Positions 1-64,000 of a DNA stretch of 64,000 nucleotides are shown one piece after another (position 1 is the first letter of the stretch; each line of letters starts with the position of its first letter). Position numbers and translations under genes: made by a program. The stretch spans positions 54,684,001 through 54,748,000 of the forward strand of contig OX597821.1 in assembly GCA_951406725.2 (NCBI GenBank), in the 5' to 3' direction. Source of the stretch: Octopus vulgaris (Eukaryota). The notes below the pieces were generated by a model. That model was not told where the DNA came from. It did not search any database and saw only the letters and a program-made list of their open reading frames with translations.

Positions 1-399
1 GAATAAGTACTAGGCTTACAAAGAATAAGTCCTGGGGTCAATAAAATGAAGTACAATTCATGTACTGGTGGGGTCAATGAAATTGACTAACCAACTCCTC
101 TTAAAATTGTTGGCCTTATGCAAAAATCTGAAAACATTATCATTATTATCATATAATTGTTCAATATTTGGTAGTTTGGGGCAAATTTCTACTGTATCAC
201 TCACTACCCCAACTTTTTCTTCTGCAGATTTTCACTCAAGGGAATCATCCCAGCACAAATATCAGTGGGAATACACTGTCCTTCCTTGAAGATTTCTCTC
301 CTAATTTTTCATTTCTCCTAACACCTGATTCCCTTCTGTCAATTCAGTTCTCTAACATTTCATACTGTTCCATATAAGGCATCTCACGTTTTCTGCTAC

Positions 400-1370
400 T
401 CCATACATATATATCCATAGTTCTTGTTATCCAAGAGCATGGTATCATATTGTATGCTTTATGATAATCAATCCATGCCATGCTTAGATTTGCGTGCCTT
501 CTCTTGCATTTTCTTGCTCAATAAGTATTTTTGTTCAATAAATAGCAGCCCTCTTTTTTCTAAGTATCAATACAATTCACCACCCGACACACCTAGTAGA
601 AAACATGTTACTGGTTGGATACACTGTTGCCTTTTTTCAATATCCTTGATATATAACAATGCCTCTCCTTTTGTCATCCAGGTAGTGAGCCTTCCTGCAA
701 TCACCTGTCCAGTTGTTCTGCTAGCCTTTCATGGAGCCCTCTCAATGTCTTCATCCAATGACCTTGGACACCATCTGGCCCTGAGCTCTTCCATACTGCA
801 GTTTTATTTATCTGTCTTTTTATCTTTTCTATATTTATTTTTATGTTGTTTTGAACTTGTGTATTTGTTAACCTACCTTGGATTTCAGTCAGCCACTCTG
901 TATTATCTTTACAGGTTGATCCCAAATTCTTCCCCAGAATGCCCTTTCATCTGCATCTGTTAGGTGTAATTGCCCATATAGTTCCTTAAACAGTTTTTTC
1001 CAGTTGACTTTAAGCAATATCCCCTGCCTGAATTGTTTTGTTCCATTGTCATATATTTCCCATTTTGCCATGATTGCTACTGCACTTTTATGTTCTATAT
1101 GTTCTTTCCAGTTTTATTCTTATGCTTTCATTTTGAAATTCCCTTCTTTCCAATCTGTTGACTTGTCCCAAGTGTCTTCTTAATTTTGCTTCTCACAAAT
1201 TAATCTACGCTAATATGGTTCTTTACATATTGTTTGTTCTCTTCTTTTGTATCTAACTCTTTCTGCGGTAACCCTAGCTACATCACTGATAATCTAGTTA
1301 ATTTCAGTAATATTTCCCATCTGAAATAGCCCAAGATTAGAATCTGTCTTTTTGGTTTGTGCTGCTGCTG
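400..1370 (-). mobile_element. Degenerate R4/Dong-like (R2-group) non-LTR retrotransposon fragment, pre-RT and RT N-terminal region
   Basis: Minus-strand ORFs 701-925 and 889-1071 encode WKSSGPDGVQGHWMKTLRGLHERLAEQL and FWGRIW, typical of the start of RT in this group; frameshifted; boundaries approximate. Confidence 0.7.
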
Positions 1371-1714
1371 CTACTGTTGTTGTTGATGCTGCTGTTGTTG
1401 TTATTAAAGCAGTAAGCCTGCAGAATTATTAGCATGCCTGGAAAGATGCTTTGTGGCATTTTGTCCATCTCTAAGTTCCAAGTTCAAATTCCACAAGGTT
1501 GATTTTACCATCTTTTTTGAGGATCAATAAAATAAGTACCAGTTGAGCACTGGGGTCGATTTAATCATCTTGTTCTCCCCACCAAAACTGCCAGCCTTAT
1601 ACCAAAATTTGAAACCATTATCATTATCATCATAATTATAATTATTCTTATTATTATAAAAATTCACCTCCATATAAAAGGTTACTGTGCAAAAATATAT
1701 GAAGTAGTGGGTAT

Positions 1715-1747
<33 letters not shown>

Positions 1748-2463
1748 ATATTTATGTGTGTGTGTGTGTGTTTAGAGAAAGAGAGAGAGAGAGAGAGAAG
1801 CATTTCAATACTTAATATTTTGAAGAACAGAGAAAATTTAGACTTGTGTTATTGATAAACAATTTTAGCAAATTTTGATAATTTTTTTATAATTTTCAAA
1901 ATAAAATTTTTAAAAAAACCGCATATTTTTTAATACTTTTGCATTTCTATTAATTTACTTTCTATTAATTTAATTTCAAGTTGAAAACTTTTCTTCTTTT
2001 TAGTATTCCATAACTTTTAATATCATTTCTAAACATATAAACATTTTCAAGAATTCATAAAATTGCTCCATATTGTTATAATTTTTCTTCTTTATCTTGT
2101 TCACCTCTTCCTTCTTAATGAATGGGAAAAAAATATCTTTTATTCTTGTTTTATTTTCAACAATATTCTGTTATTTTTGATGATATTCGCTATTGCATTT
2201 TGAGTAATGTATAACTTTGATATATTTTTTTTCATAAACATACTTAAAACTTCCTCATGTTTTAGTTTCTAGCAGCAGAAACCTGAATTTTATGTTTAAT
2301 CAGTGGTACATACATACATGTGTAAGTGTGTGTGTGTGTGTTTGTTATATATGTATTCCTATATATATATATGAAACAGTTTATATATATATATATATAC
2401 GCATACACACATACACACATAATGCATGCATTGCATATATGTATGCATATGTATATATGTGCA

Positions 2464-2560
<97 letters not shown>

Positions 2561-2569
2561 ATATATGTT

Positions 2570-3015
2570 TGTAGTGTACTGTTTCATTACAGGTGGCATC
2601 AACAGAAATAGTACTCCACCCCATGAGAGACAGAGCACTTCATTAGAAAGGGAATTAATGATGGTTGGCAGGCTTACTTTGATGAGGAAAGGTAAAAGTT
2701 TGTGAGACTGTATGCCTTGCATGCTTAATTCTAAGCGACAGGTGTTCTCCAGTTCAATAATAGAAAATTATCTAGAAGCCTGCATTTGGTGAAAATCCCA
2801 GATCTAGAAATCAGTAGGTCTATGGAGATCTTAGACTTTGTGAGCTTATCTGGATTAGTTTCTCTCCTCTCTTGTGTTGCTGTTTGTTTTTCTCGTTCTC
2901 TATTCTCTATTTCCCTTTCAGCATACTTATAAAATGTCTTGGCATCTGTGTTAGCATATTGTAATAAAGTGTTCCCTTGAAGAACTGTTGTGGATCAGCA
3001 TTCATATGCACTATG
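2570..3015 (+). mobile_element. Possible solo LTR
   Basis: Starts TGTAGTGTA and ends TGCACTATG (degenerate inverted termini), with AATAAA about 50 bp before the end; no partner LTR in the window. Confidence 0.25.
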
Positions 3016-3280
3016 AAAATCCATTTCAGAGAAGACAAATAACCACAAAGATGGAACATTTGTAGGGAACAAATAGTATAAATAGCATCTTGAGTTTATT
3101 ATATTTTTTCCCTTTATCAATTGTTCTTTATACATATCAATAATACTACTATGTGCAATTGTAACCACACCACATTACAGGAAGTAGAATGGATGAGGAT
3201 ACTCAATGAGTAGTTCTAAATTCACTAGTAGCAGTTGTACATCCAGCAGTACATACAAAAAATAAAAATAATAATAATAC

Positions 3281-3730
3281 AGCAAATATTCTGCTCAGTA
3301 CAACAGATTTGCTTAGTTGCTTGGCCTTAACTAGTTGAGCGTGTCTCTTAGTGGCTGATGATACATGCATCTTTGATCATGTGCAGAAGCAGTAGGGGAG
3401 CATCATAGCTATGTACTGAGAGGAATTCTTTGGGGGTTTGCATAATTCATCTCTGGAAACATGGGTGTTTTGTTCAACATCCTTGAAGAAACCTTATTCA
3501 GGGACCTTTTGAATGAGATGGGCTACTCAACCTGAAGAAAAATTTAACTGGACCCCACCTGCAAGGTAATGCACTGTTTAACTTGATATAAGACCACCAT
3601 GTTGTGAACATATGGTTGTGATGCATGCGCCTGGTGTACCCTTATCAGATGGGTAGTCATGATGGGTACACTGGACTTTATATATTTGTATCCCAGTGTC
3701 ACTTTGGTGGCATGCACTGCTCTCTCACTC
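3281..3730 (-). mobile_element. About 450-bp interspersed repeat (SINE-like or non-autonomous retroelement) abutting (AAT)n; copies at about 9330-9648 and 42587-43021
   Basis: Three recognisably similar copies (ggtgtacccttatcagatgggtagtcatgatggg...catgcactgctctctcactc), each followed by aataataat on the + strand; strand assignment inferred. Confidence 0.75.
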
Positions 3731-3744
3731 AATAATAATAGTAA

Positions 3745-4255
3745 TCTCTGGATGTAAGGTTTTAGCACCAATAGAGTATAAGTCAAGACATGACAGAGTT
3801 GGCCAATATCTACATTGGATAATATGTCGGCATTAGAAAATCAAAGATGATAAATGGTACAAGCACCACCCTGAGTGAGAAAATGTAATGATTCTATGGG
3901 ACTTCCCAGTACATACAGATGAGACCATCAAAGCTAATAAACCAGATATTGTTGTAAAAGACTAAAACAGTAAAATCTGTTTATTGATTGACATGAGCAC
4001 ACCTTGTAATCATAATATCTCAGCAAAAGAATTTGATAAGCTTAGAAAATATATAGATCTGCTGATCCAAATCGAAAAGATGTGGCATCTTAAAACAGTT
4101 ACAATACCAGTGATTATAGGAGCACTTGAAATAATCAAGAAAGGGAACTGAAAATTATTTAAGGATGATTCCTGGCTTTTACCATTCATTCAGGAAGTGC
4201 AAAAGATTGCCTTAGCTGGTACATCATAGATATTAAGAAGAGCATTGTCACTGTA
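3745..4255 (+). mobile_element. R4/Dong-like retrotransposon 3' fragment (REL endonuclease domain)
   Basis: Translates LWDFPVHTDETIKANKPDIVVKD*..CLLIDMSTP..KEFDKLRKY..IEKMWHLKTVTIPVIIGAL, a PD-(D/E)xK REL motif; contains stops. Confidence 0.8.
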
Positions 4256-5428
4256 AACTTTCTTTCCTTTTTCCCTTTTATTTTCTTTGTTTTCTTCTTT
4301 TCATTATTTCTTTCTTTTTTCCTTCTTTTCTTTTTCTCTCTGTCTTTCTTCCTCTTTTTTTATCTGTCACATGACTTTGTAAGTGAACAATCTGATGTGT
4401 TTATTTTAATGGCCTACCAATGTATACAGTGAATTTCTTTGCCCTAGGTGTTTGGAAGACACATAGCAAGAAATGGAAACAAAGAAGAAGAAGATGATGA
4501 TAGACAGATGGATGGATGGATAGATAGACAAACAAATAGCTAGAGAGAGAGAGAGAGAGAGGGGGGGAGAGAGAGAGAGAAATGTGTATTTGTGTTTAGA
4601 TGTGTGTAAACGTGTTTAATAGGAGTAACATTGTATTTATATTAACTGAACTCATATACAATTGCGTAACGACTGCTAACTAAGTGGTGCTATTTGCTAA
4701 CCTCTAAACCACTAACCTCTGTCAGCAAGATTGAGAGAATGTATAAATTTATTTTAAACATGAAATAATATTTCCTTATTTGCCCAATTGAACATATACA
4801 TGCTGGTATTGATTATGATGATGATCTCGGTAGTGTTGTTGTTGTTGGTGGTGGTGGTGGTGGTGGTGTGGATGATGATTGTGTCAGCAATGGTGGGGCT
4901 GTAGGTGTTCTTGTTGTTGCTGTTGTTTTGTTCAATATTCAGAGACCTTTTGAATGAGATCGGCTACTCTCTATTGTCGTTCATGTTTTCTAGCCTCAAG
5001 TCAGCCCTGGAACCAACAGGAAAATGTTCAATATTTCCAGATGTGACACTTCCACCTTTTATTTTAATGCAAAGTGTATACATGTCAGAGCAGACTGAAT
5101 AATAGCAGATTTGTCTTGTAAGATGCTGATATTTATTCTAGAATAAACCTGCAATGTCATCCATGTAACCATACAGGGATGACAAGGCCAACAGAACAAA
5201 CATTAGGAATATTAACAACATGGTTTTTCAATATCCTTCACACATTAATAAATTCAGTGATTCTCTGTGGTGTGTAGTTTAACATGCATAACTTCATTAT
5301 CATGAAGGCATAACATGTTAATCCTTTTGGACAGACACACATTGTCAAAACAAGAGGGATTTTAATATTAAATCAGAGAAGTAATAATACTCCAGAGATT
5401 GTTTTGGCAACGAAGAATTCAGAAAACT

Positions 5429-5511
<83 letters not shown>

Positions 5512-5903
5512 TCTCTCTCTCAATCAGTGGCTTTTCATTTCTCTCTCTCTTTCTCTGTCTGTCTGTCTCTGTCTCTCTTTCTCTCTCTCTCTCTTTATCT
5601 TGTTATTATCTTCCTCTTTGATCTCATGATTAATATCCTACTGAATTACATTGGCACTTTTCATTAGATTTCTGCAAAGAGATAAGACACTGAAAGAAAA
5701 AAATCATTTTCTGATTGTTCTCAGGAATGTCTTGGAATTGAACACTAAAATTATGACTACCGACTTGTCAAAACTGTTGTTTGAATAAATTCTCCGTTCA
5801 GTCACATGAACGTTAACACTGCATAAATCATTATATTCAATGTTTATTTCACCTGGTGTTAGATGCAGTTCTTTTCAAGATAATGGCACAAAATGATTTT
5901 CAG

Positions 5904-5954
5904 ATCTGGACATTGAAAGAATGCTTGGATTCAAGCCAAAATATTTAGCAACTT
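5904..5954 (+). CDS. Candidate 51-bp symmetric (phase 1-1) host exon, peptide (D)LDIERMLGFKPKYLAT
   Basis: ttttcag acceptor, GTAAGT donor, length divisible by 3, only one of three frames open, non-repetitive flanks. Confidence 0.4.
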
Positions 5955-6399
5955 GTAAGTATTGTGCCTCTCATTTGCTGCAAAAATTCACTGTTTTTCC
6001 TGTTATTCTACATTGTTAAGTTGATTATTACTCTGAAGCAGCAGATATATAAAAAAAAAAATTAATTAAAAAAGTATTGGAATATCATAGAAAGCCAAAT
6101 TTCACACATATTGCTGGTACATCTTTTTTATTCTCCTCCTACCTTTCAACAAATGATAAGTTGAGTGCAATTAACCTCTTTATTTTTACTCTCTTTTCAT
6201 CACACTCCTGCTTCTTTGCTCCTCACTCAACATTTGTTCTTATTTCTGTTAGAAACAGAGAAGATAATTTCACGAAACACAGATAAATATTTTTTTGCAT
6301 ACTTCAAAAGATAAAAGTGAAGTCAACAGCACTTAACACCATCATTTTTAGATTTTTTTCATCTTACTCTTCTTTATTATTACCATTATTATTATTATT

Positions 6400-7272
6400 A
6401 ATCCAGTAAGCTAGCAGAATCGTCAACATGCAGGATGAAATACTTAGTGGCATTTATTCCAGCTCTTTAGGTTCTGAGTTCAAATTCCACTGAGTTTGAC
6501 TTTGCCTTTCATCCTTTCGAAGGTCAAAACAATAGGTACCAGGGGTCAATGTAATCATCTTCTTCCTCTCCTCAAAATTGCTGGTCTTGTTTCAAATTTA
6601 GTAAGAATTATTATTAAGGTGATGAGTGTATAGAATCATTAACACACCAGACAAAATTTTTTGTGGCATTTTGTTTGTCTTTACATCTTGAGTTCAAATT
6701 CCACTGGAGTCAATTCTATCGTTTATTCTTTTGGGATCAGTAAAATAAGCAACATTTAAGAATTGGAGTTGATGCTATCAACTAGCCCCACCCCTCTCAA
6801 AAATTTCAGACTTTGGGCCTATAGTAGAAAGAACTATTATAATTATAATTCAAATATGAAATAGAAGCAACATAAGTGTAATAAACATTATGGACCATGT
6901 ATTTGTAATGGATATGCTTTGTGTATTTGCTGGTAGGCTGTGATTTGGCATGGTGGAGGATATTCTCTCAAAGTGCTGGGTGTTAAAGCATCTGAAAGTC
7001 ATGGTGAGATAACTTGCCTCTAATCCCATGATGCAGATAAGCTACAAAACCAGTGAAACATCAATGTCCAGCACCCTTAGATTGGATTAGAGGCGAGTTA
7101 TCTCACATGTCCATAACTTTTAGGTGTGCTAACACCCAGCATTTTCAGAGAGTATTCTCCACCATCCCAGATCACAGCCTGCTGGCAAATACACAAAGCA
7201 TATATGTTAAGTGTATGCAGTCGATAGTATTTATTATAAGTATAACTATTTATTATAATCATTATTATTATA

Positions 7273-7303
<31 letters not shown>

Positions 7304-7937
7304 GGGTGGTGAGCTAACAAAATCGTTAACACATTGGATGAAATGCTTAGCAGTACTTCATCAGTTGCTACATTTTGAGTTCAAATTCTGCTGAGGCTGA
7401 CTTTGCCTTTCATCCATTCGGGGTCGATAAATTAAGTACCAGTGAAACACTGGGGTCGATGTAATTGACTAGTCCCTTCCCTCAGAATTTCAGGCCTTGT
7501 GCCTATAGTAGAAATGACTATTATTATTTTGTCTGCCGCTATGTTCTGAGTTCAAATTCTACCGAGGTCGATTTTGCTTTTCATCCTTTCGGGGTCAATA
7601 AAATAAGTACCAGTTGTATACTGAGGTCGAGCTAATCAACTGGGTCCCTTCTTGCAAAATTTCGGGCCTTGTGCTTATAGTAGAAAGGATTATTATTATT
7701 ATTATTATTAAGGCATTGAGCAGGCAGAATCATTAGCACATCGTGCAAAATGCTTAGCGGCATTTCATCTGTCTACATGTTCTGAGTTCAAATTCCACTG
7801 TGGTCAACTTTACCTTTCATTCTTTCGGGGGTCAATAAAATAAGTAGCAGTTAAGACACTAGGGTGGATGTAATCAATTTACTCCCTCCTGCTGATATTG
7901 CTGGCCTTTTGCCTATATTAAAAAGGATTATTATTAT

Positions 7938-8012
<75 letters not shown>

Positions 8013-8240
8013 TACCACTAAGATGGTAGAGTGCTTGAATCATTAATTTCTCAGACAAAATGCCCAGTAGCATTTGCTCCAGCCCTTTGCATTCTGAGTT
8101 CAAACCCTGCCATGGTCAACTTTACTTATCATTGCTCTCAGGTCAAGAAAACAAAATACTAATCTAGTATAGGGTTTGATAATTTCAACTAACTTTTTCC
8201 CCTCAAATTATTGGTTTTTGTGCCTAAATTAGAAACAATT
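6400..8240 (+). mobile_element. Head-to-tail clusters of Nin/Deu-domain-type SINEs separated by (ATT)n or (ACT)n (about 6405-6610, 6615-6835, 7305-7520, 7530-7690, 7710-7925, 8020-8240)
   Basis: Repeated ggcagaatcgttagca...gttctgagttcaaattcc (B-box-like)...gcctttcatcctttcggggtcgataaattaagtacc; further copies at about 1410-1620, 10900-11095, 25185-25402(-) and 41930-42370(-). Confidence 0.85.
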
Positions 8241-8719
8241 AGTGCTGTTATTTTTATGAAAAGAAATGAAAATACTCATGATTGTTACTGATAATAATCG
8301 AACCAGTGATGTTCATAGGGATATTGGTCAATATAGGCAGTACTGATGAAAATTGTAGATTTTTTTTTTTACCACTTATCCCTTAATGCATGCACTTTAA
8401 TGCAACTATTGTCTGCTCAATCAAAACATATTTATTATAAAATATTGATAGTGATAGACAAGAATGCAAAGGTTTAATGTATAGTGTTTTTATAGTTTTT
8501 TTCCCTTTCTTTTTGAAGTAACTTTATTTGAATTTGTTTGAACTTTACCAATATAGATAATGGCTTCAACTTGGTTCCATAAAGATTGTTTACATCTTAA
8601 TATAAAAGTGAAAAATAATAGATAACATCTCATAAAGTACAGCTTCCAAAGATATTGGCTCTTGGGACTCCACCTGCAATACTACCCAGCATAGCCACAG
8701 TTTAATTATTAAAACAAAT

Positions 8720-9090
8720 AAAGAATTTAAAGAAAGATATACTGAAGCAAAAAGACCAGATACAACTATAGAAGACAAGATAAACAAACTGTAAGATCAT
8801 ATAAGACCCTATGATAGCAGTGGCCATACCAAAAAATTGAAAAAATTCAGAAATATCAGGATCTAGCCTGAGAGATGAAGAGACTGTGGAAGTCTAAGAC
8901 AACAATTATTCCAGTGGTAATTGAAGAACTTGGCACAAAACCCAAAATTCTACAAAAAAGATTGAAAAATATTGGAATTGAGACTTGCATTATTGACCTG
9001 CATAAAGTACCATTCTATATTCTGCAAGGAAGATTCTTGAGATTTAAGGAGACTTGTTGTCACCAAATTTCAAGATAAAATTCCTGCTAA
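8720..9090 (+). mobile_element. R4/Dong-like REL-domain 3' fragment ending in a long (AAT)n tract (9110-9310)
   Basis: ORF 8875-9078 LWKSKTTIIPVVIEELG, upstream RPD motif, 3' end runs into TAA repeats. Confidence 0.7.
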
Positions 9091-9254
9091 TGAAATTATG
9101 ATGTACTTGCATAATAAGGATGATAATAATAATAATAATGATGATCATATTAATAATAATAGTAATGATAATAATAATAATAAAAATAATGATAAAAATA
9201 ACAATAATAAAAATAATGATGACGATGATAATAATAATAAAAATAATAATGATG

Positions 9255-9311
<57 letters not shown>

Positions 9312-9673
9312 GTGGGAAGTAATATAACCATATGCTGAGAGGAATTCTTTGGTGTTTGAATAATTCACTTCTGGAAACATGGGTGTTTTGCTCAGCATCC
9401 TTAAATAACCTTTACTCAAGGGCCATTTGAGTGAGATAGGTTAACTTGTCCTGAAGAAAATTGTAACTGGGCCTCACCTGTAAGGTCATGTGCTGCTTAT
9501 CTTGATATGAGACCACACTGTCGTGTGCATATGGTTGTGATGCATGTGCCTGGTGTACCCTTATCAGATGGGTAGTCATGATGGGTATACTGGGCTTCAT
9601 ATATTTTACCCCAATGTCACTTTGATGGCATGCACCGCTCTGTCACTCAATAATAATAATAATAATAATAATG

Positions 9674-9727
<54 letters not shown>

Positions 9728-10411
9728 TACAGTCAGTTTGAAAGAGATGTGAACACCAAGACAAATACAGAGGATTGGTGGCTTTGAGTGAGGAGGAGTG
9801 ACCTGAAGATAGAGACATACCCTACTTCACTCAAACAACTGCTTCCTCTGATCAAAATCAAACTAGCACTGACTCTATAATAATTATAATTCTACCAGTT
9901 ATTCTTTATGTTTTTAATTCTAACTCCTTGATTAAAGGTACAGTACCCCAGTGTATTGTATAAACAGTTACCTCTACTAAAGCATATATTACCTTTACTA
10001 TTAATTGTTTCAAATCTCTATGCAACAAACACATCTTCTTTTTCAGGAACCTTCTAGATGTCATACATCTCTTTCAACCTATATCTGGGAATTTAAGAAT
10101 AAGAATAGAAACCTGACTTATGCTAGAAAATATATAACAGAAAATCTTAAATATATGTAATAATGATGATATCTTTGAAATTTTCTTCAAGGATACCGTA
10201 TTCATTGTAATTTCTTACAACTATTTCAACAGTTACAAATACTTCCAACCTATCTCTTAATGCTGACATATGTTCATAATGATAGGTGAACCCCTCAAAT
10301 ATAATTGCAGATATTTTTAAGTATTTGAACATGCTCACAGTCATTTAACTACTGCTAACTACCTAAATTTCATCACCAAATACCTTACTAAATTAATATT
10401 TCCCAATGCAT

Positions 10412-10575
10412 AGGCGCAGGAGTGGCTGTGTAGTAAGTAGCTTGCTAACCAACCACATGGTTTCTGGGTTCAGTCCCACTGCGTGGCATCTTGGGCAAGT
10501 GTCTTCTGCTATAGCTCCGGGCCGACCAATGCCTTGTGAGTGGATTTGGTAGACAGAAACTGAAAGAAGCCTGTC

Positions 10576-10639
<64 letters not shown>

Positions 10640-10857
10640 TTATGTGTCTGTGTTTGTCCTCCTAGCATTGCTTGACAACCGATGCTGGTGTGTTTACATC
10701 CCCCGTCACTTAGCGGTTCGGCAAAAGAGACCGATAGAATAAGTACTGGGCTTACAAAGAATAAGTCCCGGGGTCGATTTGCTCGACTAAAGGTGGTGCT
10801 CCAGCATGGCCGCAGTCAAATGACTGAAATAAGTAAAAGAGTAAAAGAGTAAAGAGT
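10412..10857 (+). mobile_element. Complete tRNA-derived SINE with internal (TA)n(TG)n and a LINE-like 3' tail; most abundant family in the window
   Basis: A-box TGGCTGTGTAG, B-box GGTTCAGTCC, CORE-like cttgggcaagtgtctt, tail ggtggtgctccagcatggccgcagtcaaatgactgaaa plus (gtaaaaga)n; copies at 15240-15705(-), 21465-21630, 35050-35365, 35682-36075, 36759-37120, 37190-37405, 39898-40350, 45300-45520 and 49960-50315. Confidence 0.9.
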
Positions 10858-13559
10858 ATTGATTATATCAATATCGATATTAATATATTGATTTTGTACA
10901 GTGGCAAGTTGGCAGGATCATTAACATGTTAGGCCAAATGCTAAGCTGCATTACATCCGTCTTTACGTTCTGAGTCGACTTTGCTTTTCATCCTTTTGGG
11001 GTGGATAAAGTAAGTACCAGTTGAGCACTGGAGTCGATGTAATAAACTTTCCCCTCCCCCAAAAATGCTGGCCTTGTGCGAAAATTTGAAACCAATATAT
11101 TAAATTTGATTAATGTAGTACATTTTAAAAACATATTTTTCACTAGCTACATATGCGGCCTGGTGCTAAGAGTGTTGCTTTTAGAATCACAGTTTTGATT
11201 CCTGGTCCAGGTCCAGGTCTGCCCAGTGTCCAGGAGCAACAAGAAAAAAAAATCACTTCTTTTCATGTTGCTCCAGTTCACTCAGCAGTAAATGAGTTCC
11301 AGCAATAATTGAGAAGTTAAACTTGTGCTGGATTGACCAGCATTCTGTTCAGCTGGAGGTGGGGTGATTGTTGGAATCTCAGTCACTTATATTCCATGGA
11401 AACGAGGTAAAGCTCCAGCTTTATGAATCCCAGGGCTAATGACAGACCTTCGTCTTAGTCATACACTTAATAACCTACAGACATCTCTAAGCTATCTCTT
11501 ACCTATTTTGCGAAACCTAAATAAACAGTTTGTTATAGATATGATTAACAAACAAAGCTAAGCATACTAAATTACTTTCCACCCTCACTTCTACTAATAT
11601 AATTACTGTCAGTTCTCTGAAATAATTACTGTCTATTCTCTACAACTTGTATTAAGTTTGTATGCTCCACTCCTTTCATTATGTATGGTTTGCAGGTTCT
11701 TATGTCAAAATATTAGTTTTTCCTTCAGGCTATTGTAATAACTGTTTCCTTAATGAAAAACTTACCTGCTTTCTTCAGATAATATCTTTCTCCCTTTCAA
11801 AAGCAACTTTTATCAGACATTTCCAATATTAATCTATTTACTTATTTACACATTTGTAAACTTCATCACTCATCCCGGCAGAAATTGCCAAGAATTCTGA
11901 TAATAGATTCTTAATTATCACCTCTCATCTATTAAAATTTACATCAACAAAAAAATATATATTTGTTAAACCTATTGTGTAATCTCAAGGATCTGGGTTC
12001 AATTCTTAGTATTTTTCCCTAATATTATTTCAGGTGTTAAGTTCAAAGGATATTTTCTCAATATTCTTTTCAACTTTTAAGTATTTTTTAAAATATTCTT
12101 TAATTTCCATATCAATATGACACCACCCCCATTTATCTTCATGCTCCAAATGGACACATTCTTTTTGTCTAATTTAAATCTCCTATCAAATTTTTTTCCA
12201 ATAACATCTTCTGTATCACATCTTTTTTCCTCTTTCTTTCTGTCTTCTTTCCTTCCTTTCTGTCTTCCTTCCTATCTGTTTTACTTCCCTTCTGTCTTCT
12301 TTCCTTTCTGCATTTTCCCTATTCCCATATATCCTCTTTCTTCTTTTACTTTCTTTTTTCTATCTCTCATTCTTCTTCCAGTACCTTCTTCCATCTCCAC
12401 TGTTTTGCTACCTTTTTAGATACAATTTCTTTGATTTATAAAAGTTTTATTCCTAATAGTATGAAATGTACTCTTTAAGATTTCAGTTTACTGTGAAGCA
12501 ATGACAGCCAAAGCTTGGTCATGTTGCTAGGAAAACCAGATATATGTATGTATGAGAAAGAGATAGTGAGTGTAACTATTTAAAAAAAAATTTATTGTAC
12601 ACTTCCAGGAAAAAATACCTTGATTTCAGATAAACTCAAATATGTATATATACAGAGACATGTATGTACATAAACACACACACACAGATACACCTGCACA
12701 TACAAGCAAATGTATACACACACACACAGATACACCTGCACATACAAGCAAATGTATACACACACACACACACATTGATGTAGTATAAAATGACTTCTAT
12801 ACTATATAATGTTTTCCATTGTGATTGTGAATAAATATAAAAGCTAAACAAACACACATTCTTGCAGACAGTCTAGTTATTTGTTTACACTTTTGGGCTT
12901 GATAAAACCTTATCAGTAACTGAATTCACACAAGCAAGCTTTGCTTGATATATTGCAGCTATTTTTTATACATTTTAACAATTCCCTGATCTTCAATCTT
13001 TCACCATTTGTACACACATCCATTCATCAAATCTACACCATAACAATGCAAAGAGATAAAACAGCAGCAAAAAAATATCAACACACACGATAATGAAGCC
13101 CTTAAATTCCAAAGACATAGCTGAAAATATTGAATCTGTGGAAAACCTTACACAAATAATCCAACAGCTGTCTCCTCTTTATAGAAGTTTGCTCCACTAG
13201 AAAAAAACAAATCATTTCAACTACAGGTTAGCATCATAAACAAAATGGAGATACTGAATAATACAGTTTCAAATACAGTCTGTAAAGACGACTGGTCATG
13301 GTCAGATTACTGAATCATAGATTTACCCATTAGAGGTGACCCTGGCCTCAATGAAATCAGATGTTATTTCATTTTAATCATCCTATGAAATATGATGTTT
13401 GTTTCTCAAGGATATTTTATGTCTCCATGCATCTTCATGATATTTTATAATTCTGCAAATATTTTATCAATCACTTCTGATGATGAATATGAAGTGGTAT
13501 AAAAATGCTCTTAGATAAGTTATGTTTAATAGAAAATGACTTATTTACTTAAGTTTTAA

Positions 13560-13776
13560 CCCTTTCGTTACCAACCCGGCTGAAACCAGCTCTGGCTCTG
13601 AATACAAACGTCTTGTTATAAAGTTTGAATTAAAATCTTCCAACAAACTGTAGTCACAATTTATGTTTCTAACACTAGCTGAATGATAACAAAATTATTT
13701 TACTAAATTCTTTGTTATATTTAAAGTAATTGAAAGAAACACAGAGCTTCTCAAAATAAATACAGTAACAAAAGGG
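13560..13776. mobile_element. piggyBac-type MITE with TTAA target-site duplication
   Basis: TTAA|CCCTTTCGTTAC...GTAACAAAAGGG|TTAA; second copy in opposite orientation at 34527-34747. Confidence 0.85.
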
Positions 13777-14304
13777 TTAACATCATCATCTTCAAAATAG
13801 TTACCTTGCACAGTAATACACCAGTCACTGCATTCCTGCCACTTTTGGAAACTGGCCTGGGAGTAATTTTTTGTAAGTGCGTCGAAGACCTTCTGTCATT
13901 CACTCTTGATCTCAACAATGGTGTTAAAATGGCAACCTTTGAGCAGCATTTTTATTGTAGGGAAAATATAGAAGTCTGCAGGTGCTAAATCTGGTGAATA
14001 GGGTGATTGTAGAAGTGAAACCATGTTGTTTTTGATGAGAAACTCATGAGTGTGGAGAACTCAGTGACAGACAGCATTGTCATCATGAAGTAGCCAATTC
14101 TTCGTACTCCACAGATCTGGTTGCTTTTGCTGAATATCCTTCCCCCAAGTGCTTTAAAGCATCATTGATTGTCCTCTAATGATCCTCATGCACAAGCTGA
14201 TGAGTTTTCTTCACATTTTGGTGGCTGGCGCTTGTGACAGGTCTTCCAGATTACTCATTGTCTTCCACTTTTGAAGCATCCATGCGACTTGAAACATTGC
14301 ATAC

Positions 14305-14461
14305 TGTTATGTCACATGTTCGGATGACCTCTACTCAACTCTGCTCTGTTCTAGTCTACTACTCTACAGCTACTCAACTGTTCCCTTGATGTCTAGACTT
14401 CTCCCTCTATATCTACGTACTGGGCTAGCCTACTTCATTGTCTGGGGGCATCGACACAACA
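14305..14461. mobile_element. 157-bp solo-LTR-like insertion inside the mariner ORF
   Basis: TGTTATGTC...GACACAACA termini with near-duplicated 5-bp flanks (catac/tatac); removing it restores the mariner frame AMGCMQCFKSHGCFKSGR. Confidence 0.7.
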
Positions 14462-16051
14462 TATACAACCCATTGCCCTGTTGTTGTAAGTTTGCTGAAG
14501 TATGCTCAATGTTTCTGTATCAGACTTCCTAAGTTCAATGCAAAATTTCACGTTGGCTTTTTGTTCCAACTGCCTATCCATGACAAAAATCACAGGCTAC
14601 AGCATACACGTGATCACAAAAACACAAATTTCACAACTTGCAAAGTAAACACAGCTATATCATTTGGCACACTGCCTCATGAAAGTCACTGCTAGCTTTC
14701 ACTGGTACATGCAACCATGTGCTTTCATCTGTTGGCAAAGCTTCTGAATCATGTGAGACTGAAGATTTGTAACTGGAAATTTCCTCTCAAAGTGCAGGTT
14801 AATATGGAAAACCATCAGTTATGTATGAAATTCTCACTTCTTTATGCCATTGATGTTATTTTAAGAGAGGAAAAGTTTGATAATTTGATATCACTATTGT
14901 TACAGTCGACAAGAATAGATTCTAAAAAGCATCCTGTCTAACGATGTAAAAATTGCACCAAACCATTGAATTAGTATTCTATTGATGTTTGCATCCATAA
15001 TTCATATCATTATGAATGATATTGATGTAATCCTCACATGCAAACTTCCACCAATTGGATCTGGTCCAATTTAACCCTCTATAACAGAAAACAAGAAAAT
15101 AACCTGTAATACTATGGAAGTCAGATGGTCAGAGAACATGAATAACTCAAAGACTGGGAAAAAATGAAGTCAGAACCTCCAGATCTCATACTCTGATCCT
15201 ACATTCACTAGGACACTTCTTTAGATTACTAGATCTTTTACCTTTTATCTTTTATTTGTTTTAGTTATTAGACTGTGGCCATGCTGGGGCACCATCTTGA
15301 AGAATTTTCAGTAGAATGAATCAACCCCAGAATTTTTTTAAAGTTTGTCAAACTGCCAAGTTATGGGGACATAAACACACCAACACTAGTTACCAAGCAG
15401 TGATGGGGGACAGACATAGACATGAAGATACACACACACATGCATGCATGTGCACACACATGCTCACATGCTCACACACACACACACATACACACACACA
15501 CACAGAGGCACGCACACATATACACACACATATTTATATACAACAGGCTTCTTTTGAGCTTTTGTCTACCAAATCCATTTACAAGGCTTTGGTCAGCCCG
15601 AGTTTGTAGTAGAAGATACTTGCCCAAGGGGCCACACAATGGACAGAACCCAGAACAATGTGGTTGGGAAGCAAGTTTCTAACCACACAACTATTTCTGA
15701 GCCTATTAATTATTTTTTAATCTTAAAACAATCCTTGTAAATAGCTCAGTTAGAGGTAAACAGACAATATTTATGATTCTTTTGCAGGAATTTTAAGACA
15801 GCTGAGAGGGGAGAGAGAACAGAAGAGAACCTCATTCTACTAATATGCTCCATTTTTATGATTTTTATACCTGGATACTTATGTTAAAGCCAACAATCTT
15901 ACAGAGTGTACAGAACAAATTTTATTGCAATACTACCACTTGAAAAGATATTATGTCCTGATGTGATTAAAGCTTTCTCTTTACCCAAAATTATATCTGC
16001 TTGACAGCTAAATAACTTTACAAAATTTGCTGAATGCATTTTACCATGGTA

Positions 16052-19042
16052 CTGTAGCAAGTCGTTAAAAGTGGTAATATGACATAATGGTCATGTTGCC
16101 CGAACAAGTATAATTGTTAGTTTCCCATTGATTAAAATTACTGCTCATATTTTGTCATTCGAAAATTTGTTTTCATGAACTTCTTCTGACGGACTAGCAA
16201 TGAGAATATCGTTTATATAAGCAACTACAAAAGGTAAATCTGTTGTTACTTTGCCCATGATCCTCTGGAAAGTATTTGCTGCATTCCTCAATCCGAAAGG
16301 CATACGAAGGAATTCATACAACCCAAATGGAGTTGTAATTGCTGTTTTCGGTATATTCTTCTCTTCAGCAGGAATTTGATTGTATGCTCTAACAAAATTT
16401 ACTTTGAAAAGATATTACAGCCGCTCAACAAAGCTGCAAAATCATAAATGTGGAGGATTGAATATTTATCTACTTGTGTTTTCACATTAAGCTGTCTAAA
16501 ATCCCCACATCGACGCCACTCTGTGAGACTTTTTTTTACCAAAACTAAAGGTGTTGACCAGTTACTGCAAGAAGGATGAATTATTCCGAGGTCTAACATG
16601 TGACGAAATTCAGCCTTAGCAGTCTTTAATTTCTCTGGAGATAATCTTCAAGGTTTGGAAAAACTTGGTGGTCCATGGGTTACAATGTGATGAGTGATTG
16701 AGTGAACACATTTGGTATTTAGAGCTAATGGTTTTGTAATTTCAGGGTAATTCTTCAAAATCCTGCGATAAAAATTGTCCAAGGATGCCATAAAGTATAA
16801 TGGACTAATTGTCGTGTTCCTGCATCTCATGCCTTGAATGTTCAATGAAGTAACTGTGACTATTGATTTTTGTTTCTTTACACCTACCAGTAAATTGTAA
16901 TGTGAAAGAAAATCTGCTCCCAATATCAGATAAGGCAAATCTGCTACAATGAAACCCATTTATATTCTCTTCTTAAATGTAAATCTAGAGTTAAACTAAT
17001 TTCTTCAAATGTTTGGATATCAGACTGATTAACTACTTGTAGTGTCAAATAAGCAGGCTCAAGTTTCTCTTTCAAAAGTTTAGCAGGCCAAATGGAACAA
17101 GCTGCTCCTGTATCAACTAAGAATCATTGTTTGGAGTTTGAGTCAAATATGAAGAATACGCAACATTTTATGAAGTTGTCCACAGATTTCATTGCATCTA
17201 ATCTGTGGTTGAGAAGTTTCCTGAACTTTATTTTTGTTCAGAAAATCAAATGAGCATGGTTTAAAACAACGATAAGATTTGTCACCAAATTTTGAATGGT
17301 ACCAGCATATAATGTTTCTCTTGGGACTTTTTGATCGTCTATGCCATCTTGCATTATTTCTATTATGAGAACGCTTATCTCTTCCAGGTTGAAGACTTTC
17401 AATTTTGTCTGTTAATAATTTAAATTGTTTTTCATAAGTTTCTTTCATCTGTAATTCTGTAATTCTGAAGAAATGGATGACAAGGCATTTACAGACTCTT
17501 TAGATGATAATTCCAAAATACCAGCTGTCAAATCTGCTAATTGTTTCAGAGAGTTTTGCTCTTTCATCACTGAAAATAGAGTTTGAGCTCTATGAGGCAA
17601 CTTACCAAAGAAAACTTCCTTAAGATAAGACTCCTCTATCTGTTGATTTCTGAGAATTTCTTTCATTCTACGAAGAAGTTGAGTAGGTTTTCTGTTACCT
17701 AGTTGTTCATTATTGAACAGCTTAGCAAATTCTTTTTGCTGGGAGTTGGAAGTCGTCTTTAGTATCTCTTCCTTTATGGTAGAATACACAAATGATTTGG
17801 TAGGATCTATTAATAAGTCTCTAATTTCATTGCTCAGAGGTGGTGATTTTTGTGCCTCTGTTGTTATTCTGTTTGCTGCAAATCTTGCTTCTAATTGAGC
17901 AAACCAGATAATGCTATCTCCCATCCAAGCAGGAGGCAAAACTGTCGTAGAAGCTTGCATAAATCCGCTATCGAATTAAGACATTTCAAACTCTTTAATA
18001 TTTTCTTCCATTCAAATATATTAAAATTATCACGAAGAAAATTTTTCACTTAGTGAAATAATGCTTTCAAAAGCTATGAAGTATAAATTTAGCTTGCTAG
18101 AAAAGTGCAGTTAAACTTCTTATAACTATTATTGTTTATTTCTTTAGTGTTCTTTTTACTTTCAACCTTTAATATCAAATATTTCCGTTAATAAAATTTT
18201 GTGTAATGAAACTGTCATCTATTTTCTATTCAAAATTTTATATATTTTACACGAGGTCAGCACTTTTATAACATGGTGTAGTTACCTATTTGATCACCAC
18301 CTTTATAATAGTGTTTTATCTTATTAATATGGTTTCGATTTGGAATAGATAATAAATATATCTTATTTCTTGAGTAAGAATCTATATTGATAAACCCGTC
18401 ACTTATAACTTAATTATAAGTATTATCACTATACATAAATTCTAACTCAAGCTACATAAACACCGTAGTGAAAAATATATGTCAAGACACTAAGACGGAC
18501 ATGTTGAACATGCATGTATGTTGAAGATAAATAAGTTCATGTTCATTTTCACGGCTACAAAAACAGTTTCATAGTTGCAGAAATAATTTCCTTAACAGGT
18601 TGGAAAAAGTGAAGAAATAGAAAATATTTACTACATTAGTTTATTTATGTACATTTAATATTTACAGTACATTTAGAAGTAAAGCAATTTGTTGTAGAGA
18701 GTTATGACAAAATTTATACTAGCTAGAGTTTACACAACAATTCAAATAAGTCTTGTTGGATTTAAGTTATAGACATGACATAAAAATAGCCAATATCTCA
18801 AAGGAGTGAGTGTCATGGAGATGAGTGACAACCAACAGACACTGAATAATACACCAAAAATCAGGGTTTTTATAACTGCTTGTACCTGAATTCTAAGAAT
18901 TGTATTTCATGAAAGATTTCTCAGACGAAAATTTAGAATTCAAATATGGGTAGTAATTTTAACCAATGGGAAACTAATAATAAAACTTGTTCGGACAACA
19001 TGACCATTATGTAATAGTACTACCTTTTACAACTTGCTACGG
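16052..19042. mobile_element. TA-flanked DNA transposon (Tc1/mariner/pogo-type) with about 100-bp TIRs enclosing a Gypsy fragment
   Basis: TA|CTGTAGCAAGTCGTTAAAAG...cataatggtcatgttgcccgaacaag (16052-16153) is the reverse complement, with mismatches, of 18941-19042 ...CTTGCTACGG|TA. Confidence 0.8.
16165..18559 (-). mobile_element. 3'-truncated Ty3/Gypsy LTR retrotransposon: putative 5' LTR (about 18267-18559), gag, protease and RT up to YxDD
   Basis: gag IWFAQLEARF (ORF 17445-17960) and CWYHSKFGDKSYRCFKPC knuckle; protease FLVDTGAACS (about 17095-17125) and ILGADFL; RT WSTPLVLVKK, WRRCGDFRQLN, YEFLRMPFGLRNAANTFQR, YIND; LTR begins TGTAGCC, followed by PBS-like gtgctgacctcgtg. Confidence 0.9.
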
Positions 19043-19206
19043 TACTATCACTAGAGAGGTTGCCTTGTTCACAGCTCTACATAGTTCCCATGCTTTTAGA
19101 AATAAATGTAACCAGGAATGTGAGTAGGAGGAAAGTAATGTCATGTTATATGCAAAAAAAGTGTGATTGTGTGTGTGTGTGTGTGTGTGTGTACATACAT
19201 ATACAT

Positions 19207-19237
<31 letters not shown>

Positions 19238-19299
19238 GTATGTATATAGTGTGTGTGTGTGTGTATGTATATATATATGTATGTATATATATGTATATG

Positions 19300-19342
<43 letters not shown>

Positions 19343-19361
19343 ATATATATATATATGTATG

Positions 19362-19450
<89 letters not shown>

Positions 19451-19550
19451 AGGGTGATAAATGGAATATTAATATAATTAACATTAATTTAAAACCAGTA
19501 GCCTAGCATATAGAAAAATCTGAAAATTCAGAAAAATTGTATTACATGCG

Positions 19551-19766
19551 TATAAGAAGGGATGACCACTAAGTGGACATCCAATATGCTAGAAATAGAT
19601 CACCTACGATCTAACCACAAAGAAAATAATGTTCTCTAGAAAAGTTCAGCAAACACCAGAACATAAGCTGAATTTTTCTAGAGAACATTCTCTTCTTTGC
19701 GGTTAGATCGTAGGTGATCTATTTCTAGCATATCTTATGTCCACATAGTGGTCATCCCTTCTTATA
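19551..19766. repeat. Foldback palindrome with about 100-bp arms and a 16-nt loop
   Basis: tataagaagggatgaccac...gttcagc (19551-19650) pairs with gctgaa...gtggtcatcccttcttata (19667-19766) with a limited number of mismatches. Confidence 0.9.
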
Positions 19767-19808
<42 letters not shown>

Positions 19809-21107
19809 GCAGAAGCAACAGAGTGATGCAAAGGCTGAGAGTTTCATGCATTGGTATTTAAATTATGAGTATATATATCCTTTCATCATCTGACACAAGA
19901 TCTTCTTCTCCAGTGACCCCCTCCTCTATAGCAAAACACTTGCTTCTGCCTCTCTATCACACTGACTTTTCATTATCTGACACAAGATCCCCTCCTCCAA
20001 TGCCTCCTCTCCTCTCAAAACTCCTTGTCTTGCTGATGCCATGTAAAAACCACTCAGTCCACCCTGCAGAGTGGTTGATGTTAAGTAGGACATCCAGCCT
20101 TAAATATCCTACCAAAATAGTCACAGTAGCCTGGGGTAGACTTCTACCTGGCTGGCTCCTGTTAAACCATCCAGCCCATGCCTGTACGGAAGGCGGACTT
20201 TAAATGTTGATGATGATATATATATATATAAATGTTGATGATGATATATATACATATATGTAGAGAGAGTGAGAGAGAGAGAGAGATACACATACATAAT
20301 CACATACATGCACACATACATGCATATACATATCTGCATGATCAACTGTATACATAACTCCGCCCCCTTACATACTCACTAGTGTGATACCATGGATATA
20401 AAAGTGCGTAAATTATGATGTTTTCAATCAAGTCTCATTAATTAATCACTCACCTCTTCTTTGAACTTTGAATGAAAATTTATTTCTAATTTCTTCATTC
20501 CCAAAACTCCACATCTCTTGTTCTTTTCACTCCCTAATCACAATCAGCAACACCATCATCATCATCATGCTTATTATAAATCAATAACCATTTAATCCTT
20601 GTCGTCTTATTAATTTTCTATTAGCTGTTATCTCTTTAATCTTGACTCATGTAAATTAGCAACTAGAGCCTTTTAATTACCCTCTTGTGTTTTTATCTTT
20701 TCTTCTAAACTTGTTTTCTCCACTAGCTATGTTTTGAGCTCCAAGTAAATCATATTTATCTCCTGTTACAGTTCTTTCTCCTGTTCTCTCCTTTGTCAAA
20801 TTATACTATCATACTTTCTCATCTTAACATTATTATAAAACTTCCAGTTCTAATCAACGCAATTTAGATAATGAAATAGCTTTCTTGACATTATAACTGA
20901 AGGCATTTCTAATTGGTTGTTAAAAGGAACCACAATCTTAGAATTGTAATATCAAGTGTTTTAACATGAAATAACATGATCTTCACACTGTAAACCTTAG
21001 AATTTGATGCAACATAATTATTTCTTCTTTTTTATTGTTTTGCTACCAGAAAGTTCACTCACTCTCTCTCTCTCTCTTGTTACATATATATATATATCTC
21101 TATATGT

Positions 21108-21138
<31 letters not shown>

Positions 21139-21195
21139 CGTTTAAATTGGCTAAACTGGCAACATGACCATTAAATACGTTTAAATATAACAATA

Positions 21196-21297
<102 letters not shown>

Positions 21298-21300
21298 ATA

Positions 21301-21466
<166 letters not shown>

Positions 21467-22440
21467 TGCAGGAGTGGCTGTGTGGTAAGTAGCTAGCTTA
21501 CCATCCACAAGGTTCCGGTTTCAGTCCCACCATGTGACACCTTGGGAAAGCGTCTTCTACTATAGCCTTAGGCCAACCAAAGCCTTGTGAGTGGATTTGG
21601 TAGATGGAAACTGAAAGAAGCCCATCGTATTTATGTATATGTATACATGTCATTGTTCAGTTTTATTTCAAAATTATTTATCTATCATTAGTACCAAGTG
21701 ACAGACTGGACTGAAATGACCAGGTTTTATATCAGAGTGTCTTTCTCTCCTGGGCAAGACTGTATCTAGGAGTAAGGCTCTGGTCCCAGAGTTCAAGAGT
21801 TTTGAAAAATGTGCAACCATCTCTAATCCATTATTGCACGTATGTAGAAACTGAACGGTCATAGTTGGAGTATCTTTAGCGTTAATTTGGAGTTAAGCAA
21901 CAACAACAATTAAAATTCTATGTGGTCACACAACTTTCTAAAAATAGCAGACAAATCTTCCTCAAAGCCATACTCTATCATCTCAAAACCACACCCTGGT
22001 GATTCAAGCCATGCCCTACTACCACAAGCCATACCCTATCAATTTAAGCTACATGCTATTCCCACAAACCACGCCTATCACTTTAAACCACACCCTACCA
22101 TCTAAAGAAGATGCATTTGATAATATCCTTCACAGTACACTACATTATGTCTGAAGGAAAAACAACTTGGAAGGTCCTGGCTAGTATATCTTTTACCATA
22201 GATTAATCTGTTATGGGCTCATCTGAGATTAAACAGCAACAAAAGTTTTGTATCAATTGTTGAGTTTTTTCCTCCCTCTTTCTTCTCTACTTGATCCAGT
22301 GAAACATCCAGTGAAACACATTTTTGGGCAGTTGATACAACTATTTGTTCCTCTCCTGCACAGATAACTCAGATACACTAGATATAAATTTCTTTCATAA
22401 ACAAACATCTTCAAAACACCCTAGACAAACAAGTTAGGTT

Positions 22441-23591
22441 TGAGAGTGGGTTGAAAGGTGCATTGGCTGACTATGAAGAAAGGATGCAAGGGCTGTGACA
22501 TTTTGTAAGCATTAATTTCAACACCTCTTATTAATAACGGTTTTGTTTCTTTTCAGGTAAACTGACATCTGTCTGTTCAAAGAAAAATTCCATAGTAACT
22601 AGTAGTGACTGCTCTTGAACATGGACAAAATTTGGGATCACAGTGCTATTAAGTATGGGCAGAAAATTGGATCAGATTTAAAGAGCATTCATGCTGACAT
22701 GGTTGCTAGATTAGTGGGTGACACGTTAACTTTATCAACAGTGCAAAAAAAAGGGCAGCTGAATTTAGGAGAGGAAGGAAGAGTCTTGAAGATGACCCAA
22801 AGTCTTAATGTCCTGCAACTCCACCACTGAGAAAAACATTGATCAAGTTCACCATAAGGTCACGAAAGACAGCCCTCTAGGCTGATTACATCAACACAAA
22901 ATCTGACATTGTTTGAGGCAGATTCAGTTGCTTTCTTTGAACATTTTAAAACTCAGGATGAGTATTGGGTTCATTACTTTGAGCCATAGACAAGGAAACA
23001 ATACATGCAGTGGAAACACCTCTCCTCAACTGCTCCAAAGAAGACCAATGTCATGTTTTTTGCAGGCAAACTGATGACTTCAGTTTTAAGGGATGCAAAA
23101 GGTATTGTGTTTATTGACTATCTTCAAAAGGGCCACATTACCAATGGAGAGCACTATGCCAACTTGCTGAAATAGTTAGAAAAGGCTATTGAGACCAAAC
23201 GCCTAGGGAAACTGACAAAAAAATGTCTTGTTTCATCAGGACAATTCTTCAGCACACAAACCCTTGCTTTAAATGGCTGCTGTACATGACCGTGACTTTG
23301 AACTGGTTGATCACACTCTCTGTTCACCTATTTTGGTCCCATCTGACTATCATCTGTTCCTCAATATGGAAAAACACTTGGCTAGGAATCAGTGCCACAG
23401 TGATGATGATGATGTCATATTTGCTGTTGCTTCCAGCTACTTTTAGGGCCTTTGAACAGTCAGATGTCAGTTTACCTTGAAAGAAACAATGTAGTTATGA
23501 ATAAGAAGAAGTAAAATTAATGCATGAAAGATTTCACAGGTCTTGAATCATTTCTTCATAGTCAGCCTGTCAACTTTTCAGCTCACCCTTG
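22441..23591 (+). mobile_element. Degenerate mariner element with TIRs
   Basis: TIRs gagagtgggttgaaag..ggctgactatgaagaa and ttcttcatagtcagcc..ttttcagctcacccttg|TA; transposase motifs DEYWVHYFEP, KGIVFIDYLQKG, FHQDN and PSDYHLF; stops and frameshifts. Confidence 0.85.
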
Positions 23592-26500
23592 TATTTCCCT
23601 CTACCTCAATATCTTCACAATAAACTCATCTCATTTCACACTAATCCTTAATGTATCTTAATCTATAAAGCCAATACTAAATATTGCATCCCAAACCTTA
23701 TTCTCAGGATTGTCACTTCCTGGAATTCTCTCTTTTAACCCACACTTTCTACAAAATACGGAATCTAAACAATAAATACATTGTTTGAGATATACATCAG
23801 TTTGGGAGAGCTTGGAAAAGTTATAGACATTATAATTTCATTTATGACCATATTAATGAAAAGATTTTTAATATAAAATAAGTTTATATAAGGAGATTTT
23901 TGATTTCTAATTAACAATTACTTGCTTTCGAAACTATTTTCTTCATATGTAAAATTTTAATATGAAAATATAATTAAATGTATTAATACCTATAAAACAC
24001 AAGATTTTTTCCAAATTGTTATTTTACAGAGAATTAAACCCTACTTCCTTTGATGTATATATTTGCAATAAATTTATTTAATACAAGGAACTGCTTCAAT
24101 TAAGTTAATACCCAAACTCCATGTATTAAGTACATTTTTATTAACTGAGACTAATTTTGTCAAAATACTTTCAACTATTTGTAACACACACACATACACA
24201 CACAAACTGTTGCACGGTCAAGCAAATCCATCGAAATCGATTTTCTATGGTTAGTTCCCAAGCGAGGTAATATTCCTCCTTCGTATTTCTTCCTTCAAAA
24301 TTTGTTTTATTGAAGTATTACCACATGAAATATTCTTCAGCATACTTGTAAAAAGAACTATAGATTATGAGTAAAATTAAAATTAAGACAAGAGACTTAG
24401 TTTAAGATGTTGGTATTTTTCAATATCAAATGTCTTAAACAATGCTTAATGGTCCGTTCTATTGCAGTAGAGTACAGTTTAAGTGAATGGAGCATGAACT
24501 GACCTAACCAAACCTGAGCAGAAACCTTTCATGTTTTATTTCTTTAAATTATATCTTGTTTTAAATATTTTATGTTCTTCCAAACACCAGCCACTTTATA
24601 GAGGGTACTGGGTGCACTTTTCATGGCACCAGTACTAGGAAAGTTGCATTGCTATCAACAGGATGAAAGAGCTCTCACCCAAACCCTGTATCATCATTGC
24701 TCAATTTGATTTACTGATCAGTTGCAACGTACAGTGTGGTCTTTTGTTGCACCAGCACAGAGGAACACACGTTGTGAGCTACGAGGTGAAAGAGAGTCAC
24801 TATAATGGATGGGACAGATTTATTGTTGTGAGAGGATTATAATAGAGAGAGCAATGTTTGGGAGAGTAGTAGAGATGAGAGAGAAGGAAAGGAAGAGAGC
24901 TGTGCTAGGGATTAGTGTGAAGTAATGGGAGGACAAATTTGTAATGGTGATGGGTGCTCAGTTTGTTCTCCCACTTTGCATGGGTTGAGGAAGTAATTAG
25001 GGTCTTAACCAGTTCTTATTATTGAAAGAGGACGATACAGGAGAGCCTAACAGAAACAATGTGAGAGAAGAGAGTAATACGAAGGGAAGAGATAAACACT
25101 GTCATCTCAGGGTGTGTGTGTGTGAGAGAAAGAGAGAGATAGAAAGAGAGGGAGTCAGAGTGATAAGATAGAAATCTTTACTACCCACAAGGGGCTAAAC
25201 ACAGAGAGGACAAACAAGGACAGACAAACGGATTACATCGATTATATCGACTCCAGTGCGTAACTGGTACTTATTTAATTGACCCCAAAAGGATGAAAGG
25301 CAAAGTCGACCTCGGTGGAATTTGAACTCAGAACGTAGCGGCAGACGAAATACTGCTAAGCATTTGGCCCAGTGTGCTAACGATTCTGCCAGCTCGCTGC
25401 CTTACAGAGTGATAAGATAGTGGGAAAGGTTCAGAAGAGATGCAGAGTTTGTGATTATAGTATATTGTATTGTACAAATTCAGAACAATCACTATTCTTT
25501 CATTGTAGATTGATTAACAAAGAATGTTTCATAATGTCTCACACTTTAAACTAGACAATGTATAAGGAATTCAAAATCCTTTCTTCATCTCCTTTTCCAG
25601 TTTCCTTCAATATTCACCTTCATAACCAATCATCACGTGTTAAATCTTTCATGCAAACCGCAAAAATGTTTTGCTGAAGATTTTACTCCACTTCAGACTT
25701 TAGCATCCTTATTTTGAACTCAGTTCTCTTTTCACTCTGATCTTCATCCAACAGATTAAACATTGCTTCTTGTGATCTTGTTGAAGTAGCATTGACATTT
25801 TCTGACATTTAACAATTCTTTGTAAACCATACTGATCTTTCTTCTTATTCTTGCTGCTCATTTTCTATTCTTAATTCCATGCAGAAATATATGCCAGAGG
25901 TGTACTGAATTAAATATTCATCATTCACCTTAATTGGAAGGAAATTTATAGCCTCAGTACAGAAGACAAGGCAGAGATAATTAAAAATAAAGAATTATTG
26001 TTAAGTTTTGATAAAGAATCAGTAAAGAAATATCAGAACAAAATAAAGAACTATTTTGGAAGTGAATGAAAAGTAATTTCAGAAAAAATGCAAGTATAGT
26101 GCCAGTGTGGTTGCTAAATTAAGCAATGGATGAAGGAAGTTCAGGGAACAGTGAACTTTCATCAATCATTATCAACATTTTAACGTCCACATTTTTATGC
26201 TTGCATGGGTAGATAAAGTTTATTCATGCAAATTTTCTATGGCTGGATGCTTTTCCCACCACAAACCCTCACCCCTTTGTTGTAAATGACAGACTCTCTA
26301 AAGTACAGTGAAGCATGCCTAAGGGGTGTATTGTTGCATAGTATGGACAGCCAAGACATCAGAAGAAATCTGGAGCAGATTAACTGACAAGATTAAATTT
26401 TAACTAATTAAAGTTTCTTTGCTTATTTGGTTTCCATGCTGAGAGTAACTAGGGTATTTTCCCTGTAGGCATTTTGCTTAGGTACGGTAAGATGATAAGA

Positions 26501-26927
26501 ATATATTTCCATATATAATAGTACTTACATTGAAATATAGTTTGAAATTACTCAGATAGAAAAGTTAATGATGGAGTTAATAAGTGAGAGAGGGTGGGGA
26601 CAGAGATGGAGAAATAGATAGTAAAGGTAGTGATATATTAAACAGAGCGATGTATTAAGTCTGTTATCCAGCAGCAAGTTTTGTTGATTAAATTTCACTC
26701 ATGAGGCTTTGGTCAACTCTGAGATTATGATAGAAGACCATACAATGGAATCAAAACATTTGACATAACCTGCTGCAAATAGCAGCCAAATAGGCTGTTT
26801 TAAAAAAGGAAACAATGATAAATTATTGATGCACAATTTGAAGAACAAATCGGAGTAAATGTTCACTGCTGGAATCTTCTTGATCATAAGTTTACTCAGT
26901 CAGTGCTGACATAGAGCTAAACAAATA

Positions 26928-27450
26928 CCGTAAATCCTCGAGTATAGTCCACCCTTGAGTATAATATGCTGGGGATTTTAAGGGGGCTGTACTTGTGAAA
27001 AACCTAAACATTGTGTGTAATACGTACCCCTTCTCTAACTTGAGTCGTGCGTAATTAAGCCAGCAGCACCTAGTCAAACAAACACTTCTGCGCATGCGTA
27101 ATACAATAATGGTGATGTTCTTAACTGTTATATGGGAATGTAAATATGTTTGCAAATTGTTTTTGTTACATGTTATTCTGTATTCTGAATACTTTTATTT
27201 TAATAAATGTTGCCTACTGCAAGTTATGGATGATTCTTTTATGACTTCATTGCTTTCAGGCTTAGCTTAAGGTATTTTCGTGCCCGACATCACAAAATGC
27301 ATCTGAATAAACATTGCTGGACAGCAAATAGAGACTCGGACATTGCTTAGAAAATATTTTTCATTTTTAACCTCGTATATAGTACGCACTAGGGATTTTG
27401 ACCATTAAATTTTCTGGGGAAAAATGCAGATTATACTCAAAGATTTACGG
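26928..27450. mobile_element. pogo/Tc2-like MITE with TA TSD
   Basis: TA|CCGTAAATCCTCGAGTATAGTC...GATTATACTCAAAGATTTACGG|TA. Confidence 0.85.
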
Positions 27451-27819
27451 TATACAACTAAATGTTTATATTGTTTACTTCCTTGATATTATTGCTTTGT
27501 TATTTGGAAGAATAATTTATTTAAATTTCAGCCATATGTGAATATCAAATTTCATGTAAGTACTTCTGCTAACACTTCTAATAGACCATAACAAAGAAGC
27601 AACTGTTTCACACATATGAAGTTATTTTAAGGTAATCCAAGAACATTAAGATTGTGGATTTTACTATAAAGTTAGTTACTGGAGGATCCAAAAAATAATA
27701 ATCAGAAATTATGGTAAAGTGTCTCTTTGGGGAAGATCTCTTATCTCAATTTGACTCAGACTTACTTGGCCCATTGACAATGGGAAGTAAGTTGTGCCCT
27801 CTAGGGTAATGTAATGTTC

Positions 27820-29349
27820 TATAATGATACTGTATGGCAAAGATGAGACACTAGTGAGTTTGTTGGTGAACATGGTCCACTGTTTTAGTACTGACATTAA
27901 AATGGAATTTGGACTCAAGAAGTGTGGAATAATCTACCTAAAAAGAAGCAAGGTACAGCCCCTAGCAGGGATAGAATTACTGAATAGCGACTTGATTAAA
28001 CAAATTGAAATGGAAGGATACAAATACTTTGGTGTACTAGAGTTCTACGAGATAATGGAAAAGGAAATGAAAGAGCAACTGAGGATGGAGTACTTCTGAA
28101 GACTGAGGTGTTGCACTCAAAATTGACTGGATGGAATAAAATCCAAGCAGTTGATATGTGGGTGATAGCATCTCTTTGGTATGGAGCAGGAATTATGAAA
28201 TGGCAAAAGATAGAAGTGAAGAAAATGGATACCAAGACCAGCAAAAATGTTGACAGTACATGGAGCTTTCTAACCTAAGAATGACACTGATAGGCTGTAC
28301 TTATCCAGAAGAAAGGATGAGAGAGGTTTGATCGGTTTCCAGGACTGTAGTGAAGCAGAGGAACACAGCTTAGGGTAGTATATAAAAAAAATGCTGTGGA
28401 GCCACTGTTAAAACACATGAAGAAGGTCAGCTTTATCAAAACTGAAGATTGTGTAACAAAAGAAAAATTTAAACAAGAAATGAAAAAAAAAAAGAAACGA
28501 AAAAGAATGGCAAAAAAGAAAATGTATGGTCAGTTTGAAAGAGATGTAAATGCCAAGACAGATACAGATGACCGGTGGCTTTGGATGAGGAGGAGTGACC
28601 TGAAAATAGAGACAGAAACACTCACATGTGCAGCTCAAGAACAAGCATTAAGAAGCAGCTATATGAAGTGCTGAATAGACAACACTACCAATAGTGACAA
28701 ATGCAGAGTGTATGGTGAGAGGGGTGAAATGGTATGGCACATCATTAGCAAATGCCAGAAATTGACACAAAGCAAATACAAAAGACGCCGTGACAATGTG
28801 ACAAGAATAATCCATTGGGAGTTCTGTGGAAATCACAACCTACAAAGAGCAAAGACAGAGTATGAGAAAACCCCAGAAGGAGTCACCAGAAATAAGAACT
28901 GCAAAATCCAGTGGGATGCAACGATCCAGTATGATGACCAAACCAGATATCAGAAAATCCGACATTGTTGTGGTGAAAAAAGAAGAAAGAACAGGTATGA
29001 TAATCAACATAGCATGCCCTGGTGATAACAGGATCAATGTGAAAGAAGAAGGAAAAATAAACAACTATGATGATTAGAAGTGAGAAAACAAAGGTTATGG
29101 TCAATGAAGAGAGTAGACATGATACCAATAGTAATTGGTGCACTTGGACGTATCAGCACTCAACTACCAGCATGGCTGAAAAAGACTGGTGCAAAATAGA
29201 AAACCAACAAAAATCAGCATTGCTTGGAACAGCAAGAATTCTTTGCAGGATTCTTGAAGCATGACCAGTAAACAAGTGTCACCATGGTGTTCTGGCTGTT
29301 GCCAGCTGACACTTTCCATTATAACCAGCAAAACAAGCTGAGAGTTTTC

Positions 29350-29352
<3 letters not shown>
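27820..29352 (+). mobile_element. 5'-truncated R4/Dong-like non-LTR retrotransposon (RT C-terminus, CCHC knuckle, REL endonuclease) ending in (TAA)n
   Basis: DIKMEFGLKKC, YKYFGVLE, CAAQEQAL, ERGEMVWHIISKC, RRDNVTRIIHW, RKSDIVVV..IINIACPGD..KEEGKINNY, KSALLGTARIL; followed by (AAT)n at 29353-29457. Confidence 0.9.
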
Positions 29353-29415
<63 letters not shown>

Positions 29416-29459
29416 TAATAATAATAATGATAATAATAATAATGATAATAATAATAATT

Positions 29460-30260
29460 GTTTCTTTATTCACCACAAGGGTCGAACACAAAACAAATAG
29501 GGACAATATAAAACTAGGGAAACGTGGGGTTTAACACAGAAATTGAGTAAACAATAAAATAACAAGGACATTTAACAATACACTTAAGCAATAAAATTCC
29601 CCAAAAGATCCTCACAGAGACAGCTGAGAAACCCTACACATCCTGGTTATCCCAACTGCCAGGTGCACCTCAGCAGGTGGCTTTCTCCTTTTCAACTCCT
29701 CCCAGTTCACAAGCAAAAGTTCGGAGTAGGCCCATTCAAATGGGCCATCCTTGTCACATTCAATCACCTTTCAAAAAAATCATGGGCGTGGCAGAACTCC
29801 CCTCTCCACCTTCACTACTTTCCTTTTTAAAAAGGAAAGTATCTGTCTTCAGTCCTTTCAACCTTGTCATAGCCACCAGATAGAGGAAAACTGCCTTTCC
29901 TTCCTGACAAAAGGAAAGTAATGGGGTGATCTTCACAATGGACTGGGATGATAACAGGATCTGTCCTACATGTCAATAGCTGTTCAAGAAAGCTCCACAA
30001 GTCAGTAATGCACAGACATTGGACAAGTGCATGTAGGACAGTTTCATCACCTTGCGCATACCTCAGACAGGTCTGTCTGATGGCACTTCTGTGTTTGTAG
30101 AGCTTGTCTCAAACTGGCAGAGCTCCCCAGTAGCACTGCCAGGCCAGGGATTTCTGGACATTATCCATAGGCCCCCAGCCTGAAAATCTCCTGGAAAAGA
30201 ATAGTTAACTGATCCCTCTTGATGCTCAGAGTTTCCCAAGGACATCGTTGCTCTTTCTTA
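29460..30260 (-). mobile_element. L1/Tx1-type LINE 3' fragment, tail-to-tail with the Dong-like element
   Basis: Minus strand reads CLRYAQGDETVLHALVQC..ITDLWSFLEQLL (C-terminal zinc-knuckle-like, about 29976-30071); 3' end AATAAAGAAA runs into (TTA)n. Confidence 0.65.
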
Positions 30261-30634
30261 CCACTCATCCCCAATAGAACTCCAGCATTTTACAATGATG
30301 ATTATAATGACATGATAAAAATAAAGATGACAATGATGACGATGATGATTTTCTCCTAACACAGCAGCACATTACCCTCAACTCTAGCTGAAAATTTCCT
30401 CTTCAGCAATATGCTGCTTTTGAAATTCCCATGCTGACCCAAATCAGATGGCTCAAGACCTCAGTAATGGCAATATATATATAGAAATAACCATGTAAAT
30501 AGAACTAATTAATCTCTTTGTTTTCTCCATAAAGACAGTCCTGTTTTTTGAAATGCTTAAATTTCTATATTGCAATTCGTTTCCCTCTCACTCACTTATC
30601 CTCTCTTAGTGATAATATTGTTGTGCTCCTCCTC

Positions 30635-30681
<47 letters not shown>

Positions 30682-30690
30682 TTCGTTTTC

Positions 30691-32452
<1,762 letters not shown>

Positions 32453-32546
32453 AAGGAGAAAGAGAAAGTATACACACACGCACACATACAAGCATAATAT
32501 CTGATATCGAGCTATCTAAGTAGCAATATACATATATGCACACACA

Positions 32547-32595
<49 letters not shown>

Positions 32596-34228
32596 ATGTG
32601 AGTGCAAGTGTCTTGAATGTTTGTTGTTGTTGTCGGTATTAGATAAATATTTCTAATGTTAAAGTATATTCTTACACACACACACACACACACCCACACC
32701 CACACACAGATACATTATTATGACATCCATTCCGCCATTCAGAATCCTCTGAATATATAAAGATAGCATGCACTTGCACACTCTTCATACACACATGCAC
32801 ACATATTTAATAAATGTATATGTTATAAAAACAACTTGTCACAAAATTTCCTGTAACTTGACTAGCTTTATCCAAATACAAACAGAAACACTTTCGTCAG
32901 AACTTTTCCAAAACAAGATTTTCTATAATCTACTTTAAGATTCCTTTAAAAAATTTTATTTTTGGTGAAGTGGTCATCATATTTCTCAGCAGTGTAATTC
33001 AATATTCTGCTTTTAGTTTGAAGAAAAGAAAGCAGCTGTTTTACTGAATAAATACAAAATTACATTTTTTAAATTTTTATAACTTTAAACATATTTTAGT
33101 GACTTTATATGATAAATCACAGATTCAGAGTTTTATCCTTAATGTCCCAAATTGTTTGAATTTACTTGAGGTATACATAGGTATGCACACAAAAAGTACA
33201 TAGAAATGTACACAAAAACGTGTGTATATTTATATACACACAGAGGAAAAATGTGGGAATAAAATAAACACAGAGTAGAACCAGACATGCATATGCACTT
33301 TCATGTAAGCACATGCAGGTATATATAGATGCACACAACTTACAAACATTATATTCAAATCCTAATTGAAATATTTCAGTAGTATTGATTCTGCAGTTAT
33401 ATTTCTTAAATCAAGCTCCTAATAAATTTTGTTTTTGATTCAGTGGTCATGATGATGTTTAGACTTTTGCTATTTAGTTCACCTGTGGCATGTGAGGGAC
33501 CAGATGCAGATGGTTATTTTTAGGAATAAATGAATTTAAGTGATAATTAAAACTAAACGGTATATACTTATCTCTGTTAGTGAAGATAATTTCAGCTATG
33601 CTTTATAGAATCTAGAACTAGGATTCAAATATCTGGGTTGATAATGGATAGGGAGCAATACATTGTAGTTGGAGGAGAAATAGAGGTGATATGAAAAGAT
33701 GGTGAGAAGAAGGAGAAAATTTTGAATGGTTGTAAATTGGGAAGGATGTGTGAACATGTGAATGAATATCTACATACATACTGGCTGATGTATATCTACA
33801 TAGGTTTAAGCATATCAGTAGACATACACTTACATTTAGACAAGTGTATATTCGTGCAAATATGCATATGTAAATTAACAGTGTAGAGGAAGGAGAACAA
33901 TTAAGCTGCTAACAACAGCAGAGAAATATATTTCAAAATTGGATTCCCTTAAATACTTACCCACTTTACCTACGCATATATGTGCAGACATTGACATGTA
34001 CTCTCATGTATGCACACACACACACACACACATCACATGCATATGCAGAAACTCAGATACTTCAAACAAGATCAAACAGCTAAATTCTTTAATGTGGAAG
34101 CAGCTGGTATTCTACAAACACACATGCCATTAATATAGTTTTTTGATTGAATTAGCTTGACACAATGTGATCAATATGATAAGGTTTGACATTTGAGTTA
34201 AAGGTATGAGAGAGAGAGAGGTAGATAG

Positions 34229-34259
<31 letters not shown>

Positions 34260-34526
34260 GAGTGAGAGAAAGTGAGAGATAGAGTGAGAGAAAGTGAGAG
34301 ATAGAGAGAGAGAGAGAGAGAGTGAGAGAAAGATATATATATATGTGTATATATATATATGTGTGTATATATATATGTATATATATATATATATTTAGAG
34401 AGAGAGAAAAGAATCGTTCCTTCAGTACTGGACTAACACAGAATTTATCATCCTTAGAGAGCCAGAATGACTCCTGCAAGGCAGTCTATCTAATACACAA
34501 ATACTGAGAATTACCCTTGTCCTTAA

Positions 34527-34747
34527 CGCTTCTGTTACTGCATTTCCTTTCGAATACAATACCTTTGTCTCAACTAATTTAAAGACTAATGAAGAATTTA
34601 TTAAAATACGTCTGTCATTTTTAAGCTGGTTTTGGAACATAAAGCCCCATTTGATTGTGATGGAAGTTTTTAATTTAAATCTCTTTAAAATAGAGAATTT
34701 GAATTATAAAGCTAGGAGTGGTCTCAAACAGGTTGATATGAAAAGGG
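34527..34747. mobile_element. Second copy of the TTAA piggyBac-type MITE, inverted relative to 13560-13776
   Basis: TTAA|CGCTTCTGTTAC...GAAAAGGG|TTAA; internal similarity to the first copy. Confidence 0.7.
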
Positions 34748-35401
34748 TTAAATGTGTAACGTTTTCTGCCTGTAAAAGCCTATTTGTTTATCTGCAAGCT
34801 TGGTTATGCTGTAATATGCTGAAGAGGTGAAATGGACCACCCACTGTTTTCTCTTACCAAAGAATTGAAATCAGAATGTCCTTTTCCTAAACATATAAAA
34901 TAACTTCAGAAATTAATTGTTAAATTCTGGAAATAATTTCACATGTTCTTTGAGAGTCACATAATTACCAAGTGTTTCTTCTACTAAAATGTGAAATTTC
35001 AGTCAATCAAGATTTTATGGTGGGTGCATGGATTCAATACATTATTTTTATGTGGTTGTGTGGTAAGAACTTTGCTTCTCAACCACATAGTTCCAGGTTC
35101 AGTCTCACAGAGTGGAACCTTGGGCAAATAAATGTGTGTGTTTGTGTGTGTGTATGTCTGTGTTTGTCCCCTTGCCATCACTTGACAATCGATGCTAGTG
35201 TGTTTATGCTCCTGTAACTTAGTGCTTCTGCAAAAAAGACTGATAGAAGTACAAGGTTTACACAGAATAAGTCCTGGGGGCGATTTCATCAACTTAAACC
35301 ATTTAAGGTGGTGCTCTAGCATGGCCACAGACAAATGACTGAAACAAGTAAAAGAATAAAAGAATGTTTGCATGTTATCTATGTGCACATGTGTTTCTTA
35401 A

Positions 35402-35452
<51 letters not shown>

Positions 35453-35531
35453 TCGGGGTGAGTACTTGATAATTATAAGCACCTGTGTATACCGTTTGGT
35501 GGTGTAGGTGGTGGAGTAAAAGCTGTTGTGC

Positions 35532-35609
35532 GCGGCTGAAGAAGGCCACAGACATACATTATGCATTGTTATAAATCTGTCTAATAAAGGCCCGAAACAT
35601 ATGTACCGC
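35532..35609 (+). ncRNA. Type I hammerhead ribozyme motif (Penelope/retrozyme-like) within an about 200-bp insert in (TA)n
   Basis: Stem I GCGG/CCGC, core CTGAAGA (35536-42), stem II GGCC/GGCC (35544-47 and 35589-92), GAAA (35594-97), palindromic stem III ACATATGT, predicted cleavage after GUA (35605). Confidence 0.65.
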
Positions 35610-35650
35610 TGAATCCTTTGCATCATGTTTTTATTTTATTTTGATCAATT

Positions 35651-35681
<31 letters not shown>

Positions 35682-36347
35682 GGCACAGGAGTGGCTGTGT
35701 GGTAAGTAGCTTGCTTACCAACTACATGGTTCCAGTTTCAAACCACTGCGTGGCACCTTGGGCAAGTGTCTTCTACTATAGCCTCGGGCCGACCAAAGCC
35801 TTTTGAGTGGATTTGGTAGATGGAAACTGAAAGAAGCCCGTCGTATATATGTATGTATATATATGTGTGTGTGTTTGTCCCCCCCAACATCGCTTGACAA
35901 CCGATGCTGGTGTGTTTACGTCGCTGTAACTTAGCGGTTCGGCAAAAGAGACCGATAGAATAAGTACTAGGCTTACAAAGAATAAGTCCTGGGGGTTTAT
36001 TTCCTCGACTAAAGGCAGTGCTCCATCATGGCCGCAGTCAAATGACTGAAACAAGTAAAAGAGTAAAAGAGTAAAAAAGAGTATATGATACACACACACA
36101 CACACATACACACATATGATATAGGCACAGATGCTTGCTTCCCTACCACATGGCTTTCGGGTTCAGCCTCACTGACTAAAGCCTTGTGAGTGGATTTGGT
36201 AGACTCAAACTGAAAGAAGCCTGTCGAATATATATCTGGTCTTGCCTCCATTAGAATTGTATCATTCTTAATGAGCTAAGGCCAGAATCCAGGCAATGTA
36301 CACCATTGTATTTCATCATTAATCAAAACTTCTTATATAAAAACACA

Positions 36348-36692
36348 ATGGCATCAAATAATGAGCTTGCATGTGTTTGTGTTGCATTAATTGTCGCTGA
36401 TGATCAAGTTACAGTCACTGCTGATAAAATCGCTATGATCTTAAAAGCAGCAGATGCATCAGTTGAACCTTATTGGCAATCTCTCTTTGTTCATGCTTTG
36501 GATGATGTGGACATCAAAGCAATATTTTCCAATGTAGGCAGTATGGCAGCTGCACCTGCTGGCAGAGCACCAACTGGTGGTTTTGCACCTGCTGGTGATG
36601 TAGCTGCTGTCCCTGCCAAAGAAGAAAAGAAAGAGATGAAAGAAGAATCAGAGGAGTCAAATGATGACATGGGCTTTGGTTAGTTTGACTGA
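36348..36692 (+). pseudogene. RPLP1: Processed pseudogene of 60S acidic ribosomal protein P1
   Basis: MASNNELACVCVALIVADDQVTVTADKI..LKAADASVEPYWQSLF..EEKKE..ESNDDMGFG*FD; intronless, TAG replaces Leu of the conserved GFGLFD end, A-rich tail at about 36743-36758. Confidence 0.9.
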
Positions 36693-37422
36693 GGAGCTTC
36701 ACAAGAGATTAATGAGGTGTAGATAAATGCTCTGCTTAATCAAGAAAAACTAAAAAAAGGTGCAGAAGTGGCTGTGTGGTAAGAAGCTTGCTTCCAACAA
36801 CATAGATCTGGGTTCAGTCCCACTGAGTGTACCTGAGTGCCTCAGGCCAACCAAAGCCTTGTGAGTGGATTTGGAAGACTGAAACTGAAAGAAGCTCGTC
36901 GTATATATATGCATGTATGTGTGTGTGTGTGTGTGTTCGTCCTCCCCACCATCACTTGACATCTGATGTTAGAGTGTTGCATATCTGTAATTTAGTGGTT
37001 TGGCAAAAGAGACCGATAGAATAAGTAGTAGAATAAGTAGAATATGTCTTGGGATTGATTTGTTCAATTAAAGGTAGTGTTCCAGCATGACCACAGTCAA
37101 ATGACTGAAACAAGTAGAAGAAATTATATATATATATACACACACATATATATATATACATATATGTATGTATATATCTGTGTATGTGTTTTTGTCTCTA
37201 TGTTTGTCCCTACACCACTGCTTGACAACTGGTGAGGTGTGTTTATGTCCCTGTACTTTTAGCAGTTTGGAATAAGAGACCAATAGAATAAGTACTAGGC
37301 TTAAGAAATATAAGTCCTTGGATCAATTTATTTGACTAAAACCCTTCAAGATGGTGCTCCAACATGACCACGGTCAAATGACTGAAGCAAATAAAAGACT
37401 AAAAGAATCATGCTTAATTTAC

Positions 37423-37570
37423 ACACACTGTTGATAGGCCAGTTACTGCAGCATTTATCCTGATATAACATCTCTTGTGAACTTGCTGTATTCAAAACAA
37501 TAAATATCAGAGCAAGAAGAAATTGTCTCTGAACAGTAGCCAGCAAGAATGCTAGATACATTTTCGCCAT
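37423..37570 (-). CDS. Candidate first coding exon of a secreted or membrane host protein (signal-peptide-like); exon 37423-37616
   Basis: Acceptor cactttttcctatag, AACATGG Kozak context, MAKMYLAFLLATVQRQFLLALIFIVLNTASS|QEMLYQDKCCSNWPINSV, phase-1 GTAAAT donor (weak). Confidence 0.35.
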
Positions 37571-37754
37571 GTTCTAATAGCCAACCACAAGCTCAGATGA
37601 CAATTTGTTATCTCAGCTATAGGAAAAAGTGAATAATACATTCACTAATGTGATTGGCCACCCAGTTGATTAGAAGTTCAATATACACAATTGTGGTAGT
37701 ATTTAAATAAAATAGCTAGCTATATATCATACTTAATGTATACACACTATCTAG

Positions 37755-38052
37755 TTTGTTCCTTCCCGAGCCATGCCAGGCTCATAAGGGCCGGTTTCTC
37801 AGTTTCCTTGGTGTATAGGTTCCCCACCTGGACGGGACACCGGTCCATTGCAGGTGAGCTGCAAGATGCAGGAGGAAAGAGTGAGAGAAAGTTGTGGCGA
37901 AAGAGTCAGCAGAAGTTCGCCATTACATTCTACCAGAGCCGCATGGAACTTAGGTGTTTCACTCATAAACACACACATTGCCCGGTTTGAGATTCGAACC
38001 CGCGATCCCTCGACCACGAGTCCGTCGCTCTAACCACTAGGCCATGTGCCTC
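37755..38052 (-). mobile_element. tRNA(Arg)-like-headed SINE (resembles octopus OR-type SINEs)
   Basis: Head ggaggcacaTGGCCTAGTGGttagagcgacggactcgtgg...GGTTCGAATCT with A and B boxes, followed by a non-tRNA body. Confidence 0.8.
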
Positions 38053-38259
38053 CACACACACATACACACTATCTAGAGGCTAGTTTCTGCTGTATATGAC
38101 CTAAAATAACATCTCTAGTGGACTTACTATGTTAAAAATATAATACGTGTCAAAGAGAGATAAAAAGATATCCAACCCAGTAGTATCCAGCAAGAGTGCC
38201 TGATGTATTTTAGCCTTGTATACTAGATTTCTCAACAGTTGTGCTGCTATTCACAATAT

Positions 38260-38530
38260 GAGTGAAAGTTTTTTCACTTTTTCCTATATCAGTGATGGTT
38301 CCCATCCAGTCATGTGACTGGCTGTGAGAACACATCATTGAAAAAAACCTCCTGATTTTCCTCTTACTCAGTTTCCTTTCACTTGGGTCCCTTTGCACTT
38401 CTTTACCCATCTGTGATGATGCTTCATATGCAAATCATGTGCAGACCAATGCAGTTTTTGTTCATGCTCATTACAGCTGATCCCTGCCATACCTAGTTTA
38501 TCTCTCAGCTCATTTGCACCAAGTATTTTA
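38260..38530 (-). mobile_element. RTE-clade LINE C-terminal fragment
   Basis: [28 protein letters not shown] resembles the RTE RLRWxGHVxRM region; RTE-like 3' tails (catcatcatttaacgtc) at about 20100-20215, 38810-38915 and 62900-63230. Confidence 0.55.
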
Positions 38531-38719
38531 TATGTGCATTCATTACACATATACATGTACATGCATGTGTGTGTGTATAAAGTATATATAAAGTATGTAC
38601 ATAATGATGTATAAATGACTTGGACACACATACATGCAGGTAAATACACACACCCATGCATACACACAAACGCATACATACATATATATATATACATACA
38701 TGCATATATATATATATAC

Positions 38720-38770
<51 letters not shown>

Positions 38771-38916
38771 TATACATATACATATATATACATATATATA
38801 TATATACATATGACTGGCCTGGTGCAGCCTTCGGGCTCCCCAGACCCCAGTTGAACCATCCAACCCATGCTAGCATGGAAAACGGACGCTAAATGATGAT
38901 GATGATGATGATGATG

Positions 38917-38965
<49 letters not shown>

Positions 38966-39007
38966 TATACATATACATGTATATATATACATGTATATAT
39001 ATATATA

Positions 39008-39061
<54 letters not shown>

Positions 39062-40072
39062 CATACATATATATATATACATATACATACATCCATATAT
39101 ATATTTATATATCAGTAGAGAGAAAGAGATGAGAAGACATATATATATATATTTATATATATATTTATATATATGTATGTATACATATATATACCTCTCT
39201 GTTTCTTCTCATCTCATATTATACACATATATATGCACACACATAAATGCTTTCCTTCTATATTCTCATTGAAACTTTATAGAAACCCAGAAAAATGTGT
39301 TCAAGAAATTTATGAAATGACAGGAATCCATTCGTTTGTCATGTCAACTTGGAAGTATTTCATAGTCTTGTGTAAATCTTCACTTTTAATGTTAATTTTT
39401 TTTTTTTTATTACTTGTACATCACTTGAAAATAAAAGTAACATTGGATAAACTTTATAATTTGTTTGTTGTGTTTATGGTTTTGAAATCTTGGAATTTTC
39501 TTGTTGAACAAGTAATATAAATTGATATTTTGACGATGTTGTTTCATTGCAAAACTTTATCAAGGAGATTGACTCCTTTAGATAAGTCAATATATTATAT
39601 ATATACTCTGAGCATGTGTGTGTCTCTATGTGTGGATGTGTGTGTGTGTGGGTGTGATAGCTGCAATGACAATGATTATGCAAACACTTACCATGCACAA
39701 TGAGGGTGTTTAATAATGGAAAGTTATCCTATTCTTGGTTTGAATAAAGACATTACCAACATAAGTTAAACACTCCTCCACAGAAAACTGAAACTTAGCA
39801 GCATCATTCCATTTCTCTCTCTCTCCGTCCCTCTCACACACATTCTCTCTCCCACCTCTATCTCTCTCTCTATATATATATATATACATAGATATATAGG
39901 AGTGGCTGTGTGGTAAGTAGCTTGCTTACCATCCACATGGTTCAGGGTTCAGTCCCACTGTGTGGCATCTTGCGTGAGTGTCTTCTACTATAGCTTTGGG
40001 CTGACCAAAGCCTTGTGAGTGGATTTGGTAGATAGTAAATGAAAGAAGTCCATCGTATATATATATACATAT

Positions 40073-40158
<86 letters not shown>

Positions 40159-41259
40159 ATGTATAAGTTTGTCCCTCCACCATCGCTTGACAACTGATGT
40201 TGGTGTGTTTACGTCCTCGAAGCTTAGTGGTTTGACAAAAGAGACCGATAGAAAAAGTACTAGACTTACAAAAAGATAAGTCCTGAGGTTGATTTGTTTG
40301 ACTAAAGGCAGTGCTCCAGCATGGCCACAGTCAAATGACTGAAACAAATAATAGAATATATTATATATATATATATATATATACATATATATAATCTCAT
40401 CAGATTATTGGGAGAAGAGCAATGCTTGTAGACAAAATCAAGATAGGTTCTTAATGTTAGGCTTTCATTGATCAACTCAGGTCACGTAGTATAAATACTG
40501 TGGAAGCAATACCACTTAGGTGTACAGCAAGCTGTACTATAGTGTATTCAGTGATATCAGTTCATTGTATTTAGTACCACACATGGTAGGGTGGAGTTTT
40601 GTCATTCAGTGAAGTATTAACACATTAGCAGCAGAAGTCTTTATGTGAGAGTATCTAGACCTCGGGGACCAAATAAGCAATGGAAGAAGCTGGTCTGAAA
40701 GTATATACAAAATCAGTTATGGTATCTAGATAAGTAGGAAGAGAGGGCAGTGTGGGGGAGGGATTGTAAATCACCATGCCACAATGGATTTGTTGGTACA
40801 TGTCATGATAAAATACCCAACTATATGCCTACATACACCTACATGCACACACAGTTATCTACAAACTTTCTTATAACTATCTACCCAATCATATATAAAA
40901 GCTTGCAAATATATAGGCACACACACACACACACACACATATACATATATGTGATAGATCGTTAGCCACTACACACATTTTTTCTCTCCTTTTTTTCTCT
41001 CCTTGTTTCTCTCCTTGTTTTTTTTCTGTGTCCCTTTCTGTAGAAAAGCGAAGGGTCAAAATGAAAAAGACTTTTTCTATTCCTGAGCGTTATACTAATA
41101 CATCTGTTTGTTTTGTACACCACCTGTTTTCGTAAACTCTCCCTATATATATATATATATATATATATATTTACACACACATCTGCACTTAATATTATAT
41201 ATAGAGAGATAGATACAGATATATGTGTGTGCGTGTATGCACCCCCAAACACCCACCCA

Positions 41260-41294
<35 letters not shown>

Positions 41295-41396
41295 TTCTAA
41301 ACACAAACCCACACGTTCACACACACTTGCTAAAACATATTGCCAACAGAGATTAGAATGTAAATATGGTGTTACATATACTCTAATGCACACGCT

Positions 41397-41427
<31 letters not shown>

Positions 41428-41896
41428 TCATTTCATACATTCATGTTTTGTAACCCAGAGAGCTTTACTACAAACATAAGGATTTTGAAACTCTATTGAA
41501 AACTATGATTGATAGCTGGAAGCCACAGAATCTGGCACAAAACACAGAATTCTTTGCTCTTTCTTTTTTATCTCAAAACTATTGAAAAAAAACTGATTTA
41601 AAAAAAACATTTTGTTCATTTTTACGATTTGGCACCACAACTAACATTTTTATTGTTATTCAAAAATCTTTCTAGATTTTATTTCTTTCTTACATTTTAT
41701 TTTTAACAGTTATCAATTTGCTCTAGATTAACATAGCCATTGAAAGAAAAAAGCTTCTTAATGGGAAAGAATGTATTGCTGCTGCTTATGACAATGGTGA
41801 TGGTGATGGTGAAGGTTGAAGCATTGATGCCAGAGAATTTTTATCATCATCAACATCTCCATCATTACCACTATCATCCTTCTCCTCATCCTCATC

Positions 41897-41929
<33 letters not shown>

Positions 41930-42432
41930 CCTTTCTACTGGAAGCACAAGGCCTGAAATTTGGGGCAAAGGGGGACAAGTTGATTACATCGACCCCAGTG
42001 TTTCACTGGTACTTAATTTATCAATTCTGAAAGGATGAAAGGGAAAGTCAACCTTGGCTGAATTTGAACTCAGAACGTAGAGGCAGATGAAACACTGCTG
42101 AACATTTTGCCCAGCGTGGTAACAATTCTACCAGCTCACCACCTTTCGATAATGATAATAATAATAATTTCAAATTTTTGCCACAAGGATAGCTTTGGGA
42201 AGGTGGGGATGAGTTGATTACATCGACCCCAGTATTCAACTAGTAATTATTTTATTGAACCTGAAAGGATGAAAGGCAAATTTGACCTTGGCGGAATTTG
42301 AACTCAGAACATAGCGACGGATGAAATACTGCTTGGCATTTCATCCAGTATGCTAATGATTCTGTCAGCTCATGTTTAGGTAAATCATCATCAACATCCT
42401 CATCATTACCACCATCCTCCTCCTTATGAATG

Positions 42433-42521
<89 letters not shown>

Positions 42522-43149
42522 AAGAATTCTGCTCAATACTTCAGATTCTTATGTGCATGTTTTATCCTGATATGACAGTTGGGCAACAGCAAATATTCTG
42601 CTCAACACCACAGATTTGCTTGACCATAACTAGTGAGCATGTCCCTTAGTGATTGATGATATGTGCATCTCTGATCACAAACAGAAATTGTGGAAGAGCA
42701 TCATAACCATGTGTGGAGAGGAATTCTTTGTGGTTTGAAAAATTCACCTCTGGAAAAATGGCTGCTTTGTTCATTATCCTTAAACAAACCTTATCGGGGA
42801 TCTTGTGAGTATGATGGGCTACTCAACCTGAAGAAAATTCTAACTAAGCCCCACCTGCAAGGTCATGCACAGTTTATCTTGACATGAGGTCACCATGTTG
42901 TGCACATATGACTGTGATGCATGTGCTTGGTGTACCCTTATCAGATGAGTAGCCATGCAAATTGGGCTTCATATATTTGTACCACAGTGAAACTTTGATG
43001 GCATGCATTACTCTTTCACTCAATAATAATAATAATCCCTTCTACTATAGGCACAAGGCCTGAAAATTTTGGGAAGGATGCTAGTTGATTATATCAAGCC
43101 CAATGCATAACTGGTACCTATTTCATTGACTCTGAAAGGATGAATGGTA

Positions 43150-44100
43150 AAATCCTTGTTTATTGATCATGCTTTAGGGACCCTGCATTGCACTTTTGCA
43201 TTTCCATACAGTGCTGATTTTTTTAGGTGTTCTATTTTTACAATTAGTTTAGTCATTTTCAGCCATGTTGGTAATGCACCAATCACTAATAGTATCACGT
43301 TTGTCCACAACTTGCATAATTCCCACTTCAACTAATCACTTTTCCTTCTTTCTCTTTGATCCTGTTGTCACAAGGGCATGCTATTGTTGCATGGTTAGGA
43401 CAAAGGCATAGTGTCCATTTATATGCATAATCTATTGCTACATTATTACAAGGCTTCATGAAATACAGACAATTTTAAGTGAACATCGTGTTTTATAGGG
43501 GCCAGAGGTCTTCAACAGATAATTGATAATTGGGCTGATTCTTCATATTGCTGCAATTACACATGACTGTGTTGCTTCTTCATCCATCACCTGGTTAGGT
43601 ATAGAGATGGGAAAACAGCTTTTAGGAGAATTGTGCTGGTTTGAGTATGAAGCTGTGTAAACAGTTATGAGAGAAAATTCACCTGAGATTATTTCAATGA
43701 AATCTGAATTCTCTCAGCTTTTCCATGCTAAAAGCTGCTATATTTAATGCCTTCATTAATAGAAAGTGCTAAAGATTGTCACATGAACAAAAAGTTCTGA
43801 TTGGCTGAAATGGGGTTTGCATGCATGATAAACTCACGATTCACATGTGATTGAAAATAGAGTTGAAAACAACTGCCATACTATGTCAATTATCGGGCAT
43901 ATTTCTTTTTCTTTTTTCCTTTTCTGTTCAATAACTACAATTTCAGATTTCTGATGTTTAATCTGATGGTCAAACTGAATCATTACATCCCTTAGGATTT
44001 CGCAGTCATCATTCTTAGTAACTCCTTCTGGGATTTCATCATACCACAAATGGTTTTTCTAGGCTTTAATTTTCACAAAGCTCCCAATGCATCATTTTTG
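43150..44100 (-). mobile_element. R4/Dong-like REL fragment, interrupted at about 43400-43810
   Basis: ORF 43834-44049 WYDEIPEGVTKNDDCEILRDVMIQFDHQIKHQKSEIVVI..IIDI; continuation near 43270-43390 includes LVIGAL. Confidence 0.7.
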
Positions 44101-44401
44101 CCAAGTATTGATGCTACACTGTTCAGAGAGATTATTATACCTTTTGTTATTCTCCTTTTCCATCAAGGTTGTTTTATGTCCTTTTTTTTTTCCATCAACG
44201 TTATGTTCTCTTGATCTGTAATCCCATCCTTTCTGCAACAGTTCTACTTGCAGCCTTGATGAGTTCATTTGTTTGTGGCATATACTTTGTTTCAATGTAT
44301 TTCAATACATGATTGACTTTATTTGTTTCTTGATTTAGTCTTCATTGGTCAGCCTTCGAAGTTATTAAAAATTGAAACCCATCAGTGACTTTTGGGACAC
44401 C

Positions 44402-44444
<43 letters not shown>

Positions 44445-44447
<3 letters not shown>

Positions 44448-45055
44448 TTGCGGCCAAAATGTTCAGAACGGCATTGTTTTCGTCAGAAAAGTAGGTATAA
44501 TTTTTTATCAAAGTTGTTTTATATTCTATAATTTTCAAAGACAATAAATACAATATTAATTGTTATTGTCTGGGATTTTGGTGTAATTTGAGAGGATAAT
44601 ACAAAAGTTATGGATGATTTAGTGATTTACTGCAAAATCCATGGCGGCCAAAATGATCAGAACGGTTGCTTTTACTCCGTGTTTTAGTATATTTAACCGG
44701 CGAACCCTAATGTTTTGAATTTGTTTATGTGACGGATCGTTTACTAAACATTAGTAAGAATATCTGCTGTGTACTTTGTTAATATAATGTCACTTACTCC
44801 GTTACCAATTCGTCAGCAGCTTATTAAACTTCGAAAAAGGATAATTTAAGTATTGGGTCTATTGCAAAGATTGTAAATCCCTAAATCATCCATAACTTTT
44901 GTATTATTCTCTCAAATTACACCAAAATCTCAGTCAATAACAATTAATAGCGTATTTATTGTCTGTGAAAATTATAGAATATAAAACAACTTTAATAAAA
45001 AATTATACCTACTTTTCTGACAAAAACAATGCTGTTCTGAACATTTTGGCCGCAA

Positions 45056-45058
<3 letters not shown>
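44445..45058 (+). mobile_element. Internally deleted Tc1-like (IR/DR) element with about 178-bp TIRs, inserted in (TA)n
   Basis: CAGTTGCGGCCAAAATGTTCAGAAC...GTTCTGAACATTTTGGCCGCAACTG; inner direct repeat gcggccaaaatgatcagaacgg at about 44644; transposase start MSLTPLPIRQQLIKLR..SIAKIVN at about 44788-44878. Confidence 0.9.
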
Positions 45059-45139
<81 letters not shown>

Positions 45140-45140
45140 G

Positions 45141-45172
<32 letters not shown>

Positions 45173-45175
45173 AAT

Positions 45176-45216
<41 letters not shown>

Positions 45217-46474
45217 TGTATATATATGTATGTATGTATGTATATATATATATATATATTTGTGTATGTATGTATGTTTGTATGTATGTATGTGTGTGTG
45301 TGTATGTGTGTCTCTTTGTGTCTATGCTTGTCCCCAACACTGCTTCACAACTAGTGTTATTGTGTTTACGTCCCTGTAACCTAGCAGTTCAGCAAAAGAG
45401 TCTGATCTAATAAGTATTAGGCTTTCAAAAAATCCCTGGGGCTGATTTGTTTGACTAAAACCCTTCAAGGCAGTGCCCAAGTATGGCCACAGATAAAGGA
45501 GTGAAACAAGTAAAAAAGATGAAATATAGAGACTGTAAGAAATTAGAAGTGGATGCTACTAATCAGTGGGTACTACTAATTAGAATGGGAGTTACTAATC
45601 AGAAGAGTGTAAAGTACATGGATCTAGTCTAAGCATGACATTTTGTTCTATGATAAAACCAGAAAGTTTTAGAGAATTGATGAACACTAGCGGCAATAGC
45701 ATCACTCTGGCAGGTCAATATGTAATAGAGATTATGTCTTAAGATTTCAATAGATTTTTTTACTGCATAAATTGCAAGGAGCTTGACCACCCTGATATGA
45801 CCTTCTAGTGTTAAGAATGGATTAAGAAATACTATATGAATTATTATTATTCTTGAAATGAATTAATACATTTAGTAGAGGTAAATGAGCCAATGTCAGT
45901 TAAAACCCAACACTTGAAGCCTGTTGTTTCTTAAAAATTGTTCATTTGTAGACTACATTATACCTTCAGCAGGGGCCATTCAGTTGCAGTTCTGCCTAAC
46001 AAGCTTCCATGACCATTGCTACTAGTATTGTTATTCAGATATCTATCACCAGTTAAACTAATTCCCCGTGTGTTATCTATTTTGCTGCCACTGTGGCTAT
46101 CCATAATGTTAGTACGCACATGGCTAACATAATCTAGATTAATCAGTATCCCTAGGTCCCTAATATAGTTGCTATGATTGCTATGGTTTGTATTATAATT
46201 TGTATTATTATTTCTATGTCTGATGGGATTCATAATGATATTATTATAATTGCTCTTTTCCTATCAACTCCTCTCATCATTATTGCTTCTCAAAACAATT
46301 TTCATATAGATATTATTATTAGATATTATTATGCAGATATTGTTATAGAGTCATATAGATATTATTGTTATAGAGTTGTCTCTTCACTGTGATTTCCATT
46401 GATATCCACATTTTCTCTGATATTGTTATATTGTTATCAATAATATTATTATATTATTATAATCATTACCTCCA

Positions 46475-48830
46475 CTAGCAAATCTTTCCATCTATGATGG
46501 AGACCTAAAATGAGGGAGGGAAGTTATAACAGCAGTATGTTTTAAGAAATGTGTAAATGGACTTGATAGATTACTGGGTGATGTATTAGAGTAATCTCAT
46601 TATTGCTAGTGATACAGCATTCTATTGCAGCTATATGATGTGTTTGTGACTAAGTGATATGTGATAACTCCCAAACTGAACGAACTGAAATAGGCTCCCA
46701 GTCTCTGTATCATGAATGGTTATGTGGACCACTCCTAGAGCTTCTTTCAACTACTACATAAAAAGTATTAAGAAAAAAAAAATGTCATTTACATTTGCTT
46801 TTATTTTAATTGTTTACACTATTTTTCGCTTGTTTATACCCTTACACATTCAGAGTTCACAAATTTCCTTATTTAAATTATGAATCATATTCCTTTTGAT
46901 AATATATCAATATGATTACAAAACTTCTTTGTTGACAATAATTTCTCTTTGGAGTCCATTCCTTTACTCATAATGACCTATAACTGGCCATGTATAAACA
47001 TCGGAATGGGTAAAAATACACCTACACTATTTAAAGTCTGGCTCTGTGCTTTGTTTACTGTGAATGCGCGAGTGGAATCTTTAGGAATCTGCTCATCTAT
47101 GATGGGAAATAAAGGGATAGTATTGCATATTTAAACCATCTAAATTCATGAACTTTATGGGGTTGGTGGAATCCAGAGTTAATCCTTGTTGTCAGAATTT
47201 TAACAAAAAAAAAAAAATCAAAGGTGATATAGTAATACAAAACTTAATATTGGTACTTGTTCAGTTTAAGGGCTTAAGAAAAGTAAATAAAAATTAAGTG
47301 GGAGTGGGTCTTCGACAGAATAGAGAGAGTTTCTAAATAATGTTTCTTAGTGGAAGCACCTGATCGTTCTGAGCAGACTTTGACTGCATTAATTCAGCAA
47401 TGGATTCTGCCTGGGAGTCACATAGTAAGTAATAGCAGTTGACCATAATATTGGAATTTTAAAAGGTGTTGCATACACTTATGAGGTAATTGTACATGAA
47501 GGAAATGTCAGAAACATGTGGATGCATGTTAAATGCAAATTATACTATCAATTTGGCACTTCAGAGGCTTTGTTTGTTTCATATTTGCATGAATTTATAC
47601 GGCATAATTCAGTGAAGAAGAATAAAATATTTGTTCACCATTTGGATGCTGTTTCAGCTGTGTATGCACAATGATTTAAAAGTAAGTTGACTTACTTTCC
47701 TTTGTTTCTTTTATTAGTTATCTCCCCTTTAATTTTTATTTCCTTTTTTACAACCGTAAACTGAACAATTACCCTTAATATCCACTAAATAATCATAATT
47801 TTAAACATTGTTTTCGCTAAAAACTTTCTTCATTACCTCCTTCGTAATCCAAAAAAACATTGTGACCATTGGTCCAACCCTTTGACCGTGAAGAGTGAAC
47901 AGACAGACAGACATAATGTCCATTATAGCAAGATTAAGTTGCTGCCATTGCCAATGTACCCTCAGTCATAGTTATTAAATTTTATTATGAATAGGATTGT
48001 GTGAGTTATAACAGGTAAACTTACATGTATCTGAAGATGTTATAATCAATCCCATATTAGATGTAGCTAACTAAGAGAGTTTAATTGTGGACAGGTTAAA
48101 TATAAAGTGACATTTATGTTGTGGAGGAAAATTTCATCCAATAATATCAAGAAACTGTTTTAACAGTCCCTTAACATTTAAGCACAGGGGAGATGTATAC
48201 TAGAAAATGTGCTGCCTCTCAGTCTTGTTAGGAAAACTTAAGACTTTGAGATTAGGGTACTCAGCAGGTACAAGGCATATAATTTCTATGTTATGATCTT
48301 TCTTCATATATGCATTTACGTGTTTGGGCTAAAATGGTGATGGCACTATTAATGAACCTAGAGTGGGATGTAGTAATGGGGCAAGAGTTGCTGCTGTCAG
48401 CAGAGTAAGTGTCTGTATTAGAGTTAGGAGCACTATGTAGATTTAAAGCTTGGTATGCAAGCATCTGTAAATTTAAAGCTTGGTATCCAAACCTCAGTAG
48501 ATCTAAAGCTTGGTATCCAAGCCTTTGTAGATTTAAAGCTTGGTATCCAGTTGAGCTTAGATCTTAAGCTTAGTGTCAGGTAAAAATTTAATTTTGTCAT
48601 AGAATCCACTGGTGAGCAGGGCTTTGTTATAAAATGTAATGTGGTTGTTAAAAATTTCCTCATTTGCAGACAGGTTACAAAATTCTAATAGAAATGCTGT
48701 TAATTCTACAATTTAGAATGGAGCTAGGACGGTGAGATTTAGAGTCTTCCAGGTACTCTAAAGGTTGTCCAGCAGCACAAAAGAGTTTGCCATCACAAAA
48801 GAGAGCACTACAAATTCTTGGAGTATGTAG
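46475..48830 (-). mobile_element. Degenerate Helitron (PIF1-type helicase remnant and 3' terminus)
   Basis: Minus strand FTVNKAQSQTLNSVGVFLPIPMFIHGQL*VIMS (46961-47091, helicase motifs V/VI) and AATL..TSHSRF (about 48345-48395, motif Ia); 3' hairpin tccatc/gatgga close to CTAG|T at 46475. Confidence 0.75.
48436..48577. repeat. 30-bp minisatellite, about 4.7 copies, with a palindromic core
   Basis: Unit tgtagatttaaagcttggtatccaagcctt; internal gcttgg-tat-ccaagc inverted repeat. Confidence 0.9.
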
Positions 48831-49477
48831 GTAATATTACTGAAGGAGGTATAACTTACATGCATATTTGTTTAACATCCATTTTATCATTACCAGCAAG
48901 CAATAGATAGGAAGTTATTTGAAGCACAAATTTTATTGCTTCATGTATGTCCTGTTACCAACCCATCTCTGTTTTTTAAATAAGGGATTTTTCAACCCAG
49001 AGATCTTTGAAAAACTGATCATAATGTCAGCAACTAATTTCAACATCATCATCATCATTTGGACAAGCATGGAATATCAGCATTCACACACACTTATGTC
49101 CACACACACATACATGCATATGTGCACACACACGTGTAAACATACATGCACATATATACCACATTCAGCTATCTGGAAATGGCCACAACCAAAGCTGAAT
49201 GCCAAAGATAGTGGTGGCGCTGGTGGTTATGATGGTAGGGATGTTGTAGCTGTTGCTGGTAGTGTTGCTGGTGAAATGATGGTGATGATTGTCACAAGGA
49301 TGTTGGTGGTACAAGTAATGCTAACAATGATGGTGATGCGATAAAAGTGCTATGACAATCTTAAATCTTTGTATAATCAACTTCAATGTTTTCTGAACAA
49401 CCATTTGGAAGATCATCATTATCACAATGAGCATGATCATTAAAAAAATCATGCTTTTGTTTGTCAAGCCATCTATT

Positions 49478-49521
<44 letters not shown>

Positions 49522-50130
49522 GGTGGATGGATAATCGTATCAGTATTTACTTCTGTATATAAACTTGTGATATCCTAGTTCATGTTAGCCATGTGATATC
49601 ATTGATGTAGTTTTCGTCGTTGTTGGCATTACCCCCCACCCCGCCACCACTCTCAGCTAGCCTATACAAAGTAAATATATTCCAAAATAATCAGAATATT
49701 TGCTCAGTGACCTAAACATATAAACCTCTTGCTCATCCCACCCAGTTCTGTTGATGTTCCAGTATCTTCTTTCTCTGCAGCTATGTAAACTAATGAAATT
49801 CTGAAGTAGGAAACTAACATGGTTATTCCACATGCAGGAAATAGCAGTCAAATCACACCTTGTTATCTTCACCTCCCGGTTCTAGGCTGTTTTTACAAGA
49901 GTTGATATGTTACAAATATTGATAATGGTGGAGATGATGATGACAAGATAACAAGTAGAGCTGTATTTGCTTCTCAAGTACATGGTGTCAGTTTCAATCC
50001 CACTGCACAGCACCTTGGGCAAGTGTCCCTTATTATAGCCCTGGGCCAACAAAAGAATTGAAAACTTGTGAATGGATTTAGTAGAGGGAAATTGAAACAA
50101 GCTTGTGTGTGTACACATATACACACCCAA

Positions 50131-50163
<33 letters not shown>

Positions 50164-50312
50164 TATATGTATATATATGCAGGCACAACTGTGTGGTAGG
50201 GAATTTGCTTCCCAAATACATGATTCTTGGTTCAATTCTTTTGCAAGCCACCTTGGCCGATCAAAGCCTTGTAAGCAGATCTGGTAGATGAAAACTGAAA
50301 GAAGCTGGTTGC

Positions 50313-50382
<70 letters not shown>

Positions 50383-50697
50383 TTTAAAAAATATATATAT
50401 ATAAATATATACATATACACAGTAATTTTCATTTTCGCCGAAACGCACATGGTGCAAAAATAACTGAATCAAGTTATCTCCTGCAAGAAAGAAAAAAGAA
50501 GCATCTCTCCTGAAAAAAATCCCGTAAACCAAAAAAAAATAATCCAGACCACATTGTTGGATTAAGTATCAATTTCATCTATTTCATATTTTATTTATTA
50601 TTCTATTTTATCTTTCACTTAGGCCCACATCTTAGTTAAAGTTGCGATCGTCATTTTGTTTGTTTACATTTTCAATATCTGTTCTCGATATAATAAT

Positions 50698-52177
50698 TTT
50701 CCAGATACTCTATCTTCTAATTAGCCTTAAGATTAAATTAAATAACGTTTAATATTGATACCGTCAAATTAGCCTTAGGATTAAATTTAATAACGTTTAA
50801 TATTGTTTAATATTGTTAATAATTATTGTTAACTAGCCTTAGGATTAAATTAAATAACGTTTAATATTGTTTTAATATTGTTAATAATTATTGTTAATTA
50901 GCCTTAAGATTAAATTAAATAACGTTTAATATTGTTTAATATTGTTAATAATTATTGTTAATTAGCCTTAGGATTAAATTAAATAACGTTTAATATTTTT
51001 AATATTGTTAATAATTATTGTTAATTAGCCTTAAGATTAAATTAAATAACATTTAATATTGTTTTAATATTGTTAATAATTTTTCAGATACTCTATCTTC
51101 TAATTAGCCTTAAGATTAAATTAAATAACGTTTAATATTAATAACGTCTAATTAGCCTTAGGATTAAATTAAATAACGTTTAATATTGTTTAATATTGTT
51201 AATAATTATTGTTAATTAGCCTTAGGATTAAATTAAATAACGTTTAATATTGTTTAATATTGTTAATAATTACTGTTAATTAGCCTTAAGATTAAATTAA
51301 ATAACGTTTAATATTGTTTAATATTGTTAATAATTATTGTTAATTAGCCTTAGGATTAAATTAAATAACGTTTAATATTGTTTAATATTGTTAATAATTA
51401 TTGTTAATTAGCCTTAAGATTAAATTAAATAACGTTTAATATTGTTTTAATATTGTTAATAATTCTTCAGATACTCTATCTTCTAATTAGCCTTAAGATT
51501 AAATTAAATAACGTTTAATATTACCCACACTCTAATATAATATTAACATTGCTAATATATTTTCAGATACTCTATCTCCTAATTAGCCTTAAGATTAAAT
51601 AACGTTTTTACCCACACTCTAATATAATATTAATATTGCTAATATATTTTCAGATACTCTATCTTCTAATTAGCCTTAAGATTAAATTAAATAACGTTTA
51701 ATATTAATAACGTCTAATTAGCCTTAAGATTAAATTAAATAACGGTTAATATTGCTTAATATTGTATATATAATTTTTCAGATACTCTGTCTTCTAATTA
51801 GCCTTAAGATTAAATTAAATAACGTTTAATATTACCCACACTCTAATATAATATTAATATTGCTAATATATTTTCAGATACTCTATCTCCAAATTAGCCT
51901 TAAGATTAAATAACGTTTTTTTTACCCACACTCTAATATAATATTAATATTGCTAATATATTTTCAGATACTCTATCTCCTAATTAGCCTTAAGATTAAA
52001 CAACGTTTTTATCCACACTCTAATATAATATTAATATTGCTAATACATTTTCAGATACTCTATCCCCTAATTAGCCTTAAGATTAAATAACGTTTTTACC
52101 CAAATAACGTTTTTACACAAACTTTAATATTGTTAATATTTCTTTTTCAAGTACTCTATCTTCTAATTAGCCTTAAT
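50698..52177 (+). repeat. Modular higher-order AT-rich tandem array, 21 copies of core (AAT)TAGCCTTA(A/G)GATTAAA
   Basis: Core TAGCCTTA counted by eye at 50722, 50770, 50834, 50899, 50963, 51026, 51105, 51153, 51217, 51281, 51345, 51409, 51488, 51584, 51671, 51719, 51799, 51895, 51985, 52072 and 52168. Confidence 0.95.
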
Positions 52178-52237
52178 ATCTTCCTGTCTTCTCTCGAACA
52201 TAATTAGATAGATAAACGGATAGACGGATTATCCAGC

Positions 52238-55200
52238 ATGTCCAGAGCATGGAGACCTGACGAGCTGGATTTATTCGTACAAGCATGGGAGTGCGCCGGC
52301 GGAGATAGCCCTAGCGAGGTGATTGCGGCTGCGCTGAAGAGCAGAGGCTATACAAGAGGACAGCGGCTCAGATGGAGCGAAAGAGACGGGAATTCGTGCG
52401 CTCATATGCGCTTGTACGGTCGCACATCGGCGCACTTGATGCCATCTTTGAGAACGAGCGGAGCAAAGATGGCAAGAATGGAGACGATGAAAGAAGTCAC
52501 CCCCACCTGGTGGACGCCCGGGAGGAGGTTTTGAATGAGAAACCTGCCCGGGAAGTGAACCCAGGTGCAAGTTCTCCAACCGGCAGCAAGGGCCATGGAG
52601 ACGGAGAACCCGGTGAAGAGGTAGAGGGAGGAAGAAGAACTAAAAGAAGGACTGGAAGTGCTAAAGGAAAAGAAAAAGCTCAAGCAGGACCAAAGAGTGA
52701 AACAACCAGGAATAGAAGTGGAACCGCAAAGGATGGAACCAAACAGCGCACACGGGTGTGTATGTTCTACCTGAGAGGTTCCTGCTGGCATGGAAAGGAA
52801 GGTGCAGGCTGCTTCTTTGCACATCGGGGACCCTGCCACAGAGACACGAGGCAGATGGACAAACCATCAACACAAAGAAAAGGGATGGACCACGCACCAC
52901 CTTCCCCAAAGCGGAGGTACGCAGATGTTGTGCGCGCCACAAACAGCCAACATGATGTTGTCGAAAGAGCAGCTGCTGAGCAACAATCTTTTTGTGCATG
53001 GCACAAAGATTGTACAGCAGCTGACCTGGCTTCATCAAACCCAAGCCCGCAGGTGGGACTACCCACTATATACCAGACCACCACAGCAAACAGACACAGG
53101 ATGGACACCGCCGGCAACAACGTACACCTCACCTCGATACTCCTACTGAACATCAGAGGACTGCAAACACTCAGTAACAGGACAAAGATCCCGTTCCTGA
53201 GAGACTTTGTTGCATGCAATCAAACCTTATGCATAGCACTTACAGAAACGCACCTGAAACCGGACATAGCAGATGCGGAGTTACACATACCACAGTATGC
53301 TGTACTACGGACCGACAGGAAAGAAAGGAGTCATGGAGGTGTTGCTATGTACATCCGTGAGGACCTCACACCCCAGGTCCTCTTGTCATACTCAAACTCG
53401 GTGTGTGACACACTAATTGTACATATTAGGCAACTTGATGTAGTTGTGTGTGCTACATATCGCCCTCCAGATGCCCCAAGCCATGTGGGCAAGTTTGAAG
53501 ACTGCCTTATAAAAATAGAAGAAATTCTAACCACATTAGAACAACACATAGGTGTGCTTCTTATGGGAGACTTCAATCTGCCCAATGTCAGATGGCCCGA
53601 GGGCCTTTCTCTCCCAGGAATGACAAGATGTGAACGAGGACAGGCGAGGTCCCTCCTGAACCTCATCAACACCCTGTACATGGAGCAGGTAATACTCCAA
53701 CCAACCAGGGCAGGTAACACACTGGATCTCTGCTTCACAAATGACATGGATCTCATCCATAATGTGAAAGTGACACCGACACTACTCTCGGATCACAACA
53801 TGATAGAGCTGACCATGTACGGGCCAAAAGAGAGCACGGACATGCAGCCTACAAGAAACCCTCAAAATCTTTCCAGCTTGAACTACCATAAGGCAAACTG
53901 GAAACAAATTGAGAAAGAGATCCTCAAACAAAACTGGCCTAAATGTCTCTCCTCGCCAGACATCGACGTGAAACTTCAACAATTCATGTCTGTAATGCAA
54001 GCCATATGCTACAAATGTGTCCCAGAGAGAAAGGCCACTGTACACAAGAACAAAATCCCCAGAGAGAGGAAAATTTTAATAAGACGGCGTACGAAATTTT
54101 CAAATCGCCTAAACAAACAGATTGAAAGCAGTGAAAAGTCCCGCCTAAAAATAAAACTGTTGGAAATCGAAAAATGTCTGCAACTCTCCCATGAAAAAGA
54201 AAGAGCAGACAAAGAAGCCTGGGCTATAGAAAACATAAAATCTAACCCCAGAGCTTTCTACAGGTATGCCAAAGAAACAGCTACAGTGCACTGTAGAATA
54301 GGGCCACTCCTCGAAAAGGATGGCACACTTACAGGAAAACCAATGAGGGTAAGTGAAATACTGAATGAGCAATTCAAGAGTGTTTTCACTCCACCCCTTG
54401 GGCATCTCCAAATCACCAATCCAACTGACTTTTTTACCACTGCAGATATAAAATCAGAGGCGGCGAAGATAGATTACATCGATATAAAGGAAGACGATGT
54501 AACCAAGGCTATAGATGAAATGAAAACAGACTCAGCTACTGGCCCCGATGGATTCCCGGCAATCCTCCTAAAAGCATGTAAGAGAGTCCTAGCAAGACCA
54601 CTGCAGTTCCTCTTTCAGAGCTTCCTTGCAGCTGGCAAACTTCCAGGAAAACTGAAGGAAGGTAAAATATGCCCCATTCATAAAGGAGGTAGCAGAGCGG
54701 AAGCCAAGAACTATAGACCTATCTCTCTGACCTCACACATCAGCAAGGTCATGGAACGAATAGTCAGAAGGAAGCTGATCACCTTCCTTGAAGAGAATGA
54801 CTTGCTGCCCGACACCCAACATGGTTTCCGACCAGGGAGAAGCTGTTTAACTCAGCTCCTACAACACTATGACTGGGTGCTGAAACGGCTGCTCAACCAC
54901 TCAAATGTGGAAGTGATATATCTCGACTTTGCAAAGGCCTTTGATAAAGTCGATCATGGAATGATATGTCACAAACTGTGTGATCTCAACATAGTTGGAA
55001 AACTGGGAGAATGGCTTCATGACTTTCTGAAGGATAGAAGTCAGGTGGTAGTAGCCAATGGGGCCACCTCCATTAACACACAAATAGTGAGCGGTGTTCC
55101 GCAGGGCACTGTTCTGGGACCACTACTGTTCATAATGGCCCTCTCAAACATGCCCTCAGCCACGCAGAGAGCCACGATCACAAGTTATGCAGATAATACA

Positions 55201-56097
55201 AAAGTTTCACAGGCAATACAGAACCCTGAGGACACTAAACACCTGCAATGTGAGCTGGACGAAATATACAAGTGGGCTGAAAAGAATAGCATGCAGTTCA
55301 ATGCTGGAAAGTTTCAAGCTTTATACTATCAGCATGCAAAACTGAATGCAATACCCAATGAATACACTGGACCCGGAGGGATTGCAATCCCAGAGGCACA
55401 ATCAGTGCATGACCTGGGTATTCACATGAGTGATGACGCGACCTTTCATGTACATGTTGCTAAACTGACAATGAAATGTAGACGGCTGGCTGGATGGATT
55501 CTTAGAACCTTTAGAACAAGAGAACAAGAAACCATGATGGTCCTCTGGAAGACACTTGTCCTAAGCCACTTTGACTATTGCTCTCAGCTATGGTCACCAT
55601 CCAGTGTCAAGTTGATCACAGAACTTGAGGCGATCCAACGAAACTACACAAAGAAGATAGCCTCTATGCAGAATGTAAGCTACTGGGAAAGACTCAAGAG
55701 ATTAAAATTATATTCCCTGGAGCGTCGGCGGGAAAGATATGCCATAATATACATCTGGAAGATCCTGGAGGGAAGTGTCCTGAACTTTGGCATCGAGAGT
55801 TACGCAAATGCCAGAACTGGGCGCCACTGCGTGGTGCCTAGGACTCCAAACCTGCCATCAAGATGTAGGACAAGATTCTGTGATAGCCTGGGCTTCTGAG
55901 GCCCACAGCTCTTCAATATCCTCCCGAAGAACCTGAGAGACCTGCATGGGGTGGATACAGATGTCTTTAAAATGAAGCTGGATCTCTTCCTGTCAGGTGT
56001 CCCAGATGAACCAACTTCACGGCAGGAGGGGCAGATGAGGGCAGCTGCATCGAACTCTCTCATGCACCAAATAGCAGTTGCTAGAAAGCCTCCATGA
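52238..56097 (+). pseudogene. LINE coding region: Myb/SANT-like domain, CCCH zinc finger, APE endonuclease and reverse transcriptase (1175-aa ORF 52372-55899 plus disrupted ends)
   Basis: CX7CX8CX3H at 52759-52824; EN motifs LLNIRGL, TETHL, MGDFN, NTLDL, SDHN; RT motifs QHGFR, YLDFAKAFDKV, SGVPQGTVLGP, YADN; frameshift at about 52350; TGA at 55897 with the frame continuing open to 56097. Confidence 0.9.
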
Positions 56098-56215
56098 AGT
56101 GAAACCAAGTAGCAACACCAAATGGCGGTGCCCCAGCATGGCCACAGCTCATAAGCTGAAACTAGAATCAATCAATCAATCAATCAATCAATCATGTATG
56201 CATGTATACACATGC

Positions 56216-56317
<102 letters not shown>

Positions 56318-56680
56318 ATATATTTGTGTGTGGAGTCAATTTCTTTTCTAAATGGAATGTATTGTAAATAATGTAGTATTAGAAACATGACTATAGCTTT
56401 GCTCAGATAGGCCTGATTAGGTGACTAACAACAAAAAAGCAACGTTAAAACAACAAGCAACAACAATAGCAATAACAAGAATAACAATGACAACAAATGT
56501 CACAACAACACTGATCTATGTCTAGATATAAATGTACTACTAATACAGAAGAGCAAGATGAAGTATTATGTTAAGAAATAAATATTTAAATTACACTTTG
56601 GTTTCTTCTCATTATCTCAATGTGCCAGCAGGTGCAGTCTTACTCATACACATCCATCCATCCATCCATACATACATACA

Positions 56681-56716
<36 letters not shown>

Positions 56717-56965
56717 TGTATACACACACATACACAGACACACATGCACGCACACACACACACATGCACACACACATTATAGATATATATATGGGTAAAA
56801 TCCAAGGATCCAAATGTAGGAGGTTAGTATGCTTCAAGCAGTCCATGGCAGGTATAGAAAACAAAAGTGGACTATGTTCAGGAAAAATAATTTATTGGCA
56901 ACAAAGGTTACACACTTTTCCCCATATCAAAGTTATGAAGTAATTCAATAAGGTGAAGATTTCTG

Positions 56966-56997
<32 letters not shown>

Positions 56998-57144
56998 TAC
57001 ATATATAGGAAAAATAGAAAGAGGTGACAAATCCCACACAAGTGTGTCAATTGTTTCCTAGGGCACTTAAGCAACATTTAACTACCTTGGAATTATTCCT
57101 TCAAATCCTTCCTATATATATCATATGTGTGTGTGTGTGTGTGT

Positions 57145-57363
57145 ATAATGTTATAATAAAATAACCGCTAACTTTGTTAACTACAGCTACCCAGGTTTTA
57201 CTGGTCAAAATAATTAATTTATTCCATCATTTATCAAGCTGAGAACAAGTCCATTGGTCACTTGTCTTTTGAGCTTGATAATTGGTGAAATAAATTATTT
57301 CGACCAGAAAACCCTTGGTAGCTGTATTTAACAAGATTTGTGGTTTTTTTCTTATAACATTAT
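57145..57363. repeat. Foldback palindrome or MITE with about 105-bp imperfect arms
   Basis: ataatgttataa..ttgttaactacagctacc..ctggtcaaaataat..tatcaagct..acaagt pairs with acttgt..agcttgata..attatttcgaccag..ggtagctgtatttaacaa..ttataacattat. Confidence 0.85.
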
Positions 57364-57589
57364 CTTTGCTCTCTTAGCAGATCAAATGCTTTCTTACTTG
57401 TTGAAGCATTATCACTATTGTATGTGTGTGTGTGTGTGTGTGCATAAATATGTGGCCTAGTGGTCAGGGTTTCAAGTTCACAACCATAAGGCTGTGGTCT
57501 TGATTCTTAGATCAAACTGCATATTGTTTCTTTCAATTGTTTTACACAATATCAATGTACCGGCCAGAACAGTCTTTCTTGTATACATA

Positions 57590-59094
57590 CTAGCAGTCAC
57601 CCAACCTTCACCCCAGTCTGTAATGTAATCAAATCTATTCATAAAGCATCTATTGGCATCTATCATAATGTCCACTTTCCTTAAAATAAAAAAAAAAAAT
57701 CTGAAATGGAATTTAAATATTGCAGCACGTATGTAACGTTTATTTAGAGTATTTATTTGTCAGAAGTCCCCATACAAAATAACAGTGAATCTTCCCATGA
57801 GTGTTGTGTTGTTATGGATATCTTTCAGTGTTCTGTCCAAAGCCTCCAATGCATATCTGTGTGCCATCGTGCATTCATCCCTCGAAATTTCCACATATCT
57901 TTGCAATACTTGGATAGTTCCTCAGTTCTTTAAATAACACACAGGTGTTTCATTCATACTGAGGCTCAAGTCTAATTTGAAAGCAGAATGAGCTGTCTGG
58001 CCTCCAGTTAAAAGTGTAGCAACAATTCTAGATGAAACACTCCAAATCCATTTTCAAGAGAAAAGTCAATAACAAGCACACTGGAGGTCTGATGTTGCAG
58101 ATGAGATTAGTTGAAAACACACAGTAAACCTAAATTATTACCAATTTTCTTTAGTACTAGACTACCTGTGTCTTGTTGGGTCACTGGGAAACTTTGAGTT
58201 TCCCAGTAACGGAGTTTTGTTTCATGGGTGTTTGTTTTCTTTTCCAGATTATTTCGCATCAAAATCATGCGTAAACAACTCCTCTCCCCAGAAAAGGAAT
58301 AATTTGATTGCCATTTCTTGCATGCGCAGCTACTACATAACAGGCATTTCGGGATCTTTATCACAAATAGCATTTACGTGGTAGGAGGGTGTGCTAGAAA
58401 TAGCAGCCAAATCTTTGGAGGTGAGATACGTTGAATGCACTTAAAAAAATCCTATGCAAAAAACTATTTCATACTAATGTTACAAATGGGTTTTTTCAAA
58501 ATATTTACGTTATTTTAAAAGTCATTTTCATTTTAAAATATTTTTGAACATGTCAAAATAAGTTTTTGCTAAGGTATTCACTTGAAAATAAAATTAAAAA
58601 AAACATTAAAATATTGTCTGTTTAAAGAAAGCTAAAATATAAATACTTACTGTACAAACAACTTATATTTTTGATATCACACTCTCACTTAAAAATATTT
58701 CTAAATTATTACAATATTGTGTTTAACAAAAGCAAAATTAGAAACATTCACTGTAAAAGACAATTTTTAACAACCACATTACATTTTACAATGTATTTTT
58801 TTATTCTCAAGTTACTGTCTAATCGAAAGATATGAGTTTCTTCCCCTTCAGGATTAAAATTATTTTTGGAATATTTTCCCATTGGGCACCGTTTTCGGCA
58901 TTTATACCCCTGAAAACCTCTGATATCTTAAAAACCACTTGTCTGATTTATGCAAACTCGTTTTATTTCGTCTGTATTAACATTTCAGGGTAAACTTAAT
59001 TCATAGTATTTTCCCATTATGCGCCAGTTTGGCTGGGTAACATTCCAATCAAACAAGCAAGCAATATACAAACTTCCTCTTATTAGGTAAAAGG
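57590..59094 (-). mobile_element. Internally deleted Helitron with a helicase remnant and both termini
   Basis: Minus strand IVATLLTGGQTAHSAFKL (motif Ia, about 57973-58026) and DECTMAHRYALEALDRTLKDI (motif II, about 57817-57879); 3' ggggtgaaggttgggtgactgCTAG|T; degenerate 5' end near 59094. Confidence 0.8.
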
Positions 59095-59321
59095 TCTACA
59101 TTCCATATATATATATATATATATGCATATATAAAATAATTTTTCTGTGGAAGTACTTTTTACTTACATATCTATCCCCACTGTTTGTACACGTGTATTT
59201 TACGTGTGTGTATGAGTAACTATTTTTACATATATGCATATATTGTCACTTATATGAAAATATTATTGCCTAGCAATGTATATCTCCGTTGCGAATGCAT
59301 GCAATAGAGTATATATATATC

Positions 59322-59623
59322 ACATGATCATGTGACCGACCAGACATTCAGATGTTGTTATACGTTGCTGGTCACAATGCTTTCGCATTGTTTTAGCCTT
59401 CGAATGATGCCACCCCACTGGTTAAGCAAGCAGACCAACAGAAGAAAGAGTGAGAGAAAGAGTGTTGAAAGAGTACAGCAGGGATCACCACCCCCTGCCG
59501 GAGCCTCGTGGAGATTTTAGGTGTTTTCACTCAATAAACACTCACAACGCCCGGTCTGGGAATCGAAACTGCGATCCTACAACCGCGAGTCCGTTGCCCT
59601 AACCACAGGGCCATTGCGCCTCC
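59322..59623 (-). mobile_element. tRNA(Arg)-like-headed SINE, same head family as 37755-38052 but with a different tail
   Basis: ggaggcgcaaTGGCCCTGTGGttagggcaacggactcgcgg..GTTTCGATTCC; shared aaacacctaa and ctctttctctcactcttt body motifs. Confidence 0.8.
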
Positions 59624-59715
<92 letters not shown>

Positions 59716-60429
59716 GTATATATATATGTATATATATATATATATATATGTATACATATATGTATATATATATATAGATGTGTGTGTACCTATATATATA
59801 TACCTATAGATGTATGTATATATGTACACTGTGTATACATAAGATTGTAGTCCTTTTTGGCTATGATTATTTTATACTTTATCTTTCACATTAATTCATT
59901 TAATTTCTTAAATTATTAAAATAACCACTGATTTATTCTCTCACTTATATCATACTATTTTTACTGTAACTTACAATCTAACATTTATTAACCAATTACT
60001 ACTATTATACTGTTATCCCTTTGCCAAGCTTTATACCTATATTAGTAATTATATGAGATTTAGTCCATTGAGATGTTTTGGAAAAATAACATGTTAATAA
60101 CCTAACTATATGTCTTTTTTACTTTTTCTATTCCTCTGAGGAGATTTTGCCCCCAAAATTGTTTTAATTACTGGAATTTAATTCATTTGGGTAGAATTAA
60201 AACAGCTGTAAGAGAACATTTTGAATTTTTTGCAGTTAATAAATTATATTAATGCTACTTCTCCATTTTCCGAATTTTAATTTGAATATTTATAAATAAA
60301 GTTTTAAACTTAAACCTATTATCTTTAGGAATATTAATATTCAAAACAAAATATTAGGTAACAAACCAGTAATTCTTTGGATATTTTCTATCCCTTAAGG
60401 TGGTTATTTTAACCGCTATTTAAACTTAA

Positions 60430-60497
<68 letters not shown>

Positions 60498-60589
60498 ATA
60501 TATATCACACTACATACATATCTATCTATCTATCTATCTATCTATATATATATATATATATATGCACACACACATACATATGTATATAT

Positions 60590-60635
<46 letters not shown>

Positions 60636-60775
60636 GTTTAAATATTTGTTGTGCAAGATATTTTTTGGCTAAACTGGCAATATGACCTTTCCGAAATATA
60701 ACAATATATATATATATATGGATATAAATATACATATACATACGTATGCATATATATATACATACACACACACAC

Positions 60776-60808
<33 letters not shown>

Positions 60809-61041
60809 CACATGTATGCATATATACATTCATATATATGCATATATATATATATACATATGTATGCATATATACATTCATATATATGCATATATATATT
60901 CATATATATGCATATATACATTCATATATATGCATATATATATTCATATATATGCATATATATATATACATATGATGTATGCATGTATACATTCATATAT
61001 ATGTATGTATATATATATTTCTCTCTCTCTCTCTCTCTCTG

Positions 61042-61072
<31 letters not shown>

Positions 61073-61427
61073 ATGAGTGTGTATCTGTGTGTGTGTGTGT
61101 ACATTAATTCCCACACATATACATAAGCATACGCATGTGTGAGTGTGTGAATGTTTGTTCATATGTGCATGTTTGTTTATATTTCTTAGATTGATGAAAT
61201 CTGTAAAATATGCTTTGCTTGGAAAAAGCAATAATAGTTTGAAAACAAATGAGTTTATTATTTAATTTCATATATATAGATTCAGACATGTCTGTGAAAC
61301 TGATAAGCAAAATTCAATTTACGATAAAAATTTGCAGCTTCATTTTGATTAAAATACCTGTGATTTCAGCAAAACATTTAGCATCCCTTGCTGTCACTCA
61401 CTTCATCTCTGTTTCTTGCTTTCCCAG

Positions 61428-61454
61428 CATTACTGATGAGACATAAGGATGTTT
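61428..61454 (+). CDS. Candidate 27-bp phase 1-1 microexon, peptide xLLMRHKDV
   Basis: Strong polypyrimidine acceptor ctcacttcatctctgtttcttgctttcccag, weak GTAAAT donor, only the phase-1 frame open. Confidence 0.25.
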
Positions 61455-62036
61455 GTAAATTATCTTTCCAACTCCCACACTACTGAACTTCATAGTGTAA
61501 GAGTCATTTATCATCCCCACACAATCCATATTTAGAAACAAAAGTCCATAATGAGAATGTCAGAGGTCAGATTAGTTGAAAATGCATGAAAGATCTTAGT
61601 CATTATCAATTGTGTTTAGCATTATTAGTGGTCAATGTACGAGCAAACTTGATTTTTATGAGTATATATGTGTGTGTATGTATGTGTGTGTATATATGTG
61701 TGTATGTATATATATGTGTATATATATATGTGTATATATGTGTGTAGATATATATATATATATCTACACACACACACATATATATATGTATATATATTGT
61801 TTTTATGTTTTCGTTTCTCATTGTGTTCAACATTTCTTTGGTGTCCTGTACCCATATAAGCATGTATATATACATATAGATGTAGGTATGTACATATATG
61901 TATGTATATATACATATGTATATATATATTATTTATGTTATATTTATATATATATTTATTCATTCACTTATATATATATATCTCAAATGTGAATATGCTA
62001 ACTGCTGTTGTGTTTTGTTGCAAAAGAAGAATTGAA

Positions 62037-62089
<53 letters not shown>

Positions 62090-64000
62090 GAGAGAGAAGA
62101 GTGATTTAGGTATACTGAGAGAAAGACAGTCAGTCAGGAAAAGAAAGTAGTGAAGATGAACGTGTGTGTGTGTGTGTTTGTGTGTGTATGTATATCATAG
62201 AAAGTATATTTCTAATTATCATGTGGTTTGTAAGATGATAACTTGTCAAATATAGTAAATTAAAGAACATAAGTCAGATTAGCCAAATAGCATCTGGTGC
62301 TTGGAATTAATATAGATTTTGCGTTGGAACAAAATGAATTATTTATGATTACAATTTCTGATTTTCGTCTTTTTATTCTGATTCATCTAAACATACTTAA
62401 CTAACATTTGTTAGCAAGTCTCTTAGTCATATTGTTAGAAATAATGCATTTCTAACAACAAAACTATAACCGTTGTCATGGCTGTCATTATTATAGCAAC
62501 AACAACAGCAGTCGTAGTTGTTACCCCCAGATCAGGTTTGACTCAGTAAATCTATGAGCAAAAGTATTTTAGACATGACATACTCCACCTACTGTTACTG
62601 AGTCATAGTTTAACAAGAAATAAATAATCTATTTTGTCTTTCCTTTGTTTTCAAGACAGGATGATGAGATTTGAAGGAGATTTGGCTACCTTTACTTACA
62701 GTTGAAGCAACTCCAAGGAGGCCCTCATTGACACAATTGTTGCATTAGTAGACTGTTTCTTCTTGATTAAACAAAAAAGGGTTCCATCATTGTCTCAATT
62801 GAAACTCCCTACATAGTTCAATAGAATCTGCCTCTTTTGCTCAGTAATTCCTTCCTTTCCTTAGCTACAAAATTAAATTTCCTCATTATTCTGGTAATCA
62901 TCATCATCATCATCATTTAACGTCTGTTTTCCATCCTGGCATGGGTTCGACAGTTTTACTGGAACTGGTAAGCCAGAGAGCTGCACCAGGTTTCAGTCTG
63001 ATTTAGCATGGTTTCTACAGCTGGATGACCTTCCTAACACCAGCCACTCCAAGAGTGTAATGGGTGCCTTTTACATGCCATCAGCATGGGTGCTTTCACA
63101 TGTCACTGGTACAGGCCCCTGTTATGGAGCACCAGCATGGGCCATGACTACATTTTCACTTGGCTTGATGAGCCTTCACAAGCACAGGATATTACCAAAG
63201 GTCTCAGTCACTTGTCATCACTTCTGTGAAGCTCAGTAATGATGTTAAATATCTACCAAAAAATAAATTATTATTTTCCACAAGTCATTGTTGCTTTGTC
63301 ACTTCAATATATCTCATCAAAAATTAGTTTCAAACATGACAGTCCTCAACCAAAGATAGATAAGTGCATAAAACCGCTTTGTGCAGTTAAATTTGTAGTG
63401 GATATATTCTGATTTCTGCAGAAAAGGATTAATTCAATAAAACTTTCTTTAATTTGGTTCTCCACCTCACAGCTATTATGGTGACACCATTAGTAGTTGG
63501 TGTGATGTAGGTTATATTAGGATTGCTTGTTTATTCATAAAGGTTAGGTTTAATGTTGTGATAGGATGTGATGTGCAATCAGTATAAAGTGTTGTAGGGG
63601 TAGTTACAGTAGTGGTTGTTGTAGTATAGGTGGTAGTGGCAGTTATTGTGGTAATGTGGTGATGGAGTTGAAATGTGTTGTAGTGATAGTGGTGGTAGAT
63701 ATAGATTCAGTTGATCTTCTAAAAGTGATAATAATAGCAGTGATAGTGCTGTTGGCAGTAGTACTAAGCAATTGTAATTACAGTGGTAGTAACTGTGGCA
63801 CACTATTAAATACATTATTGAAGAAAGTATGAAAATATCAAGAAAAAAAAATTGAAAAATAAATCATCAAAAATCCAAGTAAAAATTAAGAAATAAATGC
63901 CATATTTTTTTAATTGTTTTTATGAATAAATATTGATGCAGGATGATGGTATTTGCAGTGTGGTGTTGTGTGGTAGTCTGAGCTGGTGATGATGTGGTGG

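What the first reader, a model, noticed from the sequence alone, without database searches (positions are those of the whole stretch)
50698..52177. 21-unit modular higher-order repeat directly upstream of the Myb-RT ORF: possible cognate binding array or monomer promoter
Seen: a near-invariant core AATTAGCCTTA(A/G)GATTAAA(TTAAA)TAACGTTT recurs 21 times with core-to-core spacings 48,64,65,64,63,79,48,64,64,64,64,79,96,87,48,80,96,90,87,96. Units 1-6 and 7-12 form two 383-bp higher-order blocks. Most spacings cluster near multiples of 16 bp. Units are built from a few swappable modules (aatattgtt; ttttcagatactctatcttct; cccacactctaatataat). The array ends about 60 bp before the ORF1 ATG and lies between a unique leader (50421-50697) and the coding region. 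Inference: it is part of the LINE 5' UTR, analogous to rodent L1 monomer arrays. Trihelix/Myb proteins bind AT-rich motifs, so the element may encode a protein that binds its own array (autoregulation or integration tethering). This is the best candidate here for an undescribed system.
Basis: partly seen in the sequence, partly recalled or inferred. Interest (0 to 1): 0.75.

Follow-up and report, generated by a model that had tools for sequence, protein, structure and literature searches.

The report
Hypervariable repeat spacer in LINE leader
A real, fast-changing chain of short repeats sits inside the non-coding front end of a young jumping gene, but most copies start well upstream of it and sister elements with the same Myb-like domain lack it, so it is likely a tolerated spacer reshuffled during copying rather than a promoter chain or a docking site for the element's own protein.

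Summary
The array is real (21 cores, spacings as stated). It is an internal variable-number repeat in the 5' UTR of a young two-ORF LINE (137 array/ORF junctions in the genome) that inserts into (TA)n; it is not a free satellite. 68 full-length copies show 53 architectures of 8-34 units.
It is not a rodent-type monomer promoter: 62 of 100 copies start at one terminus about 470 nt upstream; this copy is 5'-truncated.
A cognate Myb array is unsupported. Sister families D and E keep the Myb-like plus CCCH ORF1 under purifying selection but have no array and no core motif (0 of 27 copies). Family C has a different 42-bp array in some copies and none in others.
Best reading (0.6): a G-poor, AUG-free spacer, standing where sisters have a CT-rich tract, likely reshuffled by slippage or template switching during retrotransposition. 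A host-factor enhancer role stays open (0.2).
The more unusual feature is the Myb+CCCH ORF1 in a (TA)n-targeting lineage. The scan noted a terminal monomer array in another LINE of this genome (untested here).

The parts
50313..50385 (.). Upstream (TA)n target microsatellite; the 5'-truncated element joins it within AT-rich sequence
   Evidence: 72 of 77 terminal 5' flanks of family A have (TA)4 within 30 nt against 6.5% background
50386..50697 (+). Remnant of the roughly 470-nt 5' leader. The first ~145-150 nt, with the terminal CCGGTTCC...AGACGTG end, are missing in this copy. Holds TATAAATA at 50400, a TCA initiator-like site with A at 50431 (31 nt downstream) and a 4-codon uORF at 50449-50463
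   Evidence: the TATA/Inr reading is a consensus match only
50698..52177 (+). Modular minisatellite (VNTR), 21 cores, 80% A+T, 8% G, no ATG
52178..52237 (+). 60-nt unique spacer between the array and the ORF1 start
   Evidence: 137 exact junction hits
52238..53149 (+). ORF1 (303 aa in intact copies): Myb/SANT-like three-helix domain (aa 3-66), CCCH-type zinc finger (near 52759), C-terminal helix. Frameshifted in this copy (2-nt insertion near 52349; 1-nt deletions near 52993 and 53004)
53101..56097 (+). ORF2 (998 aa in intact copies): APE endonuclease plus reverse transcriptase, overlapping ORF1 by 49 nt. This copy reads YADN at the catalytic motif and has a stop at 55897-55899
56098..56194 (+). 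Short 3' UTR and (AATC)n tail
56195..56323 (.). Downstream (TA)n-type target microsatellite
   Evidence: 78 of 90 family-A 3' flanks have (TA)4 within 30 nt

Best explanation
The array is an internal variable-number repeat in the 5' UTR of a young (TA)n-targeting LINE, and it likely acts as a tolerated, G-poor, AUG-free spacer whose units are likely gained, lost and shuffled by slippage or template switching when the element is copied. Shown: it lies between a fixed leader and ORF1, changes in whole units or modules, and occupies the place where sister families carry a CT-rich tract. Inferred: the RNA that gets retrotransposed starts at the terminal leader about 470 nt upstream, so the array is copied passively with each insertion. 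Shared cores let reverse transcriptase or recombination re-register between units. Neither the promoter nor the ORF1 Myb-like domain needs the array.
For: Always between leader and ORF: 137 junctions x 9.39 exact cores per locus = 1286 of 1371 genome hits, and further arrays with mutated junctions are seen in L111-L117 and L198. 53 architectures among 68 full-length copies, 8-34 units, 636-2466 nt. 27 of 34 copy pairs with at most 5 body SNPs differ by 40 nt or more in array length. Unit edits from the modal array do not rise with copy age (rho 0.09, p 0.52, n=55). L187 is a single-switch B/A chimera, which fits template switching. 62 of 100 junction-ascertained copies reach one 5' terminus and 14 end in the array (L111-L130 removed from its lists). 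Myb-bearing families D (16 of 20 fetched copies located) and E (11 of 14) have no array and 0 TTAGCCT/AGGCTAA in 1750 nt upstream; 6 D and 4 E copies reach their 5' terminus. Their UTRs have 4-6% G, CT-rich tracts instead. Family C occurs with a 42-bp array and without. No RNA structure beyond shuffles (z -0.18 and -0.01).
Against: ATTAGCC is invariant across 20 inherited unit types while 18 of 36 columns vary (p 0.0017 raw, 0.07 after removing indel-shift columns), which hints at selection on a motif. Tandem arrays arose twice in the same UTR region (A/B and C), and the C unit carries AGGCTAA, the reverse complement of the A core 7-mer (p 0.014 with a post-hoc GC criterion, 0.29 for any 7-mer). 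The larger, homogenised array goes with the younger, larger subfamily (median private changes 4 in A against 13 in B). The age test includes inherited differences between sources, and assembly error in unit counts was not excluded: no allelic pair was found among the flanks compared.
Confidence: 0.6

Rival explanations
1. The array is a homotypic cluster of host transcription-factor sites (homeodomain TAATTA and GATTA, Fox- and Sox-like words) that tunes expression from the upstream promoter by unit number, like an internal enhancer or insulator.
For: 26 TAATTA, 20 (A/G)GATTA and 27 ATTGTT words in the window array; weak invariance of ATTAGCC (p 0.07); the expansion accompanies the younger subfamily. 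Mouse monomers can act as enhancers (PMC11602158, passages). The motif assignments are recalled, not from a call.
Against: Such words are expected in 80% A+T DNA and are multiplied by the repeat itself. D, E and array-less C amplify without them. Private changes hit the core at the normal rate (13 in 9 columns against 31 in 27), as expected after insertion, so that test is uninformative.
Confidence: 0.2
2. The ORF1 Myb-like domain binds its own array (autoregulation).
For: The Myb-like domain is kept under purifying selection across families (pN 0.27-0.37, pS 0.70-0.84). TTAGCCT/AGGCTAA is shared by two independently amplified arrays. The Harbinger Myb-like protein binds a 9-bp subterminal motif of its own element (PMC9710019, passage).
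Against: D shares 12 of 18 and E 10 of 18 third-helix residues with A, yet 0 of 27 copies hold the motif. C units vary at that word (AAGCTAA, AGGCTGA), and the A and C units do not align better than shuffles (p 0.14-0.93). DNA binding by this domain is itself untested.
Confidence: 0.08
3. The array is an amplified 3' splice-site region of a 5' UTR intron, or a run of polyadenylation signals, that attenuates full-length RNA.
For: 7 TTTTCAG and 35 ATTAAA in the window array. Subfamily B has a pyrimidine tract ending in CAG before its first unit. D and E UTRs have GTAAGT donors and long Yn-YAG acceptors.
Against: No consensus donor or strong acceptor in A. No GT-AG-joined 20-mer in 140 A/B loci. 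No spliced D copy in the genome. No joint or loose end at the leader in 8 runs, and contigs bridge the leader-array border unspliced. Full-length copies all pass through the array.
Confidence: 0.08
4. Each unit is a promoter monomer as in rodent L1.
For: Tandem units in a LINE 5' UTR followed by a short unique stretch before ORF1; a sublineage has duplicated leader-plus-unit blocks of 372 nt (L078, L088, L095, L113, L130, L147).
Against: The array is internal, not terminal; 62 of 100 copies start at one upstream terminus; in-array ends show no shared phase; the units are AT-rich with no CpG island.
Confidence: 0.04

Closest known systems
Mouse and rat L1 5' UTR monomer arrays with tether (PMC5381506 and PMC11602158, passages)
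   Same: Tandem units of variable number in a LINE 5' UTR, followed by unique sequence before ORF1.
   Different: Here the array is internal, behind a fixed ~470-nt leader where 5' ends pile up; units are 48-122 nt, modular, 80% A+T, without a CpG island; no promoter activity is shown.
Internal tandem duplications and low-complexity tracts in horse, elephant, opossum, dog and cow L1 5' UTRs (PMC5381506, passages)
   Same: Repeat-rich, rapidly turning-over segments inside a LINE 5' UTR that differ between related families.
   Different: Far more units (8-37), a higher-order modular order, and copy-to-copy variation within a family that is about 99% identical.
PIF/Harbinger Myb-like protein and its subterminal 9-bp site (PMC9710019, passage)
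   Same: An element-encoded Myb/SANT/trihelix-like domain.
   Different: A DNA transposon with demonstrated binding; here a LINE ORF1, no binding shown, and the motif is absent from Myb-bearing sister families.
Microsatellite-targeting APE-type LINEs: Waldo, Mino, Kibi, Koshi (PMC3812793, passage)
   Same: An APE-RT element inserting preferentially into a microsatellite.
   Different: The target is (TA)n, which the passage read does not list for these elements; ORF1 has a Myb-like domain plus a CCCH finger.
RTE-2_OV octopus LINE (PMC9115989, passages)
   Same: Full-length LINE from an octopus; the named protein hits of this family are labelled Octopus vulgaris.
   Different: RTE-2_OV has one 1109-aa ORF, UTRs of about 600 nt and a C2H2 finger; this element has two ORFs and a 1.2-2.9-kb 5' UTR.

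Membership tests
Autonomous APE-type LINE | APE endonuclease and RT in ORF2 | tested here: met
   Pfam RVT_1 E 5e-31 and Exo_endo_phos_2 E 2e-12 on L061
Autonomous APE-type LINE | 5' truncation, simple-repeat 3' tail, dispersed near-identical copies | tested here: met
   (AATC)n tail, 5'-truncated copies, about 99% identity
Autonomous APE-type LINE | Assignment to a named clade | not tested
Rodent L1-type monomer promoter | Array at the 5' terminus, with element ends inside monomers | tested here: not met
   62 of 100 copies end at a terminus about 470 nt upstream; 14 end in the array at scattered positions
Rodent L1-type monomer promoter | CpG-rich monomers | tested here: not met
   Array is 20% G+C
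Rodent L1-type monomer promoter | Each monomer has promoter activity | not testable with these tools
   Only assembled contigs were served, no raw reads
Rodent L1-type monomer promoter | Variable unit number between copies | tested here: met
   8-34 units in 68 full-length copies; 37 in L055
Cognate Myb-binding array (Harbinger-like) | Element encodes a Myb/SANT/trihelix domain | tested here: inconclusive
   PF13837 E 6e-4, 20.5 bits against a cut-off of 27; three helices at pLDDT 73-89; top Foldseek rows are MYB domains but none reaches E 0.001; atlas scores under 0.9. Consistent but each weak
Cognate Myb-binding array (Harbinger-like) | Binding motif co-conserved with the domain across families | tested here: not met
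   0 of 27 D/E copies and 0 of 8 array-less C copies hold TTAGCCT/AGGCTAA in the stretch scanned
Cognate Myb-binding array (Harbinger-like) | Sequence-specific binding of the domain to the motif | not testable with these tools
   Needs EMSA or SELEX
Free-standing satellite | Arrays occur away from the element | tested here: not met
   1286 of 1371 hits predicted from junction-bearing copies; all 12 arrays listed on C1 lie beside a junction
Spliced 5' UTR intron | Donor-acceptor pair with spliced products | tested here: inconclusive

The most novel reading that the evidence does not exclude
This LINE lineage carries a DNA-binding Myb-like domain in ORF1 that reads AT-rich DNA and steers insertion to (TA)n, and two sublineages independently amplified a TTAGCCT/AGGCTAA site into 5' UTR arrays that the same domain binds, giving copy-number-tunable autoregulation.
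Probability: 0.08. Interest if true: 0.8.

Novelty: new variant of a known kind. Interest (0 to 1): 0.36.

Why it matters
As a spacer VNTR it is a modest finding: repeat-rich LINE 5' UTRs are known. What it offers is a natural series for testing 5' UTR turnover: five related families in one genome with the same ORF1, differing in array (none, 42-bp, modular), plus about 140 near-identical copies differing only in unit number. It also points to an ORF1 type (Myb-like plus CCCH) that I did not find in the papers searched, in a lineage that targets (TA)n. If that domain binds DNA, ORF1 would have a targeting or regulatory role beyond the RNA-chaperone role known for LINE ORF1 proteins.

Tried and rejected
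Expression: no RNA holder listed on record; the runs used are guessed RNA and kept as contigs.
Second start site at the TATA/Inr (50400/50431): guessed-RNA contigs of organism A in three studies lack family-A cover over the first ~200 nt of the leader, which run X15 covers. But the contig start at L061:2031 is also a genomic branch point (the leader-duplication junction), holes prove nothing, organism B contigs run on, and no genomic copy with a non-C base before that site was found. Not accepted.
Splicing: no joints, no spliced D copies, no GT-AG joins in A/B.
16-bp periodicity: 4 of 13 distinct unit lengths.
RNA structure: z about 0.
Inverted homology of the A and C units: not significant. 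Direct homology of the A module to the end of the C, D and E UTRs: p 0.10-0.89.
Single fused Myb-RT ORF: 1 of 112 copies; the ORF1 frame is conserved in A-E.
Allelic pairs for post-insertion change: three flank matches, all on different chromosomes; the small contigs that might be haplotigs were mostly not examined.
Clade assignment: not achieved.
Sequence look-up in earlier scan notes gave two unrelated bacterial findings; the word search found none.

Full report
Observation. The array is as described. TAGCCTTA occurs 21 times between 50722 and 52168 with exactly the stated spacings, once elsewhere in the window and never on the minus strand. TRF finds periods of 64, 87-90 and 383 (2.2 copies, 97%). 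The last core is truncated and ends 60 nt before the ATG at 52238. The array is 80% A+T, 8% G and has no ATG.

The element. The window lies in a 2.8-Gb genome; the named protein relatives are labelled Octopus vulgaris, so the host is likely an octopus. The 32-nt core has 1371 exact hits (control 0), the array/ORF junction 137 and the leader 93. I fetched 99 of the 137 junction loci (all listed ones other than the window) and 20 leader loci. Bodies are about 99% identical, with a median of 4 private changes in 3988 nt. The element has two ORFs: a 303-aa ORF1 in 46 of 112 copies, against one fused frame, and a 998-aa APE-RT ORF2 in 37 of 108; 21 copies have both. It ends in (AATC)n. 78 of 90 3' flanks and 72 of 77 terminal 5' flanks have (TA)4 within 30 nt, against 6.5% of random window positions. 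The window copy is broken and 5'-truncated: other copies begin about 190 nt upstream of the stated leader, at a sharp CCGGTTCC end.

The array across copies. It always lies between leader and ORF1. 137 junctions times 9.39 exact cores per locus predicts 1286 of the 1371 hits, and further arrays with mutated junctions exist, so there is no room for a free satellite. 68 full-length copies show 53 architectures, 8-34 units, 636-2466 nt; the commonest occurs 10 times. Architecture partly follows body clades, yet 27 of 34 pairs with at most 5 body SNPs differ by 40 nt or more. Distance from the modal array does not grow with copy age (rho 0.09, n=55). L187 switches once from B-type to A-type body. 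These results fit change at or before insertion, by slippage or template switching between shared cores. That step is inferred; inherited source differences and assembly error were not excluded.

Not a monomer promoter. Rodent monomers are tandem, CpG-rich units with their own transcription signals (PMC5381506 and PMC11602158, passages). Here 62 of 100 junction-ascertained copies reach the upstream terminus, 20 end elsewhere in the leader, 14 end in the array and 4 abut gaps (L111-L130 removed). The in-array ends share no phase. The terminal (T)CCGG start is shared by families A, B, C and E; D starts with AAGATGGCG, which matches the YY1-type L1 start given in PMC5381506.

The Myb test. ORF1 aa 3-61 scores PF13837 at E 6e-4, below the cut-off. 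It folds as three helices at pLDDT 73-89, and MYB domains rank first in Foldseek without reaching E 0.001. I then asked whether the array travels with the domain. Subfamily B (11 of 20 loci; body 97%, first leader half 75% identical) has the same core in a shorter, differently ordered array. Family C (body about 72%) has a 42-bp array amplified from a different UTR segment in 4 of 30 loci (38 exact hits at 10 places; 7-24 units) and none in 8 leader-bearing copies. Families D and E (about 75% and 67%) are young and numerous. The Myb start was located in 16 of 20 D and 11 of 14 E copies; none has an array or a TTAGCCT/AGGCTAA word within 1750 nt, and 6 D and 4 E copies reach their terminus. The domain is conserved in all (pN 0.27-0.37, pS 0.70-0.84; third helix 10-13 of 18 identical). 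So the domain persists without the array. What all families share is the (TA)n flank (D 5 of 6, E 3 of 4, C 5 of 5) and a long G-poor stretch before ORF1: CT-rich in C, D and E, AT-rich repeat in A.

Results against my reading. The C unit contains the reverse complement of the A core 7-mer (p 0.014 under a post-hoc GC criterion, 0.29 for any 7-mer; whole-unit alignment not significant). ATTAGCC is invariant across 20 inherited unit types (p 0.0017 raw, 0.07 after I removed indel-shift columns by hand). Arrays arose twice in the same UTR region, and the larger array belongs to the younger subfamily. These keep an enhancer or cognate reading alive at low odds.

Splicing and RNA. D and E UTRs carry consensus donors and acceptors; A carries only TTTTCAG words. 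No spliced genomic copy was found. The array RNA folds no better than shuffles.

Comparison with what is known. Tandem and low-complexity segments inside L1 5' UTRs, and fast UTR turnover, are described (PMC5381506, passages). Cognate binding by an element's Myb-like protein is shown for a Harbinger DNA transposon (PMC9710019, passage). Microsatellite-targeting APE LINEs are known (PMC3812793, passages). The published octopus LINE RTE-2_OV is a different element (PMC9115989, passages). A term search of the Jockey-superfamily ORF1 survey gave 0 hits for Myb, SANT, CCCH, trihelix and MADF in the main text (PMC4120745), and the gastropod and bivalve surveys gave 0 for Myb. PMC10294476 (section 9) reports 16 unclassified O. 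sinensis LINEs; I could not test whether this lineage is among them. Searches (listings) showed no description of this array or ORF1 type; supplements and Repbase were not seen and may hold it. PMC1885662 (passages) gave only general context on UTR enhancers and insulators. A profile of the five ORF1s finds 28 proteins at E 1e-10 or better among 1.84 billion; 4 of 10 looked up are labelled Octopus vulgaris and 6 are unnamed.

Verdict. A real, element-borne, hypervariable 5' UTR minisatellite. It likely works as a tolerated spacer (0.6), possibly as a host-factor enhancer (0.2); a cognate Myb array (0.08), an attenuator (0.08) or a monomer promoter (0.04) are unlikely. New variant of a known kind; interest 0.36.

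Noticed in passing
window 52238-53149; L061:3474-4382; alignment A1: ORF1 with a Myb/SANT-like N-terminus plus a CCCH finger, conserved across five LINE families that all flank on (TA)n; not found in the ORF1 papers searched. A role in target choice is untested.
   Followed up: partly
L290-L309 (family D) and L310-L320 (family E), 5' UTRs: Consensus splice donors (GTAAGT) followed by 500-1000 nt pyrimidine tracts and YAG acceptors close to the ATG: an intron-like 5' UTR, yet no spliced genomic D copy was found.
   Followed up: partly
L078, L088, L095, L113, L130, L147: Sublineage with a 372-nt tandem duplication of most of the leader plus the first units, up to three leader copies; the junction lies at a TTTT microhomology.
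   Followed up: partly
L324-L329, L207, L211, L225, L226: Family C carries an independent 42-bp tandem array (7-24 units) amplified from the end of its leader.
   Followed up: yes
L290, L291, L298, L300, L307, L309: Family D starts with (C)AAGATGGCG, matching the YY1-type start of mammalian L1, whereas A, B, C and E start with (T)CCGG: a likely promoter replacement.
   Followed up: no
L134/L135 (C12:45.51 Mb) and L109/L110 (C10:98.09 Mb): Inverted pairs of copies facing each other; either twin-priming or inverted duplication, or assembly artefacts.
   Followed up: no
L187: Clean single-switch chimera, 5' half subfamily B and 3' half subfamily A.
   Followed up: yes
L046, upstream of the array: The 5' end of this copy is a 42-nt leader piece repeated several times, each separated by (TA)n, suggesting repeated re-priming at the target.
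   Followed up: no
window 50400-50435: TATAAATA 31 nt upstream of a TCA initiator-like site, specific to family A and retained in this truncated copy.
   Followed up: partly

Follow-up and report, generated by a model that had tools for sequence, protein, structure and literature searches.

A Myb/SANT-like domain and a CCCH zinc finger in ORF1 of a young octopus LINE family with a predicted −1 frameshift site between its two reading frames

In elements of the R2 group, N-terminal zinc fingers and a Myb domain reside on the same protein as the reverse transcriptase (RT), and a Myb-like region is reportedly also present in ORF2 of TRAS/R1. The endonuclease is the usual determinant of the target. 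A different way of joining protein modules is provided by the −1 frameshift between gag and pol of HIV-1, for which the heptamer is U_UUU_UUA. How LINEs other than L1 and SART1 translate ORF2 from an mRNA with two ORFs is called unclear in the accessible parts of PMC3708506 and PMC5009743, and among non-LTR elements the latter names frameshifting only for HeT-A, within its gag. According to the accessible part of PMC2868851, an engineered fusion of the TRF1 Myb domain to the APE of TRAS1 cut telomeric repeats specifically, i.e., such a design can work. Non-LTR elements that target microsatellites include Waldo, Mino, Kibi, Koshi, and Dong (PMC3812793, accessible part).

Here, we describe an element within a stretch of 64,000 nucleotides from Octopus vulgaris (contig OX597821.1, positions 54,684,001 to 54,748,000), referred to as the window throughout. 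It belongs to a young and numerous family of APE-RT LINEs in the octopus (family A) and is itself a broken copy. Our best explanation, to which we assign a probability of about two in three, is that the family has an ORF1 of Myb-CCCH type and that its ORF2 is partly made as a fusion to this ORF1 by −1 frameshifting.

The window copy and the native reading frames

The element and its flanks comprise the following parts (window positions; a point denotes a feature without strand).

50313..50380, strand. : (TA)n microsatellite on the 5' side of the insertion site (TRF array 50313-50417)
50380..52237, strand +: LINE 5' UTR, as judged from other copies, in which the same sequence precedes ORF1
50691..52121, strand +: AT-rich tandem array within the 5' UTR (TRF; units of ~64 and 87-90 bp)
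52238..53149, strand +: ORF1, 303 aa in intact copies, here broken by +2, −1 and −1 indels
52244..52467, strand +: Myb/SANT-like domain, predicted helices 7-20, 25-35 and 42-76
52349..52350, strand +: private TA insertion, missing from the other copies
52759..52824, strand +: CCCH zinc finger, C-x7-C-x8-C-x3-H (Pfam matches under cut-off; identity with family D)
52989..52994, strand +: predicted −1 frameshift site, U_UUU_UUG in 22/30 copies and one T short in 8/30, including the window copy
52989..53149, strand +: C-terminal helix/tail of ORF1, overlapping the −1 frame into ORF2 (from the reading frames)
53101..56097, strand +: ORF2, APE endonuclease and RT, 998 aa in intact copies
56166..56194, strand +: (AATC)n 3' tail (TRF; other copies)
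56195..56323, strand. : AT-rich/(TA)n microsatellite on the 3' side of the insertion site (TRF array 56219-56323)

Other copies reach further 5', and the window copy falls short of the 5' end of the family by about 150 bp. The array in the 5' UTR, for which TRF also gave higher-order periods of 311 and 383, precedes ORF1 in other copies too, where the number of units varies. ORF2 matched Exo_endo_phos_2 (E 7.6e-12) and RVT_1 (E 3.8e-28) in Pfam and was complete, with 998 aa, in 9 of 20 fetched copies.

In the window copy, the ATG at 52238 opens 98 codons that end in a stop; the long frame is open from 52315 and has its first ATG at 52372. The first-pass annotation had joined the two by removing 2 bp from the TATAC at 52349-53. 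This repair is what the genome itself presents: the TA at 52349-50 occurs in the window copy only, as all 29 other genomic copies lack these 2 bp (98–99% identical; 1663 candidates gave 40 matches, of which the best 30 were used, so that this is not a random sample), and contigs from an independent run lack them as well. The N-terminal domain is read through without a stop in 27 of the 29, and among these 27 ORF1 has 303 aa in 20, 261 aa in six and 153 aa in one copy. When the natural 75-aa N-terminus was used to search the genome, 150 places, out of 1292 candidates, were scored, with 91–100% identity. The single long ORF that the annotation had seen, however, is not native. One T at ~52989, present in 22 of the 29 other copies, and one A at ~53005, present in all of them, are missing from the window copy, and it is these two 1-bp deletions that fuse ORF1 to ORF2 in frame and create the long ORF as an artefact. 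Typical copies have separate reading frames, ORF1 with 303 aa and ORF2 with 998 aa (ATG 53101), which overlap in the −1 frame. Since the window copy not only carries three indels, be they mutations or assembly errors, but also YADN at 55186-55197, where another copy has YADD, and a premature TGA at 55897 in ORF2, it must be considered dead.

An ORF1 with a Myb/SANT-like domain and a CCCH finger

Both modules that had been proposed for ORF1 from the sequence were borne out, the Myb/SANT-like domain by profile, language-model neighbours and predicted fold, and the CCCH finger behind it by profile search. Four LINE families of this octopus genome (A, B, C and D) have a Myb+CCCH ORF1, and PF13837 (Myb_DNA-bind_4) was the best N-terminal match in each. 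The 75-aa domain of the window family gave E 2.5e-4 and 21.8 bits (a second value was 20.8 bits) and thus missed the gathering cut-off, which Pfam sets at 27 bits. The sister families reached 16–17 (D), 25.1 (B) and 23.9 bits (young C), older copies of family C passed the cut-off with 34.9–36.1 bits (E 9e-9 to 2e-8), and in a genome search 147 of 150 scored places lay above it, 25 of the best 30 belonging to family C. The two broken frames of the window, searched alone, gave no Myb match.

From a 16-row alignment consisting of LINE copies only, AlphaFold predicted a three-helix helix-turn-helix bundle with a long third helix, i.e., a Myb/SANT-type arrangement, at a pLDDT of 89.1. The top fold matches were MYB RAD (Z 7.8, rmsd 2.4, 58 aligned), TEAD4 (7.5), the SANT domain of DNAJC2 (6.9) and GT-1 (6.7, rmsd 6.0, 72 aligned); these Z values are middling, the best one falling in the range that the tool terms a 'common arrangement', and all Foldseek E-values for the domain exceeded 0.1. 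Sequence searches of the PDB with the single domain and with the alignment yielded nothing significant, GT-1 appearing at E 0.4 behind chance matches. The residues W5, E9, W17, R40, Q44 and K48 are invariant across families that are only 23–30% identical. The Myb/SANT fold has three regularly spaced core tryptophans; in the alignment of the LINE domains W5 is invariant, W17 nearly so, and the third was not found, its position being held by R, K, L, I or T. Between families A and D, pN in the domain is 0.33 versus a pS of 0.78–0.82, while the linker has a pN of 0.51–0.52. As judged from the predicted structure and the profile matches, the N-terminal domain very probably has a Myb fold. Two host-type Myb domains of the octopus, L063 and L064, are weak matches to the LINE profile (E 3-4e-5); inspection by eye of the ORFs of at least 100 aa in the ~4–6 kb around them revealed no Harbinger-type transposase.

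In Myb/trihelix domains that bind DNA, helix 3 serves as the recognition helix. With such a fold, DNA binding, and sequence-specific binding as put forward in the first-pass annotation, is the predicted role of the LINE domain as well. It could also be a degenerate SANT-like or three-helix module that binds protein or histones as a stand-in for a lost PHD finger; the domain occupies the place of a PHD-like module in related elements, SANT is among the top fold matches, and positive charges outnumber negative ones only slightly (13 K+R vs 10 D+E). We nevertheless regard this as rather unlikely, as the invariant R40, Q44 and K48 cluster at the start of helix 3 and the top fold matches are for the most part domains that are bound to DNA or have DNA binding in their name. 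Binding to DNA could, on the other hand, serve autoregulation, the domain recognizing a repeat motif in the element's own 5' UTR, where family A has its 1.4-kb tandem array. In the stretches of families B and C that were seen, however, this array is missing, and the 5' region of D is in most cases a CT-rich one, yet all keep the domain, which makes autoregulation very unlikely.

For the CCCH finger, Pfam returned zf-CCCH (E 0.005–0.2) and Torus (E 3e-5), both under the cut-off. It is 64–68% identical to its counterpart in family D, compared to 24–32% in the linkers, and its fold suggests RNA binding. The native ORF1 thus consists of the Myb/SANT-like domain, one CCCH finger and a C-terminal helix, the C-terminal part also being conserved in the diverged family D. 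RRM, CCHC knuckle, transposase-22, PHD and esterase are absent from the Pfam matches of three natural ORF1s (E up to 10). The first-pass annotation had called this architecture unusual, and it is indeed missing from ORF1 surveys as far as their accessible parts go (including PMC4120745 and PMC5203782): neither the accessible part of the CR1/L2 survey PMC4120745 nor the L1 survey PMC5203782 uses the terms Myb, SANT or CCCH, and Myb and CCCH are absent from PMC13343379. ORF1 falls into none of the ORF1 types I–IV of Khazina and Weichenrieder (PMC4120745).

With APE and RT and without RNase H, ORF2 fits the CR1 group of LINEs. APE lies at the N-terminus of ORF2 and the two ORFs overlap; a single ORF with a C-terminal restriction-like endonuclease, as in the R2 group, was not found. 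The first-pass annotation had suggested a phylogeny of the RT; in our midpoint-rooted trees of unnamed sequences (a quick tree and a careful 33-row tree) the element lies in a clade with 100% support next to RTs with PHD or esterase ORF1s. The nearest outside RTs carry PHD + coiled-coil or esterase ORF1s. The 'CR1 subgroup 2, type V' in the accessible part of PMC4120745 seems to comprise mosquito elements and not this clade.

Among 120 ORF1 homologues from databases none has a Myb domain, and 103 have a helical+PHD-like module instead; a search for homologues of the whole ORF1 led to one protein among 1215 candidates. The idea that the helical module of the non-octopus relatives is a diverged Myb domain was rejected (hhalign probability 0.1). 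Its 50 best fold matches contain no Myb entry and feature Rho-N, LEM and SAP as themes (Z 3.3–5.1); absence from a match list is not exclusion, and the module appears to have a fold other than Myb. Octopus family A and families B/C are located on opposite sides of the clade (support 97/90 and 97/92, AU p 0.009), the AU test applying to a group that was chosen after the tree had been seen and that includes P0006–P0008, whose ORF1s are unread. The CCCH part is old and clade-wide, while Myb is likely an octopus-side replacement of the helical+PHD-like module. The Myb-CCCH ORF1 is a type new to the surveys and a clear case of module exchange. In cephalopods, the Myb domain likely took the place of an older helix-extension-helix + PHD-like chromatin module and then moved between two co-resident RT lineages.

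The overlap of ORF1 and ORF2

Relative to ORF1, the overlapping ORF2 is in the −1 frame; all eight lineages compared have an in-phase U_UUU_UU(A/G) heptamer 1–4 codons after the ORF2 frame opens (U_UUU_UUA in seven lineages and U_UUU_UUG in the window family). There is exactly one such heptamer per overlap in 8/8 lineages and none in 3112 upstream ORF1 codons. If only the opening of the ORF2 frame is counted, an in-phase U6N heptamer is present at codon 1–4 in 10 of 13 clade loci, and the three loci without it are damaged copies. The shift-site codons read xxT TTT TTA in 9 of 11 loci examined, for which codon usage predicts a per-lineage chance of 0.003–0.02. From the heptamer to the endonuclease, the −1 frame is open over 524 codons in seven lineages, against a background of 0.084 stops per codon, and in five of the eight no Met occurs until after the first strand of the endonuclease, so that no AUG precedes the endonuclease there. 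F-L opens the last helix in 106 of 120 homologous ORF1s, and the residue in front of it lacks a T-ending codon in only 2/106, compared to 21% nearby and 82/548 at other F-L pairs; the residues S, H, D, N and A found here also fit helix capping. Neither the 120 homologues nor the eight lineages represent independent events, as they are mutually related. The U6 run is kept in 22/30 copies of family A and 20/21 scored copies of family D, occurs in related elements of other runs, and is followed by an open −1 frame up to the AUG in A, D and the relative P0005. These sequence patterns make programmed −1 frameshifting in the clade probable.

For the window family the case is less strong, and we lean only somewhat towards frameshifting still being in use. 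A UUG as third codon makes a weaker slippery site than UUA. In addition, a consistent stimulatory RNA structure, expected 5–9 nt downstream, was not found (z between −1.83 and +1.14 across 10 clade loci and 0.02 for the window family); pseudoknot-free modelling gave hairpins in some loci (L158, L162). Finally, the window family offers a usable in-frame AUG ~12 codons before the endonuclease, as do family D and P0005, and family C and L159 have an AUG there as well. These features would fit a Myb-CCCH ORF1 that exists as a free protein only, with translation of ORF2 beginning, as in L1 or SART1, at its own AUG (53101) through reinitiation or leaky scanning and the U-run being a relic of an ancestral frameshift site; unconventional initiation and stop-start coupling are described routes to ORF2 (accessible parts of PMC5009743 and PMC3708506). 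Against this stand the conservation of U6 in A and D and in related elements, the open −1 frame between heptamer and AUG, and the lack of such an AUG in five lineages of the clade. We consider initiation at 53101 as the sole route to be rather unlikely.

Alternatively, the U-run could act through polymerase slippage, transcription adding or losing a U so that some transcripts would carry an in-frame ORF1-ORF2 fusion. It is an indel hotspot, as illustrated by the 8/30 family A copies with one T less, and in-frame fused copies occur in A, B and C (L130, L092, L093, L094). Slippage, however, needs no fixed codon phase, the run is only six U long and in X_XXY_YYZ phase in 8/8 lineages, and homopolymer indels also stem from reverse transcription, replication or long-read assembly. 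Transcript slippage is hence highly improbable.

With −1 frameshifting as the preferred explanation, most ribosomes would produce free ORF1p, which may coat the element RNA via the CCCH finger and the basic linker and oligomerise via the last helix. A minority would slip and produce Myb-CCCH-APE-RT, and in this way the DNA-contacting module would ride on the cutting enzyme, as in R2. The Myb domain would most likely tether the particle to DNA or chromatin.

Insertion into (TA)n and comparison with known systems

The element is flanked by (TA)n on both sides, far above background. (TA) of at least three units was present at 35 of 44 3' junctions and directly upstream of the 5' end in 15 of 18 scorable near-full-length copies, compared to background values of 525/8263 and 109/2700, i.e., 4–6%. 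The bias is strong and not absolute, as 9/44 3' junctions fail. In relatives without Myb, (TA)n was absent from the ends of 10 metagenome contigs, which carries little weight, as these are single contigs and many of them stop inside the element. That the Myb domain chooses (TA)n is doubtful to us. An equally tentative and much wider proposal is that LINEs of a clade widespread among animals, and probably many other invertebrate CR1s, make their RT in retroviral fashion as a −1 ORF1-ORF2 fusion, and that in octopus the fusion gained the Myb domain, converges on the R2 design and steers the endonuclease to (TA)n. A canonical slippery site is conserved from a clade that contains ctenophores to the octopus; if it is used, ORF1 domains would travel on the RT protein, changing how PHD, esterase and Myb modules should be read. 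The octopus families are young, numerous and piling into (TA)n, and for this reason bear on how the repeat landscape of the genome forms.

The octopus element shares with the LINEs of the CR1/L2 lineage (ORF1 types I–V, accessible part of PMC4120745) the APE-RT ORF2, the short tandem-repeat tail and an exchangeable N-terminal ORF1 module, and differs in an ORF1 without RRM, CCHC, transposase-22 or esterase. Like Waldo, Mino, Kibi, Koshi and Dong, it inserts into simple repeats; the list in the accessible part of PMC3812793 contains neither a (TA)n-targeting LINE nor a member of the CR1 group. With Myb_DNA-bind_4/trihelix/MSANTD domains (PF13837; GT-1, PDB 2jmw and 2ebi), the LINE domain has three helices and the pattern W..E...L...W ... 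R[ST]..Q...K in common, whereas it has only a short loop to connect its first two helices, scores under the Pfam cut-off in the window family and is located in a LINE ORF1. Unlike in retroviral gag-pol and HeT-A, the octopus site lies between ORF1 and ORF2 of a LINE, and no conserved 3' structure was found; heptamer, phase and the predicted fusion of a nucleic-acid-binding protein to a polymerase are the same as in gag-pol. R2-group elements, finally, have a restriction-like endonuclease where the octopus element has APE, and in the latter the Myb domain sits in ORF1, N-terminal to the CCCH finger, and would be joined by recoding and not within one ORF. If the frameshift is used, however, both place Myb and zinc fingers on one chain with RT and endonuclease and both insert in a repeat-specific manner.

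The LINE copy in the window and its family

The window contains a single LINE copy, surrounded by AT microsatellite, with the following features:

About 50380 to 56194: LINE copy of family A
50691 to 52121: AT-rich tandem array
52238: start of the short frame
52349 to 52350: TA dinucleotide
52372: first ATG of the long frame
Near 52989: one T lacking
Near 53005: one A lacking

The first-pass annotation had described the two frames, which our ORF reading recovered, and had proposed that they join when the TA is removed. The genome of the host, an octopus according to the labels of proteins that matched, was searched for further copies, the best 40 of 1663 candidates were scored and 30 were fetched. 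The TA is absent from all 29 other fetched copies, none of which keeps the frames separate by it, and 27 read through the N-terminal domain; the TA is thus private to the window copy. The long ORF did not hold up as the native state. The window copy lacks a T that is present in 22 of the 29 others and an A that is present in all of them, and since these two further deletions bring ORF1 into frame with ORF2, its one long ORF is an artefact of this copy.

In 20 full-length family A copies, which are best matches and no random draw, ORF1 (Myb/SANT-like domain, CCCH zinc finger and C-terminal helix) spans 303 aa in 17, 261 aa in two and a fused frame in one; ORF2 (APE endonuclease and reverse transcriptase, RT) reaches 998 aa in nine, and seven copies carry both intact frames. 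In-frame ORF1-ORF2 fusions occur in the genomic copies L092, L093 and L094, via T-run indels, and in L130, and are either real variants or homopolymer errors. The AT-rich array is part of the family A 5' UTR, with unit numbers differing between copies; in family D, an older relative in the same genome, the 5' region is mostly CT-rich and one copy (L273) has a similar AT-rich array.

The Myb/SANT-like domain and a probable exchange of ORF1 modules

For residues 3-61 of natural copies, the best Pfam match is Myb_DNA-bind_4 (E 2.5e-4; 21.8 bits, below the cut-off of 27), and older copies of family C, another octopus family with this ORF1, exceed the cut-off in hmmscan (34.9-36.1 bits). AlphaFold, applied to 16 LINE rows, predicts three helices (7-20, 25-35 and 42-76; pLDDT 89.1), with MYB RAD, TEAD4, the DNAJC2 SANT domain and GT-1 as best structural matches (Z 7.8-6.7). 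Foldseek matches agree with a Myb/SANT-type fold at non-significant E-values, PDB sequence searches with the domain gave no significant match, and a language-model search, a lead only, ranked Myb/SANT-clan clusters (0.79-0.83) after three unnamed ones. The Myb/SANT call of the first-pass annotation stands and the fold is well supported; from the fold we infer that the domain would bind DNA. Nine residues are invariant in eight rows from families A, B and C (W5, E9, W17, R40, Q44, K48, H62, L66, I69). The domain of family D, the fourth family, is about 50% identical to that of the window; between A and D, pN is 0.33 in the domain (pS saturated, 0.78-0.82) and 0.51-0.52 in the linker (two D copies).

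When the genome was searched with PF13837, 147 of 150 scored places (the best 150 of 448 candidates) lay above the cut-off; 25 of the best 30 belong to family C and five have no LINE ORF2 nearby, with family B further down. An APE-RT match was present in 19 of 20 longer stretches fetched around such places, about 37% identical to that of the window in intact copies. The Myb-CCCH ORF1 is a real, lineage-level ORF1 type.

When 1.84 billion representatives were scanned with the domain by HMMER, 21 matched at E <=0.001; of eight looked up, three carry names, all octopus, and one weak match, a repeat protein of 1114 aa, has a true PF13837 score. Relatives of ORF2 are plentiful (5316 of 7988 candidates). 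Among 80 metagenome loci, the nearest carry CCCH arrays like family C and farther ones PHD plus coiled-coil or esterase ORF1s, the tree labels PHD-like, coiled-coil and RRM-like being assigned in part from motif patterns and from Pfam results for 14 proteins. In RT trees, all CCCH-type elements form one clade with 100% support. A CCCH-cluster search retrieved 241 proteins, and those that carry a name come from Mnemiopsis, a ctenophore; among the 120 listed, none matched the Myb profile, 103 matched a helical plus PHD-like module and 17 neither, most of these short or N-terminally cut. This module (L162:298-750 and homologues P0150-P0269; pLDDT 94.8; tandemly repeated in L161) has no Pfam match of its own in L162. 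The idea of a diverged Myb domain was rejected, since the module is unrelated to the Myb alignment and its predicted fold is different, weakly like Rho-N, LEM and SAP domains. It is an undescribed ORF1 type common in marine animals.

In the tree, octopus family A stands on one side of the clade and B/C on the other, and grouping them is rejected (AU p 0.009, for a group named only after tree inspection). The simplest reading is one Myb gain in cephalopods that replaced the PHD-like module, after which co-resident lineages exchanged parts of ORF1; two separate gains are a possible alternative. The loci L063 and L064 (G000:C26), which adjoin each other, encode Myb/SANT domains of host type with a first helix similar to that of family B; they are possibly relatives of the donor.

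A predicted frameshift site at the ORF1/ORF2 junction

More surprising than the Myb domain is a putative frameshift signal 650 bp downstream of it. Every clade ORF1 examined ends in a helix starting x-F-L. In 11 loci where this motif was picked by eye, it is encoded as xxT TTT TTA in nine; the window family has TCT TTT TTG and one decayed copy TCC TTT TTA, and a twelfth locus lacks the motif. To avoid choice by eye, only the point at which the ORF2 frame opens was located and a heptamer then sought; an in-phase U6N heptamer follows within 1-4 codons in 10 of 13 clade loci. With one copy for each of eight lineages, the overlap holds exactly one such heptamer and the 3112 ORF1 codons upstream hold none, the chance of the codon string from codon usage being 0.003-0.02 per lineage. 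From heptamer to endonuclease, the -1 frame is stop-free over 524 codons (seven lineages), against an upstream rate of 302 of 3597 codons. At protein level, 2 of 106 homologues have a residue before F-L that no T-ending codon encodes, compared with 21% at nearby positions and 82 of 548 at other F-L pairs. In family B, L158, L160, L161 and L162, the first Met comes after the first strand of the endonuclease, so that an AUG start could not yield the whole enzyme. U_UUU_UUA is the slippery site of HIV-1. The predicted product is an ORF1-ORF2 fusion made by -1 frameshifting.

For family A itself, three points count against frameshifting: no folding signal (z 0.02), the UUG variant and an AUG ahead of the endonuclease. 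The 75 nt downstream, folded in 10 loci, revealed no consistent structure (z -1.83 to +1.14). The family A heptamer ends in UUG in 22 of 30 copies and is one T short in eight; the third codon in family D is UUA in 15, UUG in five and another in one (21 scored among 25).

Frameshifting may extend beyond the clade, judging from overlap sequences. Among the esterase-type CR1 loci inspected (L182:1615-1630, L186:1447-1459, L203, L208, L187), four ORF1s terminate in L-N-stop or F-L-V-stop and have U_UUA_AAC or U_UUU_UUA in phase; in three, the -1 frame then runs on for about 1000 codons; a hairpin lies just downstream in L186 (z -2.23). In the PHD/coiled-coil CR1 loci L179, L183, L190 and L191, the two ORFs overlap, ORF2 being in the -1 frame, and A_AAA_AAC occurs close to where the overlap begins. 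Altogether, 12 non-CCCH loci contain seven canonical heptamers in 585 overlap codons versus five in 3724 upstream codons.

In the mechanism we propose, free ORF1p would package element RNA via the CCCH finger, basic linker and last helix, while a small share of ribosomes would shift frame at the heptamer to give Myb-CCCH-APE-RT, so that the module predicted to contact DNA would sit on the nicking and copying enzyme. Steering of cleavage is reported for an engineered fusion of Myb to APE (PMC2868851).

Target sites and comparison with known elements

Of the 44 3' junctions counted in family A, all with an (AATC)n tail (five with other tails were left out), 35 have (TA)n with n at least 3 within 12 nt, the background being 525 of 8263 positions in the window and 109 of 2700 in the flanks; at the 5' end it occurs in 15 of 18 scorable copies (two of 20 were not scorable). 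Variant repeat patterns recur on both sides of L120, L129 and L130, which points to insertions that split existing (TA)n arrays. Among the ends listed for families B and C, (TA)n directly follows the 3' end in 8 of 10. Copies of A, B and C often adjoin within 10 kb with (TA)n between them (L091, L093, L103, L106, L107, L111, L114), as expected from repeated insertion into the same arrays. Older relatives (L242, L245, L246, L251, L268) share the 3' end and have other tails, A-rich or AAAATC-type, likewise followed by TA-rich repeats. Either Myb or APE may cause the (TA)n bias; one review credits the endonuclease (PMC3812793).

Our comparison drew on the available portions of surveys and reviews (PMC4120745, PMC10294476, PMC13343379, PMC5009743, PMC3708506, PMC3812793, PMC6410037, PMC2868851, PMC5203782); 13 recently active CR1 families have been counted in an octopus, with ORF1 undescribed in the accessible part of that study (PMC13282606). 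Within this literature, which did not extend to Repbase Reports, to Dfam or to the majority of subscription journals, we came across neither a CR1-group LINE whose ORF1 carries Myb or CCCH nor a LINE described as having a slippery junction between ORF1 and ORF2 or as targeting (TA)n. The idea of frameshifting in LINEs may have been raised before; a description of a conserved site was not found in these sources. A Myb-like region has been reported in ORF2 of TRAS/R1 elements, and frameshifting was suggested early on for LINEs whose ORFs overlap, for example T1 and Q of Anopheles.
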